From contig JACQON010000032.1 in assembly GCA_016202545.1 (NCBI GenBank), forward strand, positions 37,453 through 101,452: a stretch of 64,000 nucleotides of DNA, given 5' to 3'. A program made the position numbers and the translations under genes. The notes below the pieces were generated by a model. That model saw only the letters and a list, made by a program, of their open reading frames with translations, was not told the origin of the DNA and ran no database searches. The DNA is from Chloroflexota bacterium (GTDB lineage Bacteria; Chloroflexota; Dehalococcoidia; Dehalococcoidales; JACQON01). Below are positions 1 to 64,000 of this stretch, piece by piece; within the stretch, counting starts at the first letter, position 1, and each line of letters opens with the position of its first letter.

Positions 1-647
1 CTAGTCGTCACCGCGGAAACGAATCCGGTGTATTTGTTGTCGTAGCGCAGCGCCATTGTATTCTCAAAAGGCTTCCAACCAATGCCCTTTACGGTGATAG
101 TGATTGGTGTCCCTACCGGACCTTCGGTGGGACTGAGGTCGACGGTACGCAGGATACGAAACCCTGCCTTACCCACATCCTGTCCATCTACTACAGCATA
201 GATATCATGAATCTCTCCGTAATCCTCTGGGGCTACTAGATTGACGGTCACTTGTCCCTGGGCGTTGACAGTGGCCTTACCTAAAGGTACTCTTTTTGAG
301 ATAAACTTACGTTCCAGGAACAGCACATTCTCCGGTCCGGCATCAGTGGCAAAACTACCATCGTATGTAACCCAAACAAAATCCACAGGTTTCCCCGAGG
401 GGAGCCCGTCGCCGGTGATGGTAAAGGCTGTGCCTACCGGTCCCTTCTCAGGGCTGGTCTTCAGTAGCTTCAGAGGACCGAGCGAAGCTGGTGATGGATT
501 GACAACAGGTTCAGGTGGTGCAGTTTGGATTGGCATCTGGCTAGTTGTCGTTTTCGTTGACTCAGGTGTCGGTTGGCCAGTACAGGATAAGAGTAACAAG
601 CTTGAACAAACAATGCTAGCTGCTACCAAAATTAACCGGTGTTTCAT
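1..647 (-). CDS. Uncharacterised lipoprotein with repeated Ig/IPT-like beta domains (runs off the left edge; not in the ORF track)
   Basis: Manual translation from ATG 647 after SD GAGGAGG: MKHRLILVAASIVCSSLLLLSC (lipobox), Pro/Thr linker, then two SPxxGPVGTxxTITxxG motifs; frame open to position 1. Confidence 0.8.
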   Translation of the reverse strand, partial: MKHRLILVAASIVCSSLLLLSCTGQPTPESTKTTTSQMPIQTAPPEPVVNPSPASLGPLKLLKTSPEKGPVGTAFTITGDGLPSGKPVDFVWVTYDGSFATDAGPENVLFLERKFISKRVPLGKATVNAQGQVTVNLVAPEDYGEIHDIYAVVDGQDVGKAGFRILRTVDLSPTEGPVGTPITITVKGIGWKPFENTMALRYDNKYTGFVSAVTT

Positions 648-711
648 ATTTCCCCTCCTCTGCCTTTCCCTTGTCGTACATCTCGCTATATCGACGTCTT
701 TGATTCGTATA

Positions 712-746
712 GTTACGAGGGGAACCCATACGGTTCCCCTCGTAAC
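712..746. terminator. Perfect 15-bp hairpin between the two lipoprotein genes
   Basis: GTTACGAGGGGAACC-N5-GGTTCCCCTCGTAAC; no clear U-tract, so it may be an mRNA stabiliser. Confidence 0.55.
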
Positions 747-761
747 CAACCTTTGCGGGTG

Positions 762-1592
762 TTACTCGATAATGGTCAACCGCGACTCAATACCACGTGC
801 CGGCAGACTCACTGGTATCTGTTTGAAGGTGCCCGTTTTGCCATCATTGGTGGTGACTTCGATAGTGAAATCAAGTACGCCAAGTGGATAATCGGGCGGG
901 GCATCCCAGGCGGCCGTCCAAAACCAGGGTGCATCCTCAGTAGCTCCATGCCTGCCAAAGTTGAAATTCTTGGTTTCTCCATGGGGCAGCTTGAGCACGG
1001 CTGAGCTCACATCTGTCTTTTGCAGAACTTTGCTTGTGGTGGTATCTACTACCTCCATGCGCCACACTATATGCATACCCCGCTTAAAAACGCCATTGAT
1101 TACACAATAGCGACTGGCATCAACATTGTACTTGCTCTCACCGGGGCCGGCGGTGACAGTATCGACATAGAAGAAGAGGGGCACCGTCTTCGCTGGTGGC
1201 GGCGTCGGTGGAGGAGGAGGTGGAGGAGCGCCTGGCGTCGGAGGTGGCGCTGGTTGCCTGGGCGGTGCATTGGGAATAATTGTCCATACCATATTTTTCT
1301 TGAGTGTCGCCAGTTCCTGTTCTTTGGCGGTGATTTGAGCCTGCAGGGCGGCAACATCTTTTCCTAGTGCTTTTGCCGCCTCAAGTTCCTGCTTTAATGC
1401 CGTAATTTCCTGCTCTTTGGCGGTGACTTGAGTTTGCAAGGTGGCAGCGTTTTGCGCTTGTGCTTTTGCCGTCTCAAGCTGCTGCTTCAGCGCTTCGACG
1501 TCTTTTTGGGGCACGCCGCAGGCACTGGCTAGCGAAGCCACTATAACTAAGACCGCCAGTAACCCGCCTATTTTGCTTCGCCTTCCTTTCAT
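762..1592 (-). CDS. Uncharacterised lipoprotein: coiled coil, poly-Pro linker, C-terminal beta domain
   Basis: Lipobox LASAC, SD AAGGAGG, duplicated ~31-aa heptad repeat, PPPPPPP linker. Confidence 0.85.
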   Translation of the reverse strand: MKGRRSKIGGLLAVLVIVASLASACGVPQKDVEALKQQLETAKAQAQNAATLQTQVTAKEQEITALKQELEAAKALGKDVAALQAQITAKEQELATLKKNMVWTIIPNAPPRQPAPPPTPGAPPPPPPPTPPPAKTVPLFFYVDTVTAGPGESKYNVDASRYCVINGVFKRGMHIVWRMEVVDTTTSKVLQKTDVSSAVLKLPHGETKNFNFGRHGATEDAPWFWTAAWDAPPDYPLGVLDFTIEVTTNDGKTGTFKQIPVSLPARGIESRLTIIE

Positions 1593-1910
1593 ATTCTATC
1601 CTCCTTCATGCTCTTATTCCCTTATGTTTGTTTTTAACGCTGAATTTTCTTGCCTCAGAAATGGCAATGCGGTCTCCAGAGTGCGCGCGCCTTTCCAGAT
1701 ATTCTGACCGTACAGCAGGCAATCCGCTTAATATGATAGCAAACAATACGGCTGGCGTGAATACTAAGAAGACAGTATCTTTGGTACTTAATAGTGATGA
1801 ACCTTGCCCTGTACCTTTGATGATGGTGCGCTCTGGCATGAGCCAGGAGCCTGATTTTCAGCCGGTAGAGAGGGGGCATTTCAGAGCTTTGGCGTACTTT
1901 CGTACGCGCC

Positions 1911-3215
1911 TCAGCCACTCAGCAGCAGACTGGGAAACCACAGGGCGAGCTGCGGGAACATCACCATGGCGGCAACCAGAAGCAAAGTGGTAATTATGAA
2001 GGGAAGAGCAGCCAGGGCCACCGTCTCCATTGAGTATTTGGGGACTATGCCGTGAAGCACAAACAGGGTCATGCCAAAAGGCGGGGTGACGTTGCCAATA
2101 TCGCCCAGCATGACATAAAGCACACCCCACCACACAAGGTCGATATTATACGCCGAGATAATGGGCATAACGAAGGGGAAGGTCAGGAATAACATTTCCC
2201 AGGAGCCCATGAAGCATCCCAGAATGAGGTACATTACGATGAAAAGAGCTATGGTGCCATATTTCCCGATGGGCAGTCCCAGCACGAATTCGGTGATTTG
2301 CCCGGTAATCCCCATCATGTTAAGGGCATGGGCTAGTCCTACCGCCATGGCATAGATAAAGATGCCGAAACTGGTTACCCTCACTGCGTCGTAAAGGCTT
2401 GTCTTGAGTATCGCCCAGCTAAGTCGTTTGTATACTAGGGCCAGGGCCATGCTGAGAAAAGCGCCCAGAGACGCCGCTTCGGTGGGGGTCATGACACCCC
2501 CGAAGATAGACCCCAGGACCCCGAACACCACCAGCAGAAAGGGGAATATTCCCCTCAGCGCGAGTAGCTTTTCCCGCCAGCTATACCTGGGTGGTGGGGG
2601 AGCCAGATTGGGGTTGAGCTTCACCATGATTATAGCGGTCATTATATAGAGAAAACATAGTATTACTCCCGGCACCAGCGCCGCCGCAAAAAGGCTCACC
2701 ACGGAAACACCCTGCCATGTGCCATAAATAATCAGGAGTATGCTGGGTGGAATAAGTGGGGCCAGGGTAGCCCCGATGGCAATGGAGCCGAGGGATAGCC
2801 TGGGGCTGTACCCCCTGGTTTCCATGGGAGGAAAGGCGACCTTGCCGAAAACAGATGTCGCCGCCATGCCAGAACCGGACATAGCGGCGAAGATGCCGGC
2901 AGCGGTGAGAGTGGTACACGCCAGGCTTCCGGGCAGGCGGTCCAGCCATTTTTCAATCCCAGCAAAAAGTGCTTCAGCAACGCCGGTATTGGCCAGGATT
3001 GTGCCCATAAACACAAAAAGGGGCACTGCCGTAAGCGTGAACGAGTTGGCGGCGTCCCACGAGCTCCAGATAAGCTGGTTGAATGGCTGACCGACAAACA
3101 AGACAAAGGTCACGGTGGCGGCTATGCCGATGGACCAGGCGATTTCCAGGCCTATGGCCATCAGGATAACCATGACCGCCAGGGCAATAAGGACCAGCGT
3201 TATCTCGGGAATCAC
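1911..3215 (-). CDS. dctM: TRAP transporter large permease
   Basis: AVPLF, SGSG, LIPPS, TPTE and TPPFG motifs; many TM helices. Confidence 0.95.
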   Translation of the reverse strand: MIPEITLVLIALAVMVILMAIGLEIAWSIGIAATVTFVLFVGQPFNQLIWSSWDAANSFTLTAVPLFVFMGTILANTGVAEALFAGIEKWLDRLPGSLACTTLTAAGIFAAMSGSGMAATSVFGKVAFPPMETRGYSPRLSLGSIAIGATLAPLIPPSILLIIYGTWQGVSVVSLFAAALVPGVILCFLYIMTAIIMVKLNPNLAPPPPRYSWREKLLALRGIFPFLLVVFGVLGSIFGGVMTPTEAASLGAFLSMALALVYKRLSWAILKTSLYDAVRVTSFGIFIYAMAVGLAHALNMMGITGQITEFVLGLPIGKYGTIALFIVMYLILGCFMGSWEMLFLTFPFVMPIISAYNIDLVWWGVLYVMLGDIGNVTPPFGMTLFVLHGIVPKYSMETVALAALPFIITTLLLVAAMVMFPQLALWFPSLLLSG

Positions 3216-3721
3216 GGTTCCTTTCCTTCACTGGTCGCCGGGGATTTTATGCTTTTGACCAGGTCGGTAACCACTACCAGAAATAGCAGGGAAGTGGCAA
3301 TAAGCCAGACCAGCCGGGGCCATTCCAGGGGTAGGCGCAGCCAACTGCTGCTCCTCTCGCCAAACTGGTGCGAGCGTGCCCATAGGTCGTAACTACCCAG
3401 GATGAGCACCGGGACGAAGGCGGTGGCGATGAACAGGGTTACCACCCTCAGCCGGTTTCTGACCCTGGCGGGGAGGTGACTGATGATAAACTGGGTGCGG
3501 ATATGCCCTTTTTCCGTCCAGGTGAAGGCCAGGCCGATGAAGGCAATGGCGGCAAGCATAAGAGCTCCAATTTCATCGGCAATCCTGAGCGGTCGGCCAA
3601 AAACATATCTGGCGACCACTTCAGCCATAACCATGACCATCAGGATGAAGACCAGACCCGCCGAAAAGTCCCGACTCAATGCGTTGGATATGACTTCGAT
3701 AACGCGAGCGGCGCGCTTCAT
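3212..3721 (-). CDS. dctQ: TRAP transporter small permease
   Basis: 4 TM, EVVARYVF...DEI...GHIR; start placed at MKRAA after GAGGAG. Confidence 0.9.
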   Translation of the reverse strand: MKRAARVIEVISNALSRDFSAGLVFILMVMVMAEVVARYVFGRPLRIADEIGALMLAAIAFIGLAFTWTEKGHIRTQFIISHLPARVRNRLRVVTLFIATAFVPVLILGSYDLWARSHQFGERSSSWLRLPLEWPRLVWLIATSLLFLVVVTDLVKSIKSPATSEGKEP

Positions 3722-3791
3722 CTTCGTCTCCTCAAAACAGGGGAAAGAGGCGATAGTCAATATCTACCGCCTCTTTCCCTATGCGCTTGCT

Positions 3792-4949
3792 TCAGGGTGT
3801 GGCCTTGAAAGCCCTGAACTTGGCTAACTCCTCCTTGACAATTGCCAGGACCTCCGGCCCCTGCGGACCAGCCGTCTTGAGCCACTCCGCCTCTACCGGC
3901 TTCATAAGTTCTACGGCTTTAGCAATCTCCCCCGGCAACAGGGTATTGATTTCAATGGCGCCACGCCCCGCGGCGTATTCATCCTCCATCTCCCCTTGGA
4001 CCACCCCAAGGTGAGTCATCACTGCCATCTCCCAGGATATCTGTTTGAGTATTTTTTGCAGGTCAGGGGGTAATGAGTCATATGTCTTGGCATTCATAAA
4101 AATCGTTTGGAAGGTAGGAGAGTGAATTGGCAGTCTGGTTACAACTTTGGCGATGTCCCCCCAGCCGATTTGATAGCCGTAGGCTACCCCTGATGCTGCG
4201 GCATCAAGAAGCCCCGTCTTCAGCGCTCCGGGGACTTCGGCGGCAACCATGGTCACCGGCGCGGCCCCCATCGCTTCCAGGGCCTTGGTCTGCATGAGGC
4301 CGGAAACCCTCACCTTCAGCCCTTTCATTTCGGCCAGCGTGGTAATTTTCTTGTTGCCCCAGAGAGCATAGGTACCGCCGCCATAGGTGTCAGCCAGGTC
4401 GACAAGGCCGAAGCCTCTGTAATATTTATCCATTATCGCTTGTAGCTTGGGGCTCTGCATCACCTGCTGCAATTCCAGCGCCCCGGTGACCAACTCCGAG
4501 GATACCAGTCCGGGGATGCTCTCCCAGACCGCTAGAGGGAAAGTCCCTGAGAACCAGGCTAGCCAGTCGTTGCCCAGGTCGGCCTTGCCTGCGCCTATAG
4601 CAATAGGTATTTCCATGCTGGGGAACATCTTGGGAACAATCTTAAGTTGTATCCGCCCGTTGCTCGCCCAATAGAGGTACCGCTGAAACTCGCGGCCAGG
4701 CGCAAATACCTGGGAGAACTGCGCCCTGCCATGTACGTCATCCCAGGCGAAGTTAAGCGTGTAGACCTTATCTGACGTCGGAGTTGGCGTCGAAGTTGGC
4801 GTTGGAGTTGGTGCCGGCGCCGGAGCTGTCACTGTGACCGTGACTGTTGGCGCCGGGGCTGGTGTCGGCGCCGGCTTGGCACAGGCAACCACTACGGGCA
4901 GTGCCAGCAACGCCAGGACCAGGCTTATGATTACCAGTTTCCGTTTCAT
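3792..4949 (-). CDS. dctP: TRAP substrate-binding lipoprotein
   Basis: Lipobox VVAC, PAPT linker, MKGLKVRV, YDSLPPDLQKI. Confidence 0.92.
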   Translation of the reverse strand: MKRKLVIISLVLALLALPVVVACAKPAPTPAPAPTVTVTVTAPAPAPTPTPTSTPTPTSDKVYTLNFAWDDVHGRAQFSQVFAPGREFQRYLYWASNGRIQLKIVPKMFPSMEIPIAIGAGKADLGNDWLAWFSGTFPLAVWESIPGLVSSELVTGALELQQVMQSPKLQAIMDKYYRGFGLVDLADTYGGGTYALWGNKKITTLAEMKGLKVRVSGLMQTKALEAMGAAPVTMVAAEVPGALKTGLLDAAASGVAYGYQIGWGDIAKVVTRLPIHSPTFQTIFMNAKTYDSLPPDLQKILKQISWEMAVMTHLGVVQGEMEDEYAAGRGAIEINTLLPGEIAKAVELMKPVEAEWLKTAGPQGPEVLAIVKEELAKFRAFKATP

Positions 4950-5060
4950 GTTTCCTCCCTGAATATTCTTTCAACCATTGGGTATCTCATCTTCACCTCA
5001 GTCTCATAGATTGTCCATCTCACTTACCTCCCGTTTAATCGCAAGACCGTTTTTTTGATT

Positions 5061-5819
5061 TCAAAGCTTCTTCCTGGCTGCCGTCTCGTCCTCATAGCCG
5101 AGTCTTCCCAGCGCTCTTATCTTGTCCAGGTATTCCAGGAAATTGTCATCGCGTATAGCCTTGCTGGTATCATACTGGTCAAAGTGCACCAGGCTTTTCA
5201 GCGGCAGGCGGTGGGGAGGGCCGGGCTGGTACGCCCGGTATCCCACCGGAACAATGAAGCTCAAGCGTGACGGCTCGGGATACTTCAGGATTTGTCTGTA
5301 CGATTCCTGGGTGCAAACATCTACTCGCTGTGAGCCGAGGCCGAGCGCGGCTGCGGCAAGGTGCAAAATCATGCTGACATGGCCCATGCTGGAAGCGAAT
5401 ACGCTTAGGCTTTCGCCATTCAGGTCTGACCGTGCCGCCAGCACCGAGCCAAACATTTTCCTGCCGTCCTCGACAACCATTATGTACACCGGGGCGTCTT
5501 TCCAGCCGCATACCATCTGCCTGGCTTTATCTTTCTCTTCGGGGGGCACGTTGAATGCCGGATGTCGGTACCTTGGAGCGCGCTGTTGCTCCAGATGGTA
5601 AGTCAGCTCGAAGTTGGCCAGATAGGCATTGAAAATCCCCTCTTTTATTTTAGCGTCCTTTACCACGATAAACTCCCACGGCTGAGAGTTACCCCCGGAC
5701 ATGGCGTAGTGCGCTGCGTCCAGGATTTTCATAATGGACTCATCGGGAATGGGGTCTGGCTTAAATACCCGTATGCTCCTTCTGTATCTCAAAAGCTCAA
5801 GTAATTCGTCGTATTTCAC
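5061..5819 (-). CDS. Nitroreductase-family flavoprotein
   Basis: RRSIRVF, SGGNSQPWEF; GTG start 5819 after GGAGG. Confidence 0.9.
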   Translation of the reverse strand: MKYDELLELLRYRRSIRVFKPDPIPDESIMKILDAAHYAMSGGNSQPWEFIVVKDAKIKEGIFNAYLANFELTYHLEQQRAPRYRHPAFNVPPEEKDKARQMVCGWKDAPVYIMVVEDGRKMFGSVLAARSDLNGESLSVFASSMGHVSMILHLAAAALGLGSQRVDVCTQESYRQILKYPEPSRLSFIVPVGYRAYQPGPPHRLPLKSLVHFDQYDTSKAIRDDNFLEYLDKIRALGRLGYEDETAARKKL

Positions 5820-5829
5820 CCAGTACCTC

Positions 5830-6918
5830 CTACTTCTGGTAGAAGCTCTCCTCCATTCTAGACTTGAGGCCTTCCTTGGCCAGCTCTTTCTCAAATAGCT
5901 CCCTTACGTCAGGGTCTTCATTGAAGTATTCAATTACGTTATGACGTTCAGCCCATTGTCCATCTTGCAAGAATCTATACGTTTTGCCGCCCCAGCGGAG
6001 GGCCACCTGCATCACCGGCTCCCGGCTGGTGACGAAGTGCTGGTGGAACCAGTTCTCCACAGGTGAAATTACCGACCCCTTATGCCAGTCAAACTTTTGT
6101 TTCCCTTCCCCTTCAGGCCACATCAGGGAGTAACCCCTGCCGCTCAGGACAAGGACATGGGCGCCACCTTCATGGCGGTGTGCCTGCATATAGGTGCCCA
6201 CTTCATACTGGGTAATATGCGCCTCCATGGTGTTGCCGCTTAACTCCAGGTTTATATACTTGGTGGAACCCAGCACCGACCCGTGTAATGTGGCAGGGAC
6301 AAAGGTCCGCACGTCTTTAACAAGATTGCCCTCCCAGACCGCCCCCACTGACTTGAGAACATTGCCTTTGCTATCCGAGAGATAGAAGGCTCTGCCATCG
6401 CCCTTGAAGTAGTCCTTTTGCCCGGCGTACCTGTCCTTGAAGGCGAAGTCGTTATTAAAGATAAAATCCGGATTGTGAAACAGGTTCATGAATACCGGGG
6501 CGCCGTTGACGGCCAGAAATCTCGCCGGCTTCTTGGCATCCCTGTTAACCAGCCGGTGCCAGCAGTTCAGCGGTGGTGAGAACAGGCTGCCCTCCTGCCA
6601 CTGAAAAATTTGCTCGGCGATGCCTTCGCCCCACACTGTAGTGGCGCCTTCGCCCGACCAGATGAAGATGAGCTCTTCGAACAGGTGCCTCTCCGGTTTA
6701 AGGCTGCCCCCCGGAGGAATCTCGCAAATATAGGCGCCGGTCCTGCCATCAGAGCCATGCAGGTGGAGGTAAGCCCCCAGGCCCCCCATCCTTTTCCAGG
6801 GTTGTAACGGGACTTTCATGGCGTCATCGACGCTATACCCCTCGATTACGGGTATCCCCTCTTGCTTTATCCATGCCTCATAGGGGTTTGTTTCTGCCAC
6901 TACTGGTAGTTCTGCCAC
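5830..6918 (-). CDS. Bicupin (gentisate-dioxygenase-like fold), function unknown
   Basis: Two cupin motifs, ERHLFEE...WH and HRH...H...WFHQHF. Confidence 0.85.
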   Translation of the reverse strand: MAELPVVAETNPYEAWIKQEGIPVIEGYSVDDAMKVPLQPWKRMGGLGAYLHLHGSDGRTGAYICEIPPGGSLKPERHLFEELIFIWSGEGATTVWGEGIAEQIFQWQEGSLFSPPLNCWHRLVNRDAKKPARFLAVNGAPVFMNLFHNPDFIFNNDFAFKDRYAGQKDYFKGDGRAFYLSDSKGNVLKSVGAVWEGNLVKDVRTFVPATLHGSVLGSTKYINLELSGNTMEAHITQYEVGTYMQAHRHEGGAHVLVLSGRGYSLMWPEGEGKQKFDWHKGSVISPVENWFHQHFVTSREPVMQVALRWGGKTYRFLQDGQWAERHNVIEYFNEDPDVRELFEKELAKEGLKSRMEESFYQK

Positions 6919-6969
6919 GTTCTCCTCCTGTATTTTGCTATCTGTTTAACCCTTCTCGTTTGGCTTCGC

Positions 6970-8385
6970 TCACAGGTTTATGCCATACTTCTGCCACTGC
7001 GCTTCCACCCTGGCTTTAATATGCGGGTCATTACATAAAGCCGGCGGCTCAGCGCCTTCGGCCCGGTATTCCTCGACGGGCATGGTGGCGTCTACCCCCC
7101 ATTTGGCCGTCCAGCCGCGCCTGGAGATGGGTTGAGAGGGGTCCAGCCCGAGCTCAGGGCAGCGGGGGGCAATCATGATATCACGGTCCGGCTGCACGTG
7201 GGTAGCTATCGCCCATTCCACATGGGCGGGATTGCGGACGTCCACGTCTTCATCCACCACCACGACGTTCTTGAAGAAATAGGCAAGCTCAACATCTCCC
7301 CAGACTGATTGAATTATTTCATTGACATAGCCGGGCCATGATTTCCGGACGGAGACGATTAGCTTGAAGCAGCAGGCCGGTAGAGGAGCGTGGACATCTA
7401 CCACGCCGGGGATTTTCTTGAGCTTGGAATAGGCGAGGCCTTCCAGGCCCAGCCACCAGAGGATATTACCTTCTGACGGCCATCCCTCCCTTTGTCCGTG
7501 GAATATCGGATTACTTCTGTGGGTGATGACCTTCAGGTGGAACACATTGGCGCTGCGCTCCGCCGCCATGTAGCCGGGGTACTCTCCGAAGGGGCCATCA
7601 GGCTCCAGTTGTTCGGGACGGACCTCCCCTTCCAGTATGATTTCCGCTGTGGCTGGCACCTGTAAATGGCAGGTCTCGCATTTTACCAGCTCAAGAGGCT
7701 CCTGCCTCAGCCCTCCCACGTAATCGTCTTCGCCGGGCGGATGGCTGAGCTTCGACGCCGCCGCCAGCAGGTAGGCTGGTTCGGTGCCGATGGCAACCGC
7801 TACCGGCATTGGCTTGCCGGGATACAGGCGCTGCCATTTTTGCAGGTGTCGCTGTCCGTGCTGGCCGTAGCACATGAGCAGGCCGGTCTCGTTTTTGGTG
7901 CGGTACATCATCCGGTACATGCCGGCGTTTTGCACTCCGGTCTCTGGGTCTTTGGTTACCACCAGCCCCAGGGTGCCGACGAAAGGGCCGCCGTCTTCCT
8001 CATGCCACTGTACCGGAGGGAAAATGGCATTGATATCAGCTTTATCACCGGTCAGGATGTTTTCCTTGCACGGGCCGGTTTTGACCGATTTGGGTGGTAT
8101 GGGATGCTCCGTTCTCCTCACCCATTCTGTGGCCATCTCCTTCCCGCCGAGGGAGTCCATTTCCAGGGCTAATGCCAGGTGTTTCACTGTGCCGATGGCT
8201 CCGGCCAAAACCGGGACTTTGTGGCCTTTAACGTTTTCAAAGAGGACCGCTGGCCCCTGTTCCACCGCCAGCTTATTGGTAACGCCGTTTATCTCCCAGG
8301 CGGGGTCTACCTCGGCCTTGACCCTGACCAGCAGGCCCTTTTTCTCCAGCACTGCCATGAACTGCCTCAAGTCCCTGTATGCCAT
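6970..8385 (-). CDS. UbiD-family prFMN-dependent (de)carboxylase 1
   Basis: YRDLRQF, GPAVLFEN, NAGMYR, DGPFGEYPGY, VVVDEDVD, DPS. Confidence 0.95.
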   Translation of the reverse strand: MAYRDLRQFMAVLEKKGLLVRVKAEVDPAWEINGVTNKLAVEQGPAVLFENVKGHKVPVLAGAIGTVKHLALALEMDSLGGKEMATEWVRRTEHPIPPKSVKTGPCKENILTGDKADINAIFPPVQWHEEDGGPFVGTLGLVVTKDPETGVQNAGMYRMMYRTKNETGLLMCYGQHGQRHLQKWQRLYPGKPMPVAVAIGTEPAYLLAAASKLSHPPGEDDYVGGLRQEPLELVKCETCHLQVPATAEIILEGEVRPEQLEPDGPFGEYPGYMAAERSANVFHLKVITHRSNPIFHGQREGWPSEGNILWWLGLEGLAYSKLKKIPGVVDVHAPLPACCFKLIVSVRKSWPGYVNEIIQSVWGDVELAYFFKNVVVVDEDVDVRNPAHVEWAIATHVQPDRDIMIAPRCPELGLDPSQPISRRGWTAKWGVDATMPVEEYRAEGAEPPALCNDPHIKARVEAQWQKYGINL

Positions 8386-8455
8386 CGCTATTCTCTCCTG
8401 TTCGTGTTCTTTGTCGGCGGTTTGCCAAGAGGCGGTGCGCTTATGCCGTGGTTAC

Positions 8456-8484
8456 TTTATATCATAGTGCCGGGCTGGCGTCAA
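8456..8484 (-). promoter_or_regulatory. Sigma70 promoter of the ubiD-cupin-nitroreductase-TRAP operon
   Basis: TTGACG-17nt-TATAAA with extended TGn. Confidence 0.65.
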
Positions 8485-8500
8485 TGCCGCCTTATTCCCG

Positions 8501-10426
8501 TTATAGAATCCCCCGCTGTTCCAGGTCTTCTCTGACGAAGTCCAGGCCCAGTTCGTCCAGGGTCTCCCTGCCGGGAATTCCCTCATTGTTCCAGCCCCGT
8601 AACTCGTAGAACCGGTCTATCATCCTGCTGAACCGGCCGGGGTCCAGCGGCTGATAAGGCGCACCGGGGGAGACGCGGAAAAACCGGTCGGGTACGGTAT
8701 CGTCCTTTCTCCGTATTCCCAGTCTCACATTGTAGGCTCTAAGGAGGGCAGAGGCTTTCTTGATGGTCTTAAATATTCGGTCTTCATCGTAGTCTACCCC
8801 TGTTGCGTATGAGAGCAAATCTATCACCCTTCGATAGTTGGCCGGGATAGCCGCCCAAAATCCTGCCCAGTAACGGCAGACCCCGGCCATGTCAGCCAGG
8901 GTGACGTTGCACATGTCAAAATGAACCAGCTGGCTCGTTCTCTCGATATCAGCCCCGGCCCAGTCCATGGGCTCGGTGAAGAATTTTTCAAACCCGGATG
9001 GCCAGGGGTAATCACGGGGGTCGCCGGTGTTGTACTGGTGCTTATTGGCATACTCCTGGTAGTGGTGGAAATACCCCTGAGGGATAAGGCTCTCCGACTT
9101 AGTATAGTCCTCCCTATCGCTGACGGCGCTGTTAAGGGCGACATATGGCATGCTGTGCGCATATGGAGATTGCTCCAGCTTTTTGACGCACAGGGCAGCT
9201 TCCTCAGCGCCCTTGCCGATTATACGGGCGGCCTCATGGACGCCGTTGGCCAGAATATCTCCAATGCCATCCCGGCGGGCCATTTTATCAATTAACCAGA
9301 AGGCCGCCTCAGCATTTCCTTCTTCCAGGGGCATGCCGGTATCTTCCCTGGTCAAGATGCCCTTCTGATATAGCTCTATGGCGAAGGCAATCGCATTGGC
9401 GGTCGTCACCTGGTCAAGTCCATACCTGTGGCATAGCTCGCTGCATTTTACGGAGAAGGGTATATCGATTACCCCGGTGGACAGTATGAAGATGCTCTGC
9501 GCCTGGCATTTGGCGGCGAAATAGCCGGCTTCGGGAACGGAGACCAGCTCCTTGCACTTCACCGCGCAGTTGTAGCAGGCGGCCTGCCTGCCCCTGTACT
9601 TGGCGGTGAAGTCCCCGTATATGTCTCCCACGGAATTTCCCAGCTCGATGAGACGACGCTGATTGCTGTACACGCCGCCATCGAGCATACCTTCTATGAA
9701 GAACTCGTTCCATTTTTCGTAGAATTCCCTCAGCCCGTCGCTCCTGGTGCGCACTTGCTCGCACACCTCGGCAAATTCAGCGGGCCGGGCCACGTTGACG
9801 TCTTTGGTCCCGTAGACGGCAATGGCCTTGAGGTTCTTATCCCCCATAACCGTGCCCACACCGGTCCGGCTGGCGCTGTCGCCGAGGCCATGCTCGATGC
9901 TGGCGAAGTTGACCATGTTTTCACCAGCCGGCCCGATGCACACGATTTGAACGCGGTCATTGCCGAGTTCTTCCTGGATGAGCCTCTGGGCCTCGTTGGT
10001 GTCTTTGCCCTGGAGGTGGTTGGCGTCGCGTATTTCAACACTGCCGTCGTTTATCCACAGATAGACCGGGCCGGGGGCTTTTCCGGATATTACCACGGAG
10101 TCATAGCCGGCGTGCTTTAGCTCTACCCCCCAGAATCCTCCCAGCGTGGAAAAAGTCTGGAGATTCACCTGGGGCGATTTGGTGGTGATGGTGGTGCGAT
10201 TAGCCGACGGGGCTGATGTCCCCACCAGCGCCCCGGCACGGAAGATGAGCAGGTTTTCCGGAGAGAGGGGTTCAACTTCGGGAGGGACCCTCTCCCAGAA
10301 GACTTTGGCGTTGGCCCCCCGACCGCCCACGTATTCCTCATTGAACTCACGCGTAATCTCCTGTTTTTCCGCTTTTCCCTGAGACAGGTCAACCTCTAAG
10401 TTGACCCCCGTCCACGCATAACTCAC
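8501..10426 (-). CDS. aor: Aldehyde:ferredoxin oxidoreductase family (W/Mo-pterin) enzyme
   Basis: YVGGRG, KSPQ, ELKHAGYD, CIGPAGEN, CYNC...C, YGLD, YELRGW. Confidence 0.9.
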   Translation of the reverse strand: MSYAWTGVNLEVDLSQGKAEKQEITREFNEEYVGGRGANAKVFWERVPPEVEPLSPENLLIFRAGALVGTSAPSANRTTITTKSPQVNLQTFSTLGGFWGVELKHAGYDSVVISGKAPGPVYLWINDGSVEIRDANHLQGKDTNEAQRLIQEELGNDRVQIVCIGPAGENMVNFASIEHGLGDSASRTGVGTVMGDKNLKAIAVYGTKDVNVARPAEFAEVCEQVRTRSDGLREFYEKWNEFFIEGMLDGGVYSNQRRLIELGNSVGDIYGDFTAKYRGRQAACYNCAVKCKELVSVPEAGYFAAKCQAQSIFILSTGVIDIPFSVKCSELCHRYGLDQVTTANAIAFAIELYQKGILTREDTGMPLEEGNAEAAFWLIDKMARRDGIGDILANGVHEAARIIGKGAEEAALCVKKLEQSPYAHSMPYVALNSAVSDREDYTKSESLIPQGYFHHYQEYANKHQYNTGDPRDYPWPSGFEKFFTEPMDWAGADIERTSQLVHFDMCNVTLADMAGVCRYWAGFWAAIPANYRRVIDLLSYATGVDYDEDRIFKTIKKASALLRAYNVRLGIRRKDDTVPDRFFRVSPGAPYQPLDPGRFSRMIDRFYELRGWNNEGIPGRETLDELGLDFVREDLEQRGIL

Positions 10427-10625
10427 TGTTTACGCCTCCTTCCGGGCTATCATTCAGGAATCCGGGCACGCTCAACGTCCGGCAGCGTGGCTACGTTTTT
10501 GCCGGTCTCGCCAAAGACAGTACCATTATACACAATCTTCGCCGATTGGCGCATCTTTGGTGCGTGGCTACTGGGTGATTTCACCGCCCCTGTATTTGAA
10601 TTTTAGCAGAAAAGTCTCTGACCCC

Positions 10626-10654
10626 TTGACATTAGGCCAAATTTATGGTATAAA
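10626..10654 (+). promoter_or_regulatory. Near-consensus sigma70 promoter with no long downstream ORF
   Basis: TTGACA-17nt-TATAAA with TGn extension. Confidence 0.75.
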
Positions 10655-10660
10655 AAAGTA

Positions 10661-10840
10661 CCTTATGCTCGTCATAGCCAATAAGGCGAGTGAAATCGTC
10701 GAAGACGGGGCATGTGCCCGTGTTTTTGCACTTTAACAGCGGTGCCAAGCGTTTCAAGGAGTCCGTTTCATTATCCTTCCTTCTTTCCACGGAAAGGCTC
10801 CCGGTGTAAGTAGCGTTGGACCGGGAGCCTTTCTGCGTTC
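10661..10840 (+). ncRNA. Candidate small RNA (or mRNA for a 23-aa peptide, 10665-10736)
   Basis: Bounded by the promoter above and a 14-bp hairpin; no RNA family recognised. Confidence 0.4.
10792..10833. terminator. Intrinsic terminator-like hairpin, possibly bidirectional
   Basis: GAAAGGCTCCCGGT-N14-ACCGGGAGCCTTTC. Confidence 0.65.
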
Positions 10841-10917
10841 CTTGGTGTTGGCGGTTTTATCTTTTTACCGAGATAGCAAACAGCCTTCTGATAGCGGACT
10901 GCGGCTCGCTTCTGCCA

Positions 10918-12360
10918 TCACTCCAGTAAGTCACTCCATTTCGCCTTGATTCGTTTGACCATTTCGGGTTCAAGGTCGATTGACTTGGGGAACTCGTCAA
11001 TCCACTCGTATGGCTTGCAGGCGTTGATTATCGCCCTTGAGTTGGTAAATGACCTGCCGTCCCTGGTCCTGGCGTCTCTGGGAACGCGTGCGTCCAGGAT
11101 AGTGCTGGGAGTGCCGCGGATTATGTCTATGTCCTGCGCCGGCTCCACCCGGCTGCACATCGCCCACAGCACTTCCGACGTATTGGTCGGGTCAATATCA
11201 TCATCCACCACCACTACGAATCTGCCCTGAAGGTCAAGCATCCGCAGCTGGCAGGCGATAACGGCAGCCTGCTTGGCGTGGCCGGAATACCGTTGCTTGA
11301 GGGAGATAATCGCCATCGGCGGGCCGTTGACTTCCCGGCTCAGCCACACCGCCTTTATGTCCGGGATGCCGCTCCTGGTGAGTATATTGTGCAGCAGGGC
11401 GCTTCTGAACAGTATCTGGCCATAGGAAGCATCGCTGGGAGGCCGGCTGTCAGGCGAACCGAGCAGCACTGGCTCGTTCCGGTGGTAGATGCGCTCGACT
11501 TCTATTACCGGCGACTGCGTCTTTCTGCCATAGTACCCCGTCCACTCTCCATAGGGGCCTTCGCTGTGGAACTTGTCAGGATGGCACCAGCCCGCCAGCA
11601 CTATTTCGCTGTCAGCAGGGATGGGCAGCCCGGTTACCTCCTCCTCTATGACCTTGACCGGCTCTCCCATGATGGCTCCGGCAAAGCTATACTCGGCGCC
11701 AGGAGGAAGCTCGACGGCGCCGACCCTGAATATCAACGGGTGATGGCCGACGGATACCGCCACCGGGCAAGGCTTCCCCCGGGCATGGTATTTGGCGCGG
11801 TGGATGTCACCATGTTTAATGGGGTCCATGTACAGGCCGGTAGTCCTTTTGCTGAGCACCTGGACCCGGTAGGTGCCCAGGTTTATCTCGCCTGTATCCG
11901 GGTCCCTGGTTATTATGGCGTCGCCGGTGCCGATATAGCGCCCGCCGTCCAGCGAATGCCACTTCGGCACCGGGAATTTGAAAAGGTCAACCTTGTCCCC
12001 GGACAGCACGTTTTCCAGCACCGGTCCGCTGTTGACCACCTGGGGAGGGAATTTGTGCATGTTGGCTTCCCACTGCGGCAGCTTCTCCCGGAAGGAGCCT
12101 AGCACTTCCAGGTCCGAATCGGTTACGGGTAGATTGAAGACAAGTGCGGCCAGGCTTGCGGTTGAGCAGGCGCTGGTGAGCACCCTGTAGCCACCGGGAT
12201 AGCCTTTTATGTTGTCGAACAACAGGGCCGGGCAGTCCTTCCTTTTCAGGTTCAGCGCCGTTACAGCGCCGATTTCCTGGTCCCAGTCTGCGCCTTCAAT
12301 CCTTTTCAGCTTGCCGATTGCCTCCGCCTTTTTCAGCCAGTCTCTCAGGTCGTGTCGCAT
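10918..12360 (-). CDS. UbiD-family prFMN-dependent (de)carboxylase 2
   Basis: DLRDWL, PALLFDNIKGY, NLGTYR, EGPYGEWTGYY, VVVDDDIDP. Confidence 0.95.
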   Translation of the reverse strand: MRHDLRDWLKKAEAIGKLKRIEGADWDQEIGAVTALNLKRKDCPALLFDNIKGYPGGYRVLTSACSTASLAALVFNLPVTDSDLEVLGSFREKLPQWEANMHKFPPQVVNSGPVLENVLSGDKVDLFKFPVPKWHSLDGGRYIGTGDAIITRDPDTGEINLGTYRVQVLSKRTTGLYMDPIKHGDIHRAKYHARGKPCPVAVSVGHHPLIFRVGAVELPPGAEYSFAGAIMGEPVKVIEEEVTGLPIPADSEIVLAGWCHPDKFHSEGPYGEWTGYYGRKTQSPVIEVERIYHRNEPVLLGSPDSRPPSDASYGQILFRSALLHNILTRSGIPDIKAVWLSREVNGPPMAIISLKQRYSGHAKQAAVIACQLRMLDLQGRFVVVVDDDIDPTNTSEVLWAMCSRVEPAQDIDIIRGTPSTILDARVPRDARTRDGRSFTNSRAIINACKPYEWIDEFPKSIDLEPEMVKRIKAKWSDLLE

Positions 12361-12398
12361 TGTTATGCCTCCTTATTTTTATTGGCGCCTTCGTAGTC

Positions 12399-13712
12399 TC
12401 AGCGCATCATACCGGGCAGCCACAGCGCCAGCGCCGGGAAGGCGACAATCAGCGCCATGGCAACGCCGTGGCAGGCAAGGAAAGGCCCTCCGGCTTTCCA
12501 CAGTTCTTCTATCGGAATGTCGCGGCCAACAATGGTCTGCATGGTGAACAAGGCATAGCCGAAGGGCGGTGTCAGGTTGGCCATCTCCATGTTGATGAGG
12601 AATATCACGGCAAACCATAAAGGGTTAAAGCCCAGAGCCTGGACGACGGGTATAAATATGGGCGCCGTGATTAATATTATAGGGTACTGGCTCATGAACA
12701 TTCCCAGGAGCGCTCCTATGGCCAGCATGGCTATGATGACGGCAATGGGGGGCACAGGCAGCCGCACGATAAGTTCTGCCAGGCCTTCGGCGGCTCCGGA
12801 AAAGGTTATAAGCTGACCGAAGATAAAGGCCCCGACTATAATCATGAACAACATGGCTGAAATCCTGAGGGTGCCGTTTACGGACTTTTTCACCGTGTTC
12901 CAGTTGAGCTTACCGTAGGCTGCTGCCAGCAGAAAGGTGCCCAAGGCACCGGTGGCGGCGGCCTCGGAGGCGGTGGCGACACCGAGAAAAATGACGCCGG
13001 TAACCAGAAAGATAATCAGCCCTGTCGGCAGAATATAGCGTACCGTAGCTGCTAGCTTTCTGCCCAGGGATACAGGTGGCACTGTGTAGGGGGGTGCTAG
13101 ATGAGGCTGGAGCTTGCATCTGATGAGGATGTAGGCCACGCAGAAAACGGCAATCAGCAGACCCGGGATGATAATGGCTATCAAGAACCGGCCAATGGAG
13201 ACCTTGAATACCCAGGCCAGGAAAACGCCCATTGCCGTGGGGGGTATCATTACCGCCAGGGGGCCTGCGCCTAGAATCGGTCCGCAGCTCATGGAGTTTT
13301 GGTAGCCGCGCTTTTGCATCTCCGGCAGCAGCGTTGAGCTCAGGACAGCCACACTGGACATGGTGTCGCCGCACAAGCTTGCCAGCAAGGTGCCGCCGGC
13401 CACGGCCTCCAGGCTCAGCCTGCCGGGCAATCGTCCCAGCCATTTGTCCAGAGCGTCGATGAGTTTGGGCCCCATTCCTGACTCAAACAGCACTTCGCCC
13501 ATGAGGATAAACAAGGGCACGGGCAGCAGGGTAAAGCTGCCAACTGACCTGAACACGTTAGTTATAAGCTGGTTCAGTCCTGAGGAGCCGCCCCACCACA
13601 GGAGCGCCCCTGCTATATCAACAATTAAAAAGGCAAACGCCACCGGCATGCCGGCGAACATCAGCAGCACCACGCCTCCCAGCATCACCACCAGGATTAA
13701 CCACCATTCCAT
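12399..13712 (-). CDS. dctM: TRAP transporter large permease
   Basis: PVPLFILMGE, MIPP, TPPFG. Confidence 0.95.
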   Translation of the reverse strand: MEWWLILVVMLGGVVLLMFAGMPVAFAFLIVDIAGALLWWGGSSGLNQLITNVFRSVGSFTLLPVPLFILMGEVLFESGMGPKLIDALDKWLGRLPGRLSLEAVAGGTLLASLCGDTMSSVAVLSSTLLPEMQKRGYQNSMSCGPILGAGPLAVMIPPTAMGVFLAWVFKVSIGRFLIAIIIPGLLIAVFCVAYILIRCKLQPHLAPPYTVPPVSLGRKLAATVRYILPTGLIIFLVTGVIFLGVATASEAAATGALGTFLLAAAYGKLNWNTVKKSVNGTLRISAMLFMIIVGAFIFGQLITFSGAAEGLAELIVRLPVPPIAVIIAMLAIGALLGMFMSQYPIILITAPIFIPVVQALGFNPLWFAVIFLINMEMANLTPPFGYALFTMQTIVGRDIPIEELWKAGGPFLACHGVAMALIVAFPALALWLPGMMR

Positions 13713-13739
13713 TGACCGCTCACCGCCTCCGGGCCAGTT

Positions 13740-14261
13740 TCAATTTTTCTGCACGTTGCCGCTCTTGTTCCGCAATGTCTTCAAATGGCTCATCTCTCCG
13801 CGGGTCTTTCTCAGAAATTGAGCGAAGAGCAAGAGGCTCCCGATGGGAATAATGGCGTATAAAGCAAAAGAAGGAGCCCTGAGTTGCGTCTGTTCACGGA
13901 TGCCCAGGCGGAAAAGGTCTAAGGTAACATCTGTACCGTACCATACCAGGACCAGGCACACCAGGGCGCTGATAACCGAGGTGACGGTGTTCACCACGGC
14001 CTGGGTTTTCTGACTTAAGCGGATAAGCAAAAAATCCATGACCACGTATGATTCCTTCTTCAGCAGCCAGGCGGCAGCCAGGAAGGTGATGAATACCAGG
14101 CTATATTCGGTGACGTCAAATACCCAGAGCAGGGGACGGTTGAAAAAATATCTCAAGACGACATCGGTGACAACGAGCAGCATCACCAACACGAGGAGGA
14201 CGCTGCCAAAGAAGGAGAACACGTTGATAGCGCTATCAAGGAACCTGGTCAATAACTTCAT
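13740..14261 (-). CDS. dctQ: TRAP transporter small permease
   Basis: DVVLRYFFNRP...EY; 4 TM. Confidence 0.9.
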   Translation of the reverse strand: MKLLTRFLDSAINVFSFFGSVLLVLVMLLVVTDVVLRYFFNRPLLWVFDVTEYSLVFITFLAAAWLLKKESYVVMDFLLIRLSQKTQAVVNTVTSVISALVCLVLVWYGTDVTLDLFRLGIREQTQLRAPSFALYAIIPIGSLLLFAQFLRKTRGEMSHLKTLRNKSGNVQKN

Positions 14262-14288
14262 ATGCTGGCTATTGTATATCTTGATGTG

Positions 14289-14332
14289 ACAAACTGCAAG
14301 CGGGCGCGCCATGCAGCCCGCTTGCAGTTTGT
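14289..14332. terminator. 17-bp hairpin between dctP and dctQ
   Basis: ACAAACTGCAAGCGGGC-N10-GCCCGCTTGCAGTTTGT; position typical of dctP mRNA stabilisers. Confidence 0.55.
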
Positions 14333-14352
14333 GGATAGCTCGGCCGGAAGAG

Positions 14353-15402
14353 CTATTTCACCAGCATCGCCTTGACTTTGGCGGCTAGCTCCGCGTTGTC
14401 CTTGGCCAGCATTTCCCAGGCCAGGTCATAGCTGAGCTTGCTGAAATTTTGGGCGTCGGCGGATGGGAGTTCAACGGCGGTAATGCCGCCTTTAAACACT
14501 TTGGCCAGCTCATCCTCCGCTATGGCATTATAGCGGTCGCCGATTTCCTTCTCCGCCTTAGCATATGCGTTTAATATCCCCTTCTGTACATCCGGCGGGA
14601 GCTTGTTCCAGCTATTCAGGTTGGCCACTAGAAGCGCGATGCTCCGGTACAGGCCGGGCTTAACGAGGTACTTGCTCACCTCGTTGAAGTGCATGTCGGT
14701 AGCCGCGCCCATCTGCGTCCAGATGAAGCCGTCGATTATTTTTCTCTCCATGCCGGTGTATATCTCCCCGGCAGCCAGGGTTACCGGAGTCGCTTCCACT
14801 GCCTGGGCCATGGGTGCCACTCCCGACCACACCCTTATCTTCTTTCCTTTGAGGTCGGCAAGGCTGTTGACCTGGAAATTGGTGTAGATGAAGTACCTGT
14901 TGCTGGGGGCGTAGTTCAACTCCGTGATGAACTTAAGCCCTTTGGTCTGGTGAAGTTCATCAAAAAGCTTGAAGTAGCCGGTCTCCTTTATCTGGAAGTG
15001 GTCAAGGTTAGAATATACCAGCGCGTTGGTCAGCATCTCCTTCGAGAAATAGCCGCTTACAATACTGCCTATGTCCACCACTCCGGAGGCTACCGACTTA
15101 TACTGGTCGAAGGTGCTTATTACATCTGGCCCGCCCTTGAAGTCAATCCGGAAAGTGCCTTCGAGCTCCTTGTTGATGGCGTCAATGAACATCATCGTCG
15201 GCACGCCGGTCAGGCTGTCTTTGGCTGCCCATGAGAGGAGCTTCCACACGATTGGTTCCGGCTTTGGCGCGGGTGCGGGCGATGGTGTGGGCGTGGGGGC
15301 TGGTGCGGGTGTTGGCGCTGGAGCGGGGGCTTTGGCGCACGCCGCCAGGGGCACTATCACCAGCGATAGCACCAGGGTTGCGAGCATTAGCTTCCGTTTC
15401 AT
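14353..15402 (-). CDS. dctP: TRAP substrate-binding lipoprotein
   Basis: Lipobox LAAC, PAP linker, DLKGKKIRV, WNKLPPDVQ. Confidence 0.92.
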   Translation of the reverse strand: MKRKLMLATLVLSLVIVPLAACAKAPAPAPTPAPAPTPTPSPAPAPKPEPIVWKLLSWAAKDSLTGVPTMMFIDAINKELEGTFRIDFKGGPDVISTFDQYKSVASGVVDIGSIVSGYFSKEMLTNALVYSNLDHFQIKETGYFKLFDELHQTKGLKFITELNYAPSNRYFIYTNFQVNSLADLKGKKIRVWSGVAPMAQAVEATPVTLAAGEIYTGMERKIIDGFIWTQMGAATDMHFNEVSKYLVKPGLYRSIALLVANLNSWNKLPPDVQKGILNAYAKAEKEIGDRYNAIAEDELAKVFKGGITAVELPSADAQNFSKLSYDLAWEMLAKDNAELAAKVKAMLVK

Positions 15403-15466
15403 CTTTCCCTCCTTACCTTCACTCAGGTGTTACCATTTCTATCACAGTTGTGCCCGAATGTCAATA

Positions 15467-16195
15467 TCAAGTGCGGTTGGATTGGTCTAGAGGTCGTTTC
15501 CTGGCGATTTCGGGATAGACCAACTCGTTCAGCCTATCGGGCTTTACCACGATGATGCGGCGCCCTTCCATCCTGATAATGCCGTCTTTGACCAGCTTGC
15601 GCAGGCAGCTATTTACCACCTGCCTGGAGCAGCCCACTATGCAGGCCAGATGCTGTTGACTCACCGGGTAGGCTGGTGATACTGTCGGCGCCTGGCCTTC
15701 CCGCTCACCCATCTGAAGGAGTAGCTTGGACACGCGCGAGAACACCCGCTTGAAGGAGAAGTCCTCTACCATATTGAGCAGGGAGCGTAGCCTCATAGCC
15801 AGGATGCGCGCTACGTGCAGGGCTACCTGGGGGTGGGTGTCGACCAGCGACTCAAAGGCTGAGGCTGGCGTGATATACACCGTGGTTGGCTCCAGTGCTT
15901 GAGCGCTGACCGGGTTAGGCCCCCGGTCGAAAATGGGCGCGCACTCAAAGCACCCTCCGCTGCGCACGATGCGCACTATTTGTTCCTCTCCCTCCGTGGA
16001 ACTGCGATACAGCTTTACCGCTCCCGACCTGACCACGAAGAGTCCCGGGCAGGGGTCACCTTCCAGTATTATGACCTCACCTTTGGCAAAGGACTGCTCC
16101 CTTACACGGTCAAGCAGCCATCTCATGGCCTCCGCGTCAAGGGCGGCAAAGCAGGGTACAGATGCTAAGGTATCTAATGATTTGCAGGACGTCAT
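15467..16195 (-). CDS. Crp/Fnr-family transcriptional regulator
   Basis: cNMP-type domain (EGDPCPGLFVVRSG) and HTH SQQHLACIVGCSRQVVNS; start uncertain. Confidence 0.9.
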   Translation of the reverse strand: MTSCKSLDTLASVPCFAALDAEAMRWLLDRVREQSFAKGEVIILEGDPCPGLFVVRSGAVKLYRSSTEGEEQIVRIVRSGGCFECAPIFDRGPNPVSAQALEPTTVYITPASAFESLVDTHPQVALHVARILAMRLRSLLNMVEDFSFKRVFSRVSKLLLQMGEREGQAPTVSPAYPVSQQHLACIVGCSRQVVNSCLRKLVKDGIIRMEGRRIIVVKPDRLNELVYPEIARKRPLDQSNRT

Positions 16196-16252
16196 TTTGA
16201 CTCTAAAATCGATGGCGGAGCTACCTCCAAAATACACGTTACACCTGTCTTT

Positions 16253-16268
16253 TGTCAACTTTTTGACA
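16253..16268. promoter_or_regulatory. TGTCA-N6-TGACA palindrome (Crp-family, CooA-type box)
   Basis: TGTCAACTTTTTGACA between the divergent regulator and permease. Confidence 0.5.
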
Positions 16269-16479
16269 GATGCGTCTCCCCTCAGAAAATCCACGGATTA
16301 CGGTTGACAGCAGAGCCGGATTCCGGCGCTGCGGCAGCTACCTGCGTCTTACTGGCTACCTGCGGTTATGCTATAGTAATCCCTAGGTAATGAGCGACCT
16401 TTAATTTGTAGAGACAGAGGCTGCCTGGCCATCTATAACAGCCGTGATGGCACACAGGCTTTTGAGAAGGGCGCTGCCG

Positions 16480-17769
16480 ATGAGTTGGTATCATGTTTTC
16501 AGTCCCGATGTGGAAAGGTGGATAACCTTAGCGGTTTTCACTGCCACTTTTGCCTTGATACTGTATCGCAGGTTTAACATAGCTTACGCTTCTCTGGGCG
16601 CCGCCGCGTTTTTAGTTTTGACCGGCATAACGAGTCCTGCCGCGGCCTTGCTCAGGAGCGTAAACTGGGATGTCCTGGCAATATACTGGGGCTACGGCAT
16701 GCTCGCTATCGCCTTCCGTGAGAGCAATATACCTGCCTGGGTAGCCAACCGGGTTCTGGCTCGAATAAAGAAAGAGAAGTACGCACTGGTATTTCTTTGT
16801 GCGCTGGCGATGGTACTTTCCAGCTTTATGGCCAACCCGGTTGTAGTCATCATGCTGGCACCGATGGCCATCGAGATAGCGACCAGGCTGAGAGCATCGT
16901 TATTCCTGTACCTCAGCGCTTTGGCCATCAGCTCCAATATGGTGACTACGGTGACCATGGTTGCCGACCCGCCGGCTATCATCCTGGCCGCCACTACCGG
17001 TATGGGTTTCCTGGACTTCTACTGGTTTCAAGGTAAAGTCAGCCTTGGCACGCTATCAATAATAGGGATAGCGGTGGCCCTGCTTGTCCTCCTGCTGCAG
17101 TTTCGAAAGCTCAACAGCCAGGTAAGCATAGGTCAGGAGAAGATAAGACTGTCCTTCCCTCCACTGGTGCTTTTCGTGGCGAGCGTATTTGCTCTCTCTT
17201 TCATTCCCTGGAGCAATCTGGGAGCCTGGAACCATCCGGGGCTGGTTGGTCTTGTGCTCGGCCTTTCGTCATTGATTGCAGCCGACGGCCGTGCGTGGGG
17301 AATGTTGAAGGAATTTGACTGGAACACCATCTTGTTCTTGACCGGCGTATTCATAGTTATCGCCGTGGTGGCTGATATTGGCCTGTTGAAGGATTTCGTG
17401 GCCTGGCTGGGGCATACCGGGTTGACCAGCCCGACAATATACCTGGCGATTTTTGTGTGGGTTTCTGTCTTGCTGTCTTCTATCATAGATAACGTACCGT
17501 TTACTGTTTTGATGCTTCCGGTCTGTGCTGGTGTGGCGCAGACGCTGGGGGTAAATCCCTTCGCCTTCTATTTCGGCATGCTGGTGGGCACCGGCATAGG
17601 CGGAAACCTGACGCCGGTGGGCGCAACCGCCAATGTTCTGGCTTACGGGATGCTGGAGAAGAGAGGGTACAAGGTCGAACTGCGCAAGCACCTGGCCCTG
17701 GCCATACCATTCAGTCTGACAGCAGTCCTCATCGTTCATATCCTGCTCCAACTGCTCTGGCTCAAATAG
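16480..17769 (+). CDS. ArsB/NhaD/SLC13-type anion permease
   Basis: ADPPAII, SSIIDNVP, GGNLTPVGATAN; ~12 TM. Confidence 0.88.
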   Translation: MSWYHVFSPDVERWITLAVFTATFALILYRRFNIAYASLGAAAFLVLTGITSPAAALLRSVNWDVLAIYWGYGMLAIAFRESNIPAWVANRVLARIKKEKYALVFLCALAMVLSSFMANPVVVIMLAPMAIEIATRLRASLFLYLSALAISSNMVTTVTMVADPPAIILAATTGMGFLDFYWFQGKVSLGTLSIIGIAVALLVLLLQFRKLNSQVSIGQEKIRLSFPPLVLFVASVFALSFIPWSNLGAWNHPGLVGLVLGLSSLIAADGRAWGMLKEFDWNTILFLTGVFIVIAVVADIGLLKDFVAWLGHTGLTSPTIYLAIFVWVSVLLSSIIDNVPFTVLMLPVCAGVAQTLGVNPFAFYFGMLVGTGIGGNLTPVGATANVLAYGMLEKRGYKVELRKHLALAIPFSLTAVLIVHILLQLLWLK

Positions 17770-18112
17770 CCGCCGCTATACTGTTGGGCTCAGCAGGTAA
17801 CAGGATTTCTATCATGGTGGGGTTGGGGTGACAATAGGTGGAATTTTCGAGGATAGTTCTGAAGCTGCCTTGACTTTGAATATCTCCGTGATACGCCATA
17901 ATTACTCATATTATATGCCCAAAAATTGTAAATAGAGCCCTGTCGATATATACTATTATCGTAGTTATTCTCTGGTAGTAGCTTATACTGCTGAAAGATT
18001 CGCCTTCAGTTTCCTCCACTTGGAGTTGCCTCTCAGGTCCAGGGATTATTCTCAAACTCCAGGGAAGGATAATGGCGCGTTTGCCGAGTGCATTTTACGG
18101 AAAGGATATACC

Positions 18113-19189
18113 ATGGGGTTAAGTTGTGGCCTGATAGGCTTACCATCTTCCGGGAAAACAGTTATTTTCAATGCTGTCACGGCTGCCGGGGTATCCAGTT
18201 ATAATGGTTCCGAGATGAACCGAGCGGTAGTCTATGTGCCTGACCAGCGCCTTAACCGGCTTACAGAAATTTACCGGCCACAAAAGGTGGTGCCGGCCAC
18301 GCTGGAAGTTGTTGATATCTCTGGGGTTAAGGTTGGCCATCAAAGAAATGAACATGGCTCCAGGTTGCTCGGGTATATTAAGGACGTTGAAGCATTGTTG
18401 CACGTAGTACGTTGCTTTGAAGATGATAGTATTCCCTTTGAGTATGAGACGATAGACCCGGTACGGGATATCGAGACGGTTGACCTGGAACTGATGGTTG
18501 CTGATAGTAACACGCTTGAAAATAAGATTAAACGTCTGGCAAAGAAGGTGCGTGCAGGAGATAAGGACGCTATTCGGGACACTGCCAATTGCGAGAAGGT
18601 GTACACTGCTATTCAGCAGGGCACCCCGGCGCGCAAGCAAAACCTGAGTGTTCAGGAACTAGCCAGTATCCGTGAATGTAATCTTGCCTCGTTAAAACCG
18701 GTATTGTATATCGCTAATATTAAATCCATAGCGGATGCAGGTAATCACCATGTAAAGGCACTGGAACGGATTGCCAGTGACGAGGGGGCGGAAGCAATTG
18801 TTATCTGCGGTAAGGATGAAGCTGATATCAGCCAACTGAGCTTGGAGGAACGGCAGGAGTTTCTACGGGAACTCGGGTTAAAAGAGTCATCAATGGAGCG
18901 CCTCCTTAGCGCCGCCTATAGAATGCTGGGACTGATAAACTTCTTTACAACCGGGGAGGATGAGGTGCGTGCTTGGACTTGCCGGAAGAAAGATAAAGCC
19001 CCGGTAGCCGCTGGCAAGATTCACACTGATATGGAAAAGAGTTTTATTCGCATGGAGGTTATCCGCTATGAAGACCTTATCGAGCTTGGCAGTGAGGCGG
19101 CGATATCTAAAGCAGGTCGCCAGCGTCTTGAGGGCCGTGACTATGAGGTACAGGACGGCGACATTGTAGCGGTGCGCTTCAGCAAGTAG
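18113..19189 (+). CDS. ychF: Divergent YchF/Obg-family ATPase
   Basis: GLIGLPSSGKT, VPDQRL, HVVRCFED, FFTTGEDEVRAWT, AGKIHTD, DGD; start at MGLSCG after AAGGA. Confidence 0.9.
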   Translation: MGLSCGLIGLPSSGKTVIFNAVTAAGVSSYNGSEMNRAVVYVPDQRLNRLTEIYRPQKVVPATLEVVDISGVKVGHQRNEHGSRLLGYIKDVEALLHVVRCFEDDSIPFEYETIDPVRDIETVDLELMVADSNTLENKIKRLAKKVRAGDKDAIRDTANCEKVYTAIQQGTPARKQNLSVQELASIRECNLASLKPVLYIANIKSIADAGNHHVKALERIASDEGAEAIVICGKDEADISQLSLEERQEFLRELGLKESSMERLLSAAYRMLGLINFFTTGEDEVRAWTCRKKDKAPVAAGKIHTDMEKSFIRMEVIRYEDLIELGSEAAISKAGRQRLEGRDYEVQDGDIVAVRFSK

Positions 19190-19229
19190 CAGCGAGCATA
19201 ATTCCGCAAACAGCAAACTGGGCCACTCT

Positions 19230-19290
19230 GGACAGTTCCCGGGCTTCTGTTTGAGAAGAAGCAATTGATTGCGGCATTGTAACAGTTACT
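19230..19290 (+). repeat. Degenerate direct repeat, copy 1 (coding remnant TVPGLLFEKKQLI)
   Basis: GGACAGTTCCCG...TGTTTGAGAAGAA shared with 19890-19950. Confidence 0.75.
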
Positions 19291-19395
19291 CGTATCCACT
19301 CCTGGTTCACCGTCTTAGCGGTACTGATAGTAGTTCATCTGCATCTATGATATAATTATGGCCGAAGATAAATCTCGCTGAAGGCGGAGGTCATT

Positions 19396-19659
19396 ATGGG
19401 TGTGCTTACTGACTATGTTAATCAAGCTTTATCACAGGCTGTTTATGATAAGCTGGAAGATGGTACTTTCTCCGGACGAATCCCTCCATGTGCTGGAGTG
19501 GTAGCCTTCGGTGCTACTTTAAAGGAGTGTGAAGCAGAGTTACGCTCCACTCTAGAAGACTGGATTTTAGTAGGTCTTAAGCTGGGTCATCCCTTGCCGG
19601 TAATAGGCGGCATAGACCTTAACAAGGAGCCACAGCGTGAGCCAGTGGAGGCGGTGTAA
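19396..19659 (+). CDS. hicB: HicB-family antitoxin (short form)
   Basis: EDGTFSGRIP..GVVAFGATLKEC...LP fold; SD GGAGG. Confidence 0.85.
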   Translation: MGVLTDYVNQALSQAVYDKLEDGTFSGRIPPCAGVVAFGATLKECEAELRSTLEDWILVGLKLGHPLPVIGGIDLNKEPQREPVEAV

Positions 19660-19870
19660 ACGACGGGACTTTATCCGCTGTCTCCAGAAACTTGGCTTCG
19701 ATGGACCCTACTCCGGAACAAGACATCAGTTCATGGTCTATAAACAACATCGGCTGGCTATTCCCTCCAACTCCGAGTATTCAGTGCCTCAGCTACGAAT
19801 GATGCTAAACGAAGTAGAACAAATCATAGGGCGCCAAATTTCGGCTGAAGAATGGGCACATCTGCGATAG
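19637..19870 (+). CDS. hicA: HicA-family toxin
   Basis: LQKLGF...GTRHQFM...IP; overlaps hicB. Confidence 0.85.
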   Translation: MSQWRRCKRRDFIRCLQKLGFDGPYSGTRHQFMVYKQHRLAIPSNSEYSVPQLRMMLNEVEQIIGRQISAEEWAHLR

Positions 19871-19889
19871 GTATCCGTTGCAAAACAAG

Positions 19890-19950
19890 GGACAGTTCCC
19901 GAACTCTTGTTTGAGAAGAAACAACTAATACCAGAGATACAGCGGTTGCT
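19890..19950 (+). repeat. Degenerate direct repeat, copy 2 (coding remnant TVPELLFEKKQLI)
   Basis: Aligns to 19230-19290 without gaps. Confidence 0.75.
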
Positions 19951-20037
19951 TATTTCACAGATGGGACGGGCTAATCCGTGTAATGTTATAATTAAAATAT
20001 GACCCGGGGATGAATTCTAGCCCTAAGGAGGAAAACA

Positions 20038-20438
20038 TGCAAACTGCAGAAGAACAATCAATTATAAAGGAAACTGAAGCCTTTGCTGAAGTTTGGAGCA
20101 AGGGAGATGCGAAAGCAGCAGCATCCTTCTATACCGAGGATGCTACACGGGTTGGGGCTTTCGGTGATGTACAGCACGGTCTGGCTGAAATCGAAGCCGC
20201 GTATGATAAGCTTTTACATCAAACGATGCCAGGAGCAAAGGTTAAGCAGGAGCGTGGTAGTGTCCGGTTCCTTTCTTCAAGACTTGCGGTATGGCAGGGT
20301 GGGATTGAGATTATTCCTCCTAGCGGCGGCCCATCGTTGAAAGGTCACGTAGTTCAGGTAATGAAGAAAGTAAAGGGACGCTGGCTCATTTTTGAGGCGC
20401 ATCCTAAAATATTCCCGCCCCCGCCAGCGACAAGATGA
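20038..20438 (+). CDS. SnoaL/NTF2-like (SgcJ/EcaC-type) protein
   Basis: WSKGDAKAAASFYTEDA...G..EI...GRWLI; SD TAAGGAGG. Confidence 0.8.
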
Positions 20439-20492
20439 CCTCAGCCGACACGAAGAGCGTTGCTTCAATTCTGCTATGCTTTTGCGAGCGGT

Positions 20493-20577
20493 TGGTGGGG
20501 AAGGGGGGACTCGAACCCCCACGCATCGCTGCACTGGATCCTAAGTCCAGCCCGTCTGCCAGTTCCGGCACTTCCCC
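20493..20577 (-). tRNA. tRNA-Leu (anticodon TAG), CCA encoded
   Basis: GGGGAAG/CTTCCCC acceptor stem, CTGGA-CTTAGGA-TCCAG anticodon arm, long variable arm, GGTTCGAGTCC T arm. Confidence 0.97.
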
Positions 20578-20718
20578 GCATGGGTTACTGATATTATAGC
20601 ATTTTATTTTAGCTGCTTTGAAAACGCTGGGGCGGCGTGTTAACATGGGTTTCAAGGCATGTGTCGCCGGAGGCCGGTGCACTGTCCGGCGCAGAGCGAC
20701 GAGATAGCGTGATAAGCG

Positions 20719-21924
20719 GTGGCAAGCGGGAAGTTTAACTATGGCTGGATAGTGCTGCTGGCCGCCTTTGTTATCGGGGTTACTGGCTCCGGCGTACAGC
20801 TGTCCTTCGGCGTCTTTTTTAAATCCCTGGAAGCTTATTTCAACCTGACCAGGGCATCTACTTCGACAATTCTCTCGGCTCACCTGTTGCTTTCCCTGGT
20901 GTTTTCCATTGTCGGCGGCTGGGCTTTGGACCACTATGGCCCAAGGACAGTCCTCATCCTGATGGGTGTGTTTACCGGTTTGAGCCAGTTGCTGGCCAGC
21001 CAGGCTGGCACGCTGTGGCACCTGTTCGCCAGCTATAGCCTGCTGGCAATGGGCGTTGGTGCCATCTTTCCGGTTCTGACGTCAATAGCTTCAAGGTGGT
21101 TCATCAGGGGACGCGGGCTGGCCGTGGGCATCACCATTTCCGGGCTTTATATCGGGATGATGGTGGTCTCGCCCATATCGGCTTATCTTATCTCCAACTA
21201 TGGCTGGCGAATGTCTTACTTTATCCTGTCCCTCGTTGCCTTTTTGGGCATGGTGCCCGCTGCCTTGCTGGTGAGGAGGGCCCCCGGCGAGGTAACTATC
21301 TCCTCTGCCACGGACAGTCGCCGGGAGGCCGCCCATGTCAGTCCGGAAAATTATTCTCTGCGTCAGGCGACCAGGGCGGGAAACTTCTGGACGCTTTTCT
21401 TTATCTGGTCTCTGGGCGGCTTTTGCTATTACATCATAGCGGCGCACGCGGTCCCGTATGCAGGTGACCTGGGTATAGCGCCTACCATGGCAGCTTTGGT
21501 ACTCAGCATATTTGCTGGCGCCAGCATTATAGGCAGCGTGCTGGTAGGTGTAGTCTCAGACAGGGTGGGTAGAAAAAAGACGGTGGCGAGCTGCAGCCTG
21601 CTTATGGCAGCGGCCATGTTGCTGCTGGGGGTATCGTCCAGTCTATGGATGCTTTATCTATCCGCCGTCCTGTCCGGTTTCGCCTTCGGCGGCTTTATTG
21701 CTCCGCTTGGCGCTCTCACTGGCGATACCTTCGGGCTGCGCCATCTGGGCAAGATTGCGGCGGTGCTGGAAGCTGGCTGGATGCTTGGCGGCGCCATCGG
21801 CCCGGCTTTGGCCGGGTACCTGTTTGATATCAGCGGGAACTATCTCTTTGCCTTCATGGCCGGAATGGCGGCGGCGCTGGCATCGGCCGGGCTAGTCCTG
21901 CTTTTCAGGACGGCTAAGGTTTGA
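20719..21924 (+). CDS. MFS transporter (OFA/MCT-like)
   Basis: GWALDHYGPR, WF...RGLA.G, SDRVGRK; 12 TM. Confidence 0.92.
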   Translation: MASGKFNYGWIVLLAAFVIGVTGSGVQLSFGVFFKSLEAYFNLTRASTSTILSAHLLLSLVFSIVGGWALDHYGPRTVLILMGVFTGLSQLLASQAGTLWHLFASYSLLAMGVGAIFPVLTSIASRWFIRGRGLAVGITISGLYIGMMVVSPISAYLISNYGWRMSYFILSLVAFLGMVPAALLVRRAPGEVTISSATDSRREAAHVSPENYSLRQATRAGNFWTLFFIWSLGGFCYYIIAAHAVPYAGDLGIAPTMAALVLSIFAGASIIGSVLVGVVSDRVGRKKTVASCSLLMAAAMLLLGVSSSLWMLYLSAVLSGFAFGGFIAPLGALTGDTFGLRHLGKIAAVLEAGWMLGGAIGPALAGYLFDISGNYLFAFMAGMAAALASAGLVLLFRTAKV

Positions 21925-21972
21925 CCTGGCAGCCCCAAACAGTATAATAGAGGTCGGGCTGTGGAGGGAAAC

Positions 21973-22650
21973 ATGGTTGAAGTTCGAGCTAAGGAAGCTG
22001 TCGGCAGGATAGTTGACCTGCTGCGGGAGGAGTATGGCCCACCTGATCGCCAGACGCGTGACGGCCCGGTTTCAGTGCTGGTGCAGACCATCCTCTCGCA
22101 GAATACCTCCGATGTCAACTCAGGCGCTGCCTTTGGCTGCCTTCTGGCCGCCTTCAACAACTGGGAAGAGGTGGCTGAAGCCAGCGTTGATACCCTTATC
22201 ACCTGCATCAGGCGTGGCGGGCTGGCAAAGATAAAGGCCCAGCGCATAAAGCAGGTCCTCGGACAGATAGTGCAGGAGCGGGGCAGGCTTGAGTTGGGCT
22301 TTTTGCGCCAGCTCGGTCCGGCTGAGGCCGAAGCATGGCTAACGAGACTGCCCGGGGTGGGGCTGAAAACAGCCCGCTGCGTGTTGCTCTTTTCCTTCGG
22401 GCTGCCCGCCTTGCCCGTTGATACCCACATCCTGCGGGTGAGCAAACGCCTGGGTCTGCTCAGCCCCGGGGCATCACTGGAGGAAGCGCACCGCATACTG
22501 GGGGTGATGGTGCCGCCGGAATATGTCTATGATTTCCATGTGCTGATGATAGAGCATGGAAGAAGGACATGCCGGGCCCGTAACCCGAACTGCCGGGGCT
22601 GCGTCCTGAGGGAGATATGCCCCAGCTACAGCTTATTTGTGAGAGACTAG
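21973..22650 (+). CDS. nth: Endonuclease III-like HhH-GPD glycosylase
   Basis: ILSQNTSD, LPGVGLKTA, PVDTH, C-x6-C-x2-C-x5-C. Confidence 0.9.
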   Translation: MVEVRAKEAVGRIVDLLREEYGPPDRQTRDGPVSVLVQTILSQNTSDVNSGAAFGCLLAAFNNWEEVAEASVDTLITCIRRGGLAKIKAQRIKQVLGQIVQERGRLELGFLRQLGPAEAEAWLTRLPGVGLKTARCVLLFSFGLPALPVDTHILRVSKRLGLLSPGASLEEAHRILGVMVPPEYVYDFHVLMIEHGRRTCRARNPNCRGCVLREICPSYSLFVRD

Positions 22651-22740
22651 CACCTGGTTGCAGAAATAGGTGTATTACCCTGAAAATACCTTCATTTTCA
22701 TCCTTCGTGGTGCCGCTGGCAAGCGACATGGAGGATTGTT

Positions 22741-23002
22741 ACGAAATAAGATATTTTGGTGAACCCATCCCCCTTTGTCCCCCTTCCCTTGGGGAATTGG
22801 TGAAGGGAAGGGGGAGTCAGTATAAAGAGGGGGCGAAGCCCCCTCTTTCAAAATCTCCCCTTCTCCTTGCGAGGAGAAGGGGTTCACCCTGAAGGCTCAC
22901 CCTGAAGGGGATTAAGGGGATGAGGTCACACTTCTAAGGAGCGCTTAGATTGGAACATTTTCATCCTTTGTGGTGCGTGTTGTCCAGCATGATAGATTCT
23001 GA
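22741..23002 (+). repeat. Long modular palindromic element, family A (full copy)
   Basis: Similar along its length to 53196-53425 and, inverted, to 24969-25245. Confidence 0.85.
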
Positions 23003-23047
23003 CCCGAAGCCCTGAGTGCAGCGAAGGGACAGCGAAGAGTCTTATGG

Positions 23048-23812
23048 TTACGCTGTCAGCCTTCGTTTCATGGTAGTCAACGACGTCAGAAAGAACGCTA
23101 CGGTCAGGACTATAATCAGAGTCAGTGCCAGGAGCAGGGGGAGGCTGAACTGTCCGCTGACCAGCGCCCTGGTGAGGTGAACTACCGGAGTTAGCGGTAC
23201 TACCCAGCTCATGGTCTGCACAATCTCAGGGAATGAGGACAGGGGGAAGAAGACACCGCTGAAGAAGAACATCGGGGTGACCACCAGGGTGAAGTAGTAG
23301 TTGAAGCTGTAGATAGACGGGGCGAATGAGGTGATGAGCATGGCGATAGAGGCAAACATCAGGCCTTCCAGGAAAGCCAGCGGAGGTATGATGAGCGCCC
23401 ATAGTGAGTGCACCAGCCCGAAGGCTGAGGCGACGATGAGTATGGCGGTGCCGGTCATGAACGAGCGTGTAGCCCCCCAGAAAATCTCCCCGGCGATGAC
23501 ATCCTCGACGTTAAGCGGAGTGGCGATGATGGCATCGAAAGTCCTCTGGAACTCCATGCGGACGAAGCTGCCGTAGGTACACTCAAAGCTGGCGCTGAAC
23601 ATGGCGTAGCTGGCGATTATGCCGGGCACGATGAACTCGATATACTTCTGTCCATCAACCAGGCCCACATAGGCCCCCAGTCCGGTGCCCATGGCCAGCA
23701 GGATGATGATAGGCTCAGCCACAAATCCGGGCGCTTCTGAGTGCCATAGCTTGAGGAACACGTCACGGTCGCGCTGCCATACCCTGATGAAGCGCCAGGA
23801 GAAGAGCTTCAT
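23048..23812 (-). CDS. ABC-2 exporter permease (NodJ-like)
   Basis: YIEFIVPG, TPL, GEIFW, PMFFFSGVFFP. Confidence 0.92.
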   Translation of the reverse strand: MKLFSWRFIRVWQRDRDVFLKLWHSEAPGFVAEPIIILLAMGTGLGAYVGLVDGQKYIEFIVPGIIASYAMFSASFECTYGSFVRMEFQRTFDAIIATPLNVEDVIAGEIFWGATRSFMTGTAILIVASAFGLVHSLWALIIPPLAFLEGLMFASIAMLITSFAPSIYSFNYYFTLVVTPMFFFSGVFFPLSSFPEIVQTMSWVVPLTPVVHLTRALVSGQFSLPLLLALTLIIVLTVAFFLTSLTTMKRRLTA

Positions 23813-24732
23813 TCTATCAGTGACCTCCCGGTGAGCCGGAAGAAGACGTCTTCCAGTGTGGCTGGCCTTCGTTTCAGCTTGTCCGGGGAAGATGCTATCC
23901 CCTGTACCAGCTTATCGCCGTCAACGTGGAAGACGTAAATTCTGCTCACCGCATCCTCAAAGTCAAGTTGACGACTTTGCAGTTCGGCGATGGCCCGGCC
24001 TCTTTCTTCGGGGCTCACCTCGACCTCTATCACCTCTCTGCCCACGTACCTGTAGATGAGCTCCTGCGGCTTATCAAGACTCAAAATCTTGCCCTGGTGC
24101 ATTATGGCCACCCGGTCGCAGAGGGTGGTGGCCTCTTCCATGTTCTGAGTGCACAGAAACTCGGTAACGCCCTGCGATTTCAGCTCGGCCAGCTTGTGCC
24201 AGACCAGGTACTTGGCCTGGGGGTCAAGGCCGATGGTTGGCTCGTCCAGTACCAGAATCCTGGGATGGTTGAGCAAGCCCCTGGCCAGCAGCAGGCGGCG
24301 CTTCATGCCGCCTGAGAGCTCTCTTATCTGGCTATTCTGCTTGCCTTCCAGCTCAAACAGCTTGAGCACTTCCCTGCTCCGCCGGGATGCCTCGTCGCGG
24401 GGTATGTCAAAGTAGCGGGCAAAGGTCAGCAGGTTCTGGAGTACGCTCAGGTCGGGGTCGAGGTTGTCCATTTGCGGGACCACCCCCAGCACAGCCTTCG
24501 CCTGGCGGGCAAAATGCTTGAGGCTCTTGCCTTGTATCCACATTTCTCCCGCCGTGGGTGGTGATACGGCGGTTATCATCTTGATGAGGGTGGTCTTGCC
24601 TGCCCCGTTGGGCCCGAGCAGCCCGAAGCATTCTCCCTCTTCTATCTCCAGGCTGATGTCATCTACGGCCACCAGTTGCTTATATTTCTTGGTCAGGTGT
24701 TCGGTCTTGATAACGGACATGGCAGGCACCAT
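23809..24732 (-). CDS. ABC exporter ATPase (NodI-like)
   Basis: GPNGAGKT, LSGGMKRR, LDEPT. Confidence 0.93.
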   Translation of the reverse strand: MVPAMSVIKTEHLTKKYKQLVAVDDISLEIEEGECFGLLGPNGAGKTTLIKMITAVSPPTAGEMWIQGKSLKHFARQAKAVLGVVPQMDNLDPDLSVLQNLLTFARYFDIPRDEASRRSREVLKLFELEGKQNSQIRELSGGMKRRLLLARGLLNHPRILVLDEPTIGLDPQAKYLVWHKLAELKSQGVTEFLCTQNMEEATTLCDRVAIMHQGKILSLDKPQELIYRYVGREVIEVEVSPEERGRAIAELQSRQLDFEDAVSRIYVFHVDGDKLVQGIASSPDKLKRRPATLEDVFFRLTGRSLIE

Positions 24733-24818
24733 TGATTAGAGTATGCTCCAAGACAATCATACCAGCTTCAGGGACTACCTGCAAAGTGCGGCGCAGTGAG
24801 ATTGTTTACGAACACTCT

Positions 24819-24959
24819 GTCATTGCGAGGGCTTCAGCCTTCAGGCCGAGCTTCAGTCCGAGGCCCGAGTTCAGCGTTCGACTGAGCTCACGCCGAAGTC
24901 CCGAGGGCGAGAGCCCGAAGCAATCTCAGGCGACACTCTGTGCCTAATCGGAGATTGCT
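24819..24959 (+). repeat. Nested REP-like element, family B
   Basis: GTCATTGCGAG...CGAAGCAATCTC frame; near-identical inverted copy at 33848-33988. Confidence 0.88.
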
Positions 24960-24968
24960 TCACTACGC

Positions 24969-25245
24969 TCAGAATCTATCATGCTGGACAACCGGCACCA
25001 CAAAGGATGAAAATGTTCCAATCTAAGCGCCCCCTAGAAGCGTGACCTCATCCCCTTAATCCCCTTCAGGGTGAGCCTTCACTTCGTGGCTCGCCACCGC
25101 TTCTCGCCACAGGTGGTGACCTCAGTGGAACCAGGGTGAACCCCTTCTCCTGAGCAGGAGAAGGGGAAGAGATTTAGAGAGGGGCTTCGCCCCTCTCTTT
25201 TACTTAACTCCCTCTTCCCACTGGGAAGAGGGTAGGGAGATGGGC
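24969..25245 (-). repeat. Family A element, inverted copy
   Basis: Reverse complement of the GATGAGGTCAC...TTAGATTGGAACATTTTCATCCTTTGTGGTG...CAGCATGATAGATTCTGA tail plus hairpin modules. Confidence 0.85.
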
Positions 25246-25382
25246 GCTCGTCTGAAGTCAGGCGATAACATCTAAGCACGCGGAACGCGTATTTTCGTAG
25301 CAATGACATACTGAATCTCTGTCTGATGAATTGCCGAACAATCTCGCGCAGTTGAACCAGGGCGATAAATGCGGTGTGGCTC

Positions 25383-26675
25383 TTATCGCAGCAGGCCGGG
25401 CAGCCACAGGGGGATTTGAGGGAAGGCCACGAGAAGGGCGACGTTGATATATATAGGGATGAGGAAGGGGAGAGACCCGCGCACCACTGTTCCTATGGAG
25501 TGCTGGGGAACCACGCTCTTGAGTATGAACAGGCTCAAGCCAAAGGGAGGAGTAACGTTGCTCTGCTCACCGGCCATGACGTAAATTATTCCCCACCAGA
25601 TGGGGTTGAAGCCCAGCTTGACTACGACCGGAAAGACGAAGCTGATGGTGAGGAAGAGCATTGACCATGAGTCAAAGAACATGCCCATTACCAGATACAT
25701 GAGCAGGAAAAGGACGAGTATGCCGTACTTGCCGATGGGCAGGGCCAGCATGGCGTCTGTCATCCGGTGGGTAAGCCCCAGGATGTTGAACACATGGACC
25801 AGTGTTAAGGCGGCTATCATGATGAAGAACATCATGCTGCATACCTTGACGGTATCCAGGAAGCTCGCCTTGAGTACCTGCAAGTTGAGCCGCCGGTAAA
25901 AAAGCCCGATGATGAGGCTGAGGAAAGCGCCCATGGCGGCGGCTTCGGTCGGCGTCATGACGCCGCCGAACATCACCCCCAGCACTCCAAGCACTACTAC
26001 CAGCGCCGGCAGCACTCCCGGTAGCACGGTGAACCTCTCCTTCCAGCTCACCGAGGGCACCTGAGGAGCCAGGTTGGGACTTATCTTTACCCTGATTATG
26101 ATGTACATGATGTAGAGCGCTATGAGCATTACCCCGGGCACAATGCCGGCAGCGAAGAGGTCGAGTATGGAGATGCGTTGCCATACTCCGTAGACGATGA
26201 GGAGCAGGCTGGGTGGGATAAGCGGCGCCAGGATAGCCCCCATGGCTATAGAGCCCAGGGCCAGGCCAGGCTCATACCCTCTTTTCTCCATGGCCGGAAA
26301 GGAGATGCGGCCGAAGGTGGCACATGCCGCCACCGAGGAGCCGCTCATGGCGGCAAAGACGCCGCTGGCCCCGATGGTGGCACAGGCCAGCCCGCCGGGG
26401 AGCCGGCTCAGCCATCTTTCCAGCGCGTAGTAAAGCTTCTCGTTGATGCCGGTATTGGCCAGTATGTTGCCCATGAAGATGAAAAGGGGCACCGCAGTGA
26501 GCACGAAGGAATATAGCCCGTTCCAGGCGCTCCAGGCGAACGTGCTCAGGGGCTGGCCGACGATTATCAGCCCTATGGCGGCTACTATGCTGATGGCCCA
26601 GGCAACGTGTATCCCGGCAAAGAGGAGCACCAGCAGGCCGACGACAAGGATGATGGCTACCGTCATGTCACTCAT
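25383..26675 (-). CDS. dctM: TRAP transporter large permease
   Basis: AVPLF, SGSS, LIPPS, TPTEAA, TPPFG. Confidence 0.95.
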   Translation of the reverse strand: MSDMTVAIILVVGLLVLLFAGIHVAWAISIVAAIGLIIVGQPLSTFAWSAWNGLYSFVLTAVPLFIFMGNILANTGINEKLYYALERWLSRLPGGLACATIGASGVFAAMSGSSVAACATFGRISFPAMEKRGYEPGLALGSIAMGAILAPLIPPSLLLIVYGVWQRISILDLFAAGIVPGVMLIALYIMYIIIRVKISPNLAPQVPSVSWKERFTVLPGVLPALVVVLGVLGVMFGGVMTPTEAAAMGAFLSLIIGLFYRRLNLQVLKASFLDTVKVCSMMFFIMIAALTLVHVFNILGLTHRMTDAMLALPIGKYGILVLFLLMYLVMGMFFDSWSMLFLTISFVFPVVVKLGFNPIWWGIIYVMAGEQSNVTPPFGLSLFILKSVVPQHSIGTVVRGSLPFLIPIYINVALLVAFPQIPLWLPGLLR

Positions 26676-27181
26676 TGGGCCTGTTCCTCCCTGCGTGCCA
26701 TGCTTCTCGTGGTCCTGACCAGGTCAATAACCATGGCGACGAAGAGCAAGACGGTGCCCGCTACCAGCGCCAATCGGGGATATACCAGGGGTATCCGCAT
26801 CCAGCCATAGCCCCTTATGCCGGTTGCTAGGGAAGTCAGTATCAGGGAGTAGCTGGCGTAGATGAATACCAGCACCACAGCGGTGATGATAATCAGCACT
26901 ATGTACTCCATCCAGGTTCTGACCCGCCGCGGCACCAGGTTGAGGACGAACTCAATCCTGATGTGGGCCTTTTCTTTCCAGGTATAACCCAGCCCCAGGA
27001 ACACTATGGCAATCAGCATATAAGCGCCGATTTCATCGGCAACGCGTAGCGGCGAGTTGAATACGTATCTGGCTGTCACCTCGGTCAGCACCAGGAGCAT
27101 CATGATAACCACCAGCCATCCCGGGAAGTGGCCACCCACTACATTGGTTATGGTGTCCATGATGCTGGCTGCCCGCTTCAT
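26672..27181 (-). CDS. dctQ: TRAP transporter small permease
   Basis: EVTARYVF..PLRVADEI...HIR. Confidence 0.9.
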   Translation of the reverse strand: MKRAASIMDTITNVVGGHFPGWLVVIMMLLVLTEVTARYVFNSPLRVADEIGAYMLIAIVFLGLGYTWKEKAHIRIEFVLNLVPRRVRTWMEYIVLIIITAVVLVFIYASYSLILTSLATGIRGYGWMRIPLVYPRLALVAGTVLLFVAMVIDLVRTTRSMARREEQAQ

Positions 27182-27375
27182 CTTGCCCTCGCTGAAAGTG
27201 ACCTTTCCGAGTAACAGGGCTATCAAATGTGATAGTCCTGTTGTTCTTTTTCGTACAGATTGATGCTATTACAGAATCACAGTATATTGGAGATACATTA
27301 CAGCAGTATGTTCCCTCTTGTCAAGTAGCTTGCTATTAAGGGGGTTTAATAACTACATGGCAGGTGACTACATAT

Positions 27376-27403
27376 GTCATTGCGAGCGTAGCGAAGCAAT
27401 CTC
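27376..27403 (+). repeat. Minimal family B REP unit
   Basis: GTCATTGCGAGCGTAGCGAAGCAATCTC. Confidence 0.75.
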
Positions 27404-27419
27404 CTTGACTGATGTGCAA

Positions 27420-28415
27420 CTAGAGTTCCCAGAAGCTGACTAGCTGCTGGAAATCAATAAGCCCGCTCTCGGCGATGTTGTCGATATTTATCCCCGCTTC
27501 GAAGGCCGCCGCAATCGGGTTCAGTCCGCCAAGAAGGGCCATGCCGACCCGGTTCAGACCGACAGCTATCTGGCAGACAGGTTCACTGGTATTACCCAGC
27601 ACGTAGACACCGGTAATGCCGGCCTCTTTGAGCATAGCTATCTTGTCGTCAACGATTGCTCTCGCCGCGGCTGGTATTTCACGGAAATTGGATAATATGG
27701 CGCCATTGCCGGTCCTGGCCGCTTCGCCAACCCTGGTCATCCGGGCGCGAATATACTGCTCCGAGGGGTCGAGGGATGTGCCGGAGTAGTTAATTATGGC
27801 GGTAAAGCGCCTCGGCTTTGAGTTCCTTATCTCGAGCACCCCGCCGAATCTGGACTCTATGGGGACTCCGGCCTTGAGCAGTATCCCGTTTACAACCACG
27901 CTACAGATGGTAGCGAAGCCGATTTTGCCGCCGGGGACGACCACCGAGCCGAGCTTTTCTCCTTCAGAGGCCACGGCTACCCGCTCGCTGACACACATTC
28001 CTCCCTTGTATACATCCCTCATCGCCGTCAGCGCCTTTTTGAACTTGTCTTTGTCGATGAGCGAAGTGTTTATCGGGACCTGGCCGGTCTGCTTTTGGGG
28101 GTCGAAAGTGGTATGGAACGCCAGCAGCTCAAGCTTGTCAAGTATGAAACCCACCTGCTCCGGTGCCAGCGCCATCTTGAGCTCTTCAAGCCCTAAAGGC
28201 GTGACCATTCTGCCATCATGGCCTAGAGGCATGGTATAGCCGCGCTCATCGGTTATCCTCAGGTGGTACCTGACCGCCCTCTCGCTTAAAAAAATGCCGT
28301 ACCGAGCCAGTTCTCTGGCGATGGTAATTGACCCCAGCGGCTCCGAAGACTCGCTCAGCACTTTGAGGATGGAAATTACCTTCCTTTCCGTCTCCGGGCT
28401 GTCGCCTTGTACCAT
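27420..28415 (-). CDS. nrpR: NrpR-family nitrogen regulator (wHTH plus one NRD/DUF128 domain)
   Basis: ERAVRYHL HTH, GTSLDP, NFREIP, GGLNP; start MVQGDS. Confidence 0.88.
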   Translation of the reverse strand: MVQGDSPETERKVISILKVLSESSEPLGSITIARELARYGIFLSERAVRYHLRITDERGYTMPLGHDGRMVTPLGLEELKMALAPEQVGFILDKLELLAFHTTFDPQKQTGQVPINTSLIDKDKFKKALTAMRDVYKGGMCVSERVAVASEGEKLGSVVVPGGKIGFATICSVVVNGILLKAGVPIESRFGGVLEIRNSKPRRFTAIINYSGTSLDPSEQYIRARMTRVGEAARTGNGAILSNFREIPAAARAIVDDKIAMLKEAGITGVYVLGNTSEPVCQIAVGLNRVGMALLGGLNPIAAAFEAGINIDNIAESGLIDFQQLVSFWEL

Positions 28416-28497
28416 GCGGACTTCCTTTTGTTCTCTGGTATAGACCATCGCTATTGTACCTCTTCCCGGCCTTTGTTTTATGCTTTGTTGTGTCTTC

Positions 28498-29265
28498 TCA
28501 ATAGGCATAGAGCTTGCCATAGGGACGGAGCCAGCGGGGGTACAGTTTGATGAACTCATGTCTCAAGAGTTCCTCTGCTTCATAGCCGAAATGGGCGGCA
28601 AACTCGCCGGTGAACTTCTGCAGGACCTGGCGGTCACTGTCTTCCAGGGGAGCGATGCCCACCTCTTTGCCCAGTTGGTATTCGTTGACATTGCCTTTCA
28701 GGTAAATAACGCCGCCGTGCATTCCGGTGCCGATGAATTTTGCTTTGTGATATTCCCCGTCATTCAGGTTCAGGCCCAGCAGGATTAGGATGCCGCCGGC
28801 CATGTACTCGCCGAGGAAGTCCTGGGCGGTGCCCCCGACCACTACTACCGGCTTTTTATCCTGGTATTCCTTCATGTGGATGCCCGCCCGGTAGCCAACG
28901 TCCTCCCGGATGAAGATTTTGCCTCCCCGCGCCGATAAGCCGGCGATATCACCGGCATGACCATGGATGATGATTTCACCGCTGTTCATGGTATTGCCGC
29001 AGCCATCCTGGGCATTGCCGTGCACGATAATCCTCGGCCCGTCCATGAATGCCCCCAGGTCGTTGCCCGGCGTGCCGAAAAGCTCGATTTCCGCTGGCCG
29101 GCCTAGTCCGGTGCCCAGGTATCTCTGCCCGCAGACACCGTGCACGGCGACCTTCCGGATGCCATCGGAGACGATTTCTTTCAGCACGGTGTTAAGCTCC
29201 CGGTAGCGGAGGCCGGTGGCATCTATTCTCGCCGTGTGGTCGTTCGTTTCTACCCTGATTTTCAA
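28498..29265 (-). CDS. Glutamate synthase GXGXG-domain subunit (GltB domain 3)
   Basis: GQRYLG, GNDLGAFMDG, GEYMAGG, GTGMHGG. Confidence 0.9.
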   Translation of the reverse strand: MKIRVETNDHTARIDATGLRYRELNTVLKEIVSDGIRKVAVHGVCGQRYLGTGLGRPAEIELFGTPGNDLGAFMDGPRIIVHGNAQDGCGNTMNSGEIIIHGHAGDIAGLSARGGKIFIREDVGYRAGIHMKEYQDKKPVVVVGGTAQDFLGEYMAGGILILLGLNLNDGEYHKAKFIGTGMHGGVIYLKGNVNEYQLGKEVGIAPLEDSDRQVLQKFTGEFAAHFGYEAEELLRHEFIKLYPRWLRPYGKLYAY

Positions 29266-30767
29266 CTTCCGGCCATCCTTACTCCCAGGATTTCAAGCTC
29301 AGTATCAGTGAGGCCGACGCCTCTCAGGTGCAGGCGGTTGCCGCGCAGGCTCTCTACGGCGTTGACGCCCATTCCGCCCAGTATGTCTTTAAGCTCGAGG
29401 CTCCAGCCGCGCAGAAGGTTAGCCAGCCTCCGCGCGCCGATGTCGGGATTGACTCTCTTGGTCAGGGCGAGGTCTGTGGTGCAAATGCCCCAGGCGCACT
29501 TACCGGTATGGCATTGCTGGCAGAGGGTGCAGCCCAGGGCAACCAGGGCGGCTGTGCCGATGTAAACGGCGTCGGCGCCCAGCGCAATCGCCTTGGCCAG
29601 GTCACCGCTGTTCCTGATTCCGCCTGAGACCACGATAGACGCCCGGTTACGCATTCCTTCCTGCATCAGACGGCTATCCACTGAGGCCAGGGCCAGCTCA
29701 ATGGGGATACCTACGTTATCGCGGATGACCTTGGGAGCGGCACCGGTAGCGCCACGCAGCCCGTCCAGGACGATGATGTCGGCACCGGCGCGCACCATGC
29801 CGCTGGCAATGGCCGCCGAGTTATGGACGGCGGCAATTTTCACCGACACCGGCTTGGCGTAGTCTGTGGCCTCTTTCAGTGCGTAAACGAGCTGAGCTAA
29901 GTCCTCGATAGAGTAAATATCGTGTTGCGGCGCTGGGGAGAGGGCATCGGTCCACTGAGGTATCATACGGGTCATGGAGACCTCGGCGCTTACCTTCTCT
30001 CCGGGAAGGTGACCGCCGATGCCCGGCTTTGCCCCCTGCCCAATCTTAATCTCAATCACTCTGGCGGCGTCGAGGTATTCAGAATGTACCCCGAAGCGTC
30101 CGGAAGCTACCTGGACAATGGTATTGCCGCCATACTTATATAGGCTGGGGTGGAGACCTCCTTCGCCGGTGTTCCACAGCGTGCCCGCCTCGGCGGCTGC
30201 CCGGGCCAGAGATTCGTGCACGTTAAGGCTTACCGCGCCGTAGGACATGGCGGAAAACATGACCGGGACCTCCAGTTTCACCTGCGGGGCTATCTTCGTC
30301 TTCAGGCTCAGCGAATGCCGCTCAACTTCCACTCGCTCAGGCTTTTGACCCAGGTAGGTGACCAGCTCCATCGGCTCGCGCAGCGGGTCTATGGAGGGGT
30401 TGGTCACCTGGCTGGCATTGAGCAGCAGGTGGTCCCAGTAGATGCGCTGGCTTTTATCATCGCCCATGCCGGTAAGAAGTACCCCGCCGGTCTCAGCCTG
30501 TTTGATGATGTCCTCGATAACCTCGGGACGCCAGTTATAGTTTTCCCGGTAGTCCAAAGGGTTGCGCTTGATGGCCAGCGCCCGGGTGGGGCAGAAAATG
30601 GCGCAGCGATGACAGCCAACGCAGTTTTCCTCGCCGCTCCTGACCATCTCCTGGTCAGGGTCATGGCGGTGAACATCAAACGTGCACTGATTGACGCATA
30701 CCTGACACTGAATGCACCGTTCAGGGTCCCGCTCCACCATGAATTTGGCCGGCAAATATGTCTTCAC
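29262..30767 (-). CDS. Archaeal-type glutamate synthase FMN subunit with N-terminal 2x[4Fe-4S] (GltB domain 2)
   Basis: AMSYG, NTGEGG, QVASGRFGV, QGAKPGIGGHLPG, C-x5-C-x4-C; GTG start overlaps the upstream TGA. Confidence 0.93.
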   Translation of the reverse strand: MKTYLPAKFMVERDPERCIQCQVCVNQCTFDVHRHDPDQEMVRSGEENCVGCHRCAIFCPTRALAIKRNPLDYRENYNWRPEVIEDIIKQAETGGVLLTGMGDDKSQRIYWDHLLLNASQVTNPSIDPLREPMELVTYLGQKPERVEVERHSLSLKTKIAPQVKLEVPVMFSAMSYGAVSLNVHESLARAAAEAGTLWNTGEGGLHPSLYKYGGNTIVQVASGRFGVHSEYLDAARVIEIKIGQGAKPGIGGHLPGEKVSAEVSMTRMIPQWTDALSPAPQHDIYSIEDLAQLVYALKEATDYAKPVSVKIAAVHNSAAIASGMVRAGADIIVLDGLRGATGAAPKVIRDNVGIPIELALASVDSRLMQEGMRNRASIVVSGGIRNSGDLAKAIALGADAVYIGTAALVALGCTLCQQCHTGKCAWGICTTDLALTKRVNPDIGARRLANLLRGWSLELKDILGGMGVNAVESLRGNRLHLRGVGLTDTELEILGVRMAGS

Positions 30768-31924
30768 TGGCCTTCCTCTAATAGCGTCGCGTCGCTGCCG
30801 CTTGCCGCTACCGACTCTGGCTGAAGCGGTGCGCCCAGCCTGCCCACAACGGGTTCGCCGCCCACGGGAATCCATGTTTTGCCCACGTCAGGGCAAACAA
30901 GGCGGATAGCGGACTCCTCCGACGATAGGTACAGCATGTCGCCCTTCGTCCCCACGGTAAGCGGCCGTAGCCTGATGCGGTCGGTAAGTCCTATCATCTC
31001 ACCCTGGTGGGCGATGATAACGGTAAACGGGCCGTTCAGCAGCAGGCTGCCGTAGACCTGGCGCAGCGTCCGCAGCAGCTCCTGTTCCCCCGCGGGAAGC
31101 CGCTCAATGTCATCCCACAGCGGAGCAGCCAGTACCCTGGCTGCTATCTCTACCGGCAGGCCATGTTTGCGCACCAGCAGGTCGATGGCGTAGGCGATAA
31201 CCTCGGTGTCAGTCTGCATGGTGCACTGGTAGCCGAACTGCTCCAGGTAGCGCCTGTTTATTCCATAGGAGGAAATCTCCCCGTTGTGGACCACCGTCCA
31301 GTCCAGAATGCCGAACGGATGAGCACCGCCCCACCAGCCTGGAGTGTTGGTGGGGAACCGGCCATGGGCAGTCCATAGATAGCCCTGGTAGCGCTCGAGA
31401 CAAAAGTAGTCAGCTATTTCCTCGGGGTAGCCTACCCCTTTGAAAACGCCCATGTTCTTGCCGCTGGAAAAGACAAAAGCGCCTTCCAGCCTGGTATTTA
31501 TCTCCATGACGCAGTCGATGGCATAGTCCTCTTCTGACCTGTCTTCGGGCTTATGGTGGCTGGCATCCATAAAGTAGCGCCAGATGAGAGGGGGACTGGC
31601 GACCCTGGCGGCGGTTCGGATGGGCATCTGTTCATCATAGGCTATGCTGAACTTGGTCTTGAGGAAAGCCTCGGTCTGCGTCTTGCCTTCCTGGCTGAGG
31701 TACATTATGTGGAAGGCATAGAGGTCGGCGTATTCAGGGTATAGTCCATAGATAGCGAAGCCTCCGCCCAGGCCATTGCTGCGGTCATGCATATTGGCAA
31801 TCGCCCTGGTGATGTCTTCGCCGGAGAATCTCCGTCCCGAGGTATTCATCGCCCCGAACAGCGAGCAGGCATCGATGACCTTGTCGTCCTGATACGGATT
31901 GTGCACCTGGCCGATATCTTTCAT
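30764..31924 (-). CDS. Class II glutamine amidotransferase subunit (GltB domain 1)
   Basis: DA|CSLFG Ntn Cys, HGRFPTNT, AHPF, HNGEI, DTE. Confidence 0.92.
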   Translation of the reverse strand: MKDIGQVHNPYQDDKVIDACSLFGAMNTSGRRFSGEDITRAIANMHDRSNGLGGGFAIYGLYPEYADLYAFHIMYLSQEGKTQTEAFLKTKFSIAYDEQMPIRTAARVASPPLIWRYFMDASHHKPEDRSEEDYAIDCVMEINTRLEGAFVFSSGKNMGVFKGVGYPEEIADYFCLERYQGYLWTAHGRFPTNTPGWWGGAHPFGILDWTVVHNGEISSYGINRRYLEQFGYQCTMQTDTEVIAYAIDLLVRKHGLPVEIAARVLAAPLWDDIERLPAGEQELLRTLRQVYGSLLLNGPFTVIIAHQGEMIGLTDRIRLRPLTVGTKGDMLYLSSEESAIRLVCPDVGKTWIPVGGEPVVGRLGAPLQPESVAASGSDATLLEEGQ

Positions 31925-31944
31925 AGACGTAGCTCCTGAGTTTT

Positions 31945-33267
31945 CTATCCTCCCATAACTGAGCTTGAAGCTGCTGACGGGGCTGACGGCGAGGATGGCG
32001 CTTCCAGGTAGGCTCGCCATATCTCCTCGGAAAGAGAGATGAGGCCGAAATCATCGGCCGCCAGGGCTTGTTTGAAGCCGTTGACGTTTATCTTATCCTT
32101 CATCAGGCCGAAGACGATGCCTGATTTCTCGATGTCGCCGGCAAAAACCATGCCCTTTACCAGCCCGTCCTTGAGCACGACCTTTTTGTAGGCGGGGCCA
32201 TGTTTTTCGCTCACCACCTCGTAGTCGGCGGGTGGGTCCGCCATGCCGGCGGAGACGATAGCCAGCCCGAAGTATTTAAGAGAGTTCATGGCGGTGCCGC
32301 CGGGATATTCGGTGGTTACGCCGGCCATGTTGAAGCCGGCGACTCTTCCACCCAGGTAGGCGTTGGGTAAGATTGGAGTAAGCCGGTTTTCACCATATAC
32401 AAAATCATAAGCCTCAGCCACATCACCGCAGGCATAAACGTCAGGGCAGGAAGTGGCCATGCGATGGTCAACCAGTATGCCGCGGTTGATTCTTATCCCG
32501 GCGCCGCTGGCAAGCTGAGTGCGCGGTTGTACCCCGATAGCCATAATCACCAGTTCACAGGGCAGTGTGGCGCCGTCGTCTGTAACTATATGAGTAACCG
32601 CGCCTCCCGAATGGCTGCCGATTTCGGCCACGGTGCGGCCGGTCAGGACTTTGACGCCAACCTGCTCCAGCCTTTGTTCCACCAGGGCGGACGCCTCCTG
32701 GTCCAGGATGGTATTGAGCACTCGCTCCTTCATCTCCACTATGGTAACCTTGACGCCGCGCTTCACCAGCGCCTCAGCCACGCTCATGCCGATAAGGCCG
32801 CCACCGATAATCACCGCTCGTTCCACGCCGCCGTACAGGTGCCGGTCAATAGCCCTGGCATCATCAAGCGTCACAAAGGCGAATACCCCGCTCCGCTCGA
32901 TGCCCTTTATCTGAGGGAGAATGGGCAGACCGCCGGTGGCCAGCAGCAGCTTTTCCCAGGCCATCCTTTTCCCGTCCTCCAGGCTGGCGGTATGTTCACC
33001 GGTGTCAAGCTGCGTCACCTTCCGGCCGAGGATGGCCTGGATGCCGTTCTTATCATAGAAGTCGGCTGGCCGGTACAGTATCTTCTCCAGGGGATACCTG
33101 TGGGCCAGGTACTCCGAGATAAGCGGTCGGGAGTATGCTGGGTACGGCTCGGCGGAAATCATGACCACCGTCCCTGCCTTGTCCGCCTGGCGGATGGCTT
33201 CAGCCGCTCCGATGCCTCCGGCCGAGTTCCCTATAATCAGGTATTTCGCTTTCTTTACCCGTACCAT
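31945..33267 (-). CDS. NAD(P)H/FAD-dependent oxidoreductase (NirB/Nox-like)
   Basis: IIGNSAGG, LLLATG, GGGLIG, YACGDVAE. Confidence 0.9.
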   Translation of the reverse strand: MVRVKKAKYLIIGNSAGGIGAAEAIRQADKAGTVVMISAEPYPAYSRPLISEYLAHRYPLEKILYRPADFYDKNGIQAILGRKVTQLDTGEHTASLEDGKRMAWEKLLLATGGLPILPQIKGIERSGVFAFVTLDDARAIDRHLYGGVERAVIIGGGLIGMSVAEALVKRGVKVTIVEMKERVLNTILDQEASALVEQRLEQVGVKVLTGRTVAEIGSHSGGAVTHIVTDDGATLPCELVIMAIGVQPRTQLASGAGIRINRGILVDHRMATSCPDVYACGDVAEAYDFVYGENRLTPILPNAYLGGRVAGFNMAGVTTEYPGGTAMNSLKYFGLAIVSAGMADPPADYEVVSEKHGPAYKKVVLKDGLVKGMVFAGDIEKSGIVFGLMKDKINVNGFKQALAADDFGLISLSEEIWRAYLEAPSSPSAPSAASSSVMGG

Positions 33268-33272
33268 GGTGT

Positions 33273-33728
33273 TTAACGTTCCAAACCGGCCTTGTTCTGT
33301 ACGTATACCAGCGCTTCGTTAGGGCAATTGGCGACGCATGCCGGGACATCCCTCCCGGCGCAGAGGTCGCATTTTGCAATCCTTCCCTGCTGTACATCGC
33401 GCCGGATGGCGCCGAATGGACACACCAGTATGCAGGTCCAGCAACCGGTGCATCTTTCTTCATCCACAGTCACCGTGCCGGTTCTGGCATCCTTTTGCAG
33501 AGCCCCAGTAAGACAGGCATAGACACATGAAGGCTCATCACAGTGCTGGCAGCGGATGGAAAATGACACCGGTTTTCTTTCTTCAACTGATAGACGCGCC
33601 AGCGGTTGGGGGGACTCTTTCTTAAAGGCCTTGATGGGGTCCTTCGATTGCGAGTGCTCCACCCGGCAATACACTTCGCAGAGGTGGCAGCCGATACAGG
33701 CTTGCTCTTTGATATAGATTTTCCTCAT
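33273..33728 (-). CDS. 4Fe-4S dicluster (CooF/HydN-like) electron-transfer protein
   Basis: Four Cys groups: CIGCHLC, CQHC..C, CTGCWTC..CP, KCDLC..C. Confidence 0.92.
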   Translation of the reverse strand: MRKIYIKEQACIGCHLCEVYCRVEHSQSKDPIKAFKKESPQPLARLSVEERKPVSFSIRCQHCDEPSCVYACLTGALQKDARTGTVTVDEERCTGCWTCILVCPFGAIRRDVQQGRIAKCDLCAGRDVPACVANCPNEALVYVQNKAGLER

Positions 33729-33758
33729 CGGCTAATGGCGCTCCGTGCTCATGCTTAG

Positions 33759-33774
33759 CGGCAATCGGTTGCCG
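33759..33774. promoter_or_regulatory. Candidate NrpR-type operator
   Basis: CGGCAATCGGTTGCCG palindrome just downstream of the GOGAT promoter. Confidence 0.5.
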
Positions 33775-33796
33775 TAGACCATATAATATAGACCAT

Positions 33797-33825
33797 ATAA
33801 TAACAGGGTTTTTGCCGTTTGTCAA
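33797..33825 (-). promoter_or_regulatory. Sigma70 promoter of the GOGAT operon
   Basis: TTGACA-17nt-TATTAT with TGn. Confidence 0.7.
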
Positions 33826-33847
33826 TACCCTTTTGGCTGAAATGTTG

Positions 33848-33988
33848 AGCAATATCCGATTAGGCACAGAGTGTCGCTTGAGATTGCTTCGGGCTCTCGC
33901 CCTCGGGACTTCGGCGTGAGCTCAGTCGAACGCTGAACTCGGGCCTCGGACTGAAGCTCGGCCTGAAGGCTGAAGCCCTCGCAATGAC
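33848..33988 (-). repeat. Family B element, inverted copy
   Basis: 141 bp reverse complement of 24819-24959; I count 2 mismatches. Confidence 0.88.
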
Positions 33989-34136
33989 GTGTGCTACTAC
34001 GGTCTTGCGCGGTAAAAAACTGGGGCTACGGAGCGAAAAATGGCTCGTTGATTTATGGGATGATGCGGAAGATTATGGTCTATAAGTGGCCGCATGTCTA
34101 GACCGACCTGGCCAATCTTCTGGGGGTTATCGGCTG

Positions 34137-35537
34137 CTACGACTGTCCTGGAACGGCGGGCAGTCTAACTATGAACTCCGCCCCCTGGCCGGGTTCGCTT
34201 CTGGCTTCTATTGTTCCGCCGTGGGCCAGGGCTATCTCCCTGGCGATAGCCAGGCCCAGCCCGACTCCAGTCCTGACACCGGTGACCTGGTAAAATCGCT
34301 CAAAGACGTATTGGAGTTGCTCAGGAGGTATTCCGGGGCCATTGTCGCTCACCCTGACCTCTACCTGACCACCGGCAAGCTGGCGACTGGCTACGCGCAC
34401 CTCGCCGCCGGGGGTATTCTTTATGGCATTATCGAGCAGGTTGCCAAATAGTTGCTCCAGGCGGTCCGAATCACCAGACACCGTCACGGAGGGGACGGTG
34501 TCCAGCCTTAGCAGGATGCCCCTCTCCCTTGCCTGTAGCTCAAAGACTTCACAGCAATGGTGGAGCAACTCATTGAGCTCGACCGGCTCACTGGCTATCT
34601 TCATCTGGCCTGACTGCATACGGGCCAGTTCCAGAAGCTCGTTCACCTGTCGTCTCATTCGCCTTGATTCATCATTGATGATTCGGGCGGCTTTTGACCT
34701 GGTATCATCGTCGCCGGCGGTGCCATCTACCATCGCCTGCGCGAACCCCTGGATTGATGTCAGCGGGCTTTTCAGCTCATGTGACACATCAGCCACGAAG
34801 TGACGTAGCTGCTGCTGCGCCCGTTCCACCTGTTCTGACATGTGATTGAAGCTGGCGGCAAGCTCTCGGACTTCCCCGGGGCCGGTCACTGGTATTCTCT
34901 GGGTATAATCGCCCTCAGCTACTTTGCGAGCGGCATTGGTCACTCGCTTGATGGGACGGTACACCGAGCGGGCGAATAAGATGGCCACTATCAGTGAGAC
35001 AACCAGGGCGACGAATCCGGCAAGAAAGAGCGGTCTAAATAAGCTGGCCAGGATGGCTACCGAGCCAGTCTGCGGGGCAGCAAGGACCAGCGTTTCAAAC
35101 CGCGTCTCCAATGTGCTGGCCAGTCTGCCCAGGGGGTAGGCGGCATAGATAAAGGTCCTGCTATCAACAGTGACAAACCGCCCTTGCACGGCTTTTGAGA
35201 TACCGTGAGGCAGGCCGCCGGACGGCACTTCTACCGCTTGGCCCGGTTGGGGGGCTATCTGTCTTACGACGTTGCCGTCGCGGCTGCCCAGGATGATATG
35301 AACATCGTTCTTCTGCGCCTGCTCTTCCAGGTTTGCCCATAGCTTAGCCGGTGTCACCTCACCGAGGACCAGAGACCTCACCTGCACGGAGATTGGACGG
35401 GCGATATTGTCCAGGCGTTCCATGGTCAGGCGGTCGCGGTAGCCCTGAAGCAGCACGGTGATGACCGAAGCCACCACGGCGAGGCAAATAACCACAATCA
35501 GGGCATATGTGGCAAACAAGCGCGTCCGCAGGCTCAT
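34137..35537 (-). CDS. Sensor histidine kinase (2 TM, HAMP, HisKA, HATPase)
   Basis: SHELKSPL, NLLDNA, DNGPGI, FERFY, GLGLAI. Confidence 0.95.
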   Translation of the reverse strand: MSLRTRLFATYALIVVICLAVVASVITVLLQGYRDRLTMERLDNIARPISVQVRSLVLGEVTPAKLWANLEEQAQKNDVHIILGSRDGNVVRQIAPQPGQAVEVPSGGLPHGISKAVQGRFVTVDSRTFIYAAYPLGRLASTLETRFETLVLAAPQTGSVAILASLFRPLFLAGFVALVVSLIVAILFARSVYRPIKRVTNAARKVAEGDYTQRIPVTGPGEVRELAASFNHMSEQVERAQQQLRHFVADVSHELKSPLTSIQGFAQAMVDGTAGDDDTRSKAARIINDESRRMRRQVNELLELARMQSGQMKIASEPVELNELLHHCCEVFELQARERGILLRLDTVPSVTVSGDSDRLEQLFGNLLDNAIKNTPGGEVRVASRQLAGGQVEVRVSDNGPGIPPEQLQYVFERFYQVTGVRTGVGLGLAIAREIALAHGGTIEARSEPGQGAEFIVRLPAVPGQS

Positions 35538-36217
35538 TTAGCGTCTCCCGGGGCTATCATCTTGTACCCTGTCCCTCGGAGCGTCTCTATATCAGCTCCG
35601 GAGCCGGCTATCTTGTCTCGAAGGTGATTGACATGAACGTCAACCGTGCGAGTTTCTCCATAGTAGTCGTATCCCCAGACTTTCTCCAGCAGCTTTTCCC
35701 GGCTCAGGACAATCCCCAGGTTCTGGGCCAGGGTCGCCAGCAAGGCGAACTCCTTGGTTCTGAGCTTTACCGGGTTTCCCTCCACGGTCACCTCATGGCG
35801 GGCAAGGTCGATACGGAGGTTGCCTATTTCTATCGCCTCACCCGGCGTCGCTCCCATCTGAGACCGCCGCAGGATAGCTTTGACTCTGGCCACCAGTTCC
35901 CGGGGGTTAAACGGTTTGGTCAGGTAATCGTCGGCTCCCAGTTCAAGCCCCACCACCTTGTCGATATCTTCCTTACGGGCAGTGAGCATCAGGATTGGCA
36001 CGCTGCTTTTGGCCCTTATCCTGCGGCACACCTCAAAGCCGTCGATACCGGGTAACATCAGGTCGAGGATAATCAGGTCAGGATGCAGCGATTCCTGTCT
36101 GGATAAAGCGCCGTGTCCATCGGCAACGCCTTCCACTTTATACCCGTCGCGCTCAAGATAGAGCCTGGCCAGCTCTATGATATTCGGCTCATCGTCCACG
36201 ATAAGGATGGTCTGCAT
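35534..36217 (-). CDS. OmpR-family response regulator
   Basis: VDDE, LDLMLP, GADDYLTKPF, RTVDVH. Confidence 0.96.
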   Translation of the reverse strand: MQTILIVDDEPNIIELARLYLERDGYKVEGVADGHGALSRQESLHPDLIILDLMLPGIDGFEVCRRIRAKSSVPILMLTARKEDIDKVVGLELGADDYLTKPFNPRELVARVKAILRRSQMGATPGEAIEIGNLRIDLARHEVTVEGNPVKLRTKEFALLATLAQNLGIVLSREKLLEKVWGYDYYGETRTVDVHVNHLRDKIAGSGADIETLRGTGYKMIAPGDAK

Positions 36218-36329
36218 TTACTGTCTCCGTAAGCCGATAGAGATGTCTTACTCAATTATACACAAAGCCTCGCCGCTTTCCTATCCAGCGCATTGACTCA
36301 TAATAAGAGTTACCGACTCACCTCCAATA

Positions 36330-36447
36330 TCCCTCTCTCCCGCCGCAGGCGGGAGAGAGGGAAGAGATTTTAGAGAGGGGGCGTAGCCTCCTCTCTTTGC
36401 TTAACTCCCCCTTGCCTGAGCAAGGAAAGTGGGTCAGGGGGATAGGT
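36330..36447. repeat. Family A hairpin core
   Basis: CCTCTCTCCCGCC/GGCGGGAGAGAGG and GAGGGGGCGTAGCCTCCTC modules. Confidence 0.75.
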
Positions 36448-36682
36448 TGTCACCCGAAATCCGCTTTCGTCTCTGTCCTCCTCGGAAAGACGGGGATTGT
36501 GCATGAAAGCCCTTTTGACATGTGGGCAATACGCTTTATGACGCAGTACCTTCGGTCGGTCGTGATAGTGCCTGGAGGCAGGCAGCTCCAGCGCTGCCTG
36601 CCTCCAGGCGGTAACTTCAACTGATGTCATTACCGCTGGCGTTTCTCTCTGTTAACCGTTATTTTCGGTTCCCCCGTGCTCA

Positions 36683-37891
36683 TCAGCCTTGCACAGTGCG
36701 ACCTTCAGGCATGGCGCCGATGGCGATTGGCCGGAAAGCGGGGAAGTATCCCTGCTTCACGGCGATAAGCAGGTAGCCGCCGGCGTTCTCAAAGGCGTAG
36801 TGCACTTTGCCGCTGCCGTTGCTCGTGCCCAGGAATATGCCGCGGGCGGTGGCGGCATCCTCTATGGCTGCCTGCAAGGCAGCACGCTCGGCGCCGCTCT
36901 CCCTGAGGCTGCTCAGTTGCTCTTTGAGTGTCTCGGCGTCGGTCCGGGTCAATGCCCAGACATCAGCATCCTTTACCGGTTCTTCGGTGCGCTTCTCAAG
37001 GACGGTGATGGTGATTTTTTCGCCGACATCCGCCCTTCTCGGAGCGTCCAACGCCAGAGCCTTGGGCGTCATGCCGATGGCGATTGGCTTGAGCCCTGGC
37101 AGGTATCCCCGCTTGAACGCCACCAGCAGGTAGCCGCCGGCGTTCTCAAAGGCGTAGTGCACTTTGCCGCTGCCGTTGCTCGTGCCCAGGAATATGCCGT
37201 GAATGCTGAGAGCTTCCTCGGTGGCCGCCTGCAAGGCCTCACGGTCGCCGCTCTGTTTTCTGGCGGCTATCTCGGCCCTGAGCGATTCGACATTGTCACG
37301 GGTGACGGCCCAGACGCCGGCGTCCTTGACGGCATCCTCGGTGCCTCTCTGGAAGACGGTTATGGTCACCTGTTCACCGACCTCTGCCCTCCCCGGGGCA
37401 TCAATGGCTAAGGCCGCCGGCTTGACGCCGATGGCGATTGGCCTGAAGTCAGGGAGGTAGCCTTCCTTGACGGCTACCAGCATGTACCTGCCTTCATTTT
37501 CAAAGGAGTACCCCACCTTGCCTGACCCGTCCGTCTGTCCGATGACGGTGCCATGAGCGCTGAGCAAAGCATCATAGTCCGGTTCCTCCGCGGCGGGCCG
37601 GTTGTCCTTCCTGAGCCTGGCTGCCGCTTCTTTCAGCGCCTCAACCCTGTCCGGGGCGATTGCCCACACAGTGGCGCCCTCGACCGTCTCCTGGTCCCAG
37701 CTTCTGAAAACGGTCATGGATATCTCCTGGCCGGCGGGTGCCACCCGCGGCGCCACGATGGCGAGAGCGTCCCGGACCGCTGGCTCCGAGTTTGTGGTTT
37801 CCTCTTCACCTTGCGCCACGGCCAGCAGCGGGGTTAACGCCAGGGTGAGAGACGCCATTGCTGTTGCGATTAATACTGACCACCTTTTCAT
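36683..37891 (-). CDS. Secreted protein with three ~119-aa tandem repeats
   Basis: Signal peptide AVA|Q; three ALAxxAP...VWA...GSGKVxYxFEN.G.Y.LVA.K.GY.P..PIAIG units. Confidence 0.85.
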   Translation of the reverse strand: MKRWSVLIATAMASLTLALTPLLAVAQGEEETTNSEPAVRDALAIVAPRVAPAGQEISMTVFRSWDQETVEGATVWAIAPDRVEALKEAAARLRKDNRPAAEEPDYDALLSAHGTVIGQTDGSGKVGYSFENEGRYMLVAVKEGYLPDFRPIAIGVKPAALAIDAPGRAEVGEQVTITVFQRGTEDAVKDAGVWAVTRDNVESLRAEIAARKQSGDREALQAATEEALSIHGIFLGTSNGSGKVHYAFENAGGYLLVAFKRGYLPGLKPIAIGMTPKALALDAPRRADVGEKITITVLEKRTEEPVKDADVWALTRTDAETLKEQLSSLRESGAERAALQAAIEDAATARGIFLGTSNGSGKVHYAFENAGGYLLIAVKQGYFPAFRPIAIGAMPEGRTVQG

Positions 37892-37981
37892 CTGTTGCCT
37901 CCTTACTTTTTTGACTGAGGGTAGAGCCTCATGACCTGGGCCCCTGGGTCACTTTTGGCTTCTAACTCTGCAGTCTACTTA

Positions 37982-38037
37982 AGTATAAGGCTGCGATTGT
38001 TACCCCGGTTTTACCGCTATGTAAAATCTCGGTAAAA
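37982..38037 (-). promoter_or_regulatory. Four 7-bp GTAAA-like half-sites with 11-bp periodicity plus a -10 TATACT
   Basis: TGTTACC-N4-TTTTACC-N4-TGTAAAA-N4-GGTAAAA. Confidence 0.55.
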
Positions 38038-38261
38038 AATCGAGAAAAAACCGTGGGTTTCGCGTTGCACACGAAAGCCGGGAGGCGTTGGTGGCAGGAT
38101 GTGGTGCCACAGAAATGGTCGGTGGCGCCGCTGTTATCTCAAAGTGGGCTAGTAAATAGGTTAGCTAGGGGTTAACCCTGAAGGGGACGGACTGCTGAAC
38201 GGTCTCCAGACCTCTGGAGTGGACTCTGTGACTGGCAGGCGGGATGCTGTGGCGGCTGTGG

Positions 38262-38396
38262 CTATTCCTTCTGGCAGGCGCTCTTTTTTACTGCATCATC
38301 TTTGGACAATAGCCAGATGAAGATACCCAGGCAGACCAGGAAAATACCGATTCCAATAGGCCCTGACCAGAATAGAACCAGCCATAAGTTTTCCAT
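38262..38396 (-). CDS. 44-aa single-TM small protein
   Basis: SD AAGGAGG, own promoter TTGACT-17-TATACT (38436-38464), hydrophobic N-terminus and basic tail. Confidence 0.65.
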   Translation of the reverse strand: MENLWLVLFWSGPIGIGIFLVCLGIFIWLLSKDDAVKKSACQKE

Positions 38397-38544
38397 TTTT
38401 TCCTCCTTTTGTTGGGCCTCGGAATTTACGGCCATAGTATATCGGGGGCTTGCCGTGAAGTCAAGAAAGGGTATAGAGGCAATCTTCAAGTCCGCCTCCA
38501 TAGGCCGTCCGGACCATCCTCTGCGGAGGTACGTGGAGTTGCGG

Positions 38545-38811
38545 CTATTTGCGCAGCCGTCTCATCTCGAAGACTACCGGGTTCTTCGGGTCGGGACAGA
38601 CCACGGTATTTACGTCCTGGTTTTCTTCCCAGGGGAATGACCCGCCGAACATGAGCACGCGGGCGTTAGGATATATGGCGTTATAAGCCGAGGTACACAT
38701 GCCTGCCGGCGTTTTCCCGCTCAGGAGCCACTGCTGCCCGACCTTATGCTCGTGAGTGCAGGTGCCTTGCTGGGAGACTATCTTGACCAGTATGTCATAC
38801 TTTTCTGCCAT
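38545..38811 (-). CDS. TIGR04076-like small Cys protein
   Basis: GTC..HKVG...TP.GMC..A...CPD..NPVVFE. Confidence 0.85.
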   Translation of the reverse strand: MAEKYDILVKIVSQQGTCTHEHKVGQQWLLSGKTPAGMCTSAYNAIYPNARVLMFGGSFPWEENQDVNTVVCPDPKNPVVFEMRRLRK

Positions 38812-38873
38812 GGTGCCCTCCTTCTTAACATTTTAAGATTGCTCGATTTACCCCTCCACTAAAAGGACAGTGG

Positions 38874-39143
38874 CTATTTTAGCAGTCGTCTTAGCTCAAA
38901 AACTACCGGGTTCTCCGGGTCGGGACAGACTACGGTAGCGATGTCGGGGTTGGTTTCCCAGGGAAGCGTCCCGCCGAACATGAGCACCTGGGCAGTGGGG
39001 AGGAAGGACTGGAAGGCAAATATACATATCCCCTGCGGCGTCTTGCTGCCGCTGATAACCCATTTGTCACCCACCTTATGCTCCAGGACGCATGTTCCCT
39101 TTTGGGATATTACCCTGACGGCAACATCATGTTTTTCTGGCAT
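38874..39143 (-). CDS. TIGR04076-like small Cys protein (tandem paralogue)
   Basis: Same motif set. Confidence 0.85.
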   Translation of the reverse strand: MPEKHDVAVRVISQKGTCVLEHKVGDKWVISGSKTPQGICIFAFQSFLPTAQVLMFGGTLPWETNPDIATVVCPDPENPVVFELRRLLK

Positions 39144-39186
39144 GGTTTTTCTCCTTTTGCTTTATAGCTTCAAATTTGAAGCGGTG

Positions 39187-40434
39187 TTACCTGATTGCAG
39201 TTGCCCCCACGTACTTCTGCAGCACTTCGGGGATGAGGATAGAGCCGTCGGCCTGCTGGTAGTTCTCCATGATGGCAATCATCACCCTGGGCAGGGCCAG
39301 GCCGGAGCCGTTCAGGGTGTGGACGAACTGGGCTTTGGCATCAGGGGCGGGGCGGTAGCGGATGCTGGCCCGCCGCGCCTGAAAGTCGCCGCAGTTGGAG
39401 CAGGAGCTGACCTCCAGCCACTCGGCGCAGCCGGGCGCCCACATCTCGATGTCGTAGGACTTCTGGGAGGCAAAGCCCAGGTCGGCGGTGCAAAGCTGCT
39501 TCACCCGGTACGGGATGCCCAGCTTCTGAGAGACCTCTTCAGCATCGTGCACCATCTTCTCCAACTCTTCATCGGAGGCGTCCGGCTCGGTGAACTTGTA
39601 TAGCTCCACCTTATCGAACTGGTGGCCCCGTTTGATGCCCCGCGTGTCCTTCCCCGCCGACATCTTCTCCCGGCGGAAGCAGGCGGTATAGGCGACATAA
39701 TAGAGGGGCAGCATCCCCGGCGGCAGTATCTCATCGCGGTGGAGGTTGGTCAGCGGCACCTCGGCGGTGGGGACAAACCAGAAGTCGTCCTCCACGTCAT
39801 GGTACAGGTTATCGGCGAACTTGGGCAGGTTGCCCGAGGCTACCATGCACTCCCTCTTGACCATATACGGCGGGTAGACCTCCTGGTAGCCGTGCTCGGT
39901 GGTGTGGAGTTCGAGCATGAAGGAGATGAGCGCTCTCTGCAGGCGGGCGCCCAGCCCTTTTAGCACGTAGAAGCGGCTGCCTGACAGCTTTACCCCCCGC
40001 TCGAAGTCGATGATGCCCAGGGACTCGCCCAGCTTCCAGTGGGGGACAGGCGGGAAGTCAAAGCTCCTCGGCTCCCCCAGGGAGCGTATTATTACATTGG
40101 CGTTCTCATCCTCCCCCACCGGCACCGAAGGATGGGGGATATTGGGCACCTGTAACAGCATCTCCTGGAGCTGATTGTCAAGGAGGCTGACTTCTTCGTC
40201 CAGGCTTTTTATCATGGCGCGGAGGTCTCGCCCTTCCTCGGCGGTCTCCCGGTCCGGTCTCCTTTGTTTGGCGACCTCTTTTCTTTCATGCCTCAGGCTT
40301 TCCAGCTCAATCAGCTTGTGACGGCGCTGGCCGTCAAGCTCCAGGATTTCGTCCAGCGGGGCAGCGGTGTGGCGGTTGGCGGTCGCCTGCCGCACCAGGT
40401 CAGGATTGTCGCGGATAAACTTCAGGTCGAGCAT
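39187..40434 (-). CDS. serS: Serine--tRNA ligase
   Basis: MLDLKFIR, PTAEVPL, HQFDKVE, EVSSCSN, HTLNGSGLA. Confidence 0.98.
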   Translation of the reverse strand: MLDLKFIRDNPDLVRQATANRHTAAPLDEILELDGQRRHKLIELESLRHERKEVAKQRRPDRETAEEGRDLRAMIKSLDEEVSLLDNQLQEMLLQVPNIPHPSVPVGEDENANVIIRSLGEPRSFDFPPVPHWKLGESLGIIDFERGVKLSGSRFYVLKGLGARLQRALISFMLELHTTEHGYQEVYPPYMVKRECMVASGNLPKFADNLYHDVEDDFWFVPTAEVPLTNLHRDEILPPGMLPLYYVAYTACFRREKMSAGKDTRGIKRGHQFDKVELYKFTEPDASDEELEKMVHDAEEVSQKLGIPYRVKQLCTADLGFASQKSYDIEMWAPGCAEWLEVSSCSNCGDFQARRASIRYRPAPDAKAQFVHTLNGSGLALPRVMIAIMENYQQADGSILIPEVLQKYVGATAIR

Positions 40435-40449
40435 AGATAACTGTTAACT

Positions 40450-40520
40450 CCATCCCCTGTGTCCCCTTCCCCTTAGCAAGGGGAAGGGGAATTAGTTTTA
40501 GAAGAGAGGCTTCGCCTCTT
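40450..40520. repeat. Family A hairpin core
   Basis: CCCCTTCCCCTT/AAGGGGAAGGGG and GAGGCTTCGCCTC. Confidence 0.75.
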
Positions 40521-42005
40521 TTACGGTTTCTCCTTTAGCTGCGGGAACAGGATTACCTCGCGGATGGACTGCTGGTTGGTGAGCAGCATCACCAGGCGGT
40601 CGATGCCCACCCCCAGCCCGCCGGTGGGCGGCATCCCGTACTCCAGTGCCAGCAGGAAATCCTCGTCAACGGTCTCCGCTTCGCCCTCTTTGCGGCGCTC
40701 CTTTTGTTGCTGGACAAACCGCCGTCTCTGCTCTATGGGGTCGTTGAGCTCGGTGAAGGCGTTGGCAAGCTCCATGCCGCCGGCAAAAGCCTCAAAGCGC
40801 TCCACCACACGGTCATTGTCAGGCTTGGTCTTGGCCAGGGGTGACATCGAGACCGGATAGTCGATGAGAAAGGTCGGCTGGAGCAGATGGGGTTCAACGA
40901 AGGTCGAGATGAGTTCATCCACCAGCCGCGCCCAGTTCTTCTCAGGGTCAACCTCTATCTTCATCTCCTCCATGCGAGACCGCAGCAGGTCAACTTCAGG
41001 GTACTGGACGAAATCAATGCCGCTATATTCTTTGACCGCTTCGCGCAGGTTGATACGCCGCCAGGGCGGCTTGAAGCTGATGGTGTTACCTTCAAACTCG
41101 ACTTCCTCTTTACACAGGACCTGCTGACAGACCCCGGCCACCATCTCTTCCAGCATATTCATGATATCGTTGTAATCGGCATAGGCTTCATAGCTTTCCA
41201 GCATGGTGAACTCGGGGTTGTGCCTGGTGGAAATGCCCTCGTTGCGGAAGGCGCGGCCAAGCTCATAGACCTTGTCGAAACCGCCGATGATGAGCCGCTT
41301 GAGGTGAAGCTCAAGGGCGATGCGCAGGTAGAAGTCCTGGTCGAGGGCGTGGTGGTGGGTAACAAAGGGGCGGGCCAGGGCGCCGCCGGCCGAAGGCTGG
41401 AGCGCTGGCGTCTCCACCTCCAGGAAGCCGCGCTGGTTGAGGAACTCCCGGATGGCGCTGATAACCCGGCTGCGTATCTGGAAGATGTCCCTGACTTCGG
41501 TATTGGCGATGAGGTCAAGGTAGCGCTGGCGGTACCTTTTCTCAGTATCGCTGAGGCCGTGCCACTTCTCAGGTAGAGGCTGAAGCGACTTGGCCAGCAG
41601 GGTGAAGTCCCTTACTTTGATGGTGGGTTCGCCGGTCCTGGTGCGCAGCAAGGTGCCGCTGACCCCGATGATGTCGCCGAGGTCCAGGCTGTCGAATAGC
41701 TCGCTGCGTCTGGCATCAAGCTGCTTGATGTCTTGGAACAGTAGCTGAATCTTGCCGGAGCCATCGCGGATGTCAATGAAAGCTGCCTTGCCCATGAGCC
41801 GCCGGGCGGTGATGCGCCCGGCAACGGCTGCTTCCAGTTCCTCGGCCTGGCTCAGCCCTGCCTCTTTCTGCTTGAGCAAGTCCACCGCCTGCTGCGCCGT
41901 GTGCGTACGGTGGTAGCGGTGGGGATAGGGGTTGATGCCGGAAGCCCGCAGCCGGTCAAGCTTTTCCCGCCTCTGCTGACTGATATGCTCTATTCTGGAT
42001 GTCAT
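40521..42005 (-). CDS. lysS: Lysine--tRNA ligase (class II)
   Basis: PLPEKWHGL, YRQRYLDL, FRNEG, HNPEF, YGMPPTGG. Confidence 0.98.
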   Translation of the reverse strand: MTSRIEHISQQRREKLDRLRASGINPYPHRYHRTHTAQQAVDLLKQKEAGLSQAEELEAAVAGRITARRLMGKAAFIDIRDGSGKIQLLFQDIKQLDARRSELFDSLDLGDIIGVSGTLLRTRTGEPTIKVRDFTLLAKSLQPLPEKWHGLSDTEKRYRQRYLDLIANTEVRDIFQIRSRVISAIREFLNQRGFLEVETPALQPSAGGALARPFVTHHHALDQDFYLRIALELHLKRLIIGGFDKVYELGRAFRNEGISTRHNPEFTMLESYEAYADYNDIMNMLEEMVAGVCQQVLCKEEVEFEGNTISFKPPWRRINLREAVKEYSGIDFVQYPEVDLLRSRMEEMKIEVDPEKNWARLVDELISTFVEPHLLQPTFLIDYPVSMSPLAKTKPDNDRVVERFEAFAGGMELANAFTELNDPIEQRRRFVQQQKERRKEGEAETVDEDFLLALEYGMPPTGGLGVGIDRLVMLLTNQQSIREVILFPQLKEKP

Positions 42006-42787
42006 CTTTGTCTCAGGGTTGCCTGCTCTGTTTGCTTGCGCAGGGCGTCAAGCCAGCGGGCCGACTTTATTTCCCGTTCCGAAAAGTACCTGATGTATTG
42101 CCGCATCGCCTGCTCCAGCTCACCGGCGAGCGCCGGGCCTATGTCCAGCCTGCTGGCGGCGTCATAGTCATTGTCCTGCAGTAATCGTAGCACTTCCTGG
42201 GCGGCGATGGAAAGGGGGTAGGTGGGGTAGCGGCCCCGGCTGCAACCGGCGCACAGAATCCCGCCGGAGCTGGAGCAAAAGGAGTTGACCGCTGGCTTAA
42301 GCGGCTGGCTGCAGGAGACGCACCGGTGGAGTTGAGGCCGGTAGCCGACGTGGTCAAGCAGGTGAAGCTCAAAATAGCGCAGCGCCACCTCGCCGTCAGC
42401 CGCTTGACATAACCTGTGCAAGGTATTAAGCAGAAGGTGGAACAGGGGGCTATTTTTGATGCTGTCGGCGGCGAAGTGGTTGACCAACTCAGTGGCATAA
42501 AGGGCGCAGGCACCGGACTTGAGGTCGCTTTTCAGCGGCAGGAAGCTATTTATAGTCTGGCTGCCGGTTATAGTGTCCAGGTTTCGGCCGTGGGCGAGTG
42601 ATACCAGGCTGTGAGTGAGCAACTCCAGGTGCCCGGCCATCTTGCTCTTTGGCCGCCTCACCCCTTTGGCTACCGCCTGAATCTTGCCCAGGTGGGGAGT
42701 ATAAAGGGTGAGGATTCTATCCGCTTCACCCAGTTTGGTTTTCTTGATAATGATGGCTTCCGTCTGGTAAGTTCTGGGCGTGGACAT
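42002..42787 (-). CDS. recO: DNA repair protein RecO
   Basis: GEADRILTLYT, AKGVRRPKS, CxxC...C..CxxC. Confidence 0.95.
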   Translation of the reverse strand: MSTPRTYQTEAIIIKKTKLGEADRILTLYTPHLGKIQAVAKGVRRPKSKMAGHLELLTHSLVSLAHGRNLDTITGSQTINSFLPLKSDLKSGACALYATELVNHFAADSIKNSPLFHLLLNTLHRLCQAADGEVALRYFELHLLDHVGYRPQLHRCVSCSQPLKPAVNSFCSSSGGILCAGCSRGRYPTYPLSIAAQEVLRLLQDNDYDAASRLDIGPALAGELEQAMRQYIRYFSEREIKSARWLDALRKQTEQATLRQR

Positions 42788-42792
42788 TTCGA

Positions 42793-43335
42793 CTACTTCT
42801 CTGCGACAAATATCAGCTTGTTGGGCTTCCCAAAGCCTCTCTGTATCAAAATATCCCTCTCTTTTAAGAGGCAGGCCCTGTTATGCGCCATGGCTTTATC
42901 GAATTCCCCATTTTGCCACGCCTTCATACATAAGAATCCCTTATCATAAAAAGGGTCGTCATAGTTAGGGATGCCCATCTCGCTGCACGCATTTGCCTTG
43001 GATTCACGGCCTTGCTGGAGTTCTCCCCCAAAATCGACCCTCCTGCCGAGCTCGTAAAAGAGCACGCTTCTCTCAAATTCGCTATTGAATGCGTAAAGGG
43101 GCCTTTCCAGGCTGTCGATAAGAGCCTTTGTTTTTTCCTTCAGCTCCTCAATCGCGTCTTCCCCCCTGGCGCAGAATATGCGGCAGCCGTGTTTGTGGAT
43201 AAATCCCAGAATGACTAGCTGGATACTTTTATATCGCCTTGAATCAGGGTAGTTGCAGAATTCCCCGATAGTCTCGATATCAATAATCGTTCCTTCAAAA
43301 TCTGAACTCACGTCTTCTTTGTGCTCTATTATCAC
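42793..43335 (-). CDS. RNase H-like (DEDD/YprB-type) fold protein
   Basis: IIDIET, AFN..FE, HNRAC where HNxxD is expected. Confidence 0.65.
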   Translation of the reverse strand: MIIEHKEDVSSDFEGTIIDIETIGEFCNYPDSRRYKSIQLVILGFIHKHGCRIFCARGEDAIEELKEKTKALIDSLERPLYAFNSEFERSVLFYELGRRVDFGGELQQGRESKANACSEMGIPNYDDPFYDKGFLCMKAWQNGEFDKAMAHNRACLLKERDILIQRGFGKPNKLIFVAEK

Positions 43336-43344
43336 TTAAGCTTA

Positions 43345-43427
43345 ACCTCTCCCCCTGTATCCCCCTCTCCTTGAAAGGAGAGGGGGAAGGAATTTAGAGG
43401 GGGGCTTCGCCCCTCTTAAACACCCTC
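43345..43427. repeat. Family A hairpin core
   Basis: CCCCCTCTCCTT/AAGGAGAGGGGG and GGGGCTTCGCCCC. Confidence 0.78.
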
Positions 43428-43443
43428 TTTTCTGAACGCGCTA

Positions 43444-44070
43444 TTAGTCGCTATGTTGACCATATTTTCTCATGAAGAGATTTACACTCTCTAACATTAT
43501 GGATATTCGATTCTTATCGCTTACTTCTTCCCATTCACCATGAGCAGCATAGTTTCGAAGACCACTCCATGATGTAATATCCTTGGCGTCTTGTTTTGTA
43601 ATTAAATCTGCCTCTCTCAAAACTTTTGTATAGGAATCCAGACTTGGCTTTCTACCCCCAAGAGCTAAACCAGCTTCTTCAATCCAATTTCTCAGAAATT
43701 CCTCAAGTGCCGCTCCAATGATAACAGCGGGTGCTGCGGGATGTACTTCCTTAGAACTTAGTAAAGTATTTGCTTGGTCAAGGAAGTCAGAAACAACGTC
43801 TATCTGAGCCTTCCGCTCAATTGAGATACCTTCAAGAAGTCCTTTCTCCGCATACCTAATAAATGCACCTAAGTTGCTGACAACATATGCCATAATGTAC
43901 TCATCAGACCAAGACTGCTTAACTTGGCTTAGGTTTTGGAAGAAAGCACTTTTTTCTCCTGCGTAGACCCTAAGGAACTCCATAACTTCAGAAAGTGCTC
44001 CAGCCGCTGAGCTTTTCTTACCACTTTCAATAAGTCTTCTAGCGTGCCTTATTAAATCATCAGTATCCAC
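43444..44070 (-). CDS. HEPN (DUF4145-like) domain protein
   Basis: AAVIIGAALEEFLR-like helix and RNYAAH (R-x4-H); AT-rich. Confidence 0.75.
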   Translation of the reverse strand: MDTDDLIRHARRLIESGKKSSAAGALSEVMEFLRVYAGEKSAFFQNLSQVKQSWSDEYIMAYVVSNLGAFIRYAEKGLLEGISIERKAQIDVVSDFLDQANTLLSSKEVHPAAPAVIIGAALEEFLRNWIEEAGLALGGRKPSLDSYTKVLREADLITKQDAKDITSWSGLRNYAAHGEWEEVSDKNRISIMLESVNLFMRKYGQHSD

Positions 44071-44102
44071 GTTTCATTACCTCTTATAGTGAGCATGACA
44101 TG

Positions 44103-44714
44103 CTAAAACTGCTGTCTCCCCTCAATTGCCCTGGTCAGGGTGACATCGTCGGCATATTCCAGCTCGGTGCCGAAGGGCAGCCCCCGTGCCAGGCGGGTGA
44201 CCTGGATGCCCATGGGTGAAATCAGGCGGCTGAGGTACATCGCCGTCTGCTCCCCCTCAAAATTAGGGTTGGTGGCCATGATAACCTCCTCCACCGGGCT
44301 GTCCCGCAGCCGCTCCAGTAGCTCCTTGCCCCTTATATCCTCAGCGCCTACGCCTTCGGTCGGTGATATGGCGCCGTGGAGCACATGGTACAGCCCCCGG
44401 TAGGTGCCGGTGTGCTCCAGGGCGAGGATGTCCTGGGGTTGCTCTACGATGCAAACCCGGCTGTGGTCGCGCTGGCCGTTGCTGCAAATGGCGCAGGGGT
44501 CGGTCTCGGTGACGTTAAAGCAGACGGAGCACAGCCTGGTCTTGTCCTTCAGCGAAAGGATGGCTTCAGCCAGCAGCCTGGCCTGCTCTTCATGAGCGCG
44601 GAGCAGGTAGTAGGCAATCCGCTGGGCGCTCTTCGGCCCGATGCCTGGCAGCTTGTTGAGCTCCTGAATCAGGGTATTTATGGCTCCGGTGGCGGGAACT
44701 TGGCCCTTGTTCAA
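44103..44714 (-). CDS. recR: Recombination mediator RecR
   Basis: [12 protein letters not shown]4 zinc finger, YHVLHG, ATNP, LEYAD. Confidence 0.97.
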
Positions 44715-44726
44715 GATAGCCTCCGT

Positions 44727-45032
44727 TTAGGTCAGCCCCGGAATCTTAAGGCCGCCGGTCAGCCCCTTTAGCTGCTTGGCGGAAAGCTTCTGGGACTTCT
44801 CGATGGCTTCGTTTATCGCCGTCAGCACCAGCTTTTCCAGTGTTTCCGGCTCATCGGGGTCTATCACCTTGGACGATATCTTTATCGAGAGTACCTTTTG
44901 CTGGCCGTTGATGGTGGCCTTGACCGCGCCTTTGCCTGTGTCGGCTTCTATGATAGTGTTGCTCAGCTCCTTTTGCACCTTGTCCAGTTTTGATTTGAGC
45001 TCCTGGGCTTGCTTCAGCATAGATAGGTTCAT
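44727..45032 (-). CDS. ybaB: YbaB/EbfC nucleoid-associated protein
   Basis: MLKQAQ...G.V..ING...LE..V..AIN.A; position between dnaX and recR. Confidence 0.93.
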   Translation of the reverse strand: MNLSMLKQAQELKSKLDKVQKELSNTIIEADTGKGAVKATINGQQKVLSIKISSKVIDPDEPETLEKLVLTAINEAIEKSQKLSAKQLKGLTGGLKIPGLT

Positions 45033-46690
45033 TTTTCCTCCACGTTGATAACCTTAGCTCCCATTTTCAGTGCTGCCTCCACCAGGTGGTTGTCCTCGGG
45101 GGTAAATATGCAGCGTATATGGCAGGCGTGCTCCAGGAAATGGCTGATGACCTTCTCCACGACCTGCTGGTTTTCTGTCTTCTCTATCTGCTCCTTATGA
45201 TAGGAATACCTGAAGGCGAGCACCACGGTGTCATTGTCGAGCGCCACCGGCCTGACTCCGGCGCTTCTGAGTATGGCCAGGGCCGGGGTCCTTTTGGTAT
45301 CCTCCGGGGCCTGCTCGATGAGGCGCTTCCAGTTTGATGTTATGTGTTCTATCTCCTTGCCCGGCTGTGGTGGGGGGGCGGGTGCCTGCTCCGGTGGTGC
45401 AGGCGCGCTGGCCGGCTCAGCCCTTGCCGGGGGCTTCGGCTGGGAAGGGGCAGCCGGAGAAGGGGCGGCCTTCGCTGGCTGACGGGCCTCGTCTTTGGCC
45501 GTCTCGGTTGTGGCCAATGTCTGCTTGGGCTGGGAAGGGGCGACCGGTGAGGAGACGGCCTTTGCTGGCTGATGGGCCGCATCTTTTTTGGCTGGGCCGG
45601 TGGGGACCGGCTCGGCCGGGGGCAAAGTGCACTCCACCACCGCCAGCTCCAGAGGCAGCGTGGTATAGCTGGTGGGGCCAAGCTCAAGTTGACTGAAGAG
45701 CTTGACCGCCTTAATCACCTGAGGCAGGGAAGCCCGGGATGCCAGTGCCTTCAGCTCAGCGATGTCCTCGGCGGTGAGGTCTATGCCTTCGTCAGAGCCG
45801 GTCTTTAACAGGAGTAACGCCCTGAGGTATTCCACCATTTCCTGGTTGAACTGGCGCAGGTCCAGGCCGTCGTTGTTGACGCTATGTACCGTTGACAGCC
45901 CGGCGGAGACATCGTTGTCCACGATGTGCTTCACCAGCTCCCTGGCCCGCCAGTCGCCGGTAACGCCCAGGACAGTTTGAACCTGATGAAGCTCTATTTC
46001 GGGGCCATAGCAGGTGGCCATCTGCTGGAGCAGGTTCTCTGCGTCCCGAAGGCTGCCGGTGGCGCTCCTGGCGATGAGCTTTAGCCCTTCCGGTGATATA
46101 TGGATACCTTCTGTTTGGCAGATGGAGGCCAGTTTTGAGGCGATGTCTGCCTGGGAGATGCGCCGGAAGTCAAACCGCTGGCATCTGGACAGAATTGTGG
46201 GCAGGACTTTATGGGCCTCAGTGGTAGCCAGGATAAAGATTACATGCGGCGGTGGTTCTTCCAGGGTCTTGAGCAGGGCATTGGAGGCTTCTTTGGTGAG
46301 CATGTGGACCTCGTCTATGATATAGACCTTGTAGCGGGCCTGGCTGGGAGTATAGTTGGCCCTTTCCTGGAGGTTCCTGATATCATCAATGCCGCGGTTG
46401 CTGGCGGCATCAACCTCGATTACATCCAGTGCCCTGCCTTCGGTCACTGCCTGGCATAGCTGGCAGGAGTTGCACGGCTCATCGCTGCCGCTATTGAGGC
46501 AATTCACCGCCTTGGCCAGGATGCGCCCGGTGCTGGTCTTCCCCGTTCCCCGGGGGCCGCAGAAGAGATAAGCATGAGATACGCGGCTGCTTCTGAGGGC
46601 GTTAAGCAGCGTTCTGGTTACATGCTCCTGGCCGACTACCTCAGCCAGGGTTCGGGGACGCCATTTGCGATAAAGGACTTGTGAAGCCAT
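45029..46690 (-). CDS. dnaX: DNA polymerase III subunit gamma/tau
   Basis: LYRKWRP, GPRGTGKT, DEVHML, TLEEPP, SRCQ. Confidence 0.97.
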   Translation of the reverse strand: MASQVLYRKWRPRTLAEVVGQEHVTRTLLNALRSSRVSHAYLFCGPRGTGKTSTGRILAKAVNCLNSGSDEPCNSCQLCQAVTEGRALDVIEVDAASNRGIDDIRNLQERANYTPSQARYKVYIIDEVHMLTKEASNALLKTLEEPPPHVIFILATTEAHKVLPTILSRCQRFDFRRISQADIASKLASICQTEGIHISPEGLKLIARSATGSLRDAENLLQQMATCYGPEIELHQVQTVLGVTGDWRARELVKHIVDNDVSAGLSTVHSVNNDGLDLRQFNQEMVEYLRALLLLKTGSDEGIDLTAEDIAELKALASRASLPQVIKAVKLFSQLELGPTSYTTLPLELAVVECTLPPAEPVPTGPAKKDAAHQPAKAVSSPVAPSQPKQTLATTETAKDEARQPAKAAPSPAAPSQPKPPARAEPASAPAPPEQAPAPPPQPGKEIEHITSNWKRLIEQAPEDTKRTPALAILRSAGVRPVALDNDTVVLAFRYSYHKEQIEKTENQQVVEKVISHFLEHACHIRCIFTPEDNHLVEAALKMGAKVINVEEK

Positions 46691-46836
46691 GCTCTTGGCT
46701 CTATTATATCCTACACTTTATGCTTTCCGTAAGGGGGTTCTGCCCCGTTTGTCAGGAAGACCTGTAGCGGTCAAAGGCAGAGTCCGCCAGCCCGGGCTGT
46801 ATCAGGTTAAGTAGTATATGGAAACCGGCAAAGTGC

Positions 46837-48009
46837 CTACAGTAGCGAAGGTACGTCCTTGGAGGCGTCATCCACTGTCTTCAGCTTCTCTTCCGCTTCC
46901 GCTTGCCTTCTTTTGGCATCTTCCATATAGGCGGTGGACCTGTAGTAAATATTCCTGACTCTTTCCAGGTCGCTAAGCTCAGACAGGATTACTGTGACGT
47001 CGAGCACGCCCTTCTCCCTGGGGTAATCGCCATTGCGTATGATAGCCTTCGGGGCCAGACTTCTCAGGTAGTCTCCCAGCTCCTTAACCAGGTCCATGTT
47101 TATTTCTTTGGCCGGCGCCGATACCAGGTATAGCCCGCGGCATGCGTCGGCGGTGTTACAGCTCAGCGATAGCTCGCTGATGGCTTCGTCCATGGCATGG
47201 ATTCCCCGGTGAATTTCAGTGCTCTTTTGCCTGAAGTCAGGCGTGCGGAGCTGGATTTTGAATAGCTTAAGGTGAGAGGTGCCATAGCCTATCACCGTCC
47301 ATCCTGCCAGGCTCTGCATGATGTCTCCGGCATCAAGCAACCTGGCCCCGACGTATTTCGCTTTCTTCTCCTCACCGGCACAGAGGACGTCATAGAAAGG
47401 CTCGACTATCAGAGAGTTGATTCTGGCCAGGTTGTTTCTCAGCGAGGCGTCTTTTTTAACAAACCTCTGGTTGTCAACTACGAATACGGCGTCAGCCACC
47501 GAATAGACCGACCTCAGGCAAGTGGCAGTGTTGTAGATAGTCCTATCCTCGGTCGCCTCTTCGTGCTCGAAGGGCAGGACGATAATAGCGTACACCGGCT
47601 TGTCAACGTAGCGCTCCTTTATCTGCTTTATCATGACAGGCAGGGACCCGGAGCCGGTGCCGCCGGCAGCTCCGGCAATCATCAAGAAGGCATCCGATTC
47701 GTAGAAACGCTTGGTGGTCCGTATGGCGTCCACGACCTTGTCGCTGTTCTCTTTAGCTATCTCAGCGCCCAGCTCATTTATCTTGCCTACCCCGTGTCCG
47801 CCAGTCCGCCGTCCTCCCATGAGGACTCTGTGCTGGTAATCCTTGCTGATGTAGCGCAGCCCGCTCAAATCAGCAGAGTCCGTGTTCACGGCGAAGGTGC
47901 CGGTGACTATCTCGATGCCACGCTCATGACGCGCCCTGGCATTAAGGCGAGCGAATTCATCAGCAACCCTGCCGCCACATTGTCCAAACCCGACGACCAG
48001 TAATTTCAT
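46837..48009 (-). CDS. Tubulin/FtsZ-superfamily GTPase, CetZ-like
   Basis: VGFGQCGG, AVNT, GGTGSG, VVDN, LDAGD. Confidence 0.88.
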   Translation of the reverse strand: MKLLVVGFGQCGGRVADEFARLNARARHERGIEIVTGTFAVNTDSADLSGLRYISKDYQHRVLMGGRRTGGHGVGKINELGAEIAKENSDKVVDAIRTTKRFYESDAFLMIAGAAGGTGSGSLPVMIKQIKERYVDKPVYAIIVLPFEHEEATEDRTIYNTATCLRSVYSVADAVFVVDNQRFVKKDASLRNNLARINSLIVEPFYDVLCAGEEKKAKYVGARLLDAGDIMQSLAGWTVIGYGTSHLKLFKIQLRTPDFRQKSTEIHRGIHAMDEAISELSLSCNTADACRGLYLVSAPAKEINMDLVKELGDYLRSLAPKAIIRNGDYPREKGVLDVTVILSELSDLERVRNIYYRSTAYMEDAKRRQAEAEEKLKTVDDASKDVPSLL

Positions 48010-48137
48010 TTCGTCCCCCCGCAGTACAGTTTGGTTATTTTTACCATATGCAGGTGGAAATGTCAATTCCTACTTAGGGAAGGCTAGCGGAGAGTAAAGC
48101 TGGTTTCGGTCATGTCAATTTTGGGCGTCTTGGAGGG

Positions 48138-48194
48138 TTGACATGGCGAAATTACGTAGCATAATAGCTTTATCGTAATATATTAACGATAAAG
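48138..48194 (+). promoter_or_regulatory. Sigma70 promoter with downstream 9-bp inverted-repeat operator
   Basis: TTGACA-16-CATAAT; CTTTATCGT-N9-ACGATAAAG. Confidence 0.55.
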
Positions 48195-48238
48195 ATACTA
48201 CCGTACTTTAGTATCGCTGACGAAGGAGGTGACGTGAA

Positions 48239-48487
48239 ATGAACGGTGTCAAACGAGTCCTGGCGGGGTTGGCGGCGCTGCTCCTGCTGGCTAGGTTCCC
48301 CGGGGCTATAGTAGCCGCCACCATTATCGTCTTCATCAGTGAGATGCTGCGCCCCCTGGAAGTATATCGTCTCATCATATTTGGTGCGTTGATAATTGTG
48401 GCCATGATATATCTGCCTCAGGGCTTAATGGGTGTAATCGCCTCCGCCAGCGAGCTGGCCAGCCGGCGTTTCAAAGAGCGGCGTTGA
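48239..48487 (+). pseudogene. Probable deletion remnant: signal-peptide-like start fused to a LivM-type C-terminus
   Basis: GAIVAA...SEMLRPL...LIIFG...LPQGLMG resembles the LivM end at 58763-59752. Confidence 0.55.
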
Positions 48488-48571
48488 CCGGAATGCGTAT
48501 TTGGTATACACTTAGACTGTCATAGCACGCCGCCGTCTCGCGGGCGGTCAAATCCTATGCTGGCGAGGACA

Positions 48572-49699
48572 ATGATTAAGGTATTGCATACAGCCGATGT
48601 CCACCTTGGCAGGCAGTTCCCTTTTCTGCGTGCCAAAGGTGGTGAGTACCGCAGCCAGTTGCTCAGGACTTTTGAAAAGATAGTAGACCTGGCTGTAAGC
48701 GAGAATGTTTCTCTTCTTCTCATTGCTGGCGACCTTTTCGATACCAACCGCGTGCATGGAATCACCATCGGGAAGGTAGAGTCTGCGTTCAAGAAGCTGG
48801 AGGCAGCCGGCATTCGGGTGTGCATCCTTCCCGGAACCCACGACCCTTATTATGATGATAGCTCCATATACCGGTTCGTGCGGTTTCCACCAAATGTGGC
48901 GGTGTTTACCCTCCAGCATGGTCAGCAGACTTACGAAGACCTCAATTTGACGGTCTATGGAACGCCTTTTGATGGCAAGTCTTCGTGCAGCAGCCCCCTC
49001 AAGGAGCTGACGCTGGCCAGCGGCTCGGAATTTCACATCGGCATGGCGCACTGTTCGGTCAGGCGTCCGGGACTGATAGAGAGCGATGACATGCTCCTGG
49101 ACGAGGGTGAGATAGCAAGCTCCGGGCTTGACTACCTGGCTCTGGGTCACTGGCATTCCTTCCAGGACTTGAGTCAAGGAAATACCAAAGCCTGCTACTG
49201 CGGCTCACCCGAACCGCTGGAGATGGACCAGAAAGGTGCCGGAACCGTGTCCCTGGTCACCATACACCAGAAAAATAATGTCGAAGTCGCCCCGGTGCGC
49301 GTGGGAACCAAGAAGTTCGAGGCCATGATGCTAGATGTCAGTCCTATTGAATCCATCGGCGGCCTTATCGGCATGATTGAAGCGAAGGCTGACCCGAACC
49401 TGATCCTTGAGGTAGCTTTGACTGGCCTCAGCGGCATGGCATACAGCGTGAATCCCCGTGAGATAGAGGAAGCGTTGGCGGAGCAGTTCTTCCACCTCCG
49501 CATCCTGGACAAATCCCACCCCAAGCTGGATGAGGTGAAGGCGGAGAGCTACCCGGAGGAGACAGTGATGGGCCGCTTTCTGAGAATTATCGAGAGAAGA
49601 GCCGCCGCAGCCAGCGATGAAGAAGAAAAGCTACTTTACGGAGAGGCGCTAAAGCTGGGTGTTGCGCTATTGCAGGGACGCTCGCAGATTATAGAATGA
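48572..49699 (+). CDS. Mre11/SbcD-family nuclease (YhaO/SbcF-like)
   Basis: HTADVHLG, AGDLFD, PGTHD, ALGHWH, GSPEP. Confidence 0.92.
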   Translation: MIKVLHTADVHLGRQFPFLRAKGGEYRSQLLRTFEKIVDLAVSENVSLLLIAGDLFDTNRVHGITIGKVESAFKKLEAAGIRVCILPGTHDPYYDDSSIYRFVRFPPNVAVFTLQHGQQTYEDLNLTVYGTPFDGKSSCSSPLKELTLASGSEFHIGMAHCSVRRPGLIESDDMLLDEGEIASSGLDYLALGHWHSFQDLSQGNTKACYCGSPEPLEMDQKGAGTVSLVTIHQKNNVEVAPVRVGTKKFEAMMLDVSPIESIGGLIGMIEAKADPNLILEVALTGLSGMAYSVNPREIEEALAEQFFHLRILDKSHPKLDEVKAESYPEETVMGRFLRIIERRAAAASDEEEKLLYGEALKLGVALLQGRSQIIE

Positions 49700-51774
49700 T
49701 TATCAAAAGGGCGGGAGTTAAACGGCTGCGGGCTATCAGTAAGGAGAGGGAAGTAGCCTTCTTCCCCGGCTTGAACATCATCAAGGGGGGCGACAACGAA
49801 GCCGGGAAATCGTCCCTTCGGATAGCCATAACCAAAGCGCTGTTCCAGGACCCGACCACGTCCCAGAGAGACATACTGGCACTCACCAGTTGGGGCACTG
49901 ACGAGCCGTGGGAGGTCGCCCTCGATTTTGAAGTCGACGGGGAGTCCTACCGAATTACCAAGAATTTGAAGGACAGGATTGCCGAGCTGGTCGGCACCGG
50001 GTCCTTCGAGTTTGTCGCCACCAGCAAAAATACCATCGCCGATAAGATAGCTGAAATCACCGGCTGCCCTTCCGAAATTTTCTTTGAGAGCACCGCCTGC
50101 ATCAGCCAGGACGAGTTGATAAGGATAGTCCCCAAGGATGTAACCAGCAGAGAAAGGCAAAATGCCATCGGGATAATAGCTCAAAGACTGCAGTCCAAGC
50201 TAAGTGGGACAGAGGAAACGGATGTAGTAGGTATCCTGTCAAAGCTATACCACAAGACACATCGCAAGGACGCCGGCGGCCCCTACAGTAATCTACAGCG
50301 CATTGCGGAGCGTGCGGCTCACCTGCGAAGCCAGAAATTGGCTCAGGAAGACAAGGTCAAGAGGATAATGGAGAGCAGGCAGTCGTTGAACCGGGTCAGG
50401 GAAGAGCTGGAGAGACTCGGCCAAGACCTGCCGGCAAAGCAGGATATACTGGGTAAGAACAAGAGGATACTGGAGCTTCAGAAGGAGATAGCCAGGGATA
50501 AGGCCCAGTACGATACCTTCAGAAGGGCCAGGGAGCTAAAATCAAAGCTGGATGGCCTGGATGAGGAGTTAAAGCGGCTTGCCTGCTTCACCGGCGCCGA
50601 AGGACAGATAGAGCAACTTGGCGATTTTAAGAGAAAGCTGGAAGACATAGCGAGGCAGAGAGCTAGGTTGCAGGAGGACATCAAGGCGCTCCAGGGGCAG
50701 AAACCGGCCTTGTGGGTGCTGCTGTTGGGTTCAGTGCTGATGGCGGGTGGCCTGGCCGGCCTGATTGTCAGCCGGTATCTACTGGGTGCCGTGGCTGTGG
50801 GATTTCCCTTTCTGGTTTATTGGCTGGTCTCCCGGATGGCCTGGAGGAAACAGGTGAATTCAGCGTCTCAAAAGGCAGCCGAGCTGGAAAGTCAGTCCAA
50901 GGATAACGGTGGACAGGCAGGGCAGCTTCTCAAGGCATTAGGATTCGAAGATTACAATCAATATGAGGGACAACTGGCGGAGTACAGAGGTAAAATCGAG
51001 GCTAGAAAGGGAATCGGCGGCAGACTGGACGCTGTACTTGCCGGGAAAGGTTGGCCGGAGTTTGTCGCTGAGAACACCGACTTAGATGTTCAAATGAGCG
51101 CCAGGATGAAAGAGATGGAGCAGCTCGAGCCCTTTAAACTGGAGCCGCTTGCCTTGCAAAAGCTGGAGAACGAAGTCAAGCGTCTTCAACAGGAAAAGGA
51201 GCAGCTGGAGCGTGATAAGAGCGCCTTTGAGAAGTTCTTTGAGCTTACCGATGTGGATACGGACCAGCTGGTGGAAATAGAAGAAGAGCTCAGCGGGCTG
51301 GACCAGGAAAAGGAATTCTGGGAGATAAAAAGGAAGGTATTCCAGCTAACCAGGGACGTCCTGGATGAAGCACACAAGCAGACAGTTTCTAAGGCCGCCG
51401 ACCTGCTGGAAAGGGAACTCAGCCGGTATATTGCCACCGTGACCGACGGCAGGTACAGCCAGGTTAAAATAGATGAAGGTGATTTGTCGGTTCGCACTTT
51501 CTCACCTGAAAAACAGGACTGGGTGGATGTCGACCAGTTAAGTCGTGCCACGCAAGACCAGTTCTATATTTGTGCCAGGTTTGCGCTGGTGAGACTAATT
51601 ACGCAGGGAAAGAGACCGCCTATCCTGCTGGATGACCCCTTCGTGAATTTCCATCCTAAGAGGCTGAAGAAAATGGTGGCCCTGCTTCAAGAGCTGGCCA
51701 AAGAGAACCAGATACTGCTGTTCACCTGTAGCGATGCCTATGATTATCTCGGCAACGTGATATTGCTTGACTAG
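49696..51774 (+). CDS. SMC/Rad50-like ATPase with central hydrophobic hairpin (YhaN/SbcE-like)
   Basis: GDNEAGKSS, coiled coils, LSRATQDQ, LLDDPFVNF, LFTC. Confidence 0.88.
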   Translation: MIIKRAGVKRLRAISKEREVAFFPGLNIIKGGDNEAGKSSLRIAITKALFQDPTTSQRDILALTSWGTDEPWEVALDFEVDGESYRITKNLKDRIAELVGTGSFEFVATSKNTIADKIAEITGCPSEIFFESTACISQDELIRIVPKDVTSRERQNAIGIIAQRLQSKLSGTEETDVVGILSKLYHKTHRKDAGGPYSNLQRIAERAAHLRSQKLAQEDKVKRIMESRQSLNRVREELERLGQDLPAKQDILGKNKRILELQKEIARDKAQYDTFRRARELKSKLDGLDEELKRLACFTGAEGQIEQLGDFKRKLEDIARQRARLQEDIKALQGQKPALWVLLLGSVLMAGGLAGLIVSRYLLGAVAVGFPFLVYWLVSRMAWRKQVNSASQKAAELESQSKDNGGQAGQLLKALGFEDYNQYEGQLAEYRGKIEARKGIGGRLDAVLAGKGWPEFVAENTDLDVQMSARMKEMEQLEPFKLEPLALQKLENEVKRLQQEKEQLERDKSAFEKFFELTDVDTDQLVEIEEELSGLDQEKEFWEIKRKVFQLTRDVLDEAHKQTVSKAADLLERELSRYIATVTDGRYSQVKIDEGDLSVRTFSPEKQDWVDVDQLSRATQDQFYICARFALVRLITQGKRPPILLDDPFVNFHPKRLKKMVALLQELAKENQILLFTCSDAYDYLGNVILLD

Positions 51775-51835
51775 TGTCCTGTCATGTTAATTACTGAACC
51801 AATTACCGCTTCAGCACGCACTATCGCTTACTGAC

Positions 51836-51883
51836 GACCTCATCCCCTTAATCCCCTTCAGGGTTCACCCTGAAGGGGATGGG
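51836..51883. repeat. Truncated family A element
   Basis: GACCTCATCCCCTTAATCCCCTTCAGGGTTCACCCTGAAGGGGATGGG. Confidence 0.7.
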
Positions 51884-52024
51884 TGTCCGACTGAGTTCCC
51901 CGGTGAATCAAGGCACATCCCTCCATTTCTAATTAAGTATCACCTATTTACCTCGGTTTTTTATGCAACTTGGTAGTAGGTCTATATGCCGTCCTCTGAA
52001 ATCGGGGCTGATTCCGCATTTCTA

Positions 52025-53008
52025 TTATCCCTGTCGAAGGTTAGAGATTAGAGTCTCGGCATAGGACTCTTGCCCGGATAGGGCGATAAATACATCGTTG
52101 CCCTCGACCTTTATGAGCACGGGGACTCCCTTACCACCATCTGTCTCCCAGGTGCCTTTATATAAGGTCAACTCGCCAGACTTCACCTCGGCGAATTTGG
52201 CTTCGACGAGAAACTTTTTGACTGTCGGTTCTACGATAAAGCCGGGGAAACCGGACCTGACCAGGACTACCACTCCCAGGTCAAGGTCGTAGATGCTGCT
52301 ACCGCTATCAATCGCTTCTGATATCTCAGCCAGGTTGATTTGACGGGGGGAATACAGTCCTGCGGCGATGACCTTCAGGTTCATCAGTTTCAGTATGAGG
52401 TTGAGCTGGCCTAACCCCTGGTTGCCGGCATTCTGGGCCAAGAGATTTATGAGCATATCACTCGGTTTTGCTGTGGCTATGGCGGCGGGGTTGAAGGTGC
52501 TGCCGCCGGGTAGAAACGCCGTCGCCTGCAGGGCCTCGCTGTCATCATAGTGTTTGAAATCGTTGTTGGAGATGGCTGTTTTCAGAGATTCAGCAGCATG
52601 ACCGGGGCCCTGCACCAGGTAGATTGTATTGCCGGAGAGCTTCTTCCAGGCATCTTCTGGGAGCGTCATTGCGGAATAGACTTTTGAAGCCTCTTCATTG
52701 CTGGTCAATGTAAGAGCCATCCCAAAAGCGAAGTCATCTGCCGCAGGTACCCCCCATATGGCCAATGATTCAATGCTCGTGTCCTGGGGTGTGTTTACCA
52801 TCTTTGCCGGCACTGTTGTTGGTCTGCTCTGCCTGGCGTACAGGTATATATCCAGGGGTACATTGGGCACGAGGGTTGTTGAAAGTTCGGCTGGCGATGG
52901 CGCTGGAGTTGGTGCAGTTTCCCTTTGACACCCTGCGCTGGCGATGGGGATGACTATGAGAAGAACGGAGATAAATGTTAGCAGCTTCGTTTTTAATGAG
53001 GTTTTCAA
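52025..53008 (-). CDS. Hypothetical lipoprotein
   Basis: Lipobox SAGC, PTPAP linker, SD GAGGAGG; no recognised domain. Confidence 0.75.
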   Translation of the reverse strand: MKTSLKTKLLTFISVLLIVIPIASAGCQRETAPTPAPSPAELSTTLVPNVPLDIYLYARQSRPTTVPAKMVNTPQDTSIESLAIWGVPAADDFAFGMALTLTSNEEASKVYSAMTLPEDAWKKLSGNTIYLVQGPGHAAESLKTAISNNDFKHYDDSEALQATAFLPGGSTFNPAAIATAKPSDMLINLLAQNAGNQGLGQLNLILKLMNLKVIAAGLYSPRQINLAEISEAIDSGSSIYDLDLGVVVLVRSGFPGFIVEPTVKKFLVEAKFAEVKSGELTLYKGTWETDGGKGVPVLIKVEGNDVFIALSGQESYAETLISNLRQG

Positions 53009-53195
53009 TTTTACCCTCCTCGCTTTTGATAGTTTACTACTCTTTTGTATGATTGTCTTCCGATTCAGCCTATAGTTCTATATAGATTATAACGTCAAAG
53101 ACGGTGGAAAGTTATCATACTATAGTAATAGGCGAGGTTACGGCCAGGCTGTAACGTTGTGCACGACCGGCCGGTTTTGGTTGATTGTCATTGCC

Positions 53196-53425
53196 TACGA
53201 AAAGAGATATTTTGGTGAACCTATCCCCCTTTATCCCCCTTCCCTTGGGGAATTGGTGAGGGGAAGGGGGAGTCAGTATAAAGAGGGGGCGTAGCCCCCT
53301 CTTTCAAAATCTCTCCTTCTCCTGAGCAGGAGAAGGAGACCGAAGGGATGAGGTCACACTTCTAAGCGGCGTTTAGATTGGAACATTCCCCCCCTTGTGG
53401 TGCTGGTTACCCAGCATGATAGATT
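53196..53425 (+). repeat. Family A element (full copy)
   Basis: Colinear with 22741-23002 but lacks the TTCACCCTGAAGG modules. Confidence 0.85.
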
Positions 53426-53512
53426 ACGGGCCGATGTAGCCATCCTTGCCTAGCAAGAAGAACTAAGATACAATAATCTTAGCGCTTGTATTTTCGGAGA
53501 AGGAGCTATGCG

Positions 53513-54988
53513 GTGTGGACGCGAGAGAGCCTCAGCGACTTAGTGCGGGAAAAATTGTCGGGCTATCTTTTTGTAGTGGTGTCTAACCGGGAGCCATATA
53601 TACATACTTTCTCTGGCCGAAACATCGTCTGTAAGGTACCGCCCAGCGGCCTTACCGTTGCCCTGGACCCGGTGATGCGGGCTTGCGGCGGCACGTGGAT
53701 TGCTCATGGCAGCGGCAATGCCGATAAAGAGGTGGTGGATAAGGACAACAAGGTAGGCGTACCTCCGGATGAACCACGGTATTCTCTTAGGCGCGTTTGG
53801 TTGTCCAGGGAGGAGGAGGATGGTTACTACTACGGCTTTGCCAACCAGACTCTGTGGCCACTGTGCCATATCGTGTATACCAGGCCTTTGTTTGATGAAG
53901 GGCACTGGAATACTTACAAAAAGGTAAATGAAATCTTTGCCCGGAGCGTTTTGGACGAAGTCGGCGATAAGAAGGCATTTGTCTTTGTCCAGGATTATCA
54001 CCTGACATTGCTGCCCAAGTTGCTCAAGGAGGGAAACCCCAATCTCATCGTTGCCCAGTTCTGGCATATTCCCTGGCCCAATCCAGAGGCTTTCCACATC
54101 TGTCCCTGGCAGGAGGAGATTCTGGCAGGTCTATTAGGTAATGACCTCTTGGGTTTTCATATCCGCTACCATTGTAATAACTTCTTGGACACCATAGACC
54201 AGGCGATCGAGGCGCGTGTTGATTGGGAGAAATACGAGGTCACCCGCGGCGGCAAGAGGACAGCGGTGCGCCCCTTCCCGATTAGCATTGATTTTGAACA
54301 GATTTCCAGCGAAGCCCAAAAAGAGGATGTCGCCAATGAAGCGGAACGGTTGAAGAACATGCTCGGGCTGGGAGATGAGATAATCGGGATTGGGATAGAC
54401 CGGTTTGATTATACCAAAGGTATTCCCGACCGGTTCCGTGCCCTTGACCGTTTTCTGGAAAACAACCCCAGCTACCAGCGCCGGGTGGTTTTCATTCAGG
54501 CAGGCGTACCCAGCCGGATTCAAATTGAGGCGTACCGGAGCCTGAAAGAAGAAATAGACAGCCTGGTGGATGAAATAAACTGGAAGCATGCTATAGGGCG
54601 CTGGAAACCAATAGTTACCCTTGTCGAAAATGGGTCTCAGCTGACCTTAAGAGCATTGCGGCGCATGGCGAATTTTTGCATCGTAAGCTCCCTGCACGAT
54701 GGCATGAACCTGGTGGCCAAGGAATTCGTTGCCAGCCGTTTTGACGAAGACGGCGTCCTTATTCTGAGTCCCTTTACCGGGGCGTCCCGGGAGCTGAACG
54801 GTGCCTTGCTGGCCAATCCCTACGCTACTGACCATTTTGCGGAAGCGATTAAGACCGCTGTGGAGATGCCTCATTCGGAAAGGCGGAAGCGAATGCAGAA
54901 AATGAGGGAGGTGGTCCGGGAGAACAACATTTACAAGTGGGCCGCAGACATAATTTCGGAGTTGGTGAAATTTGAATTTGGAGAATGA
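53513..54988 (+). CDS. otsA: Trehalose-6-phosphate synthase
   Basis: VSNREP, YYGFAN..LWP, QDYHL, WHIPWP, DRFDYTKG, DGMNLVAKE. Confidence 0.96.
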   Translation: MWTRESLSDLVREKLSGYLFVVVSNREPYIHTFSGRNIVCKVPPSGLTVALDPVMRACGGTWIAHGSGNADKEVVDKDNKVGVPPDEPRYSLRRVWLSREEEDGYYYGFANQTLWPLCHIVYTRPLFDEGHWNTYKKVNEIFARSVLDEVGDKKAFVFVQDYHLTLLPKLLKEGNPNLIVAQFWHIPWPNPEAFHICPWQEEILAGLLGNDLLGFHIRYHCNNFLDTIDQAIEARVDWEKYEVTRGGKRTAVRPFPISIDFEQISSEAQKEDVANEAERLKNMLGLGDEIIGIGIDRFDYTKGIPDRFRALDRFLENNPSYQRRVVFIQAGVPSRIQIEAYRSLKEEIDSLVDEINWKHAIGRWKPIVTLVENGSQLTLRALRRMANFCIVSSLHDGMNLVAKEFVASRFDEDGVLILSPFTGASRELNGALLANPYATDHFAEAIKTAVEMPHSERRKRMQKMREVVRENNIYKWAADIISELVKFEFGE

Positions 54989-55793
54989 ATTGGAGCATCT
55001 GCTCTCATCATGGCCAGAGGTTGCTGAGGAGCTAAGAGACGCCAGACACGTCTTGCTGCTCATCGACTACGACGGCACTCTCACTCCCATCGTGGAGAGG
55101 CCGGAACTGGCCGAGCTTTCGGAGACGGCGAAGCGACTACTTGAGGAACTGGCTCACCAGAGTCGCTTTATAGTGGGCATAATTAGCGGCAGGGCGCTGG
55201 CAGACCTCAAGGATAAAGTCGGTATCAGCGGCATAATCTATGCGGGAAACCATGGGTTGGAAATAGAAGGTCCCGGGATTTGCTTTACCAATCCGGTGGC
55301 AGAGGAGTTGAGCCCGGTTCTTCAGGCTATGTCCGATGAATTGAGTCAGGCGGTGAGTACGATTAAGGGTGTGTTTGTGGAGAATAAAGGGCTCACCCTC
55401 AGCGTTCATTACCGTCTTGCCGAGGAAGGTCGGGCCGAAGACGTGGAAAGAATCGTAAGGCAGGTCATCGGCAGCACTGAAGCTGCGGAACGCGTGAAGA
55501 TAACATACGGCAAGAAGGTCTATGAGGTGAGGCCGGATGTAGTCTGGGACAAAGGCAAAGCCCTGGAGCTATTGATAACGAGGTATAGCAAAGAGGGCAG
55601 GAGAAGCGAACTGCTGCCGGTCTACTTCGGTGATGACCTGACCGATGAAGACGGGTTCAGGGTTATCAAGGACTATAGAAGCGGCATCTCGGTCTTTGTC
55701 GGCGATGAAAGCCAGCAAAGCAGCGCGCGCTATTTCTTGAAGTCGCCGGCAGAAGTGACCACTTTTCTGGAGATGTTGCTCGAGCAGGATTGA
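54972..55793 (+). CDS. otsB: Trehalose-6-phosphate phosphatase
   Basis: DYDGTL, ISGR, GNHG.E, KGKA, GDDLTDEDGF. Confidence 0.96.
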   Translation: MNLENELEHLLSSWPEVAEELRDARHVLLLIDYDGTLTPIVERPELAELSETAKRLLEELAHQSRFIVGIISGRALADLKDKVGISGIIYAGNHGLEIEGPGICFTNPVAEELSPVLQAMSDELSQAVSTIKGVFVENKGLTLSVHYRLAEEGRAEDVERIVRQVIGSTEAAERVKITYGKKVYEVRPDVVWDKGKALELLITRYSKEGRRSELLPVYFGDDLTDEDGFRVIKDYRSGISVFVGDESQQSSARYFLKSPAEVTTFLEMLLEQD

Positions 55794-55821
55794 GCAGGTT
55801 CACATTTGGAGTTACTGATAA

Positions 55822-57207
55822 ATGGCACAGTGGCTAACTGACTGGCTAATCGCTAACTGGCTTAAAATAGCTGTGCCGGTGCTGGCTTTCCTCGCTACCT
55901 ACGTCGTTAGCCTGTGGCTGGTAAGAGTTTTAGATAACGCCTTCAGGCGCTGGACAGCCAGGGTAGGATGGGAAGCAGGCCAGATGGTAGCGGGAGCGGT
56001 GCGTCGCTCTCTCCTCTTCTGGTTTCTGCTGCTGGGCGCTCTTATTGCTATTCAAGTGTCGGTATTGTCTCCGCAGGTCAAAGGTATAATTGGCAAGGGA
56101 ATTGGCAGCTTATTTGGTCTGTCCCTGGGGTGGGCGGTTATCGTCTTGAGCGAAAAACTGCTCAAGCTGTATTTGCCTAAGATGAAGGCTCCCCAACCAA
56201 CCATCGCCCTGGCAATAAATGTTGTCAGAGTCACCATCATCGTTATCGGCGCACTGATAATACTTGAAATTTGGGGTATGCCTACCAGCCCTCTTCTGGT
56301 CCTCATAGCCGTGGCAGTCCTGGCGGCGGCACTGTTCTTAAGAAACGCCGCGCCCAACCTATTTTCCGGATTCCAGCTTGGTGCCACCCGGCAGATTGAT
56401 GTTGGTGACTACATCAAGCTGGAGACGGGAGAGGAAGGCTATGTTACTGAGATAGGCTGGAGCAATATACAGATTAAAGGCCTGGACGAAAGCATCATTA
56501 TCATCCCCAACAGCCGGCTTCTCCAGCATACCGTTATCAACTACGGGCGTCCTCTTAAAAAGGCGAAAGAGCCCTTCCGTTTCTCCAGCCGGACTCACTT
56601 GACCGAGCTGACCGGGCTTAAAGCGAAGGACTTGAGACAACTCGTTGATATTCTAAGAGAGGCGCCTGATGCCGTAGTTTACCATCATACGCATCGCTTT
56701 CTGCAGGAGTACCATTACCTGACTCCCGCGCCGTCGAACGATTTCGCTATTTGGATAAGCGATGCGCTGGGCGATGAGGTCCTGGGAGAAACACTGGCCA
56801 GCGTTGATACTTTTGAGTTCCCCAATCTGGGAGCACTCAGGGAAAGGCTGGTTGGCATAATTGAGGAGTATCTTGCCAAAGGGTCTAATTCCAGGGAGGC
56901 AATGCCGGGAAGCGAATTCCACTTTATGAAGTCGGTAAGCGTCATCTTGCCTACCCACTACGTAGCTCGCGACATCAGGGAGTTCGTAGAAGCCCTGCGC
57001 AAGATAAGCCTGGACGCTCTCTATTTTCATATGTTTGAGTCAAGGTTGAGATTGGGAAGAGGGCTTAACGACTTTTCTATCTGGATGCAGGACAGCCTGG
57101 GTGAGGCTGAGCTTGGCGACCAAATCGCTCGGCTTGACCCTTATTCTTATACTCTGGAGGCACTGAGATTAGCACTGATACAGCTTATCGAAAAACGCAT
57201 CAAGTAA
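55822..57207 (+). CDS. MscS-type membrane and beta domain fused to a duplicated DUF5752-like domain
   Basis: TM helices, VGDYIKL...G.V..I.W...IIPNS; two NDF(A/S)IW..D.LG repeats. Confidence 0.8.
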   Translation: MAQWLTDWLIANWLKIAVPVLAFLATYVVSLWLVRVLDNAFRRWTARVGWEAGQMVAGAVRRSLLFWFLLLGALIAIQVSVLSPQVKGIIGKGIGSLFGLSLGWAVIVLSEKLLKLYLPKMKAPQPTIALAINVVRVTIIVIGALIILEIWGMPTSPLLVLIAVAVLAAALFLRNAAPNLFSGFQLGATRQIDVGDYIKLETGEEGYVTEIGWSNIQIKGLDESIIIIPNSRLLQHTVINYGRPLKKAKEPFRFSSRTHLTELTGLKAKDLRQLVDILREAPDAVVYHHTHRFLQEYHYLTPAPSNDFAIWISDALGDEVLGETLASVDTFEFPNLGALRERLVGIIEEYLAKGSNSREAMPGSEFHFMKSVSVILPTHYVARDIREFVEALRKISLDALYFHMFESRLRLGRGLNDFSIWMQDSLGEAELGDQIARLDPYSYTLEALRLALIQLIEKRIK

Positions 57208-58427
57208 ACATCGCCGACTATGAGCCCATCGTTGGCCGGAGCACCATTGAGGAGCTCAGACTGCTGGGGGCAAAGCTGTCGGGCAAGGTTGTTCAAACAA
57301 TCAACTCCACCTTCAGCGGCGGAGGAGTCGCCGAGATTTTGAGCCGCATGGTGCCGCTGCTGGAACAGCTTGGCGTCGATACCCGATGGAGTGTCATCAA
57401 GGGTAACGATGACTTTTTCCAGGTGACCAAGAAATTCCACAACGCCCTCCACGGCAGACAGGAGAAAATAACTGAGCATGACTTTGCGGTGTTCATGGAA
57501 ACCACCAAAAGGAACGCTGAGGAGGTGGAGCTATACGGAGACATCATCTTCATTCATGACCCTCAGCCGGTCGGCCTGGTGGCTCGGAAGCATGAGATAG
57601 GCAAGAAATGGGTCTGGCGCTGCCACATCGACCTCTCACATCCCGATGAGAAAGTGTGGAATTTTATTCAGCCGTTCGTGCTCCAGTATGATGAGGCGGT
57701 TTTCTCGGCGCCAAGCTTTTCTCGCGAGCTGCCTATCCGGCAGTTTCTAATCAGGCCGTCCATAGACCCGCTCAGCGATAAGAACAAGGAGCTCTCACAG
57801 TCGTTAATCGATTCGGTCTTGACCAAGTACGGCATACCTAAGGACAAACCCATTATCACCCAGGTATCACGTTTTGATTACCTCAAAGACCCGGTAGGGG
57901 TAATCCAGGCTTTCGAGCTGGTGCGGAGGAACATGGACTGCCAGCTTGTCCTTGCCGGTGGCACTGCCACCGATGACCCTGAGTCTGACAAAGTGCTGGC
58001 TGAGGTAAGAGAACGGGCCGGGAATAATCCTGATATACATGTGCTGCTGGTGCCACCGGGCAGCGATATTGAGATAAACGCTTTGCAAAGGGCGTCCACC
58101 ATCGTTGTTCAGAAATCGCTGCGGGAGGGCTTCGGGCTTACCGTAAGCGAGGCATTGTGGAAGGCAAAGCCGGTGGTGGCTTCGGCGGTGGGTGGGATAC
58201 CTTTCCAGGTTAAAAACAAGTTCACCGGCCTCCTTTCTCACGGAATAGAAGGGACGGCTTACGCCTTGAAGCAACTGCTGGCCAACCCGGGATACGCCAG
58301 GTGGCTGGGGGAGAACGGCAGAGAGCACGTCAGATATAATTTTTTGATAACCCGCCACCTCAGGGATTATCTGCTTTTGTTCCTGTTTCTTGACTACTCC
58401 AGCGATGTAGATGTAATGTACCTGTAA
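57204..58427 (+). CDS. treT: TreT-like GT4 glycosyltransferase (trehalose synthase), no canonical start codon
   Basis: INSTFSGGGVAEIL (upstream of the called start), IHDPQP, WRCHID, SRFD..KDP, EGFGLTVSEA. Confidence 0.85.
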   Translation, partial: VNIADYEPIVGRSTIEELRLLGAKLSGKVVQTINSTFSGGGVAEILSRMVPLLEQLGVDTRWSVIKGNDDFFQVTKKFHNALHGRQEKITEHDFAVFMETTKRNAEEVELYGDIIFIHDPQPVGLVARKHEIGKKWVWRCHIDLSHPDEKVWNFIQPFVLQYDEAVFSAPSFSRELPIRQFLIRPSIDPLSDKNKELSQSLIDSVLTKYGIPKDKPIITQVSRFDYLKDPVGVIQAFELVRRNMDCQLVLAGGTATDDPESDKVLAEVRERAGNNPDIHVLLVPPGSDIEINALQRASTIVVQKSLREGFGLTVSEALWKAKPVVASAVGGIPFQVKNKFTGLLSHGIEGTAYALKQLLANPGYARWLGENGREHVRYNFLITRHLRDYLLLFLFLDYSSDVDVMYL

Positions 58428-58575
58428 GTTTCGCTGGTCTCGCCTTGTCCTTCCCTAGTGGCCTGTCAGACTAATGAGCGTGCTTTCTCAAGACCAACCG
58501 TTGTATAATCTCGGTTGGCTGCCCTGCGGCGGCACAACAGAGCGGAACATTGCACAATCATACGAATATTTGCCG

Positions 58576-58703
58576 GTGACCTCATCCCCTTTATCCCCTT
58601 CCCCTGCCTAGGAGAAGGGGAAGAGATTTCAGAGAGGGGGCTGCGCCCCCTCTCTGCTACTTAACTCCCCCTTCCCGACGGGAAGGGGGTCGGGGGGATG
58701 GGC
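58576..58703. repeat. Family A hairpin core
   Basis: GTGACCTCATCCCC..., GAGGGGGCTGCGCCCCCTC, CCCCTTCCC/GGGAAGGGG. Confidence 0.8.
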
Positions 58704-58762
58704 AACCGTTTCAGCAAAACGGTTGATTTCACTCAATAGTATCTCGATTTGCCTGACAGATA

Positions 58763-59752
58763 TTAGCTTGCGCTGCCTCTTCCCTTGCCAGTAAACGCCT
58801 TCATGACTGATGACAGCGATTTAGCTGGCATTCTCCGCTCCATCCCGGGAAATAGGCTGACCAATCCTCCCGGCAGGAGAAGGAGGATAGTAATCAGCAT
58901 CAGCCCATAGACCAGAGGCACCCACATTTGCAGGCCACGCAGCAGTTCAGCGATAACGGTGAGGACAAGCACGCCGACAATAGGCCCGGCGTAGCTATCT
59001 TTGCCCCCCACCATCAGGTAAATGAAGATGAATAGCATGAAATCCCAGCCGAACTGGGGTGGCGCTACCGCCTGGGTCATATGGGCCAGAAGAATGCCGG
59101 CCACACCGGCAAAGGATGAGCCGATGATAAAGGTGATGACCTTATATTGCCTGGAGCTTATGCCGACATGCTGGGCCAGGGACTCGTTCTGGCCGCAGGA
59201 CTTCACAATATAGCCGAAGCTGGACTTCTCCAGCCAGTACATCAGCCCGGCGCAGAGCAAAGTCACCATCAATATCAAGAAGTAATATGGAACTAAAGTA
59301 GTGAAGGGCTCGGGACGGGGGATGTTCACCAGACCCTGGTGGCCTCCGAAAAGACGCGGGAACATGAGCCAGAGATACCTGATTGCCTCGCCGATGGCGA
59401 AACTGGCCAGGAAAAAGAAGAAGAACTTGGTCCTCATCAGCGGGAAACTTATCATCCCGGCGATAGCTGCCGTAATCAAAATTGCCAGCGGCGCGGCCAG
59501 CCAGAAGGGCCAGTCCAGCCGGGTTATCAACAGGCCGCTGCTGTAGGCGCCAACGCCCATAAAAGCGGCGTGGGCAAAAGACCATTCCCCGATGAGGGTT
59601 ATAAAGCGGAAACTCAACGTAGCGATAATGGAAATCAGCGCCAGAGAAAGAAGATACACATAGTAAGAAGGCAAAACAAATGGCAGGACGATGACCAGGG
59701 CTATCAAAATTGCGTAGGCAATGAGCTTGGCTGAGTTGTTATTTGGCGCCAC
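58763..59752 (-). CDS. livM: HAAT-family ABC permease
   Basis: SFAHAAFMGVGAY, GGHQGL, LMVGG, GPIVG. Confidence 0.92.
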   Translation of the reverse strand: MAPNNNSAKLIAYAILIALVIVLPFVLPSYYVYLLSLALISIIATLSFRFITLIGEWSFAHAAFMGVGAYSSGLLITRLDWPFWLAAPLAILITAAIAGMISFPLMRTKFFFFFLASFAIGEAIRYLWLMFPRLFGGHQGLVNIPRPEPFTTLVPYYFLILMVTLLCAGLMYWLEKSSFGYIVKSCGQNESLAQHVGISSRQYKVITFIIGSSFAGVAGILLAHMTQAVAPPQFGWDFMLFIFIYLMVGGKDSYAGPIVGVLVLTVIAELLRGLQMWVPLVYGLMLITILLLLPGGLVSLFPGMERRMPAKSLSSVMKAFTGKGRGSAS

Positions 59753-60605
59753 CTAGCAGCCCCTCCGGTCTAGTCGTTATGACGATGAATAGGACCAGTA
59801 CTGCGAACAAGTTGACCACCACTGCGTCGAAGAATGAGAGCAGAATGCCATCCAGGAAACCAAATACCACGGCGGCAAGAACGGTCCCGCGCAGGTTCCC
59901 CATGCCGCCTACAATTACTATTATGAAAGTCTTCCAGATAAAGGATAGCCCCATGTAGGGGGTAACAGCGACCAGAGGAGACATCATCGTCCCCGCGGCA
60001 GCCGCCAGGGCGGCAGCCAGGGCAAAGGCGATGAGGTTAACCCGTTGCACATTTACGCCCTGCAGGGAAGCCGCTTCCCTATCCTGGGCGCAAGCTCGCA
60101 CGGCGCGGCCGATACGCGTCCTCTGTAAGAAGATACCCAGCGAGCCCAGGGCAACCACGGCAAAGGGTATCACCGCTATCCTGTTGAGGGCCACGGAAGC
60201 GTCTACCAGACGTATGACGCCGGGGAAAGGATTGACAATGAGCTGGGGGTGAAATAGTCCGCCCAGGGTCTGCCCCACCACTACCTGGATAGCGAACGAT
60301 AAGCCTATAGAGGCCAGGAAGCCTTCCAGCAGCCTTCCCTGTAGACGCCGAAAAATCAGCAGATAGGCCACGGCGGCTACGATGGCCACGGCGACTATCG
60401 CTATCGGGATGGTGATTAAAAAGGGGAAGGCGAGCTTGGTATAGAAAAACCATACGGCGTAGGCGCCGAGCATATAGAACTCGCCATGGGTGAAGTTTAG
60501 AATGCGCATGACGCCGTAGACCAGGGTCAATCCTATCGATGCCGCGCAATAGAAGCTGGCCAGCATCAGTGCATTAACGAAGGTCTGCACAAGAACGGTT
60601 TCCAT
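59739..60605 (-). CDS. livH: HAAT-family ABC permease
   Basis: GLTLVYGVMRILNFTHGE, GRAVRA, IVGGMG. Confidence 0.93.
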   Translation of the reverse strand: METVLVQTFVNALMLASFYCAASIGLTLVYGVMRILNFTHGEFYMLGAYAVWFFYTKLAFPFLITIPIAIVAVAIVAAVAYLLIFRRLQGRLLEGFLASIGLSFAIQVVVGQTLGGLFHPQLIVNPFPGVIRLVDASVALNRIAVIPFAVVALGSLGIFLQRTRIGRAVRACAQDREAASLQGVNVQRVNLIAFALAAALAAAAGTMMSPLVAVTPYMGLSFIWKTFIIVIVGGMGNLRGTVLAAVVFGFLDGILLSFFDAVVVNLFAVLVLFIVITTRPEGLLGGAK

Positions 60606-60801
60606 GTTTCAGCCTCTTTGAGTCCCGTCTCTGGCCACAGTTACCCTGGCATTGTACACAGTAACTGACAGCCTGCGCCCCACGCTGGACCGGGAGAGCA
60701 GGGATTCTGCCCCCCGGCCCAATTTAGAGGCGTGCCGCCAGGTATAGCGCCTTGTTTTATGTACCTGTTCTTCAGGCTTTATTTAAGGTATGGACCCGGG
60801 A

Positions 60802-62067
60802 CTACTTCTGCGTGCCAACCCAAAGTTGTCCCGCAGCCTTGGCGTATTTGGCAAGGATGGCGTTGTTTTTCTTATACCAGTCAGTGAATGAGCCTGCCGG
60901 TACATTTGTCATTACGCCGTTCTTTATCTCTACTATATAGGACTGCCTGGGGAAAAGGACGTTGTCCACTCCGTAGATTTCCTTACCTATCCAGTCTGCT
61001 GGCCCCCAGGAAGTGGGGACGCCGCTCTGACTCTTGAGGAAGGCAAACGCCTTCTCCGGGTTGGTAGTGCCGGCTTGCTCCATTGCCCATGCCCATATCA
61101 TCGCTGACTCGCGGTACAGCATGGCATCTGTCACGTACTCGCCTGCCCATCTGCGTTCATATTCGTCTTTCCATTCCTTGCCACCGAGCTGGCCTCCCGG
61201 ACCGCCTATGTCGGCATAGAGCGCTACGCCTCCCTCCATGAATGACGCAGGCACCTTCTGTAGCAGGTCGGGGATGAACCAGGAGGATGAAGCCCCTTTG
61301 CCCTTGTAGCCTTGCAGGTAAGCCTGCTCGAAGATGGATATCTTGAAGGGGGCGTAAGAAGCTCCAACATCAATGACATCCGGTTTGGTTGCCAGAATGG
61401 CGCTGACCACCGGGGCGAAATCGGCAATTTCCAGTGGGTAGAACTTATCGTATACTATCTCAGCGCCGGCAGATTCCCAGCCTGCCAAGGTAAATACCCT
61501 CGACCCCCAGCCAAAGCCGTCATCCTGAGAGGTGAAAGCCACCCTTTTTATGCCGGAGTTGGCCTTGGTCATATAGGAGCCGACCAGGCCGTATAACTCG
61601 GGATAAATCTGGTTCAGCGCTACCAGGTAGGGATAATTCGGGGAGAATGATACCGTATCCCAGGAAAGGCGAGGCACCTTCATTTCATTGTGGAAGGGCC
61701 CGGTTGCTGGGTCAGTGGGCCCGCCGAAAGATATTATGGCGGTAACCTTGTCTTCCAGTATCATCTTTCTGGCTACGGCCAGAGCTTCAGCACCTTGCGC
61801 TTTATCATCATAGGTGACCAGTTCTACCTTGTATCTTTCACCACCGATGTTAAGCCCGCCGGCAGCATTCACTTTCGCTGCCCATATCTCGGTGCCGCGG
61901 AGACTGGGCGTAATCCAGGCCGCCCCCGGCCCTGATAGGGGGCCTGATTGTCCAATTTTCACTACCTTCGATGGTGACGGCGCTGGCTGGGGCTTAGCGC
62001 AAGCGAATGCCAGAGACAGCGCCACTATCAAGATTAGCCCGGCGATTACCATTGATTTCAGTTTCAT
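60802..62067 (-). CDS. livK: HAAT-family substrate-binding lipoprotein
   Basis: Lipobox AFAC, KIG..GPLSGPGA, VNAAGG, YDD; substrate unknown. Confidence 0.88.
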   Translation of the reverse strand: MKLKSMVIAGLILIVALSLAFACAKPQPAPSPSKVVKIGQSGPLSGPGAAWITPSLRGTEIWAAKVNAAGGLNIGGERYKVELVTYDDKAQGAEALAVARKMILEDKVTAIISFGGPTDPATGPFHNEMKVPRLSWDTVSFSPNYPYLVALNQIYPELYGLVGSYMTKANSGIKRVAFTSQDDGFGWGSRVFTLAGWESAGAEIVYDKFYPLEIADFAPVVSAILATKPDVIDVGASYAPFKISIFEQAYLQGYKGKGASSSWFIPDLLQKVPASFMEGGVALYADIGGPGGQLGGKEWKDEYERRWAGEYVTDAMLYRESAMIWAWAMEQAGTTNPEKAFAFLKSQSGVPTSWGPADWIGKEIYGVDNVLFPRQSYIVEIKNGVMTNVPAGSFTDWYKKNNAILAKYAKAAGQLWVGTQK

Positions 62068-62118
62068 TTTTGCCTCCTTTTTTGAACCAGTTACGCGCAT
62101 TTTGAAGACCCTTTCATG

Positions 62119-62832
62119 TCATGCTGCACCTCCTAGATAGACCTTTTTCAGTCGGTCCATGGTGATAAGCTCCTTTCTGGTGCCCTCCAGGGTGATGGTC
62201 CCATTCTCCAGAACATAAGCCATATCGGAAAGGTCGAGGGCAACTTTAGCGTTTTGCTCCACCAGCACAACGCCAAAGTTCCTCCTTACCTTGATATCCG
62301 CTATCACCCGGAACACTTCCTTAACTATTACCGGCGCCAGCCCTAGAGATGGCTCATCCATAAGCATAATCTTGGGCCGTGCCATCAAGCCACGGCCAAG
62401 GGCGAGCATCTGCTGCTCTCCTCCACTCAGTGTACCTGCGGCCTGATGTTGCCTTTGTCGTAAGATAGGGAAGAGGGTACAGACCTCTTCCAGGTCTTTT
62501 TTGATGTCATTTTTACTTTTTGTTAAGAAGGCTCCCATGTAGAGATTCTCGATGACCGTCATATCAGGGAATAGCCGCCTGCGCTCGGGGACATGGACGA
62601 TGCCCAGCCTGACGATGTCCTGGGGGGATAGCCGGTCTATCCTCTTGCCTTCAAACCAGATTTCTCCGGCAGAGGGGCGAATCAAGCCAGATATGGCTCT
62701 CAGGGTAGTGGTCTTGCCGGCCCCGTTAGCGCCAAGAAGGGCAACCATGCTCCCGCTATCGGCCGTGATAGACACGCCAGCCAGGACTTCGGCCTTCCCG
62801 TAGCGGACCCTGATGCCCTTTACTTCAAGCAA
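62119..62832 (-). CDS. livF: HAAT-family ABC ATPase
   Basis: GANGAGKT, LSGGEQQMLA, DEPSLGLAP, VEQN. Confidence 0.95.
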   Translation of the reverse strand: MLEVKGIRVRYGKAEVLAGVSITADSGSMVALLGANGAGKTTTLRAISGLIRPSAGEIWFEGKRIDRLSPQDIVRLGIVHVPERRRLFPDMTVIENLYMGAFLTKSKNDIKKDLEEVCTLFPILRQRQHQAAGTLSGGEQQMLALGRGLMARPKIMLMDEPSLGLAPVIVKEVFRVIADIKVRRNFGVVLVEQNAKVALDLSDMAYVLENGTITLEGTRKELITMDRLKKVYLGGAA

Positions 62833-63562
62833 CTTTCTCTCCCGTTCCCAGGTAAGATTCGATTACCGCCTGGTCCTTCTGTACCTCTTCGGGCTTGCCT
62901 TCGGCTATCTTCTGTCCGAAGTTGAGCACACTGACTTTATCACAGCCCCCCATGATAGCGGTTACGTTGTGCTCAATCCACCAGACGGTCACGCCCGCCT
63001 CTCTTATTCTGCGAATTACATGCACCATCTCAGCGGTCTCTTTGGGGTTCATGCCGCTGAGCGGTTCGTCCAGCAGCAGCAGCCGTGGCCTGGTAGCAAA
63101 GGCGATAGCCAGTTGCAGGGCTCTCTGGTGACCAAAGGGCAGGTCAGAAGCAAGCTTGTCCTTAAATTGAGCTATGCCGACAAGCTCTAACGCGTCCATT
63201 ATCGATTTTTGTTCCCCGTCCCTATCGCCCGTCTCTGCCCTCCTGGCCATATGGGATGCCACCCGGACGTTTTCCATGACGGTGAAACCACCGAAAAGGG
63301 AGACCTGCTGGAAAGTCCGGGCAATCAGTTTCCTGGTGACTACGTTTGGCGGCTTGCCGGTTATGTCCTCGCCGCGATAGACTACGCTGCCTCTGTCAGG
63401 CCTGTAAATCCCGGTGATGACATTGAAAAGCGTGGTCTTTCCCGAACCGTTAGGCCCGATAAGTCCCCTTATCTCCCCTTCTTCAATCTCCAGGTCCAGG
63501 TCTCTGACCGCCACCAGGCCGCCAAAGTGCTTCCAGACCCTCTTAACCTCTAGCAGCGCCAT
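62825..63562 (-). CDS. livG: HAAT-family ABC ATPase
   Basis: FGGLVAV, GPNGSGKT, RTFQ, LDEP, IEH. Confidence 0.95.
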   Translation of the reverse strand: MALLEVKRVWKHFGGLVAVRDLDLEIEEGEIRGLIGPNGSGKTTLFNVITGIYRPDRGSVVYRGEDITGKPPNVVTRKLIARTFQQVSLFGGFTVMENVRVASHMARRAETGDRDGEQKSIMDALELVGIAQFKDKLASDLPFGHQRALQLAIAFATRPRLLLLDEPLSGMNPKETAEMVHVIRRIREAGVTVWWIEHNVTAIMGGCDKVSVLNFGQKIAEGKPEEVQKDQAVIESYLGTGEKVA

Positions 63563-63613
63563 TCTCCACTCCTGGCTTTCCCATTACTCATGATGATAGG
63601 GTCTCCTTTCCGT

Positions 63614-64000
63614 TCATTTGGCTTTGACGGCATCATGTTTTTCCTGGAGCGCGCGCATAATTTTCACCGGCGTTATCGGCAGGTCTTTAATTCTTACTCC
63701 CACGGCGTCATATATGGCATTGGCAATAGCCGCCGCCGGGCAGATTATGCCGGGTTCACCAACGCCTTTGTTCCCCAGGGGAATATCAGGGTCAATGGCC
63801 TCAACGATGAATGTCTGCATGTCAGGCAAGTCGGCTGCTGTTGGCAGCTTATACTCCATGATGGACGGAGTGCGCAGGTGGCCGTCCTGGCTATCGTATG
63901 TCAGGCCCTCTTCCAGCATCCCGTAGCCAATTCCCTGTCCGGTCGCCCCGTGAATTTGGCCCTCTACGGCGTGGACGTTTATCACTCTGCCGGTGTCATG
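63614..64000 (-). CDS. Xanthine dehydrogenase-family Mo-pterin subunit, C-terminal part (runs in from the right edge)
   Basis: VEGQIHG..QGIG, KGVGEP, AAIANAIYDA, LPITP. Confidence 0.9.
   Translation of the reverse strand, partial: HDTGRVINVHAVEGQIHGATGQGIGYGMLEEGLTYDSQDGHLRTPSIMEYKLPTAADLPDMQTFIVEAIDPDIPLGNKGVGEPGIICPAAAIANAIYDAVGVRIKDLPITPVKIMRALQEKHDAVKAK

Follow-up and report, generated by a model that had tools for sequence, protein, structure and literature searches.

What builds a row of small gene units against the 3' end of a tRNA gene when no full-length recombinase gene lies on the same contig? The locus that raises this question lies in the window, by which we mean the whole stretch of 64,000 nucleotides that was analyzed. 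It is an array of about 2.7 kb, made up of three units of 0.6-1.4 kb next to a tRNA-Leu(TAG) gene. An earlier note on this DNA described it as an integron-like array of captured genes. The array consists of scars from the tails of large serine recombinases (LSRs) and works like the accretion of CIMEs, not like an integron. Its features are the following.

17815-17875, plus strand: site 1, a probable att junction with core GG at 17819-17820, plus a decayed recombinase tail (T2)
17926-17954, plus strand: promoter-like site in unit 1 (consensus match only); the region is kept in genomes G021, G242 and G268
18113-19189, plus strand: ychF ATPase of the second clade, cargo of unit 1 (TIGR00092 above cut-off)
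19216-19300, plus strand: site 2, a probable att junction with core GG at 19220-19221, followed by tail T1, in which the frame is broken by a stop and the GAAC motif is changed
19396-19659, plus strand: HicB-type antitoxin (UPF0150), cargo of unit 2
19637-19870, plus strand: HicA-like toxin, cargo of unit 2 (weak Pfam match, E=0.0017, below cut-off)
19876-19960, plus strand: site 3, a probable att junction with GC as its core (19880-19881), followed by a T1 tail whose frame is open
20037-20438, plus strand: SnoaL/DUF4440 (SgcJ/EcaC family) protein, cargo of unit 3
20460-20498, minus strand: arm B, a half-site on the right that meets the tRNA at the GG core; a conserved junction family
20493-20577, minus strand: tRNA-Leu(TAG), the probable target, whose 3' end would supply an attB-type half-site

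The tRNA was the sole match in an Rfam search. The array has a GC content of 0.479 compared with 0.564 and 0.569 in the 10-kb flanks, and all its genes read on the plus strand; the description of the cargo as ychF, hicBA and a SnoaL-like gene in AT-richer DNA is correct, with a weak match for hicA. Promoter-like sites, again consensus matches only, stand ahead of ychF and hicB. The 18 nt at 17815-17832 match the end of the tRNA (20493-20510) in 15 positions; this is the only such match in the 64 kb, with 0.14 expected by chance. The sites at 19216 and 19876 keep the register of the tRNA, yet match its 18 nt in only 9 and 10 positions. After this register the two sites have 44/66 nt in common. 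A comparison of 22 codons gave 7 identical, 8 synonymous and 7 non-synonymous pairs, the latter including one stop. Farther to the right in the window (22690-22980), a short repeat on the right of the endonuclease III gene had high depth from many other contigs.

The earlier note had taken the shared repeat for a decayed coding tail, displaced from a serine recombinase whose att site lies inside the gene, as in the ssrA islands of Dehalococcoides. A wider search bears this out. T1 is present in 10 copies in the genome, so the repeat is not local, and one of these copies terminates an ORF of 123 aa. The last 99 residues of this ORF, which span the junction between body and tail, served as a query against 301 genomes of the order and matched 114 of them. 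Among the matches listed most were body-only, in frames of 400-670 aa, or tail-only, in short frames with the last 30 residues. Full-length LSR ORFs of 541-542 aa with a T1 end were found in two loci (L355, L356). A further LSR that ends in T1 (L095), one that ends in T2 (P0005) and the C19 protein of the genome all contain the resolvase, recombinase and zinc-ribbon domains. The sites are hence joined in frame to a protein with the complete LSR domain set and, at the level of the family, the recombinase gene overlaps att with its 3' end. The sequences at 19216 and 19876 are the last ~25 codons of such recombinases, severed from the rest of the gene, and we consider it very likely that the repeats at the sites of the array are LSR tail scars.

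The coding signature of the tail is evident in 109 ungapped copies. Of 493 single-base differences between codons that lie outside the search pattern, 358 are synonymous (73% versus 28% expected), and stops occur in 6/109 tails in frame compared with 79 and 108 in the other two frames. This coding-type conservation indicates that the tails derive from working genes. Most of the loci listed with the tail pattern (73/78) are labeled Chloroflexota or Dehalococcoidia; 5 are labeled otherwise. From such relatives the host was taken to belong to Dehalococcoidia.

The three sites do not share one tail family, and site 1 is not a duplicate of the tRNA-Leu end. Over 36 nt it matches the column majority of a second tail family, T2, in 29 positions and the tRNA in only 17. 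The E-value of site 1 in the genome (0.012) comes from a T2 model that includes its homologue in G242; for this reason we relied on the match to an unrelated site in L109 (30/36). T2 terminates the LSRs L056 and P0005, and about nine further copies are present in the genome. Other LSR bodies run into the ends of tRNA-Ala, -Ile, -Val or -Leu instead of T1; of 30 loci examined, 11 have a body that continues into the end of tRNA-Ala or -Ile, and one of the two full LSRs of the genome reads into tRNA-Val(TAC). An LSR remnant adjoins tRNA-Leu(TAG) in G025, and the 15 nt before the tail at site 2 are identical to the end of the tRNA-Ile(GAT) that lies beside an LSR in L054. At a single register, LSR tails, LSR bodies, arm B and tRNA ends occur in a wide variety of pairings. 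A separate LSR subfamily (G000 C2:32375-33985, L032) has the core CC in gene direction, and its members end in non-tRNA targets or in T2.

A fourth half-site, which had escaped the earlier note, lies against the tRNA. The 40 nt next to its left end are a member of a family, arm B, which in other genomes precedes tails as well as tRNA-Glu, -Ala and -Leu (10 junctions, score 37 compared with a null 95th percentile of 24). An LSR that reads in the opposite direction meets arm B at the same core in L075 and obtains an open C-terminus from it. Arm B of the window matches the end of this ORF in 31/39 nt, while the next best position in the window gives 25/39. From the family score, the junction in L075 and the 31/39 match we infer that arm B is a half-site of the LSR system. 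The one ORF in L075 suggests that it is possibly the tail of an oppositely oriented LSR, although it may instead be a target arm; arm B was the C-terminus in 0 of 167 other LSR-type proteins. Because the innermost unit keeps this right-hand half-site, the simple picture in which each unit is a scar plus its first cargo is not supported. The same design of T1, cargo and arm B recurs in L075, L120, L126 and L154. Sites 2 and 3 have no recognizable left arm.

A second arm, arm A, is a short palindrome and occurs in 83/363 genomes. In 30 independently fetched loci it stood directly before a called tRNA in 12 cases, a tail in 3 and a tRNA-like end in 4 (the last judged by eye), never with an integrase within 1.5 kb. 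The idea that arm A is a reversed LSR tail was dropped, as no such tail was found in four foreign loci or 167 proteins. The arms are also not ordinary trailers of tRNA-Leu; only weak matches (E 0.4-0.5) occurred in 2 of 24 unselected tRNA-Leu(TAG) loci, and none of these 24 had a clear tail within 1.5 kb. A gene cluster for oxidative stress (L353 in G271, L354 in G046; 83-85% identical) ends at arm A, which stands before a tRNA-Met-like end in one family and before tRNA-Ala(GGC) in another. In the window, the left flank of site 1 (17796-17814) matches the arm A palindrome in 9/12 positions with the right spacing (background 0.23%). Farther left, a weak T1-like piece (16312-16350, E=0.55) lies ahead of a transporter of the CitMHS/ArsB-like type, which has a patchy distribution (14/301 genomes). 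The flank and this piece may represent an older fourth unit. Synteny via the transporter gave no support; in G016 it is 15 kb away from tRNA-Leu with core genes and no scars in between.

The four joints share a layout of the serine-integrase att type, in which four bases are followed by a two-base core, another ten bases and a motif. The arm on the recombinase side in L138 mirrors T1 around GG with 10 nt on each side. The motif GAAC is found at positions 21-24 from the core in T1, at 22-25 in T2 and at 16-19 in the T-loop of the tRNA. For the A118/LI type of serine integrase, Rutherford et al. (2013, PMC3783163) describe a two-base core, an element site of ~50 bp and a distal zinc-domain motif, which occupies 16-24 in attP and is shifted by 5 bp toward the centre in attB. 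The sites studied here resemble this type, as far as described there, in the two-base core, the mirrored element arms and a motif ~5 bp nearer to the centre in attB, all of which are known from sequence alone. They differ from it in that the site is located in the coding end of the recombinase and that several tail types and targets are interchanged. Because the mirrored arm in L138 and the GAAC spacing agree with the 5-bp shift between attP and attB, the crossover is likely at the GG of TGGT-GG, judging from symmetry and the A118-type rules. The identity between sites and tRNAs is highest at the T-G-G columns (0.88, 0.92, 0.85; n=26), is only 0.35-0.58 halfway along the 10-nt stretch and goes up again in the last two columns (0.81, 0.73). 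This rise, together with the exact 16-nt tRNA end (up to the T-loop) that precedes the tail at some far junctions (L086, L094), would fit a crossover on the T-loop side instead of GG.

The exact tRNA ends also speak for a different origin, in which the joints are ordinary scars of tyrosine integrases, i.e. tRNA 3' ends displaced by a crossover in the T-loop, and the tails were brought in by later rearrangement; the 15 nt of tRNA-Ile at site 2 point in the same direction. This origin is very improbable in view of the finding that none of 57 bounded units in our survey contains a piece of a tyrosine recombinase, that the common junction 16-mers could not rebuild the T-stem and that LSR bodies continue into the tails without a shift of frame.

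Recombination by serine integrases depends on cores that match. At site 1 of the window GAAT stands in place of the motif, site 2 has GGGC together with a stop, and site 3 has a GC core. Since core or motif is altered in all three, the inner sites are likely weak or dead, and the copy in the window would now be largely fixed. Domain searches located none of the full-length recombinases of the genome on the contig of the array, in agreement with the earlier statement that an integrase is missing in cis. A further search found only an LSR-like piece of 173 nt, 48 kb away from the array. The tmRNA is on a different contig.

How mobile is the cargo? The ychF gene of the window belongs to a second clade, which was found in 49/301 genomes at 58% or more, while the rest of the matches listed were at 43% or less. 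It is the only ychF in an assembly that is 88% complete. Its five closest checked relatives, from four families, are 83-91% identical, compared with 60-66% for their main Mfd matches, and each of these genomes also has a canonical ychF. Genome G242, which is from another family, shares positions 17815-19183 at 84.8%; the homology starts exactly at site 1, and the array with ychF in G242 ends in arm B and tRNA-Ala(GGC). Two tRNAs, tRNA-Leu(TAG) and tRNA-Ala(GGC), have the ychF block behind them, and its left edge is identical at both. T2 follows ychF in 3/3 loci with at least 88% identity and downstream DNA, and in 0/25 with at most 83%; the right edge of the block is T1 in the window versus T2 in G242, G021 and G059. 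Since the second-clade ychF adjoins tRNA-Ala(GGC) in G185, it was likely acquired as flanking DNA of a tRNA-Ala array. The occurrence of the block behind a different tRNA in a distant relative makes it likely that recombinase-free blocks move between these groundwater bacteria. We also considered ychF as a native neighbor of tRNA-Leu(TAG). The canonical ychF directly adjoins the 3' end of this tRNA in L016 (G027) and L018 (G040), but the gene in the window is from the other clade, and the idea was rejected.

Mobility is supported for one unit of the array, that of ychF. For units 2 and 3 no bounded counterpart was found elsewhere; a tail or arm was present at 0/6 hicB loci and 0/64 SnoaL loci. 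Six other genomes have a T1 unit at tRNA-Leu(TAG), each with different cargo; a relative from the same family was not among the genomes searched. The assembled contigs of four runs of one study, in which the same strain is present, contained no empty site and no excised circle, and contigs drop rare forms. Sites 1 and 2 lie together on one of the contigs, and a joint that cleanly skips a unit was not seen. Two joints between tail and tRNA in these runs have short sides and filler of unknown origin; they likely come from other organisms.

To see how general such units are we surveyed 77 long loci out of 106 found; one duplicate and the loci with short flanks were left out. They contain 113 tail sites, with the next site in view for 57 and out of view for 56. 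The 57 bounded units have a median length of 1548 bp, and 22 of them end at a tRNA, with eight tRNA species represented. Some arrays have unusual ends. A larger array (G000 C23:23635-27713 and C20:10308-10484; L044, L045) has three T1 units and arms A and B of the tRNA-Glu(CTC) type. It ends in a tRNA-like 3' piece, not a gene, and has a 200-nt right end in common with a real tRNA-Glu locus. Two others (G000 C1:80182-82783 and C2:53258-54760) end at mimics of the T-loop away from called tRNAs, one of them at the 3' end of an FtsK-like gene. Tiny units of 83-124 bp between two tails occur in L088, L100, L105, L121 and L145; several end in a mirrored T-loop motif, and they may be docking sites carried by the elements.

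These data can be used to weigh two further histories. The array could be the product of decay in place, in which full islands with their own recombinase were reduced to the tail and one or two genes and no recombinase-free block ever moved. The coding-type conservation of the tails, the altered sites in the window and the 7/113 tail sites that still have an LSR piece directly upstream are what such a process would leave behind. Deletions should however often leave pieces of the recombinase, and an LSR piece is present in 1 of the 57 bounded units while 56 have none. Decay also does not account for arm A or B at the end of 15 of the 22 units that terminate at a tRNA, a count for which the arm models were trained on the same loci, nor for arm A directly before a tRNA, tail or tRNA-like end in 19 of the 30 fetched loci, nor for one unit end with arm A that is common to two different targets. 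Together these results make pure decay in place unlikely.

At the other extreme the units, each with a tail, one or two genes and arm A or B, could be dedicated non-autonomous elements, which LSRs encoded elsewhere in the genome cut and re-insert in trans, doing the job of an integron with other chemistry. The stereotyped size (median 1.5 kb) and ends, the recurrent design of T1, cargo and arm B, the varying cargo at tRNA-Leu(TAG) and the ratio of about 20 scars to 2 full LSRs in the genome are in favor of such live cassettes. In the window the mismatched core at site 3, the altered motif at site 2 and the left arms that cannot be recognized at sites 2 and 3 argue in the opposite direction, as does the lack of circles and empty sites in the contigs of the four runs; a directionality factor was not identified. 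We therefore doubt that the array is a set of live cassettes.

Among known systems the ssrA islands of Dehalococcoides are from the same bacterial class. McMurdie et al. (2011, PMC3146451) describe for them DsiB, a CcrB-like serine recombinase of ~540 aa with a 3' end that overlaps att, and tandem islands of which 15 lack the integration module and were read as mobilisable in cis; a circular form of the vcrA island is cited in PMC10117805. The overlap with att and the tandem islands without integrase recur here. Unlike those islands, as described there, the present units target at least eight tRNA species and not ssrA, with tRNA-Leu(TAG) as the target in the window; they measure 0.6-1.4 kb and have conserved tails with a coding signature and recurrent right-hand arms. 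The six-gene integration module of the ssrA islands is too large for the 2.7-kb array and its units. CIMEs, in the account of Guedon et al. (2017, PMC5704250), have lost their integration genes, kept their att sites and lie in tandem at tRNA 3' ends. The array is like them in having no integration genes and att sites at both ends, with the inner sites altered. It differs in that no intact element is in tandem in the array and that a serine family uses tRNA ends, which are given in that account as targets of tyrosine integrases, while IMEs with serine recombinases insert inside dispensable genes. Growth at tRNA ends with partial tRNAs and recombinase remnants is also known from HPR1 of Dehalococcoides with its tRNA-Ala fragments (McMurdie et al. 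2009, PMC2764846) and from the tycheposon islands of Prochlorococcus, where most integrases are tyrosine integrases (910/937; bioRxiv 10.1101/2020.12.28.424599). The boundaries described for these are tRNA fragments, and here they are recombinase tails. Our literature search yielded no description of conserved LSR tails or arms at tRNAs of Dehalococcoidia; the supplements of McMurdie et al. may show some.

An integron consists of IntI and of promoterless cassettes that are bounded by attC and driven by Pc. The array is similar in its row of small units with one or two genes in one orientation, including a toxin-antitoxin pair. It differs in its recombinase chemistry and in promoter-like sites inside the units, and there is no IntI beside it; the 8 PF00589 matches in the genome are all on other contigs. 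It also has no sign of attC; around the SnoaL gene a simple test for inverted core sites gave a negative result, and LSR half-sites account for the boundaries. The comparison with an integron is hence not upheld. Among the relatives of the SnoaL protein 2/42 pass a strict test as integron cassettes (shuffled mean 0.23, maximum 2). By eye, attC-like repeats seem to stand on both sides of the relatives in L277, L281, L283, L290, L297, L301 and L329.

It is likely that the four joints represent hybrid att sites of an LSR family in which the crossover occurs inside the last codons of the recombinase's own gene. Each insertion at the 3' end of tRNA-Leu would leave the tail of the recombinase gene at the far edge of the insert. 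Symmetry and the A118-type rules suggest that the recombinase recognizes GAAC, which occupies half-site positions 21-25 in the element and 16-19 in the T-loop of the tRNA, and the presence of this motif in the T-loop would explain why many tRNAs can be used. The inserts would have been stacked serially with subsequent loss of the recombinase bodies, and blocks bounded by att sites would have been carried on by a neighboring or distant LSR, through mobilisation in cis or action in trans. We give this whole history, from serial insertion at tRNA-Leu to body loss and onward transport by other LSRs, slightly better than an even chance.

A broader reading, which we put forward tentatively and still think rather improbable, is an exchange across the order Dehalococcoidales. 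A few LSRs with relaxed specificity would read the acceptor-end/T-loop pattern of many tRNAs and move two-armed, recombinase-free mini-cassettes in trans. The left arms would be spare C-termini that complete the bodies landing beside them, and mimics of tRNA ends would let arrays grow away from real tRNAs. If true, the function of an integron would have been built from serine chemistry.

With these results the mechanism of the ssrA islands, by which dehalogenase genes are spread in Dehalococcoides, is extended across the order to a minimum of eight tRNA genes. T1, T2 and arms A and B are short markers that outline small accessory units which would escape island finders based on integrases, and such a block takes even a ychF gene from one family to another. 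In our judgement, a family of serine recombinases able to use many tRNA ends, with a predictable att geometry, could become an integration tool for a group with few genetic tools.
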